Positions 1 through 29,357 are shown, counted from the first letter of the stretch. The stretch is DNA of 29,357 nucleotides from a virus (IMGVR_UViG_3300012031_000058:1-29357), one strand, 5' to 3'. Translations and numbers: made by a program. Notes: generated by a model not told the origin, from the letters alone.

Positions 1-224
1 CTAAGCCTGCTCGTGTAAAAGCCAGCAGTGAGCAAAAACAAACCGTCTGGGCTAACCGTAACCGCTTGCACCGGCTGTACTGCGGTAGATAGCACGTCGG
101 CCTCTTTTGTAATAGTCCCTGACAAAGGAGGTACTTCTACAGCGCCAAACCCACTGAACGGTCCGGCTGCGGATCCTGCTGCAGCTGCTGATACTGATTC
201 TGATAGTGCTCTTGAGATTGTCAT
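1..224 (-). CDS. Partial gene (runs off the window edge), probable beta-propeller virion/receptor-binding protein
   Basis: Not in the ORF track. ATG at 224 preceded by AAGGA-N6. Open to the window edge: MTISRALSESVSAAAAGSAAGPFSGFGAVEVPPLSGTITKEADVLSTAVQPVQAVTVSPDGLFLLTAGFYTSRL. 'AVTVSPDGLFLLTAG' is a typical WD40/YncE-like blade. Confidence 0.75.
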   Translation of the reverse strand, partial: MTISRALSESVSAAAAGSAAGPFSGFGAVEVPPLSGTITKEADVLSTAVQPVQAVTVSPDGLFLLTAGFYTSRL

Positions 225-233
225 TGCTTATCC

Positions 234-357
234 TTATAGAGAGTAGCCTAGTATTTTGCTGTTGGTGTTGTCACCTACGAAGAACGCGGACAGGTCATCC
301 GCCACCGCCACCACCGAATGGATGTGGAAGGCCTGATAAGGATCCTACTATACTCAC
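234..357 (-). pseudogene. Probable internally deleted remnant of a beta-propeller gene
   Basis: GTG at 357 overlaps the holin stop (GTGA), with GAGG 8 nt upstream. It reads MSIVGSLSGLPHPFGGGGGG* (295..357). The +1 frame continues VAVADDLSAFFVGDNTNSKILGYSL* (stop 234..236), which resembles a terminal propeller blade. Confidence 0.45.
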
Positions 358-788
358 AGTTTTGCCCTCGCTACGCCCTGCCGCTTCTCAAGGGTCCGCA
401 TGGTGCCTAAGCCCAGCAGCCCCATCAGGACAGGGTAGAGTAAATCAGTGTTAACCACCGGAAGTGCCGGAGGCTCGTCCATCGTCATTACAACAACAAA
501 CGATATGAAGGGGTAGAGAATTGTGGCATAGGCCAAAGCCAACCCACACACCCACATGATGAATGGTCTGGCACCAGATACGAATATGGACCCGCTCTCA
601 GCTTGCCGCTCGTTGACCTTTATCTGGGCCAGGCTCCTCTGCAGGTCCGCGTCCAACTCCGCGAGCTCGCCGCGTTGATGCATCTCCAGCAGGGCCAGCT
701 TAGCTTTATCACGTTCTTCTGGATCCGGCCAGACACGATCAATGATCTTGCCGCCGATCCCGAGTATCGCGTCGAGCCCGATAGTCAC
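354..788 (-). CDS. Holin, GTA-type 3TM family
   Basis: N-terminal 'GKIIDRVWPDPEERDKAKL', 'FVSGARPFIMWVCG' and C-terminal 'LMGLLGLGTMRTLEK' motifs with hydrophobic segments typical of 3TM holins. Confidence 0.85.
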   Translation of the reverse strand: MTIGLDAILGIGGKIIDRVWPDPEERDKAKLALLEMHQRGELAELDADLQRSLAQIKVNERQAESGSIFVSGARPFIMWVCGLALAYATILYPFISFVVVMTMDEPPALPVVNTDLLYPVLMGLLGLGTMRTLEKRQGVARAKL

Positions 789-1111
789 TAGTCGAGGCCT
801 AGAACTTCAGCAGCAATCACACTCACATTGGGGCTGGTCGCACCGGAGAGCTTGATGTAGACCGCCATGTTCGCGCCGACCCTGTAGTACTGGTTGTGCC
901 CAGCGTCAAGTGTGGCATCGATATAGGCTACTGAGAAGTCGGAGTCCGCAGAGTTTTCGGACTGGGGGAGAACACCAAGCGACATAGTGCCGCCGCCGAT
1001 GCTGTCCCCCGCACCGATCATGACGGAGACACCAGCGGCGTTCTCGTCGGTGACCAGCAGTAGTTCGTCAGTCACGTTAGTTGTGACCTTAATTATATTA
1101 GATTGCGCCAT
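788..1111 (-). CDS. Small beta-sandwich protein, probable virion/decoration component; paralog of 7892..8179
   Basis: 107 aa, beta-strand pattern, GAGGA RBS, aligns by eye with the 95-aa ORF at 7892..8179. Confidence 0.75.
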   Translation of the reverse strand: MAQSNIIKVTTNVTDELLLVTDENAAGVSVMIGAGDSIGGGTMSLGVLPQSENSADSDFSVAYIDATLDAGHNQYYRVGANMAVYIKLSGATSPNVSVIAAEVLGLD

Positions 1112-1127
1112 CGGTCTATCCTCGTTG

Positions 1128-1153
1128 AATTAAGTATTGTCAAACATTATAGG
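1128..1153 (-). promoter_or_regulatory. Putative -10 element (TATAAT) plus ACTTAATT leader motif
   Basis: Minus strand reads CCTATAATGTTTGACAATACTTAATT in the 43-bp intergenic gap. Confidence 0.45.
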
Positions 1154-1154
1154 A

Positions 1155-4100
1155 CTATTTATTACGCTGCGCACCCTCGACGAACGGCTGCAGTACAGTC
1201 CCGATCACTTCTCCTACATTCTCTGGGGCTTTCTCATTGCCTTGAAGAGCGGAGTCCAGGTAGTCGAGCGGCCGTGTGACGTTGCCTAGTCCAGGGACCG
1301 CGTAGTATGTTCCTGCCACTTTCAAGAAGTTATTCAGCCCCTCTATCGGGGTCACTTCACCTTCTATCGCCCGACCGGCGAAACCTGGGAGCTCCATCGC
1401 AGTCCCGACCGCATCATCAATCAGCGTGCTCGGCTTAAACGAGTTCTGGGAGGGCAGCAGATCCCCAAAGATAGGGATAGTCGCGCCCATGAACCCTGTG
1501 TACCCGAGACCAGCCCACTTCGCCAGCTTCAGCATGAACTCACCCCCATCCTCGTCATCGCCCCACTGCGGGATGTTCATCGCTATGACCTCAGATATCA
1601 TCATCGTTAGCAGAGGAGTCAGGACCAGCGCCTCAAACGCTGGCACACTTACTATCCCCGTGCCGCCTTTGGTGTTGCGATACGCCCGCTGGAACACTGA
1701 GCTGTTGAACCAAGACCCAAACACCACCAGCATCTTCATGTAGTCAGCTTCATTGGATCTGAATATCTTACCTAGGTGCAGGTCCATACCAGAGCCGATA
1801 GTCTCAGCCACACGTACGTCGGCATCGATTATGGCCTTTTGCTCGTCCCCGTGGTTTAGCATGCCCTCTTGATATGTGGCCATCCATGTTGGGTAGGACA
1901 CAATCATATCTAGCATCACGTGAGGGGTGAACCCGTGCTGGGCAAACTTGTTGGATATCTCCTCATACTTGGAGCCGGTCTCGACGCGCTTCAGCATGTC
2001 CGCAGACTCTCGGTTGAGGTGGACCTTCCGGCCTCTCATCTGGGCAGACTTCCGCTCTACAAAATCTCGGTTCTCTTTAAAGTTACCGTGGAAAGAAGTA
2101 GCCGCTGACAGGTAGTTGATGGGGCCCATCTCCGCCATCGAGGGGACCACAGAGGCCAACTGCTGAAGCACATTCTTCACGTTGTACGCAAGGTACATCA
2201 TAGACTTCGCGTACCGCAGCTGCCGCATGATGGCCGCCAGAGTGGTAGACGAATCCGATTCTTTATAATTAGTGGTCAGGCCTTGGATCGACTGCAGTAA
2301 CGCCTTGTCATACCCCTCGCCCATCTTATCAGCGATCATGGCCCGAACGTCTTTATGGTTAAAGATGTGCTGGAGCTCGACCGCGGTTTTAGCATACGCG
2401 ACAAAGTGCGCGTTCTCTTCCACTGTCCGGTATATGTTCTGGACCTCGAGCAGAGGTACCCTCCCTCCGGATCCTTTCCTCTCGATCACCGAACCCACCT
2501 TGCTGTTGACCACTGAGTTCACGGCGCTAAGAGGATCAGAGTCTAGTCGTAGTTTAGTGTCAGCAGCAGACCCACTGTAGAACAGGCGCATGTGGCCACC
2601 ACTCATCGCCTTGCCGTTGACGGTGAATGGCATATTTTGCAGCTTTGCAGGTGCCACTCCTTCTCGGTCATGGGCAGCGTTAAATATGTCCGGCATCATG
2701 TGGTCGCTGTGCCCCCAGATACCTTGGACCATGTCGAGCTCTTCCTCGGACAAGAAGCTCATCATGCTCTCGACATCTTTATCGGTCACATTGTAGCCCT
2801 GTCGTATGGCCTCTCGGCTGGTTTCTGTGCCCCAGTAAACCGTGAGCATGAACCGCTGCCGAGCAGACAGCACCCACTTAGATCCGTCTTCCTTAATCAC
2901 GGTCTGGCCGGACGTCTTACTGTCGGCTAGCTTCCTGAGATCCTTGCCTGCGAACATATCGTCGAGCACTTTGTAGTACTCTTCGGTCTTGGCCAGCTTG
3001 GTGTTCTCCGCGTCTGATATGCGCCGGTAGATGGAGTCAAAGAACGCGCCATCACCTAGGTCTCGGATCATGTTACGCAGAGAAGGCACCAGCATGATCA
3101 TGTGCTGTCTGCCTGCTCGGCCTTGCTTAGTTTTAGTGCTGAGCCATGGGTTTATCTTAGCTTCCATAGCCTTGATCTTTTCCTCAAGCGCAACACGCTG
3201 CGGCGTAGGGGTAGGCCCCATCTGCTCTAGCTTGGCATTCATATCCTCCAGGCCTTGCTCTTTCTTGGACTTCTTCAACCCGAGCTGGGCCAGTAGCCCC
3301 TCACGCTCCACAACAAGCTCTGACTTAGATTCGGTTGCGATCTTGCCTCCAACAAACCGCAGATGTTTAAGCTGGTCGTGGACGCTCTGAAGCTCCTCTA
3401 ATGTCATCTCGTCGAACGATGGAAGTATCTCTGTGCCGGCTTGTAGCCCCGCAATGTTGAGGTCTTTCAAGCTCACATCAACACCGTCTCGTTGCTGGCC
3501 CGCGAGCCAGTCCCCGAACTGCCTAGCCCGTGCTACCCGCGCAGGTTGATTAGGTCGGTTACTCGTGTCATATAACCTGGCGAGCCGGCGGATAGACTGA
3601 GCGAACTCAGGATCCACTGTGCTGGCCTTGTAGACCCTCTTCTGCATATCCTTAATAAGTTTACGAAACTTACCAGCGTCGGACTGAGCTTTCAGTGCGG
3701 CCTTATAGAGGTAGTGGTTAGCGAGCTGCTGCAGTTTGGCTTCGTACGCTTCCTCCATTGTCTTGGCTCTGACAGTGTTCTTGGCAGCACGGACCTCGGC
3801 TCGGTAGAACCGGTTCGGTTTAAGCTCAGAATAAGTCATACCGCTAACAGCTTCCGCAGCCTTAGCTTTCAGGAACTCGATGTCCACATCTGGGGTGGAC
3901 TTGTTGCGCAGCTTAGCCTTAATAGCTTTCAGCTCATCCAGCATCAGCTGTGCCTGCACTTCATTGTGCATAGCATCTCTGGCCTCTTGCTCGATGGACC
4001 CGTCGTTCATTATGTCGCCGTACTTAGCGATCATTATCTTCTCGGCCTCAGCATCAGCAGCAGCCTCCAACCCAATAGAATTGTGGATATCGATTACCAT

Positions 4101-7100
4101 CTCACTCAGCGAGTCAAACCCGAGCTCCTCGACCATAGTTGAGGGATCCTCTCCCCCATTCTTGGCCATGAAATTGAGCTTGGAATTAGCAGGCATAGTC
4201 TCCAGGCCAAGTGCTTCTAGCACCATCGCTCGGTCTATCTTTATGTCCTTAAGGATCCGAATAGCTTGGTACACCGGAGTCACTTCGAGTGTCTCCCGCT
4301 GCTCATCTAATATAGGCTGCTTCTCTTCGTTCCACTCCTTGCTTCTGCGGTACCGGAGCTCTTTCAGCAGCTTCTCGAACAGCGTGGCCTCTGCTTTCTC
4401 TACTCGCTCACTTGCTCGTTTCTGGTGTGCCTCCCACTGCTTATCGGTGAACCCCATACCTTCTTGGTTCTTAAAGAACTGCTCGTACTCGGGACCAGCG
4501 GCCACACCTGCTATCGCCGCGTCAGTGGCCAGCATCCGGTCAAACACCTCGGTGACTTCCTTAGACAGGGGTAGCCCCAGCTGGCGCATGGACTTGTAGA
4601 TTCTTCTCAGCCACTGCCTGAAGTAGCTGAACGCCACTTGCAGGTCTCTAGTGGGGGCTTTGCCCTGCCGCAGGTAATCCTCGAACGTGCGGGCAAACAG
4701 CTCGTGCTCGTTGCGTGTGATCTTGTCGAATGAATCAACCTTCAGCATCTTAAGGATGGCTTTCTGCTTATCCCCCAGCCCATACTTTCTAGCCAGCTGC
4801 TTTTCTGTCTCTAGGAATAGGTGAGACGCCTCGTGCAGAAAAGTGGACTCGTCCGAGGTCTTGCCTAGCCGGATGATTCTCTCATCGTTGGGCAGCATCT
4901 CCATCTCACCCCGAGGCTCTGGTGACGCTCCTTTCTTCTGGGCCAGTATCGTGGCCTCATTCGCTCGGCCAGGGTCAAACGCCGCGTGAATAGATCTGAT
5001 GTCGGCAGGAGAGTAGAGGGCGTGGTTCTTCACCTTGTCATTTCTTTCGCCGGACTCGAACCCCTCGGACACAGTAAAGCCTGAGTACCCTGCCATCTGT
5101 AGGGCCTCTTGGATGACCTCGTCGGACTCTACTGTCTGCCAGTCGCCCCTGCGGATGGCGCTTATTCTCCAGCCGATTGAGCCAGGGATGTCTGAGTCGA
5201 AGTCAGTGCTGAGGATTTGCTGCATAGCGGCCTCTAGCCGGCTAGTGTCTTCTCGGGTGATACTCTCATGGTCTAGGATATCTACGTCTTTAATTAGTAC
5301 GGGGTACACTGTCGGGGTCGGCTGGCCCCCTTCCTCTAGGTCATCAGCGTAAGGGTTTATGAGTCCAGCGTAGTCGGTAGCGAACTCTGGGTCAGCTGAC
5401 ACGAATATGAAGGGTCTGCCCATTCCCTCGTAGTCTGGGATAAATGCCACAATCGTATTGGTTTGGCTGCCGTGGTAGAAGATCTGCTTGATGTTAAAGC
5501 CCATAGACTCAGCTCTGGCCATTCTAGCCTCGAAGGTCATACCTTCTGGGCCAAACTTCTGCAGAGCTCTGGCATACTCGATGCCCTCAGCTATGTTATC
5601 GCCTTGGTACCCAGTAGCGTCTCGGATCAGGCCCAGAGCTTCCTGAGCTTGGGCTAGGTCAATGTCCTCAATTTCCTCGACCGCTATGGTGGGGATCACG
5701 TCTGGGAGCATTAACTCAATTTGAGCGACTAGGTCATCAAAGGACTGATTCTGGAATAGAACTTGGTTGGAAACAACTGACAGCCCTTTTCTAGCTGCCC
5801 GTTCTTGTGTTGTTCCTAGGTCAAACACCTCGTCGATCACGTTCAGAACCTCGGAGATGCTCATGTCCGTGGGGTACTTAGCGGTGCCTACAATCTCTTT
5901 GCGATACTTTTGGTACTCGTCCGGATCTCTGAGCGCACGAATGTCTAGCTTACTGGTTATAAGCGTGAACGCCGCTTCTCTGGACCGCTTCTCGGTCGCG
6001 GTGGTTCTGTCTTCCGCGACCAGCATTGCCTTGACCGCGAACGGGTCCGAGACCAACGTGTCGTAGGCTTCGCCCTCTGCGCGGGATGCGTCATTAAACT
6101 CTTCAACGGTATTGAACCCAGCTTTCTTAGCGAAGAACTCGCTGAGCGGGTCAGAACCAGTGACATCTAGATCACCTTCAGCCCGCATTATGGTCTCCAC
6201 GTCAGTGGACCCTAGATATGAGATGCTGTCCTGGTTTAGGACAATCTTACCTCGTCTGGAAGCTGTTGCTCTAACTCCTCCGTCCACGGCACTGGCTGCC
6301 CCGTCGGGTACGCCATCTCCAGGTATGCCTCCCTTGTAACTGGAATCTGGTATACTCGCATCATTTCCAACAGTGGATCCGACCCAGGTTGGTCGGTTAA
6401 TTTTGCCGGCATGTTCATTGACTAACTCCTGTGCTTTCTTCTGTGTGATTTTCCCATCGCGGTACTTTTTCCAGATGGCTCTTACTTCTAACTGGTTCTC
6501 GGAGACCTGGATCTCTTTTCTCTTACCGCCGTCCATTTTAAAGTTGCCGGTGCCCACCTTACGAGCAGCTTTGTACCGAGCCGTGAATAGCCCCCGCGCA
6601 GCCTCCCAAGTAATAGACTGCATCTGGCGAGGCTGAAGACCCCTTGCCAGAGCGGCTCTCCGGTACGCTTCCGCGTATAAACCGTACGTGCCTTTTGTAC
6701 CAGTGAATTTAGTGGAGCTAGATCCAGCGCCCCCAAAGTTTTGCACCACTTCGAGGTCCTCACCAGCCAAAGGGACCAGCAATGCCGCAGCCACAGCGTG
6801 TGTATCTATCGTGACACTTGTGTTGTCCAGCAGTGGGTTTATTATGTTGTTGTAAAAGTTGCGGACCTTATGCTGGTCCCCGATCTGGTTGCTGATGTTA
6901 TCTTCTGTTGGGTTCTCTAGGGCACTCACAGCTTTAGCGATCGTAGGAACTGAGCTCCACTGGATGGCAGTCTTGGCTCCTTTCTGGGTGAGCATCACCT
7001 CTTTGAAGTCGCCCTCTGGAGATACAATCCGGTGCTCTTGCGAGTTGTGGGCCTCGTCATATATACGGATCCACATGGCTCGCTCTGCGGTCAGATTCAT

Positions 7101-7889
7101 CTCGCTTAGCTTCTTGCCCTTTATAAAGGCCAGCGGCTTCTTGAACTTGGCGCCCCCAAAGATACGGTTTGCGGTCCGCGTCATCTGTGGAGACCACTCC
7201 GTGTTCTGGTGGTCAGTGTAGATATCTACGATCCGCTCACCGAGAGATACGTTCATGTACCAATCTTTCTGCGGGGACATTGCGGCCATCACGCCTGCAA
7301 CAGCCTCTGGACTGTGGCCGTATCGTTCAGAGAGTCTGTCTGTTATAGCTCTAGCACCCTCGTACCACATGGTGGACCGTTGCCGGTCGGCTTCGTCAGT
7401 GTTGTCGTGCAGCCACAGTAGGTTGTCCACCATGTGCTGGACAAACCGTTCGGCCTGCTTCTCTGGAGTGTCGGCTGATTTTATAGGCCGGTAGTTGTTG
7501 TATGCCGTGACCACCTCAATGTTCTTCTGGAAAGTTTTATCTACCCGCTTTTGAGTTTCCTCAGGGAAGTCTATGCCCTCGCCTTTCATGGCTTGGAGCC
7601 CGACAACTAGCGGCGTAGCACGGAAGTCTTCCACGGCTTGGGGGCCGCCAGGTGTGCGAGTAGATAAACTTTTAGGGAGGCTGGCTTGCTCTAGGGTCTG
7701 GGTGGCGTTAGCGATCATCGCGTCCCGCTGGCCCTGAACCTGCTCTATTCGGTCTTGTACAGCGTTGAGCTCGGCCTCTCGCTTCCCGAGACCTTTGCTC
7801 CGGTAGTAAGAGACAAGCGTGTCGAGGCCTGAAGTGTCAAAGCCTTCCAGCGCGTCTTTGTAGTCCAGAAGACATTTATTCAGGCTCAT
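1155..7889 (-). CDS. Large polyvalent internal virion (DNA ejection) protein, C-terminal part: glycosylase-like domain, ADP-ribosyltransferase domain, zincin metallopeptidase, helical ejection core
   Basis: 2244 aa at the end of the ejection cluster. Motifs: WY..MSPQKDW..N / KVRNFYNNI / VTIDTHA / MQSITW (aa ~135-490); FYHGS..FVS.DP.FA.DYA..VYPV..IRSIHAAFDP (ART, aa ~785-980); STFLHEASH..HELFA..FEDYL..GKAP (HExxH at 4821..4835). Confidence 0.85.
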   Translation of the reverse strand: MSLNKCLLDYKDALEGFDTSGLDTLVSYYRSKGLGKREAELNAVQDRIEQVQGQRDAMIANATQTLEQASLPKSLSTRTPGGPQAVEDFRATPLVVGLQAMKGEGIDFPEETQKRVDKTFQKNIEVVTAYNNYRPIKSADTPEKQAERFVQHMVDNLLWLHDNTDEADRQRSTMWYEGARAITDRLSERYGHSPEAVAGVMAAMSPQKDWYMNVSLGERIVDIYTDHQNTEWSPQMTRTANRIFGGAKFKKPLAFIKGKKLSEMNLTAERAMWIRIYDEAHNSQEHRIVSPEGDFKEVMLTQKGAKTAIQWSSVPTIAKAVSALENPTEDNISNQIGDQHKVRNFYNNIINPLLDNTSVTIDTHAVAAALLVPLAGEDLEVVQNFGGAGSSSTKFTGTKGTYGLYAEAYRRAALARGLQPRQMQSITWEAARGLFTARYKAARKVGTGNFKMDGGKRKEIQVSENQLEVRAIWKKYRDGKITQKKAQELVNEHAGKINRPTWVGSTVGNDASIPDSSYKGGIPGDGVPDGAASAVDGGVRATASRRGKIVLNQDSISYLGSTDVETIMRAEGDLDVTGSDPLSEFFAKKAGFNTVEEFNDASRAEGEAYDTLVSDPFAVKAMLVAEDRTTATEKRSREAAFTLITSKLDIRALRDPDEYQKYRKEIVGTAKYPTDMSISEVLNVIDEVFDLGTTQERAARKGLSVVSNQVLFQNQSFDDLVAQIELMLPDVIPTIAVEEIEDIDLAQAQEALGLIRDATGYQGDNIAEGIEYARALQKFGPEGMTFEARMARAESMGFNIKQIFYHGSQTNTIVAFIPDYEGMGRPFIFVSADPEFATDYAGLINPYADDLEEGGQPTPTVYPVLIKDVDILDHESITREDTSRLEAAMQQILSTDFDSDIPGSIGWRISAIRRGDWQTVESDEVIQEALQMAGYSGFTVSEGFESGERNDKVKNHALYSPADIRSIHAAFDPGRANEATILAQKKGASPEPRGEMEMLPNDERIIRLGKTSDESTFLHEASHLFLETEKQLARKYGLGDKQKAILKMLKVDSFDKITRNEHELFARTFEDYLRQGKAPTRDLQVAFSYFRQWLRRIYKSMRQLGLPLSKEVTEVFDRMLATDAAIAGVAAGPEYEQFFKNQEGMGFTDKQWEAHQKRASERVEKAEATLFEKLLKELRYRRSKEWNEEKQPILDEQRETLEVTPVYQAIRILKDIKIDRAMVLEALGLETMPANSKLNFMAKNGGEDPSTMVEELGFDSLSEMVIDIHNSIGLEAAADAEAEKIMIAKYGDIMNDGSIEQEARDAMHNEVQAQLMLDELKAIKAKLRNKSTPDVDIEFLKAKAAEAVSGMTYSELKPNRFYRAEVRAAKNTVRAKTMEEAYEAKLQQLANHYLYKAALKAQSDAGKFRKLIKDMQKRVYKASTVDPEFAQSIRRLARLYDTSNRPNQPARVARARQFGDWLAGQQRDGVDVSLKDLNIAGLQAGTEILPSFDEMTLEELQSVHDQLKHLRFVGGKIATESKSELVVEREGLLAQLGLKKSKKEQGLEDMNAKLEQMGPTPTPQRVALEEKIKAMEAKINPWLSTKTKQGRAGRQHMIMLVPSLRNMIRDLGDGAFFDSIYRRISDAENTKLAKTEEYYKVLDDMFAGKDLRKLADSKTSGQTVIKEDGSKWVLSARQRFMLTVYWGTETSREAIRQGYNVTDKDVESMMSFLSEEELDMVQGIWGHSDHMMPDIFNAAHDREGVAPAKLQNMPFTVNGKAMSGGHMRLFYSGSAADTKLRLDSDPLSAVNSVVNSKVGSVIERKGSGGRVPLLEVQNIYRTVEENAHFVAYAKTAVELQHIFNHKDVRAMIADKMGEGYDKALLQSIQGLTTNYKESDSSTTLAAIMRQLRYAKSMMYLAYNVKNVLQQLASVVPSMAEMGPINYLSAATSFHGNFKENRDFVERKSAQMRGRKVHLNRESADMLKRVETGSKYEEISNKFAQHGFTPHVMLDMIVSYPTWMATYQEGMLNHGDEQKAIIDADVRVAETIGSGMDLHLGKIFRSNEADYMKMLVVFGSWFNSSVFQRAYRNTKGGTGIVSVPAFEALVLTPLLTMMISEVIAMNIPQWGDDEDGGEFMLKLAKWAGLGYTGFMGATIPIFGDLLPSQNSFKPSTLIDDAVGTAMELPGFAGRAIEGEVTPIEGLNNFLKVAGTYYAVPGLGNVTRPLDYLDSALQGNEKAPENVGEVIGTVLQPFVEGAQRNK
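6236..6418 (-). CDS. Nested out-of-frame small acidic protein (candidate immunity/inhibitor)
   Basis: 60 aa in the +1 frame of the 2244-aa gene, with AGGAG 7 nt upstream of ATG. Globular-looking sequence (DPLLEMM..IPVTREAYLEMAY..PWTEELEQQLPDE), while the host frame here is a low-complexity G/D/S/A linker. Confidence 0.7.
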   Translation of the reverse strand: MNMPAKLTDQPGSDPLLEMMRVYQIPVTREAYLEMAYPTGQPVPWTEELEQQLPDEVRLS

Positions 7890-7891
7890 AG

Positions 7892-8179
7892 TTAGCTGTA
7901 CTCAGCCACCAGTATCGAGACAGCTGCTGATGCTCCGCTGCACGTGCCGAAGAGCTCCATGTTGACCCCGATGGTGTATGTGGCGGTCCCGCCAGCTCCT
8001 AAGTCCGTGCTTAGCGTTTCAATGACGCCGGTGCTCTCAGATGGTCTGGTGCCGATAGTGAGAGTGCCGCTGTCCAGATCAGACGCAGCCCGCACCACTA
8101 TAGAAAACCCAGCGTGACCCGCCGGAACTATCCCAAGGGATGTGGTAGTCGTGCCAGTTAAAGTTATTTCCCGAGCCAT
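7892..8179 (-). CDS. Small beta-sandwich protein, paralog of 788..1111
   Basis: 95 aa, AGGAG RBS, shared motifs G.S.....GT..G..P.SE and L.AG....Y..G.NM......SGA....VS...AE. Confidence 0.75.
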   Translation of the reverse strand: MAREITLTGTTTTSLGIVPAGHAGFSIVVRAASDLDSGTLTIGTRPSESTGVIETLSTDLGAGGTATYTIGVNMELFGTCSGASAAVSILVAEYS

Positions 8180-8190
8180 GTCGTTCTCCT

Positions 8191-8211
8191 AATTAAGTTT
8201 GGATAATATCA
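8191..8211 (-). promoter_or_regulatory. Putative extended -10 promoter (TGATATTAT) plus ACTTAATT leader motif
   Basis: Minus strand reads TGATATTATCCAAACTTAATTAGGAG in the 43-bp gap. Confidence 0.5.
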
Positions 8212-8222
8212 CAGGTACTACA

Positions 8223-11200
8223 CTACGCACCTCTGGTGCAGTTGAGAAGTCTGTTGAGTGCGTCTAGCTCGGCATCGACCGTGTCAATACCCTCGACTTC
8301 GATCTCAGAGTCTTGGAACAAGAAGTCGTTAGGGTCCCCGTAGGTAGGGTTCTTCACGAGTGTAAGGGGCCCGACCTGCAGCACCTCCGCACCCGCCACC
8401 ACCGGTTCCATCGTGGCTCGGTTGTAGAAATAACTGTGCCGCTCAGGATCGTACCCGACCTGGACCCACGCAGGGTCATCTATCGCAGCTCTGGCCATCT
8501 CGACCGACTCCTCTACACTTATGTTTTTCCACGCGCCTTTGACCACAGCGATAGTGCTCTTGGCCTTACCGGTTGCAATCTTCATCGACATAGGCTCGTG
8601 CGCACCGAGTGTGGCTTCTGTCACCAGAGCCACGCTCTCGTACCCTACTGACTTACCAGCTTTAAAACCGGCGCCAGGTTCATGGATGGACACAGCCCAG
8701 ACCCCGTGGTCTCGGTAGGCGGGGATATCTAATCGAACCCCAACCTTGTGGCCCTCTTCGAGTGTCTTGGCCGGAGCGCCCACTTTATCGGTTTTATTCT
8801 TAGTCAAAGCCGAGCTTATCTCTTCGAGACTATTCGGCACCGGTGGCTCGTCGTACGGCGTCACGGGCTTATATTCGTTCACCAACCTGGAGTACTCAGC
8901 TGTCGTCATCTCGCCAGACTCCACTTTCTTAGCGGCCTCGGTGAGCTCCGGTATGCGCTGGGTGACCTCTTTAAAGTACATGTCTATACGAGGGTTAGCG
9001 TGCTGGATCCGGACTTTCTTAGAGGTCTTGGGCTTAACCGAAATTGACTCGATCTGCTCAGGTGTAGCATCCGCAGACACCACACCGGCCTCAGTTATTG
9101 CGGCTGCAATAGCTTCGTCCGTCACCCTCGGCGCTTCTTGCTCCGGTGCCGACAGCGATAACCCGTACTGGGCATTGACCTGGTCCATTATCTCAGCGAC
9201 CGGAGTCCCTTTGTCCAGCCTGCGCTTAACAAAGTTTTGCACTTTCTTGCGGTCTGCCGCTGGCACAGCATCAGTGATCTGAGACCTCAGTGTGTCCGCC
9301 GTCATCTCAGCGACTGGCTCTGGTGTTGGTTCCGGAGCAGCCTCAACTTCTGGGGCTGCTTGGCCCTCTTCGATTGGGGCCTCGACAGCCGGATCTGCCA
9401 TCTCTTCCTGTGCGCCATCCTCCACAATCTCAACCGTGGTGTCGGTCTGGGGCCCAATTTCAGCCGCGTTCTCTATCTCGGGTGGTGGCACGTAGGGTTT
9501 AGCAGGGGGCTTCGCGTTCTTGGCCGGCTCCACTTTAAAGTTCATTAGGTCGTAGACTTCACGAACCGTGACGTCTTGGCCTCGACCGCGCAGGTCCGCC
9601 ACAGTGCTGGTCACGTAGGCGGGGATTATTGCTGCTGATATCTTAGCGGACGCCGCAGAGAGCCGACCTGACGCCACCAGCTGGGCCGCGACTTCCTCGT
9701 GGATTTCGTCGGCCTCAGTCTTAGTTGCAGTCTCGGTCTTGGCCAGGTTCATTAGCCGTTCGATGCGGGTGGTGTCTCGGTTCTGTATCTCGCTCTGGGT
9801 TTGGGCGTCGGGGCTCCGCTTCATGTGGGGCCGAAGGCGCTCAGTTAGGTTTGAGTCGCTCACAACATCCATCGCAAAGTCTTCAACGCTCAGCGACACA
9901 TCTGTGCCGGCATCGAGTTGAGCCTGGAGGTAGTCGGGGATAGTGAACCCTTCGTCTACCGCAGCCCGTACTGCCTCTGGGGTCAGGTACACTTTATCGT
10001 TTGGGTCCATGCCTTTGAAGAAACCGCGGGCCACATCTGGGGCCTCTTGGTTCAGCTTCATGTTCTGAATGGAATATATCATGCCGTCGAGAGACTGCTG
10101 CTCACCCACAGTTTTTATGTCGTCGCTCATGCGCTGCTGGATCGAGTAGCTAACCGCATCCAGTGGGAGCGACGCGCCTCTCATGGCTGCACCCATTGGG
10201 CCACCGGCCACCATGCCTGCCGCACCTCTATCCAGCTGCTCTAACAGCTTGACGCGGTTAGGAGTGCTGTAGGCGTACTTGGTGCCCATGGTCTCGCCGA
10301 TGTATTCGACTTGCTCTTGTAGAAATTCCGTTGCACCCTCTCGGGCCGTTGCTTTACCTATCTCTCTACCGGCGTGGCCCCAAGTGAGTTTCCCCACCTT
10401 GCCTTTAGTCATCAGCCCGAGGGCCCCCTTAGCAGACCACCGGTCTATCAAGGTGACGGCCACAGCTGTTGGCATACCTCTAATTACGTCCGCGGCCGAG
10501 GCTGAGTCTCTCCCATCCCGCTCCGCTATGGCATTACCTGTCTCGTTGGACTTGCTGGCTAAGTAGAGAGGCAGGGATAACATCATGCCGCCGATGTCCA
10601 CCATCGACATTGCGCCTGTCTCCATCACGTATCCGGCCAGGTTTGCCACGGTCGGCTCGTCTTTGAAGTCTTCCCAGTTGTACTGGCTCTCATACCCCAG
10701 CCCACCTTCAGCGATAGCCGTGCCAACTCCTCTGACTTTATCGGAAAAGTTTAAGCTGTCCCGCTCGGCTAGCCCTAGGGTCTCTATTATTTGTTCATAA
10801 CCGTCGATGGAGTGCGACGCAAACTGAATGAGGTTACCAGTCAGGCTGTTCGTACGCTCGCCCATGCCGAGGCCTACGTTCTTCCAGTAGCCCTCCTTGC
10901 GCCTCTGAGCTCTCTCAAAGGCCTTCATCTGCTCCATGTCATCAATAGACATACGAGCCTGAGCAGGATCCGACATCCACTCAGCAACAGCCGGAGTGTC
11001 AGCCAAGTCGGCCACGGGGTTAGGGCTTGGTGTGGTCGCTAGGGACTGGGCCCTGTCGATATCTGTTTCTGCAACAGACGCAGGAATGCCGGTCTCGTAT
11101 TGGACCTGCTGGGCTTTTCTAGCTGCGGAAGGGTCCACGCCAGGTTGTGACGCGAGACCTATCGACGTGGTGAGCTGCCGCTTTCTGCGCTCGTCTTTCC

Positions 11201-11240
11201 ACTTTCTGGCTTCGGCCCGTTCTTCTGGAGTTAATGGCAT
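8223..11240 (-). CDS. Large internal virion (ejection) protein, N-terminal part, with an inserted cargo domain
   Basis: 1005 aa. G/A-rich 'EGATEFLQE..GAAGMVAGGPMG' segment typical of ejection proteins, a P/E/A-rich linker, a globular insert (RLDIPAY..W.VSIH..WVQVGYDPERHSYFY) and C-terminal LLNC. Confidence 0.8.
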   Translation of the reverse strand: MPLTPEERAEARKWKDERRKRQLTTSIGLASQPGVDPSAARKAQQVQYETGIPASVAETDIDRAQSLATTPSPNPVADLADTPAVAEWMSDPAQARMSIDDMEQMKAFERAQRRKEGYWKNVGLGMGERTNSLTGNLIQFASHSIDGYEQIIETLGLAERDSLNFSDKVRGVGTAIAEGGLGYESQYNWEDFKDEPTVANLAGYVMETGAMSMVDIGGMMLSLPLYLASKSNETGNAIAERDGRDSASAADVIRGMPTAVAVTLIDRWSAKGALGLMTKGKVGKLTWGHAGREIGKATAREGATEFLQEQVEYIGETMGTKYAYSTPNRVKLLEQLDRGAAGMVAGGPMGAAMRGASLPLDAVSYSIQQRMSDDIKTVGEQQSLDGMIYSIQNMKLNQEAPDVARGFFKGMDPNDKVYLTPEAVRAAVDEGFTIPDYLQAQLDAGTDVSLSVEDFAMDVVSDSNLTERLRPHMKRSPDAQTQSEIQNRDTTRIERLMNLAKTETATKTEADEIHEEVAAQLVASGRLSAASAKISAAIIPAYVTSTVADLRGRGQDVTVREVYDLMNFKVEPAKNAKPPAKPYVPPPEIENAAEIGPQTDTTVEIVEDGAQEEMADPAVEAPIEEGQAAPEVEAAPEPTPEPVAEMTADTLRSQITDAVPAADRKKVQNFVKRRLDKGTPVAEIMDQVNAQYGLSLSAPEQEAPRVTDEAIAAAITEAGVVSADATPEQIESISVKPKTSKKVRIQHANPRIDMYFKEVTQRIPELTEAAKKVESGEMTTAEYSRLVNEYKPVTPYDEPPVPNSLEEISSALTKNKTDKVGAPAKTLEEGHKVGVRLDIPAYRDHGVWAVSIHEPGAGFKAGKSVGYESVALVTEATLGAHEPMSMKIATGKAKSTIAVVKGAWKNISVEESVEMARAAIDDPAWVQVGYDPERHSYFYNRATMEPVVAGAEVLQVGPLTLVKNPTYGDPNDFLFQDSEIEVEGIDTVDAELDALNRLLNCTRGA

Positions 11241-12844
11241 TAGGGTGTGAAATCCTCGGCATCTGAGTACTCAGAGAACAGCTCAACAATATACCTCCCA
11301 TCCATACCTCGCCCATTCGCCCTAGCTTCGGACTCGGCTTTCTCGTACGCTGGTGGATCTATGCTCTGCAGGTAGCTTCGAGCTTCCCCCTGTTCGGTTG
11401 GGCTCATGCTATCCCACAGTTTAAATGCTTTAGGTTCCGTGCCGATTATTTTCTCTTTAGTCGGGACGAACAAGAATATCTCGTTGATAGCGTCACCTTG
11501 TTCGGGGCCGGTCGGGTCTCTCCCGTTGATGGCCCTGAAGTCATAGACATACCGCTCAAACTTGCGCCGGTACTGCGACAATAGTTCAGGGTCGTTATCT
11601 CCCATAGTCACTTCCCGTACCTTATCTTGAATCATTTGAGTGCCTGTAAATATGGGGTCATTCTCTAGCGCGTCGTTGGACTCCAGTGACGACTGGTTCC
11701 ACATACCAAAGTCCTCGTCACTTAACTGAGACGATATCTCATGAAAGTATCGCCTAAGCTCCCGAGGAGTGGAGTTTGCGTACAGCCACTGCAGGTTCTC
11801 TTCCACCAGCCTAGGTGTCTTAGGGTTCTGATCGAGAGCGTAGTTGCGCTCCGCCTCTTTCATGTTGTTAACAATACTGGGATCCATCTGCTTAAGAATG
11901 TCGGGTGGGATGTCTTGCACGGAGCCGCCATCTAGCCGGATGCCGTTGAAGTAGGTCTGGTGGTACTCCTCTTGCTGGGCATCCACTATTTTCTTGTCTC
12001 TGGCCATCTTAACCTCGAACCTAGACTCGGTAGCGATCATCTCCTGCGGGTCGGTCACGTTCTTTTGTATCCAATCCCAGCCCTCCTCAGGCGACATGCC
12101 GTCGAGGGACTGTACGTTGCGCACAGCTTTACCTTGCAGAGTCTGCTCCTCCGCCACTCGTAGTATTTTAGCTCTAGCATCGCTGGGTAGGAATTTAGCC
12201 CAGTCCTCGTTGAGCGCGTCCACACGCTGCTCAGGTGGCATCATCTCCAGCTTTGCTGTGGCCGCATCGTTGCGCCATGATATTTTCAGGCGCTCAGCTT
12301 CCTCAGAATCTAGCCAGTCCATCCCCACTGAGCTGTCTATGAGATCGTTGGCGGCGTTCTGCGCATCTATCAGGCTGCCAGTCAGGCCGGCCTCCCGAAT
12401 GCTGTCCAGTCGTTCTGAGACGTACCCGCGCTGGTAGTCTCGCTCCACTGTTCTGGCGAAGTTAGAGATGCGCTCTTGGCCCTGAGTGAACGTCACTCTG
12501 GCCTCGTCTTCAAACATCTGACGGGCCATAGGATCCGTTATCATCGATGCGGCTTCGGTAAGGCTGGTCCCCAAATTGTTGGAGTACCGTTCGCCCATCG
12601 AAGCGTAGTCTTCGTCACCGTCGTAAGCATTGTCCTCTTTGGCTTTGGCTGTTAGAAACTCAGCTCTGGCCTGGGACATTTCGTACTTAGTCCGGCGGTC
12701 TTTTATATCAGCCCCGATAGCACCCACAGTGGCCCCGACCTCCTGCATGCCTCGGCCTATGGCTCGATCATCGACAACAGCAATGCTCTGCTGGTCGTTG
12801 ACCACAGTCCGGTTTATGTCGGTAGCTCTAGGTAATTGAGGCAT
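11240..12844 (-). CDS. Internal virion (ejection) protein, gp15-position
   Basis: 534 aa, helical. N-terminal 'MPQLP..AIGRGMQEVGATVGAIG' typical of this family; located between the small and large ejection genes. Confidence 0.75.
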   Translation of the reverse strand: MPQLPRATDINRTVVNDQQSIAVVDDRAIGRGMQEVGATVGAIGADIKDRRTKYEMSQARAEFLTAKAKEDNAYDGDEDYASMGERYSNNLGTSLTEAASMITDPMARQMFEDEARVTFTQGQERISNFARTVERDYQRGYVSERLDSIREAGLTGSLIDAQNAANDLIDSSVGMDWLDSEEAERLKISWRNDAATAKLEMMPPEQRVDALNEDWAKFLPSDARAKILRVAEEQTLQGKAVRNVQSLDGMSPEEGWDWIQKNVTDPQEMIATESRFEVKMARDKKIVDAQQEEYHQTYFNGIRLDGGSVQDIPPDILKQMDPSIVNNMKEAERNYALDQNPKTPRLVEENLQWLYANSTPRELRRYFHEISSQLSDEDFGMWNQSSLESNDALENDPIFTGTQMIQDKVREVTMGDNDPELLSQYRRKFERYVYDFRAINGRDPTGPEQGDAINEIFLFVPTKEKIIGTEPKAFKLWDSMSPTEQGEARSYLQSIDPPAYEKAESEARANGRGMDGRYIVELFSEYSDAEDFTP

Positions 12845-13419
12845 TAGATGGGCCTCCGCATGATGCTACTGCCTCGCGGCGTAGCTGCGAATGAGCGGGT
12901 GAACGGCACGGCTCTCGACCACGACGGTGTAGACTCCAGTATCTTGCCTGGGTTCTTGTTCTTGAACTGGCTGAACCCACCATCCTTATTGAAACTGGCG
13001 ATGCCTCCCAACGCAGTCGCGGCCGCACCCATGTACGCCCCACGCTGCTGGGCTCTACCTTGTGCTTTAGCTGCAGCGCCTTGGCGCTCCATGTCGATGG
13101 CCTGCTGGTCAGTCTCGTATAGAGCGGCGAGCTCGTTGTACTTGCCCACACCCCCTTGTCGCGCTATTTGTCTAGCCGCAGCACCGTCACTCCCCGAGAA
13201 TCCGGATCCGGCCTGTATGGCCTCGGTATCAGACATCATCCTCGCGGTCTGTCGTTCGATCTCTTCAGCTTGTCGTTTGCCTTCTTGCCGCTTTCGACGG
13301 GCATTCTCCCGCTGCTGCGCATTGACGGACTCGCCTTGTTTCCTAGCTGACTTTCCCTCTTGGACTTTTCCAAGGACGCTGAAAGCCGTTGAGGCTAATG
13401 GTATGGCTGCTGTTGCCAT
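12844..13419 (-). CDS. Small internal virion protein (gp14-position ejection protein)
   Basis: 191 aa with a hydrophobic A-rich N-terminus, Q/R/A coiled coil, 'AGSG' motif and G/A-rich C-terminal segment. Confidence 0.75.
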   Translation of the reverse strand: MATAAIPLASTAFSVLGKVQEGKSARKQGESVNAQQRENARRKRQEGKRQAEEIERQTARMMSDTEAIQAGSGFSGSDGAAARQIARQGGVGKYNELAALYETDQQAIDMERQGAAAKAQGRAQQRGAYMGAAATALGGIASFNKDGGFSQFKNKNPGKILESTPSWSRAVPFTRSFAATPRGSSIMRRPI

Positions 13420-13760
13420 CGGTAGATGTCCCCTTGAATAGTTGTCATATAGTACTCGAAACCTATCTTGCGCAACACTCTGGGCGCATTATTCTCTTCT
13501 GGGTCGGCCACGGCGTACACCACTTCGTAGTGCTGCTGCAAGAATGCGTCGAAAGATTTAATCACTCGCATGATGTCTCTCGGGTGGTCCCGCATGGCTG
13601 GAGTAAGGTTGGCGAACGCATACGGGGGACTCGTGTGAATTACCCCCGCTACCGCCACTGCCTTGCCTCCCACTTCGGCGACCACAGCTCTAATGCTTTT
13701 ACCAAACGAATTGAGATCCAGGTTAGTTAGGTCTTCCGCTTCCATCGGTCGGATCATCAA
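13395..13760 (-). CDS. GNAT-fold acetyltransferase-like protein (T7 gp13 position)
   Basis: 'IRPMEAEDL..AVAVAG..ADPEENNAPRVLRKIGF' GNAT pattern; conserved position after the nozzle. Confidence 0.75.
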   Translation of the reverse strand: MMIRPMEAEDLTNLDLNSFGKSIRAVVAEVGGKAVAVAGVIHTSPPYAFANLTPAMRDHPRDIMRVIKSFDAFLQQHYEVVYAVADPEENNAPRVLRKIGFEYYMTTIQGDIYRWQQQPYH

Positions 13761-16700
13761 TGTCCTCTACCTCGTATGTTATTGCCAGCATTGTGGCTGG
13801 CCCAGTTGTTTGCACCGTCACCCGCGAGTCCGTGTCGTACGTCCCATCAAACTCAAATGACATTTCATCATAGTCTACCAGCTGCCACGACCTTTGGTCA
13901 GCGACATATAGAAAACCATCTGGATCAGTATTAGATCCGGCGAACACTTGGTTGGCCGAGAAAGTCCGAATCGCCTGAAGGCCCGCAAACCCAGTGTACT
14001 CCGCAAGGACTGTTGGTGTATCGATAGAGGTGTACGAAACAACGCACCCTGTTGTGCCACCCGCGAACCACAAGTACGGCGCATACGCAGACATGTCCCT
14101 CATTCCCTGCAGCTTTGTCGCAGTGACTGACCCGAGAAGTGTCGGAACCAAGGCGTCGTCCGCTAGACTGTAGATATTCAAAGTCCCTGCAGTGGGATCC
14201 AGAACAAACATGTTGGATCCGTCCACAAGGCAGTACTCGGCCGCACCTAGCCCAGTCCCGAAGACAGTAACATCCATATCAGCTGGGTTGCTCTTGTCCA
14301 CGATATGGACCCGCTCTTCCCACGCGATATACAAGTACTGCCCTCTTGACCCAATCATCTCTGGCGCCACAGGGTCACCTGTTGTCACTAGCGCCAAGCT
14401 GGACTCGACCGCTAGTGACGCGGGGTCGCTGATGTTTATAGCGGACACAGAGCCTGCGAGGGCGTGCCCGACCGTGTATAGAAAAGGGGAGTCTATCCAC
14501 ATCCCTCTTGGTACGGGCACGTCGGGTATGCCAGCACTGGCGCCCTCTAGGTAGTCCACCTGCACAGGTGAGGTGATGTCAGTGATATCCACTGCCGCGA
14601 TGCCCCTCTTCACCGTAGCCACTGTGCTGGTCCTAGTGAGGAAAAAAGCGAACGAGCTGTCCTGCTTGCACCGGTATGAGAAGAGATGGTCTCCGGATGT
14701 TCCTGTCGCGAGGAGAGCGGTGGAACCCGCGACGAACATCGCGCTAGGGGAGGTCACGTCTATAATCTGAGCCGGCCCTCCTCCCGATGATATCTCGTTG
14801 TCGGCCTCGTTGGTCTGGGTCCATGTGTCCCCTGCGATGTCGTACACCCACAGGTCTTTGACCGCGAACGGTGGAGCTGGGGATACTCCAGTCGTCTGAT
14901 CGAGAGATCCTGTCTTTACAAAAATACTCTCGCCGTCTGTCCAGACCGCTGACTCCGACCTGTTGAATGGAACTGTGGTGTCGGTGTAGTCAGATAGGTC
15001 CGTCAGCGTTGACCACGTGTTGGTAGCGATGTCGTACTCGTTGAGCGTCCGCTGTGGGAAAAACCCGAACTGGGGTACCGTCCCCCCAAATGTGTACAGC
15101 TTCCCATTACCAGGTGCCACCATGCTCCGGAGTGCGCTTCGGGATAGCCCCGCAGTGCTTAACGCGCTCCACGTGTTAGTCCCGATGTTATACTCAAAGA
15201 ATGACAGGATGACTTGGTTAGTAACCATGTCCGCTCCCTCTAACATGTAAAATTTACCTGCGCCGGCGCCAGTCTTCGGCAGTGCCGTTGAGGGGGAACG
15301 CTTGAGCGTAGGGGGTGATACGGGAGTTAACGTGGACCACGTGTCCGTGGCGATATCGTACGCATAGAACCCTCCCGTGCTCGTGCTTTGCTGAGCCCCG
15401 TACAGGTAAACTTTACCGTTATAGGTTTGTATGTCGGACTTGAAAATACCGGTAGTAGGGGCATTGGCTAAGGTAGACCAAGTCCCCGCGCCGATGTCGT
15501 ACCTGGTGAAGTTAGGAGTGAGGTTGGTGTAGGCGTACAGGTACTCATCAACCACGTTGTCGTATGCCAGCGAGGGGTACCCCGCACCGCCCCCTGGCAT
15601 GTCGTCGAAGTCAAAAGCAGTGACCGATGCGACGCTGGGATTCACTTGAATTAAATTTTGCATATTACCGTTCGAGTCGGTGTTGCCGCCCACTACCCAG
15701 TTCACGCCGCCGCTGGATATTGGCCCGCCCACGTTCACTGCAGCTTGTTGCCGGCGAGACTCGTCGGTGAACGCGGTCGAATTGGTGGCGCAGAGAAGGT
15801 AAGAACCTGGCCCGTCGTACTGCTCCATGCCATTGATCGTTAAACCACCCGTGAGACTCCCCACGATAGTAGGCTCTGGCTCAGTGGTAGGTGCCCTTGG
15901 TCGGCCCTCGTCGATGTCTGGCATCGGTTGCAGCCGGTTCACGTCTGACCCGTACAGTAAATTCCTAAGCGCGACGGACCGCATGACTAGCCCTATCTGG
16001 ACTACCCGCTTGCGGTAATTGAGGACCGTTTTTTCTACATACCGGCTCAGCCTGTTGCTGGTCCATGTGGCAGTCGGGCGAAGCCCCACCACGACATCGG
16101 TCCATCCGGATGAAGCTAATGTGATCTGGCCGCTCGAAACTGTTGCGGCTCCTTTCTCCACCCCATCGGCCCAGACGTAGACGTCCAGCCCCTCTAGGTG
16201 GTCTAGACCGTCGAAAGTCCCCCCAGGGGAGCGTTTGTACACGTGTGAGTCGTAGTGCCTAGAGTCGGTCTCTCCGCGGCTTTGAGAAAACTTAGCGAGG
16301 CGCTCTATGTACCGGACGCCGTCCCGCTCCACCACCATATATATCTCATCCTCAGCAGCAGTCGGAGCTGATGTTATATCCTCCACGGTCCCGCCCCCGC
16401 CTAGGGTTATCCTAGACCACGCGGTCACATCTTCAACATTATCAAACAGTAGGACTCGTAGCTCACCGTTAGTCAGCAAGCAGTACATCCTCGGCTCTGG
16501 CTCGCTCGAGTAGATTAACTTCTTTATGCCTGGGGCGCAGATGTCTGGGTGTAGGATTGTAGTGTCGTTAGCAGATATCTGCTCACCCTTCAGGCCGCTG
16601 AGTGCAAATAGTTTAAGCAGGCTGCGGTTAACAAAATAAACAATCTGATCCACGACAGCCGGACGGACCTCAGCGGACCCCTTGTTGGTTCCTCGCTTGA

Positions 16701-18150
16701 CGTTCGCGTTGTTTGCGTTCAGCGGGTTGAAATCACCATTGGACTTCACCTGCACCTCTTCTGAGCTAAGGCCCAACAGCAGCACGTCGCCGCCTAGGAG
16801 CCACGCTACGTCTTGAACAGGCCCAAAGCCTATGGTCTTAACAATAGATGCGGAGTTGCCCTCTAGGAGCTCATCAAACGACGTGTAAAGGTCTGAGACA
16901 GATCCGTACAGCCTAGCTCCACCAGCCAGCCAGAGCCGGCCTTCGTACACCTCAACAGCTGTAGGGGATGGTAGGTACGGCGCGAATAATCCTTCCCACC
17001 ACTCTTTGACTGCACCGGTCCCACCGAAAGACTCAAGCACTCGGGCATTAGCCACCGTCGGAGAGACCACGGACATGACTTGCGCCTTCCCATAAACATC
17101 CCCGTGTAGCAGCTGGTATGTTTTCAGCACTGATTTAGTAGTGTCAAATATGGCGGAGCTGGCAGTCAGTGTGATGTTCCCATTCACAGCTGACGGCGCC
17201 AGAGTAGTGGAGGTCACATTGATATTGCCGAATGGCCCATCTGTTATATCTGGCAGCTCAAAGGACCAGGACTTCTGCCCTAGTCTTTTTATAATCCAGA
17301 AGGGCCAGCTGAACCCGTTTATCTCGTACCCACCGTCGACTATGAACATCACGTCGTTGATCTGGGTGTACCGCAAGGTGTCTAAGGTGATCGCGGTGGT
17401 TGTAGTATCTGTGGCCATATTGCCGGTAAGAGTTAACTCACCCACCCCGTCATACGCGATGTTGTCTACAAACGCGGCGTACCCCGCGAAGTTAGAAAGA
17501 GTGAGAGTGGTGTCGGATCCGTCAGAAGTCCAAGTGAGGAGGTGCACCCCAAACCCTAAGTACCCCTCGAATATGTCCGACGTAAGGGCTCCGCCTGTGC
17601 CGAGCTGGCAAAGTATGGGGGACTCGGATACTTCTATCCTTAGTGTCCTCTCGCCTGCTGAGCAGGTAAGGGTCTGATAGGCTCTTCCCCAGTCCCCATC
17701 ACCTGGCCCGCCCTGAATAAGCATCCTCTGGGTGGTTGGCTCGTGAGCTATTCCTTCCGCTCCGGATCCAGTTGACGCATCGGTCCAGCCGGTTATGTTT
17801 GAGGCAAAAGCACCGTTGGTGATAGTGTCCGTCGTGGCTGTCACCTGAGCTAATATCCCATTGATCCAGAACCGGACAGACTCCACACTTGGATTAGCTG
17901 TGGACTGAGAGAACTCTAGGATCGTAGGGACCGTGCCATCATCTACGAATGGCATTAAGAAGTGCGCTCCGTTCACTTTGGCTGTGCCCAAGAACTCGGT
18001 CCCAGGCCGAGTGCGCATCGTACCAACACGGGCAGGCATCCAGTTGTCCACCAGAGTCGCAGAGTTGTTTACGCGCTCGATGTCGTCGCGGGCCATGACG
18101 CCTTCATCGACTTCACCACGGTTGAATTTATTAGTATAGGTGCGGCTCAT
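13723..18150 (-). CDS. Tail nozzle (tail tubular protein B, gp12-like) with inserted carbohydrate-binding-like, Kelch and LVIVD-type propeller domains
   Basis: N-terminal 'FNRGEV..R.D..N..P..G....RPGT.F', 'YTQINDVMFI', 'P.AV..YEGRLWLAG', 'V.AWSR', 'RYIERL' and C-terminal 'V.VQ..GPATMLAI'. About 670-aa insert at ~13880..15895. Confidence 0.85.
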   Translation of the reverse strand: MSRTYTNKFNRGEVDEGVMARDDIERVNNSATLVDNWMPARVGTMRTRPGTEFLGTAKVNGAHFLMPFVDDGTVPTILEFSQSTANPSVESVRFWINGILAQVTATTDTITNGAFASNITGWTDASTGSGAEGIAHEPTTQRMLIQGGPGDGDWGRAYQTLTCSAGERTLRIEVSESPILCQLGTGGALTSDIFEGYLGFGVHLLTWTSDGSDTTLTLSNFAGYAAFVDNIAYDGVGELTLTGNMATDTTTTAITLDTLRYTQINDVMFIVDGGYEINGFSWPFWIIKRLGQKSWSFELPDITDGPFGNINVTSTTLAPSAVNGNITLTASSAIFDTTKSVLKTYQLLHGDVYGKAQVMSVVSPTVANARVLESFGGTGAVKEWWEGLFAPYLPSPTAVEVYEGRLWLAGGARLYGSVSDLYTSFDELLEGNSASIVKTIGFGPVQDVAWLLGGDVLLLGLSSEEVQVKSNGDFNPLNANNANVKRGTNKGSAEVRPAVVDQIVYFVNRSLLKLFALSGLKGEQISANDTTILHPDICAPGIKKLIYSSEPEPRMYCLLTNGELRVLLFDNVEDVTAWSRITLGGGGTVEDITSAPTAAEDEIYMVVERDGVRYIERLAKFSQSRGETDSRHYDSHVYKRSPGGTFDGLDHLEGLDVYVWADGVEKGAATVSSGQITLASSGWTDVVVGLRPTATWTSNRLSRYVEKTVLNYRKRVVQIGLVMRSVALRNLLYGSDVNRLQPMPDIDEGRPRAPTTEPEPTIVGSLTGGLTINGMEQYDGPGSYLLCATNSTAFTDESRRQQAAVNVGGPISSGGVNWVVGGNTDSNGNMQNLIQVNPSVASVTAFDFDDMPGGGAGYPSLAYDNVVDEYLYAYTNLTPNFTRYDIGAGTWSTLANAPTTGIFKSDIQTYNGKVYLYGAQQSTSTGGFYAYDIATDTWSTLTPVSPPTLKRSPSTALPKTGAGAGKFYMLEGADMVTNQVILSFFEYNIGTNTWSALSTAGLSRSALRSMVAPGNGKLYTFGGTVPQFGFFPQRTLNEYDIATNTWSTLTDLSDYTDTTVPFNRSESAVWTDGESIFVKTGSLDQTTGVSPAPPFAVKDLWVYDIAGDTWTQTNEADNEISSGGGPAQIIDVTSPSAMFVAGSTALLATGTSGDHLFSYRCKQDSSFAFFLTRTSTVATVKRGIAAVDITDITSPVQVDYLEGASAGIPDVPVPRGMWIDSPFLYTVGHALAGSVSAINISDPASLAVESSLALVTTGDPVAPEMIGSRGQYLYIAWEERVHIVDKSNPADMDVTVFGTGLGAAEYCLVDGSNMFVLDPTAGTLNIYSLADDALVPTLLGSVTATKLQGMRDMSAYAPYLWFAGGTTGCVVSYTSIDTPTVLAEYTGFAGLQAIRTFSANQVFAGSNTDPDGFLYVADQRSWQLVDYDEMSFEFDGTYDTDSRVTVQTTGPATMLAITYEVEDIDDPTDGSGRPN

Positions 18151-18153
18151 TCT

Positions 18154-20511
18154 CTATGGCCTCTGATATCGTCTGGTCGGCCACGTGCTTCTGGCCCTTG
18201 TCCAGCTCCCCTCGGCAATGACTTGAGGTGGGTTGCGCTGGGCATCGGTGCTGAACGCCTCTCCTTTGTATTCTTGGTACTTAAACTCGGCATTCTTCAT
18301 ATCTGCGTTCGGGAGGTGCGCACAAGCTCTGGCCAGCTCAGCTGCCACTAGGTTGTAAATGTAAGTGGGCCAAGTACTCGGCGTTGTCGTTTGCTCGTTT
18401 GATAGATACCGGATGTACAGAGTTGTGGCGTCAGTCTCGAAGTACCCGCCCTCTCTCGCGTAGTTGACTGGGTATCGGAAGTACTCATCAGCAGACAACT
18501 TGTCGATGCGAATCATATCGGCTGGCACAGCGTACGAGTAATCGAACCCCACTGTCGGGGTCTCGGCTCCATCTGGTGCCAGTTCCGCGGTCTTGTACAA
18601 GAACCCCCAAGATATCAGCTCGAACACGGTCTCCACGGCCTTGTTGTCAAGGGCGTAATCCAGAGCAACTTTGCGCTCAGATTCGTCAGTGTTGGACACC
18701 AACTGGGGAAGCCTCAGCATCTGCAGGGCCTTGTTGTACAAAGCTCGGTAGGTGTCGTCCAGTGTCCGTGTGCCGGATATTGGTCGCATCGATGGTTCTT
18801 TAGCGCCATCTACTTGGACCGCCAGTCCCACGCGCTCTTTAAGAGCCTCAGCTATGTTTTGGGCAGGAAGCCTCTCGACGTACCGATACGCCAGCTCGTT
18901 GGCGATGTAGGCCGACATGGCTTTCTTAAATAACGGGGACCACGCGGACTCAGCAGTCGTTCCGATGATGTACCGGATATACGCGGTGGCGTAGCCGTCG
19001 ATAGCGATCTTGTCATCTTCTAGAAAGTACCGAGTGATAGGAACTTCTAGGTTCTCGTCTGACCACAGCTCGCAGATGTTCTTAAAATCCGCGGGCAGGT
19101 CGAACACATTGTCGTACCCGTGGATAGCCGAAGGGCTGCCGCCGGTTAGAGATACGACCCGAGTGGCAAACTTCGGTTTGATGGTCTCGAGAAGGTCATC
19201 CTCGGCCAGTGCGTACACTGAATCCATTGCCAGCCTAAGTGCGGATCCATCGTCCCCGTGCCTAAACTCTGGCTGGGCCAGCATAGCTGCTGCGGAGTTG
19301 TATATCTGCAGCTGCTCGGCTGACAGGCTTGCGGCCGGTGCCTGCGGCAGAGGTGCATTCTCTTTAATGCCTTCACGTTGGATAGACTTCTCTGTCGCAA
19401 CGGTAACCATCTCGGCTATGCCGGCCTCTCCTTCTGGGGAGAACCGCTTAGCAATAAGCAGCGCGATACGCAGAGATACTACTTCTCGGAATGATGGGGT
19501 CCAAACGGACTCAGCCACATCGTTGGATATATACCGGATCCACAAATTAGTTGGGATATCTGTCGCCACCGTTCGGGCTTCTATGACGTATCGGTCTACT
19601 GGGTTCTGGAAATCTTCGTCAGAGAAGAAAGAACCGTTGGCCCCGTGCACGCCTTGGTCACCCAGAGTGGATAAATAGTCGGAGGGAAGCGTATACACGC
19701 TGTCTAAACCGTGGACTGAGCTGGTAGCTGGCGTCCCTAGCCTCGCACTAAGGACCGCAAACCGAGGCTTGACCTCTTCCAAGCTGGCTTCGACCGCGAT
19801 GGTATAGATCGAATCCATTGCCAGTCGTAGGCTGGACCCGTTGTTCACGCTTCTAAACTCAGGTCGGCCTAACGCTGCGGCAGCCTGATTGTAGATTGTC
19901 AGCTGGTCCGCCGACAAGCTCGCGGCCGGTGCCTGAGGAATCACGTCATTTTCTTTGACGCCCTCAAGCTCGATGCACTTGGCCAGCGCAGATTGATACG
20001 CGGCCTCAGCTATCTCGATCCGGCTAGGGTTTAACCGACTGGCGGTCTCTCTGGCTAAGTACGCCGAAACAAGTCTGGCGAACGTAGGCGTCCAAGAAGA
20101 GAGCGGTCGGGATTTTGAGATGTACCGGATCCAGAGGTTCGTTGCCACATCAGTGGCGACTGTCCGGTTCTCGATGATGTATCGGTCTACTGGGTTCTGG
20201 AAATCTTCGTCAGAGAAGAAAGACCCATTAGAGCCGTGCAGACCTGCTTCCCCGAGGGTGGAGATGTAGTCTGACGGAAGGCTATACACGCTGTCTAGGC
20301 CGTGGACGGTGCTGGCTGCTGGACTGGCCAGCTTGGCACTATTCACGGAGAATCTAGGTTTAGCCACCTCCAAGCAGTGCTCCACAAGGTCGAGCTCGTA
20401 CGCCTGGTCGAGCACGTACCGAGGTTCTCGATCCTCCGTAGGGTTTGATAACCTTCGCTCGCCTAGTATTTGGAGAGCGTTGTTGTATATCAGTAGCTTG
20501 GAGGCGGCCAT
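18154..20511 (-). CDS. Head-tail adaptor (tail tubular protein A, gp11-like) with four tandem domains
   Basis: The pattern [IL]YN.A...L..[PW].F..[YF].[LV]P.D..IRY..W occurs four times (aa ~8, 206, 403, 591); C-terminal 'GSW.RAR' typical of this adaptor family. Confidence 0.85.
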   Translation of the reverse strand: MAASKLLIYNNALQILGERRLSNPTEDREPRYVLDQAYELDLVEHCLEVAKPRFSVNSAKLASPAASTVHGLDSVYSLPSDYISTLGEAGLHGSNGSFFSDEDFQNPVDRYIIENRTVATDVATNLWIRYISKSRPLSSWTPTFARLVSAYLARETASRLNPSRIEIAEAAYQSALAKCIELEGVKENDVIPQAPAASLSADQLTIYNQAAAALGRPEFRSVNNGSSLRLAMDSIYTIAVEASLEEVKPRFAVLSARLGTPATSSVHGLDSVYTLPSDYLSTLGDQGVHGANGSFFSDEDFQNPVDRYVIEARTVATDIPTNLWIRYISNDVAESVWTPSFREVVSLRIALLIAKRFSPEGEAGIAEMVTVATEKSIQREGIKENAPLPQAPAASLSAEQLQIYNSAAAMLAQPEFRHGDDGSALRLAMDSVYALAEDDLLETIKPKFATRVVSLTGGSPSAIHGYDNVFDLPADFKNICELWSDENLEVPITRYFLEDDKIAIDGYATAYIRYIIGTTAESAWSPLFKKAMSAYIANELAYRYVERLPAQNIAEALKERVGLAVQVDGAKEPSMRPISGTRTLDDTYRALYNKALQMLRLPQLVSNTDESERKVALDYALDNKAVETVFELISWGFLYKTAELAPDGAETPTVGFDYSYAVPADMIRIDKLSADEYFRYPVNYAREGGYFETDATTLYIRYLSNEQTTTPSTWPTYIYNLVAAELARACAHLPNADMKNAEFKYQEYKGEAFSTDAQRNPPQVIAEGSWTRARSTWPTRRYQRP
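19588..20223. repeat. 45-bp perfect direct repeat (19588..19632 and 20179..20223), period 591 bp, within a larger degenerate duplication
   Basis: GTATCGGTCTACTGGGTTCTGGAAATCTTCGTCAGAGAAGAAAGA is present twice and encodes SFFSDEDFQNPVDRY. Confidence 0.95.
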
Positions 20512-20518
20512 AGTTTAC

Positions 20519-20980
20519 CTATCTATTGAGAACAGCTAGATGTTCGTCTAGCTTCTTGTACGCCTCCCCCTGTGTCGGGATCAGCTCTTGCACGACTGTG
20601 CCGTCAGTGTTGTCGATAATACACCACTTTTTCACACCGCGCTGCTTGACTTCAAACTTACCCAGTCCGGCCCGCTCTTCGTAGCTGACTTTCTCTAGCT
20701 CGGTGAAGTTTATTATTTCTACCATCGCTTTGTTGGCGTGCCTGAACGTGACTATCAAGTGCGCCACCCATGCTCCGTCCTCAGCGATAGCTCGTATCTC
20801 GTTGTACATTTGCAACTGGCTGGCCACGTGATCCCACATCTCGGCCTTGACCAAGTCCTTCTTGCCCATACCCGCTGGGATAGTGGCGTGGAATGTACGG
20901 TAGTGGTGGACGGCCAGTCCAAATTCCCCAGGTTTAACTGGGATGAGTTCTCGCGTTTTCTTCTCTTCTGTGTCAGCCAT
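20519..20980 (-). CDS. Hypothetical protein between capsid and adaptor genes
   Basis: 153 aa, AGGAGG RBS, globular composition (WDHVA..L....EI.....DG.W). Confidence 0.75.
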   Translation of the reverse strand: MADTEEKKTRELIPVKPGEFGLAVHHYRTFHATIPAGMGKKDLVKAEMWDHVASQLQMYNEIRAIAEDGAWVAHLIVTFRHANKAMVEIINFTELEKVSYEERAGLGKFEVKQRGVKKWCIIDNTDGTVVQELIPTQGEAYKKLDEHLAVLNR

Positions 20981-21009
20981 TTCGGCCTCCTATTATTTCG
21001 TGGGGTTAT

Positions 21010-21047
21010 AAAAAAAGCCCCTGCCGCGTTTTGGCAGCAGAGGCTTT
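21010..21047 (-). terminator. Rho-independent terminator after capsid/decoration genes
   Basis: Minus strand AAAGCCTCTGCTGC-CAAAAC-GCGGCAGGGGCTTT stem-loop ending in a T7 run. Confidence 0.85.
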
Positions 21048-21075
21048 CTCAAGGGGTCTTGCTCACTGGGTTACT

Positions 21076-21636
21076 TTAAACTGAGCTTAAAGCAACTGCA
21101 CCAGTGTTCACTATGATGGTGCCGTTACCGGCGTCATCAAAGAGCACTACCAACTTCTCGTTTACGGCGTTAAGAGTGGCGGTGTTATTAGTACCGTCAA
21201 ACGTGCCGGAAGTTAAAGTCAGCGTGTGACCGGCCGTGCCTGATCCAGTCTGTTCGACTGTGAATAGGCCCGCATGTAGCCCAGCTTCTGCAATAGTAGC
21301 TGTCACCTGCGTGGCTTGGCTGATCGTCACAGTCTGGATACCAGGTGTAACGACGGCCGCGCCGGCTGTGCCAAGGTTCTGCGAACCGCCAGAGATGCTT
21401 GCGGCACCACCGGTTGTAACTGCAGATACAAACGACATTGTGGTTCCGCCGGTAGTGCTGTTGGTAACGTAAATCACGTCACCAACTTTCATACCGAGGT
21501 CATCACCATTGGAGAAGTAGCCGGCTACACCGACGACCGCAATGCTGTCCTCAGAAACATAAGACCATACGGCTCGGCCGTTTGATCCATTCTTCTGGGC
21601 GATTAAGCCTGGGGCTGTGCTAGTAGAATATGCCAT
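21076..21636 (-). CDS. Capsid decoration/cement protein with C-terminal beta-rich extension
   Basis: Likely start at ATG 21636 (MAYS; AGGTG 6 nt upstream) rather than GTG 21645. 'W.Y.S.D....V...GYF....LGMKVGDVI.V' motif; directly after the major capsid gene. Confidence 0.7.
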   Translation of the reverse strand: MAYSTSTAPGLIAQKNGSNGRAVWSYVSEDSIAVVGVAGYFSNGDDLGMKVGDVIYVTNSTTGGTTMSFVSAVTTGGAASISGGSQNLGTAGAAVVTPGIQTVTISQATQVTATIAEAGLHAGLFTVEQTGSGTAGHTLTLTSGTFDGTNNTATLNAVNEKLVVLFDDAGNGTIIVNTGAVALSSV

Positions 21637-21652
21637 TAGGTTCACCTACTCC

Positions 21653-22483
21653 TTATGAGAACGCAGAATCGTCATGTAGCATTTTCACTACACCACTGTT
21701 CTGTAGCAGCTTGCTGCCCATGAATGTTGAGCAACGGGCCCATGACTTGTCGTTCTTGTCATCGTAGCCTACTGCCGTGTTTAGGTTGGTCGTGTCGCAT
21801 GCGTGACCGATTGCGTTCATGGAGTACATGAAGCAAGTCGCGCTATTAGTTCCAGCTCCTGGAAGTGCGGGATCCACGATCCAGTTCACGCCATACCAGC
21901 TGAACGCCTTGTCTTTAGGGACACTGTCCCAACCAGGCATCTGGACGTAATCAGCGGAAGTGAACTGAGGGAAAGACATCAAGTACGCATGGAACGCTGG
22001 AGTAATCAGCGCATACATTGGCGCGTCCATATCAGCGAAGGCATTGCCTAACTTGGTCTTAGCTTTAGATATTAGCGGGATAGTAGCCGGAGCTGCTGTG
22101 CCCCAAGTAACAGTCGCTAGTCCAAGAGCGTTGTGGATGTCTTCATCGATCTTACGATTGATGACATTCATACAAGTCTCTTGCATGAGTCTACGGCCGT
22201 CACCTTGAGACGCATAGATGTTGAAGCGCGTGCGCTCAGGAACATCATGCCATTCTTGCAAGGTTGCGGTGTACTGGTTCAGGTTATCCGGACGTGTTGG
22301 AAGGTCTCCGTCTACGCCTCGGCTTACTGCTGTTGCACCACCAGAGTCTGCTACAAGGAATACTGCCTGATTGCCGTTGATATCGGCGCTAGTGACAGTG
22401 GTCTTACGGACAAGCGACTGGCGCTTCTCGAATCCTTGGATCATCTCCTGGCGATACATGGTTTGAAAAGCTGTATCAGGCAT
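21653..22483 (-). CDS. Major capsid protein (HK97 fold)
   Basis: 276 aa, 'AFQTMYRQE.I.GFE.RQS', 'INRKID.DI', 'W.GVNWIV', 'GSKLLQN.GVV'; AGGAG RBS; follows the scaffold gene. Confidence 0.9.
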   Translation of the reverse strand: MPDTAFQTMYRQEMIQGFEKRQSLVRKTTVTSADINGNQAVFLVADSGGATAVSRGVDGDLPTRPDNLNQYTATLQEWHDVPERTRFNIYASQGDGRRLMQETCMNVINRKIDEDIHNALGLATVTWGTAAPATIPLISKAKTKLGNAFADMDAPMYALITPAFHAYLMSFPQFTSADYVQMPGWDSVPKDKAFSWYGVNWIVDPALPGAGTNSATCFMYSMNAIGHACDTTNLNTAVGYDDKNDKSWARCSTFMGSKLLQNSGVVKMLHDDSAFS

Positions 22484-22518
22484 TTCAGTATCTCCTAAGT
22501 ATGATAATAAACATTAAC

Positions 22519-22657
22519 AATTAAGTTACATTATCAACGTCGGTTCGAGTTGGCCGTCCTCTCGTCTTGTGTCAGGTTGGCCAGCGGATCCGCTAAGATC
22601 CACTGGGGCTGTAAGACTTGAATCAGGGGTCTACTTTGAGTTGTGGCCCTTAGTATA
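22519..22657 (-). promoter_or_regulatory. Capsid gene leader: TATACT -10 (22652..22657), hairpin (22581..22606), ACTTAATT motif (22519..22526)
   Basis: 185-bp intergenic region with an 11-bp stem CCAGTGGATCT-TAGC-GGATCCGCTGG. Confidence 0.5.
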
Positions 22658-22668
22658 GTCCCGCTTTG

Positions 22669-23556
22669 TTACTTCTGTCTAGACCTTAACTGCTCTAGGG
22701 CTGTCTCGTTGTCCAAGAACTCTTTCTGAGCGGCCTTGTCTTTGTACCACTCAGGGGTGCCCATCTTATCAGTGAGCTCAGCTTGACGAGCCTCTAGCGA
22801 CTGGACAGGGTTGGATCCAGACGGAACCAGTGTGGCAGCTGGGTTGATGACCCTAGCCATCTGAGCGAATGCTTCGACCACGCCTGGGTCGTTGAATAGA
22901 GCTTTACCATTGGCTAGTCTGGCACCCATGAAACTTTCCATCGCTTCCTCTGGGAGGTGAGCGGCTAGGTTGGCCACAGTGATGCTGCGGTTCGTCTCGT
23001 AGTCCGGCCCCCATTGCTCCTTGAGCTGCTTGATCGCAGCCTGAGAGTCGAGCACATCTTGGCTGGCCATCCGCTCTGTCCGCTGGTTCTCGAGCTTGGT
23101 GTAGGTGTCCACAAGGTCCGCAGCTGCAGAGTGTGGGATGTTATTCGCGTGCATGATCTCAAAGACCGGAGCAAGTTCTTTCCTGTCCTCGTCGCTTAGG
23201 ACCAGTCCTTCGCCCAGCTCATACTTGTCCGCTGTCTCAGGGACACCGATTTTAGTTCGGTACTCGGCCAGCTGCTCGTCGGTGGGATTCTCTGGGAGAC
23301 CTGCCGACTCTTGTCTGGTGCGCAGAGAATCCTGCGCTTCAAAATAATTCTTAGCGAATGTGGGTAGGTCGGGCACACGTTTAAGCTGGTTAAGACGGCC
23401 TTCGTCTTCACCGGCTAGATCTTCGCGCCACGTCTCAGGGAGTGTTTGGAACCACGACTCCGCTGGCTGGTCCGTTGGGGGAGTGCCACCCGCTGGCTGG
23501 TCTGTTGGTGGAGTCTCTTCTGCTGGTGTACTTGGTGGGGTTATTTCATCAGCCAT
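22669..23556 (-). CDS. Capsid scaffolding protein
   Basis: P/T-rich N-terminus, 'W...LP..WR', 'P.....E....YR.KIGVPE....Y', 'LKEQWG..Y..N'; located between portal and capsid. Confidence 0.85.
   Translation of the reverse strand: MADEITPPSTPAEETPPTDQPAGGTPPTDQPAESWFQTLPETWREDLAGEDEGRLNQLKRVPDLPTFAKNYFEAQDSLRTRQESAGLPENPTDEQLAEYRTKIGVPETADKYELGEGLVLSDEDRKELAPVFEIMHANNIPHSAAADLVDTYTKLENQRTERMASQDVLDSQAAIKQLKEQWGPDYETNRSITVANLAAHLPEEAMESFMGARLANGKALFNDPGVVEAFAQMARVINPAATLVPSGSNPVQSLEARQAELTDKMGTPEWYKDKAAQKEFLDNETALEQLRSRQK
23461..23514. repeat. 30-bp-period tandem repeat encoding TPPTDQPA twice
   Basis: cgctggctggtccgttgggggagt / cgctggctggtctgttggtggagt. Confidence 0.8.
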
Positions 23557-23836
23557 TTTCTTCTTCCTCTCTTAGTTGTTTAAGGGCCCTGGGGTCCAGT
23601 CTCATGCACTTCAACACCTGCTGCCCTACGAACCCTCGGCCACTCAAGAACGCTGATCCGTCGGGCTGGCCTGGGAGGAAGTGGGTGTCGTACGTTCTGC
23701 ACATTTTCTTTAGGAGAACAGACAGCGCCAGACGCTGCTGGTGGGCATCCGCCTCTCCGGTTTCGAGGGACTGAAAGGCAATGATCTCTTGCGCTGACAG
23801 GCTCTCGACTTTAAAACATTCGGTTTCTAAATTCAT
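23549..23836 (-). CDS. Bbp19-like small protein
   Basis: 'QQRLAL..C.TYD..F.PG..D.SAF..GR.FVG.Q' motif; conserved position after the portal. Confidence 0.75.
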   Translation of the reverse strand: MNLETECFKVESLSAQEIIAFQSLETGEADAHQQRLALSVLLKKMCRTYDTHFLPGQPDGSAFLSGRGFVGQQVLKCMRLDPRALKQLREEEENG

Positions 23837-25419
23837 GCGGCACCTTGTTGTGGTGCCCCCATCTCGGCCGCTGCTGCCGCAGCTTGCTGTGCGAGTCTAG
23901 CTTCTCGTACTTGAGTGACTTCGTCGTACGGCCGCGTCCAGTTCACTGGGGCGTCCACACCTTGGATGGAGTCACGTATGGCCTCATCAAAGTCAAAGTT
24001 GTCTAGTACTCCTGCGTCCAGCTGCGCGGCCTCGGCAAGTTCCTGCCGGATCCTAGCAAACTGATTCATCTTTTCTTCTTCTTCATCGCTCGTGAGTGGG
24101 GACACGTATTTAAATTCTACGTCTGTTCCAAGTGACTTGGGTATGTCTTGTGGGGATCCTAACTGGCCCATCATCAACATCAGATCAAACGTGGCTTCGC
24201 ATATCTGGCCGTTATAGTCTCGCTCCATAGGGGCGAACAATGGCAAGTTAGTGCGTCTGTACTGCTTCATTCGCTCTTGTACTTCGTACGCAGTCATCTC
24301 TTTGTCGCCCAGAGGCAGACTCAAAGTGTCTAGATAAAAGGACTTCTGCAGAGTCTCGTATACCCTGTTCCGCTCAGCCGCCCCAATCGGGTAGCCGCCT
24401 TTGTTCTGGTCAAGGGATCTTAGGGCTTGCCCCAGTCTCTCGTCATATTCGTTGTCCACCCAGGTTATACCGTTAGGGGATAGATCCACCACGCCGGTGA
24501 TCACTTTAGACGTCGCCACCATCGGAGGTCTGGCATACCGCTCACCCGCTTCGAGAAGTGTGAACGTCATAGACTGCAATGTCCTCGCGTCAGGTAGAGC
24601 AGCCATCGTGGCTGGGCTGTACCCGTAAGGGGATCCGGCAATCGTTTGGAATCTGGGGACGATGTAGTAAGCGTAATTTATGCCTTTGTACTCGAGCATC
24701 GTCTTCTCACTTTCGAGAACGAAGTATGAGCAGTTCTTATACCGAGTCATTTCCTCGTCACCCGACAAGTCGGACGGAATCGTCATGTGGTACACACGGG
24801 TAGTACAGAAAGGATTCTTGTTGTATTTCTCTCGGAGAGCCGGAGTTAACGCCTTTTCGCCAAAAATTCGCACAAGTTGGTGCAGGGTCGGGTCCCATTT
24901 ACGGACGACTGTCTCCACCTGGCCAGACTCGTTCTCTTCCCACGCGCAATCGCGTAGGTGCCAAGGCCTGTAGATCACACCTGTTCTAGTTTTGTTTGGT
25001 TCGAGGGATAGTACCGCGTTGCCGAACGTGGCAAAGTCGTGGTCGCCTATCTTGACAGCTCGCTCAAAGTTAGAGGATCTGTCTTGCATGATTTTGTACT
25101 GGCGATTGGTCGCCCACTCTAGCCACAGTTTGCCCTCTCGGTCAGCCTCTGTGTCGGCTCCAGCTGTGATTTCAAACCATCTCGCGTCCCGCAACATAGC
25201 GTGGAACGAGTTGCCTAGGTCTCTGCGGGCCAAGATAGGAAAGGAGTCAACCGTGTTGTTGGCCATCTCCAGCCCCGTCATGTTTCTGGTCAACAGGAAG
25301 TCCGCCCTCTCTGGGTAGAAGTTATCTGCGAGTGTCTGCCATAGCGATACAGCCACACTCTGTGACTTGAACATATTACCTGCGCGTTGGCAGATATCTT
25401 CAGCGGTTAGCTTCGGCAT
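23833..25419 (-). CDS. Portal (head-tail connector) protein, T7 gp8-like
   Basis: 528 aa, 'WQTLADNFYP.RADF', 'D...FGNAV', 'PRF....GSPYGYSP..ALPD...LQ', 'MTAYEV.ER', 'YVSPL'. Confidence 0.92.
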   Translation of the reverse strand: MPKLTAEDICQRAGNMFKSQSVAVSLWQTLADNFYPERADFLLTRNMTGLEMANNTVDSFPILARRDLGNSFHAMLRDARWFEITAGADTEADREGKLWLEWATNRQYKIMQDRSSNFERAVKIGDHDFATFGNAVLSLEPNKTRTGVIYRPWHLRDCAWEENESGQVETVVRKWDPTLHQLVRIFGEKALTPALREKYNKNPFCTTRVYHMTIPSDLSGDEEMTRYKNCSYFVLESEKTMLEYKGINYAYYIVPRFQTIAGSPYGYSPATMAALPDARTLQSMTFTLLEAGERYARPPMVATSKVITGVVDLSPNGITWVDNEYDERLGQALRSLDQNKGGYPIGAAERNRVYETLQKSFYLDTLSLPLGDKEMTAYEVQERMKQYRRTNLPLFAPMERDYNGQICEATFDLMLMMGQLGSPQDIPKSLGTDVEFKYVSPLTSDEEEEKMNQFARIRQELAEAAQLDAGVLDNFDFDEAIRDSIQGVDAPVNWTRPYDEVTQVREARLAQQAAAAAAEMGAPQQGAA

Positions 25420-25423
25420 GTTG

Positions 25424-25612
25424 TTAACCTAAGGTGTTACCCGCACCTGATAGGACTGTGCTGGCGGTGCTTGTTTTGCGCTTGCCTTTTTTGGCTTTAT
25501 TGCGCTCTATTGTTGCGGCTTCCTTCGCAATGTCTGCCTCTGTAGGCGCGGCAGCCGCCGGCTGTACAACGGTGGCCATCGGAGCTTTTGGCTGTTTAAA
25601 CATATTACTCAT
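25424..25612 (-). CDS. Small basic protein preceding the portal
   Basis: 62 aa 'MF..PK.P...K/R-rich..STVLS....LG' pattern common upstream of this portal type; GAGG RBS. Confidence 0.7.
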   Translation of the reverse strand: MSNMFKQPKAPMATVVQPAAAAPTEADIAKEAATIERNKAKKGKRKTSTASTVLSGAGNTLG

Positions 25613-25640
25613 GGCATGCGCCCTCGGTGTCTATTGATCT

Positions 25641-25649
25641 AGGATATCA
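25641..25649 (-). promoter_or_regulatory. Possible extended -10 element (TGATATCCT)
   Basis: In the 59-bp intergenic gap; similar to the other TGATAT elements. Confidence 0.3.
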
Positions 25650-25671
25650 CGGTCCCCAGCGCGTGGGTAGC

Positions 25672-26103
25672 CTACGAGAGGCTACGGACTGTGGCTAGGA
25701 ACAGCTTGTCTTTGGTCTGCTGCTCCGATGGGAGCTCTTTGTACGGGACCATGCACGGGTGGGTTTTCTTCACTGAGTCTTTCACAGGCCCGTGCTTCCA
25801 CCCCTGCGCCTCCTTAGACTTGAGCCATTTCTTGTGGCTGTCCTCAGGTTTTACGTTAGGGTTAGCCAGTGCGTACTGCACTCCTGCAATGGCTGAGGAT
25901 CGAATGCCTGGGTCGGCGTCGTCCCAGTCCGGTTGAGTCTTCTCACCGAGCAACTCTTGGTACGCAGTGTTCACGGCGTGGCACATCTTGGCGATTCGAG
26001 TCACTAGCAGGTTGCTGGGCTCGAACGCCTCGTTGACCACTGGTGTTGATGGGTCGTCACCTTTGAACTGCCCGTCTTCTTCTCTCGCTCTTTTCTTCGG
26101 CAT
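25672..26103 (-). CDS. RyR-domain protein with N-terminal RAR..GQF..DDPSTP..NEA peptide
   Basis: 'SH..WL..K...GW..GPVKD...KTHPCMVPY.ELP..QQ.KD.LF' is the RyR repeat signature. Confidence 0.85.
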   Translation of the reverse strand: MPKKRAREEDGQFKGDDPSTPVVNEAFEPSNLLVTRIAKMCHAVNTAYQELLGEKTQPDWDDADPGIRSSAIAGVQYALANPNVKPEDSHKKWLKSKEAQGWKHGPVKDSVKKTHPCMVPYKELPSEQQTKDKLFLATVRSLS

Positions 26104-27518
26104 TATGGTCTTCCTCTTGGTGGTAGGCCAGGGGTCCCCCTGTGGCCGTAGTTACTGGCTTGGTTTTGGTTTGCTACCACTTTAGGTGGTACCCAGACCT
26201 GACTGCTCTCGTCTTTGGTCATACCTGGGAACAGTTCAGTGAACCCCCAGATAGCTGAGTCCGCACGGTCTGGGGATTTCAGCCCCTTGTATCCGTCTGG
26301 GTAGAAGCTGCAAAGCTGCTCCTCGATCTCTGGGTAGTACCCGTAGAACCGGATCTTACCACGTTGCTGCAATGTCGCTATAGGCTCTGCCCTGACGGTC
26401 TTACCTCGGGTGGCGTGGACCAGCTTGACCGGTATGTTCTCGCCCGAGTCGTTGCCGGCCTCGATGGTGTGTTTAACCATTGCCCCGCCGTAGTTGGACT
26501 CGCCGACCACGCAGTCTGCCATCCAACGCTTGAATGCGTCTCCGACGATCTTGCTCCACGTGCTCGGACCATACTTTCCAGATAGGTCTTCGAGCAGGTA
26601 CCCCCTGCCGTCCGTGCCCAGTCCGGTCACAGTGATGCCAATCTCGTCCGACCTGCTATCTGGGTCATCGTCTGAACAGCCTGATGGATCCACATTGACT
26701 GTGATCCTGACCAGGTCTGGGAGCTCGTCGCCTTTGCCACCGGTGCATCGGGTCGCATCGATGAGCTCGTCGTTCCAGAGGGAGTCGTTGTCCTCATCGG
26801 CGAACTGGCCCAGAAAGAAACGCTTCCGCTCTTTCTCGGGCATCTCGTTAAGGCGCTCAAGGTACTTGGGATCCAGGTTCTCTTGGTTGTCCATGGGGTT
26901 CATGAACATAAACCCGACGTTGTTTGGTGATATCAGGTACTTATTGGTGTCTGGGCTCTTCTTCTCGACGAAGTATTTGTACGTCCAGTGACGCTTCGAT
27001 GGGGGGTTAAAATCGTAGTACGACTTGAGCGCAAGGCCAGGGCACACCTGTGCTAGACGTGTGAGGGCCAGTTTGACTGACTGCCACGGTATCTGAGAGC
27101 ACTCATTGAAGTAGATGGTCGCGTATTCGTTACCGAGGATATTCTCGACTCGGTCCTTGTCGTCTAGGCCCCCGAACCATATCTCGGATCCATTGTGGAA
27201 TTTGTAGAACCAGTCTGTCTTGTTGAGGTTCTTCTCGTTGTACATTCCTGGGTAGCAGAGCTCCATCATTTTCGGGAACGTGTCTCGCACGACGGCTTTG
27301 ATGATCGCGTTCTGCCGGAACCGGAGCACCGCGTGACGACTGTTACCAACCCTAAGTGCTCTGGTCGCCACAGCGTATGCCAGGAGGAACGTCTTGCCGG
27401 ATCTAGAACCGCCGCCCAGCCCGAAGTCGGCAGCGTCAGCCCCTAAGGCCTCAACCGCCGAGTCTTGCTGAGTGGTCAGTTTGAATTTTTTAGGTTTGGT
27501 CGTGGGGGCCAGTGTCAT
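26103..27518 (-). CDS. terL: Terminase large subunit
   Basis: Walker A GGSRSGKT, Walker B-like IYFNEC, DFNP coupling motif, RNase H-like nuclease VNVDPS..DEIGI..ESNYGG..SPDRADS. Confidence 0.95.
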   Translation of the reverse strand: MTLAPTTKPKKFKLTTQQDSAVEALGADAADFGLGGGSRSGKTFLLAYAVATRALRVGNSRHAVLRFRQNAIIKAVVRDTFPKMMELCYPGMYNEKNLNKTDWFYKFHNGSEIWFGGLDDKDRVENILGNEYATIYFNECSQIPWQSVKLALTRLAQVCPGLALKSYYDFNPPSKRHWTYKYFVEKKSPDTNKYLISPNNVGFMFMNPMDNQENLDPKYLERLNEMPEKERKRFFLGQFADEDNDSLWNDELIDATRCTGGKGDELPDLVRITVNVDPSGCSDDDPDSRSDEIGITVTGLGTDGRGYLLEDLSGKYGPSTWSKIVGDAFKRWMADCVVGESNYGGAMVKHTIEAGNDSGENIPVKLVHATRGKTVRAEPIATLQQRGKIRFYGYYPEIEEQLCSFYPDGYKGLKSPDRADSAIWGFTELFPGMTKDESSQVWVPPKVVANQNQASNYGHRGTPGLPPRGRP

Positions 27519-27886
27519 TACAGTCGGGCCGCGGCCCCTTCAATCTTGACGATGATTGTCTCGGACTCGCCTTCCGGCTTGTCTCTCCAGCCTTGGTTCT
27601 TTAGTGAGAACACTGGGCCGGCGACGTTCACGCCCTTATTGAATAATTGCTCTGCGGTGAACTGCTCCACGCGAAGACATGCCCTGTTGGCCACATCATG
27701 GAACTCTTCGTGAGTGTCGTCGTTTCGGTAGTGTAGCAATGTCCGTGTGCCTGAGAACCCGAGCGCGTACGCCAGACCTGGGAGAGTGAGAGGTCTGGGT
27801 GGTATAGGCGTCAAGCACTCCTGAAAGTAAGCATCAGCGAGTAGCTCGAACTCTAGTGGATCATTGATTAGTTTCTGTCCCATCAT
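27518..27886 (-). CDS. terS: Terminase small subunit (P22 gp3-like DNA-packaging protein)
   Basis: 'YF..C..PLTL.GLA..LG...R.L..Y..F......A..RVE..F.LKN.GW.DK' pattern; overlaps terL by 1 nt. Confidence 0.85.
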   Translation of the reverse strand: MMGQKLINDPLEFELLADAYFQECLTPIPPRPLTLPGLAYALGFSGTRTLLHYRNDDTHEEFHDVANRACLRVEQFTAEQLFNKGVNVAGPVFSLKNQGWRDKPEGESETIIVKIEGAAARL

Positions 27887-27919
27887 TCAAACCTGTCGAA
27901 TCCGGTGGCGTACGCATTG

Positions 27920-27928
27920 ATTATATCA
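27920..27928 (-). promoter_or_regulatory. Extended -10 promoter (TGATATAAT) upstream of terS
   Basis: Perfect TGnTATAAT in the 51-bp intergenic gap. Confidence 0.65.
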
Positions 27929-27937
27929 GCAGTCGCC

Positions 27938-28489
27938 CTACGTTGTTGGGGCCTCATAATGGAACAATATGTCGGCGTCGTAGACACCCGAGGTGCCAGT
28001 GTCGTACTCAATCGCCAGTGCATCGCCTGGGCCCAGTATCACTGCGCTGTCTAGCTTGAACGATGCGCTTTCTAGAGCGCGTGATCGTTTAATCCCGACC
28101 AGACCCACGGCCGTTAGGCCAGTTATTGGGGTGTCCCCGTTCATGGCGGTCGCCGCTGCCGGAAGACCCGATTTAAAATTCAAGTTAACGGGGGTAACTG
28201 CCGCGCCTGCTCCGGCTGTACCGTTCACTTTTGCTATCTTCCAAAGGATCGACTCGACCCCACCGAGAGTAATCTCATCGATGTACAGGTCGTCTACCGC
28301 GGATGCGTTCTTCAAGTAAGCGATGTAGTCATCGGCCGCCCCAGCTCCGAAAAAGGTGGCACGGAATGCCTTCCCTGAGTCCCTTGAGACGTACGCGACC
28401 CGAGGGTTGCTCTTAGCCGAGACATTCAGCCGTTGTGCTTGACTGACGCTGGCGCTGCCATTTTTCCCTTTACCGTCTTCGATGATCAT
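27938..28489 (-). CDS. Hypothetical beta-sandwich (jelly-roll-like) protein, possibly virion-associated
   Basis: 183 aa, 'YLKN.....LYIDEI', 'VIL.PGDALAI'; G/A/T-rich. Confidence 0.7.
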   Translation of the reverse strand: MIIEDGKGKNGSASVSQAQRLNVSAKSNPRVAYVSRDSGKAFRATFFGAGAADDYIAYLKNASAVDDLYIDEITLGGVESILWKIAKVNGTAGAGAAVTPVNLNFKSGLPAAATAMNGDTPITGLTAVGLVGIKRSRALESASFKLDSAVILGPGDALAIEYDTGTSGVYDADILFHYEAPTT

Positions 28490-28679
28490 TGATGTCTGCC
28501 TCTGCGAACGTATTGTTCGATAGCACCGAGAGGTGCAGGTTAGTTTCAGCTGTTGAATGCGCCAGCTCTTCTGTCTTCTCCAGTGCTCTCGCGCCTCTGG
28601 AAATATTATCAGGGTCGTCGGTCACAACAACCGGTTTTGCCCCGTTGCCGCCTGGGTTAATCAGATGTCTAGTACTCAT
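28470..28679 (-). CDS. Hypothetical small protein
   Basis: 69 aa, GAGG RBS, overlaps both neighbours (coupled arrangement). Confidence 0.6.
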   Translation of the reverse strand: MSTRHLINPGGNGAKPVVVTDDPDNISRGARALEKTEELAHSTAETNLHLSVLSNNTFAEADINDHRRR

Positions 28680-29044
28680 GGCACGACCTCTTCGTCGTTG
28701 ACCCGCCCGTACGCCTTGAAGTTAACAGCGTTAGCTACAGAGGACTGGACCCCGATGGTCTCGCCCGCTTTGTAGCCAACTATACTCTTCTGCGCCTCGA
28801 ACTGGAAGAGGTCGCCTGGTCCGATGGTGTACTCATAGACAAGAGCCGTGTCCTCATCGTAGGTGGATCCATCAGGGTCGTGGAATATAGATATCTTGGA
28901 ATCCCCCGTGCTTACATTCACACAGTTGACCAGTGTGACTTCAAACTGACTGAAGAAGGGGGACGTCCATAGCGTCCCTGCGATGGTGTCGGCGGGCCGC
29001 AGTTGTCCCAGTCGTCTGGACGGTCCTTTGATTAGTCTAGGCAT
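28676..29044 (-). CDS. Small jelly-roll-like protein, probable virion structural protein
   Basis: Likely start MPRLIK at 29044, because a promoter-like element lies within the longer ORF extension. 'LW.SP....V..V...N......SIFHD..G...AL.Y...I..G' beta-sandwich pattern. Confidence 0.7.
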   Translation of the reverse strand: MPRLIKGPSRRLGQLRPADTIAGTLWTSPFFSQFEVTLVNCVNVSTGDSKISIFHDPDGSTYDEDTALVYEYTIGPGDLFQFEAQKSIVGYKAGETIGVQSSVANAVNFKAYGRVNDEEVVP

Positions 29045-29128
29045 GGCCGATTCTCGTGTGATTAGTATCCTCGGCCCCAGCCTATTGCGAGTAGGCCAGT
29101 TGGGTTGCACCCAGCCCGAGTTGAACCG

Positions 29129-29158
29129 ATTGTACCACTGTTTTTCATATTTTTGCAT
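29129..29158 (-). promoter_or_regulatory. Putative sigma70-type promoter (ATGCAA-N18-TACAAT with extended TG)
   Basis: Minus strand ATGCAAAAATATGAAAAACAGTGGTACAAT in an AT-rich patch. Confidence 0.5.
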
Positions 29159-29357
29159 AGGGGGCGTTTTTTAGTACAGAAAGTGCGTTGCCGCTGCTAC
29201 AGGGGATATTGGTCGCTGAGAGACTCTCGGGGTATTAGCCCCGTAGCTGCAAACCGCCGGCCCCCATCAGCGCGGGGGGTGGCCAGCAGATCCCACCGGT
29301 CGCCATCAGCCACAGCCCAGCAACCATGCGGGCTGCAGAGCATCGCCCTAGGTGCCA

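Follow-up and report, generated by a model that had tools for sequence, protein, structure and literature searches.

Organization of the locus

The window, by which we mean the whole stretch of 29,357 nucleotides analysed, is a 29-kb virus record with a CheckV completeness of 54%. Its minus strand carries a module in the order terminase, head-tail connector, capsid, tail, T7 gp14-like internal protein, LPD22 protein, the 2244-aa gene, and holin (Table 1). The 2244-aa product fits the description of a polyvalent protein, that is, a large multidomain protein of the virion module, and the position of its gene suggests that it is packaged in the virion. Among 24 host ORFs scanned from relatives, several of which are cut by locus ends, the DUF7178 domain is accompanied by LPD22, LPD38, LPD3, ART-PolyVal, RadC and GGDEF domains. 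The domain is internal in the window protein, where 1692 aa follow it, and terminal in 20 of 73 representatives.

Table 1. Features of the 2244-aa gene and of the gene nested within it (window coordinates).
Feature	Coordinates	Strand	Remarks
2244-aa polyvalent-type protein	1155..7889	minus	End of podovirus-like virion module
DUF7178 domain with insertion, host aa 131-502	6384..7499	minus	Pfam PF23802; HhH-GPD/Ogg2-like model fold
Lys341 (domain K211), invariant; putative catalytic lysine	6867..6869	minus	In predicted interface
Asp362 (domain D232, T-I-D-T-H motif), invariant; putative catalytic aspartate	6804..6806	minus	In predicted interface
AGGAG Shine-Dalgarno of nested gene	6426..6430	minus	Host codons Q-E, last helix of DUF7178 domain
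Nested gene, 60 codons, ATG start	6236..6418	minus	+1 frame; small acidic helical product; model pLDDT 75
Host-frame linker, aa 503-550	6240..6383	minus	Holds nested-gene core; freely drifting
Weak ART-PolyVal-like stretch, aa 803-842	5364..5483	minus	E 0.012, below Pfam cut-off
HExxH motif, aa 1019-1023; zincin-type peptidase candidate	4821..4835	minus	Weak Tox-MPTase2 match, E 0.27

The initial annotation of this stretch had called a 60-codon ORF in the +1 frame of the 2244-aa gene, with an AGGAG Shine-Dalgarno (SD) sequence 7 nt ahead of its ATG and an acidic product, and our recount agrees on each of these points. The nested start lies 1471 nt from the host start, with its first base within host codon N491, and this offset places the ORF in the +1 frame. 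The SD forms an anti-SD duplex of -6.9 kcal/mol, and the 60-aa product has 10 D/E residues versus 4 K/R. Two further descriptions were only partly right. The host frame is a G/D/S/A linker, as had been stated, from residue 503 onwards, whereas nested codons 1 to 13 still fall on the conserved domain end. The nested TAA does lie within an L-N codon pair (host codons L551-N552, in a VLNQ stretch), but the argument that this marks an LNQ module border is weak. We rejected an "LNQ boundary" as a family feature: an LxQ motif is found near the nested stop in only 4 of 29 relatives, versus 2.3% of background windows, and the nested stop falls on L/I/V host codons because the genetic code forces it to.

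Of 3363 control +1-frame windows taken from the same host genes, 1.1% contain an ATG that opens 45 codons and is served by an SD of -5 kcal/mol or better. The ten large genes of the window contain 21 same-strand nested ATG ORFs of at least 35 aa, and among these the 60-codon ORF has both the strongest SD and the most acidic product. Other nested ATG ORFs with an SD of -5 kcal/mol or better have minus-strand starts at 17093, 14084 (+1) and 24898 (+2); two of the three are basic and shadow-frame-like. Contigs from runs X2 and X3 show no indel across the nested ORF, and the reading frames are therefore not an assembly error; the X2 contig is near-identical to the window and may be its source, and the X3 contig covers 596 nt (6059-6654), with one variant, at position 6331, that alters both frames. 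Among the runs listed as carrying the sequence, none was of RNA.

Searches with the 60-aa protein found no known family in Pfam or PHROG. As a single query it gave no match in a word-index search, 0 loci in a scan of viral contigs, and one chance match (E 6) against GenBank phages; the small-protein family is detectable only through neighbourhood, profile and full HMMER searches. Comparison of its model with solved structures gave a best VIA Z of 2.9, which demonstrates neither a new nor a different fold, and an Atlas comparison yielded a lead of 0.77 only.

Conservation of the small gene and coupling to the DUF7178 domain

Homologs were surveyed in the best 80 of the 294 viral loci in which the domain was found, together with 47 genome loci. 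With a profile of the small protein, its gene was detected after the domain at 71 of these 80 viral loci, in nested form at 45 and in a partial or downstream position at 26. This count is partly circular because the profile was built from the same viral loci; in the genome loci, an independent set, it found the gene in 25 of 47. The loci, and likewise the pairs, are related to one another, and the counts given here are not independent. Across the window and 127 loci there are 62 fully nested cases (window included), every one of them in the +1 frame. In a further 30 the domain is terminal and the small gene overlaps or abuts its end; in 4 the gene lies free downstream, 1 is an apparent fusion, and 31 are without a match. 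Four loci without a profile match were counted as divergent members by eye.

The reciprocal search, with the small protein, was assessed on the best 80 of 179 loci, 79 of which were new. The domain lies just upstream in 77 of these 79, and 73 are nested; of the remaining two, one contig is cut short and in the other the gene is inverted. Inverted small genes, on the opposite strand and tail-to-tail at the domain stop, are found at L101:1848-2078 (-) and L202:3980-4162 (+), which indicates that the coupling to the domain is independent of overlap. Whether nested, partly overlapping, free-standing or inverted, the small gene always adjoins the domain.

The ORF, its SD and its motif are all conserved behind the domain in homologs, as had been proposed for a genuine nested gene. 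The PVTRExYL-type motif of the product is kept in relatives, and net charge is negative in 29 of 32 aligned small proteins (median -5). Of 34 loci, 29 have an ATG at most 25 codons from the core, and 25 of these 29 nested ATGs are preceded by an SD that attains -5 kcal/mol or better; the corresponding share of 972 control windows is 17%. In total, 273 clusters at 90% identity match the profile; clustering at 50% leaves 183 matches, some few of which are repeat artefacts. Two repeat artefacts (P0124, P0216) and one doubtful repeat protein (P0169) were left out. In five other proteins (P0146, P0156, P0250, P0130 and P0162) the small domain occurs in tandem or fused to other sequence, including a predicted membrane protein, and these products are possible orphan inhibitors.

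Routine annotation misses the hidden gene. In the GenBank phage OP947163, for example, the nested homologue (L129:6998-7216, record positions 2353-2135) is unannotated, and the giant CDS around it is annotated as "methyltransferase" only. This homologue is a divergent one, with a profile E-value of 5e-4 and an SD that is weak by duplex energy.

Selection on the overlapping frames

We compared the two frames over nested residues 14-56 in 34 non-redundant nested loci, using an alignment built on the nested frame, and found 36.7% identity in the nested frame, where the host frame reaches 22.0%. Pair by pair, the nested score is the higher one in 555 of 561 comparisons; the pairs are not independent of one another. 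Over residues 1-13 the relation is reversed (27.0% nested versus 39.1% host), because these codons overlap the conserved domain end (G-x-I-N-x-P-x-W).

Polymorphism counts need no gapped alignment. They were made in four groups of close relatives, with group g47 excluded as not comparable without gaps. At 50 polymorphic sites in the overlap, the change is silent in the nested frame at 36 and in the host frame at 2, so that 48 of the 50 alter a host residue. A control region upstream, where only the host frame is coding, has 85 such sites, of which 47 leave the host residue unchanged. The small protein also persists in loci whose host frame is riddled with stops. The frame-specific selection that had been named as a check is thus found: the nested frame is under purifying selection. 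Having passed each of the sequence tests applied, the nested ORF is almost certainly a real gene.

The DUF7178 domain as a putative glycosylase

The AlphaFold2 model of the domain (pLDDT 91) matches the two-domain helical HhH-GPD fold in VIA. The best VIA-wide match is Thermotoga Ogg2 Tm1821 (3n0u), with a Z of 9.6, modest for a helical protein, and an rmsd of 3.8 over 185 aligned residues; AGOG, two queuine salvage enzymes, endonuclease III, MutY and AlkA relatives follow. Of 20 rows at Z of at least 5, 18 are titled DNA glycosylases or endonuclease III relatives and the other 2 are the queuine salvage enzymes. Neither PDB sequence searches nor Foldseek returned a solved relative of the domain. 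All 73 representatives have K211 and D232 unchanged. The catalytic role of the two residues is assigned by motif, and they match the Lys-Asp pair described for OGG enzymes (PMC3397491). The model therefore bears out the description of the domain as glycosylase-like, and we regard it as a putative DNA glycosylase/AP lyase that most likely acts on a modified purine rather than on plain bases.

With Ogg2 the domain shares the fold and, by motif, an invariant Lys...Asp pair, and it differs by about 170 extra residues and by an identity of only 13%. The C-terminal lysine of Ogg2 is described as a sensor of 8-oxoG (PMC3397491). The internal DUF7178 domain has no free C-terminal lysine, and its substrate is therefore probably a different one; those relatives that end after the domain mostly stop just behind the P-x-W motif. 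We considered and rejected membership of the Ogg2 family itself, given the lack of such a lysine and of a PF22175 profile match (0 of 1 own record; the control matched 3 of 14 genomes). Our literature search found no papers on DUF7178/PF23802. One further occurrence is gp40 of Roseobacter phage CRP-738 (L128:4690-7197), in which the domain lies near the C-terminus, two genes behind the portal, with no partner detected.

Co-folding of the small protein and the domain with ESMFold2 gave a pair score of 0.72, and the best of 3 controls scored 0.00. Solved complexes reach this mark in 116 of 157 cases and mismatched pairs in 2 of 215, figures that are only rough when own alignments are used, as here. 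The runs share at least 80% of contacts, with a partner pLDDT of at least 76. The predicted interface comprises domain residues 76-77, 113-141, 183-192, 204-211 and 232-255, and contains K211 and D232-T233. The remaining interface positions mostly vary strongly among relatives, as expected of pairs that co-evolve, and we found no interface difference that sets the partner-less lineages (below) apart. The co-fold, another check named in the initial annotation, supports binding over the putative active site, with the small acidic protein predicted to sit as a cap across the cleft that contains it.

Evolution of the cassette

A quick unrooted tree was made of 73 domain representatives, excluding L032, L049, L065, L113 and L122-L127 as partial or frameshifted. 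On it, 31 representatives have the nested layout, 4 are nested with a short host tail, 20 are terminal, 1 is inverted, 6 carry a different ORF and 11 carry none. On this tree the nested layout requires 12 changes and the terminal layout 8, of which well-supported branches force at least 4 and at least 5, respectively. Layouts have thus been interconverted repeatedly; the tree being unrooted, either direction is allowed. In 28 loci, the host sequence 3' of the nested stop sorts into 23 groups unrelated to one another, and hence the cassette ends where the hidden gene ends. The proposal that effector and nested gene form one cassette accordingly holds at its 3' side. The +1 phase was plausibly fixed by the last helix of the domain, which supplies both SD and start.

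The partner is not detectable in 11 of the 73 domain lineages, where K211, D232 and H234 are intact. A profile search of three apparently whole phage records, G008 (100% complete), MZ892992 and OL791268, found the small protein nowhere in them; this search had no positive control of its own, and the same profile matched 5 of 5 other genomes. Nor was it found by search in five further, possibly incomplete genomes. Lineages with an intact motif and no partner indicate that the domain is not always dangerous to its producer, which weakens the original idea that a partner is always needed. These lineages might be explained if the substrate were conditional, for instance a modified base that occurs in certain hosts or phages and not in others. 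In ten partner-less loci (L030, L033, L058, L088, L093, L097, L104, L117, L119 and L130) the host frame behind the domain shows a W-x(10-15)-[S/T/V][S/T][Y/F] pattern, which resembles the S-S-Y beneath the nested P-V-T and may be either a relic of the overlap or a cis element.

Different-looking, net-acidic ORFs, picked by eye, fill the same +1 slot in six lineages. These slot-filling ORFs are of 56-84 aa (L102, L107 and L112; L110, L115 and L127; L111), the one in the frameshifted L127 being in +2, and they possibly represent two or three replacement families of inhibitors. We also considered in-frame fusions of the domain end and the small protein as genuine products. Such joins occur in 2 of 256 family proteins (P0123, P0158) and at locus L125, where the rest of the domain end lies in another frame, which points to an indel; we judged them to be mostly indels.

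A probable nested inhibitor and competing explanations

Taking the sequence comparisons and the models together, we think it probable that the nested gene, written over the linker of a polyvalent protein of the virion, encodes the cognate inhibitor of the upstream glycosylase-like domain. Late in infection, a single mRNA would give rise to the 2244-aa polyprotein and also, by initiation at the internal SD, to the inhibitor, which would hold the base-excising domain off during phage DNA replication and packaging. The polyprotein would then enter the head without the inhibitor and be ejected into the next cell, where the uncapped domain would excise bases, most likely a modified purine, from DNA. 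The arrangement may have originated in an ordinary enzyme-then-inhibitor pair in which the inhibitor start already overlapped the last codons of the enzyme in +1; nesting would have followed when the reading frame of the enzyme remained open and gained additional cargo domains downstream, with lineages switching layouts several times. On balance we also lean towards a broader view, in which the antidotes of phage polyvalent proteins are encoded in the second frame of inter-domain linkers, the linkers being largely their shadow, and enzyme plus inhibitor make up an in-frame cassette that can be inserted anywhere in a polyprotein. This locus would then be the type case, as well as the first virion-delivered HhH-GPD effector with a dedicated inhibitor, replaceable by unrelated acidic ones.

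The evidence has to be weighed against several other explanations. Were the nested ORF a mere shadow, its conservation would be a by-product of the host frame. The identity alignment, built as it was on the nested frame, and the X3 variant, which changes both frames, could be read in this way, but the polymorphism counts favour the nested frame by 36 to 2, the protein is kept where the host frame is full of stops, and 273 protein clusters match its profile; together with the inverted copies, these results refute the idea in effect, and we give it a negligible chance. It is also highly improbable that the ORF is read only by a programmed frameshift into +1, producing a shorter enzyme with a built-in C-terminal cap and no separate protein. 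An upstream SD is able to stimulate frameshifting, as it does in prfB, and the SD here could act likewise; the in-frame joins in P0123, P0158 and L125 leave a small chance of this. Against it, the spacing of SD and ATG is that of initiation, free-standing, +2 and inverted copies exist, and the L125 join looks like an indel.

Other explanations accept a separate protein and differ about its role. It is unlikely, though less so than the frameshift, that the small protein binds the domain as a folding chaperone, a packaging adaptor or an activity tuner rather than as an antidote. Besides the putative catalytic pair, a large share of the predicted contacts falls on the insertion (domain residues 113-141 and 183-192), and the motifs are intact in partner-less lineages, both of which such a role would accommodate. 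What argues for inhibition instead is that K211 and D232-T233 are in the predicted interface, that the protein is acidic, that its gene adjoins the domain even on the opposite strand at two loci, and that the acidic ORFs picked by eye in the same slot in six lineages resemble swapped immunity families. We rate as somewhat less likely still the suggestion that the inhibitor serves mainly as kin or superinfection immunity, shielding a cell that is infected or lysogenic when related phages eject the same enzyme into it, with self-protection secondary. Inverted copies cannot be read from the enzyme's own transcript, P0146, P0156 and P0250 carry extra sequence or tandem repeats, and the cassette is present in the genomes of named bacterial strains (L082, L084, L095, L096 and L100; L084 is Jannaschia seohaensis DSM 25227, and L095, L096 and L100 are Bradyrhizobium), all of which would suit immunity to kin. 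However, most copies are on the strand of the virion module, in or right behind the enzyme gene, which ties their expression to synthesis of the enzyme, and four of the five bacterial genomes examined hold one copy only.

Comparison with known systems

Same-strand nested genes are well known, among them lambda Rz1 in Rz, phiX174 E in D and Bacillus comS in srfAB. Like these, the gene described here has its own start and SD and lies out of frame, wholly within a larger gene. Unlike them, it encodes a predicted inhibitor that targets one domain of the protein in whose gene it is nested, and its present-day relatives include free-standing and partly overlapping forms as well as nested ones. Polymorphic toxin-immunity pairs resemble our locus in that a small gene follows the effector domain directly and moves together with it; they differ in that their effector is at the C-terminus of the carrier, whereas here it is internal.

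Ugi and barstar are acidic inhibitors of nucleic-acid enzymes. Rehh immunity proteins are likewise reported to be acidic (10.64898/2026.09.22.753552). The nested product resembles all three in being small, acidic and (here by prediction) placed over a DNA-binding catalytic cleft, and in that unrelated families may share a slot. Its target is different: an HhH-GPD-fold domain, not a uracil glycosylase, an RNase or an HNH nuclease.

A close phage precedent is found in the MuF polymorphic toxins of temperate phages, for which it has been proposed that a head-associated protein delivers an enzyme domain with the DNA, and a small ORF is reported directly behind 89.4% of 191 muf toxin genes (Jamet 2017, PMC5576092). 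MuF toxins and the DUF7178 cassette have in common a phage virion-type protein and a small gene right behind the enzyme domain. In our case, unlike theirs, the enzyme domain is internal and glycosylase-like, and the partner is nested in the same ORF. The MuF Pfam family has no match in the window protein or in the host ORFs of 24 relatives, several of them cut by locus ends, and the word "glycosylase" is absent from the main text of the MuF paper (PMC5576092).

Polyvalent proteins (Iyer 2017, PMC5512222) resemble the host gene as giant multidomain proteins of the virion module with LPD, ART and peptidase-type domains, the ART and peptidase matches in the window protein itself being below cut-off. 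The main text of that paper contains neither "glycosylase" nor "overlap", and its available passages describe no cognate inhibitors for polyvalent domains. A literature search of titles and the beginnings of abstracts found no nested inhibitor gene in a phage virion protein. Enzyme and small-gene pairs in phage heads (MuF) and nested genes are already known; what appears to be new is their combination, a probable effector-immunity pair nested in a virion polyprotein.

The locus offers an answer to the question of how a phage builds a DNA-damaging enzyme in the middle of a polyprotein without harming itself during synthesis. It provides a candidate protein inhibitor for an enzyme of the HhH-GPD fold, and a means by which the DUF7178 domain might be cloned and assayed safely alongside its partner. 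The free, partial and nested states, found side by side, are a rare natural series for the origin of overlapping genes.

Additional features of the window

Three observations concern other parts of the window. LxQ motifs recur at apparent module borders of the 2244-aa protein (host aa 551, 711, 982 and 1533), and together with the HExxH motif at aa 1019 they are possible self-processing sites. A 1475-aa tail protein (13723-18150) contains a Kelch beta-propeller (PF24981, E 4e-19), and a 143-aa gene between terminase and connector (25672-26103) encodes an RyR domain (PF02026, E 2e-11).
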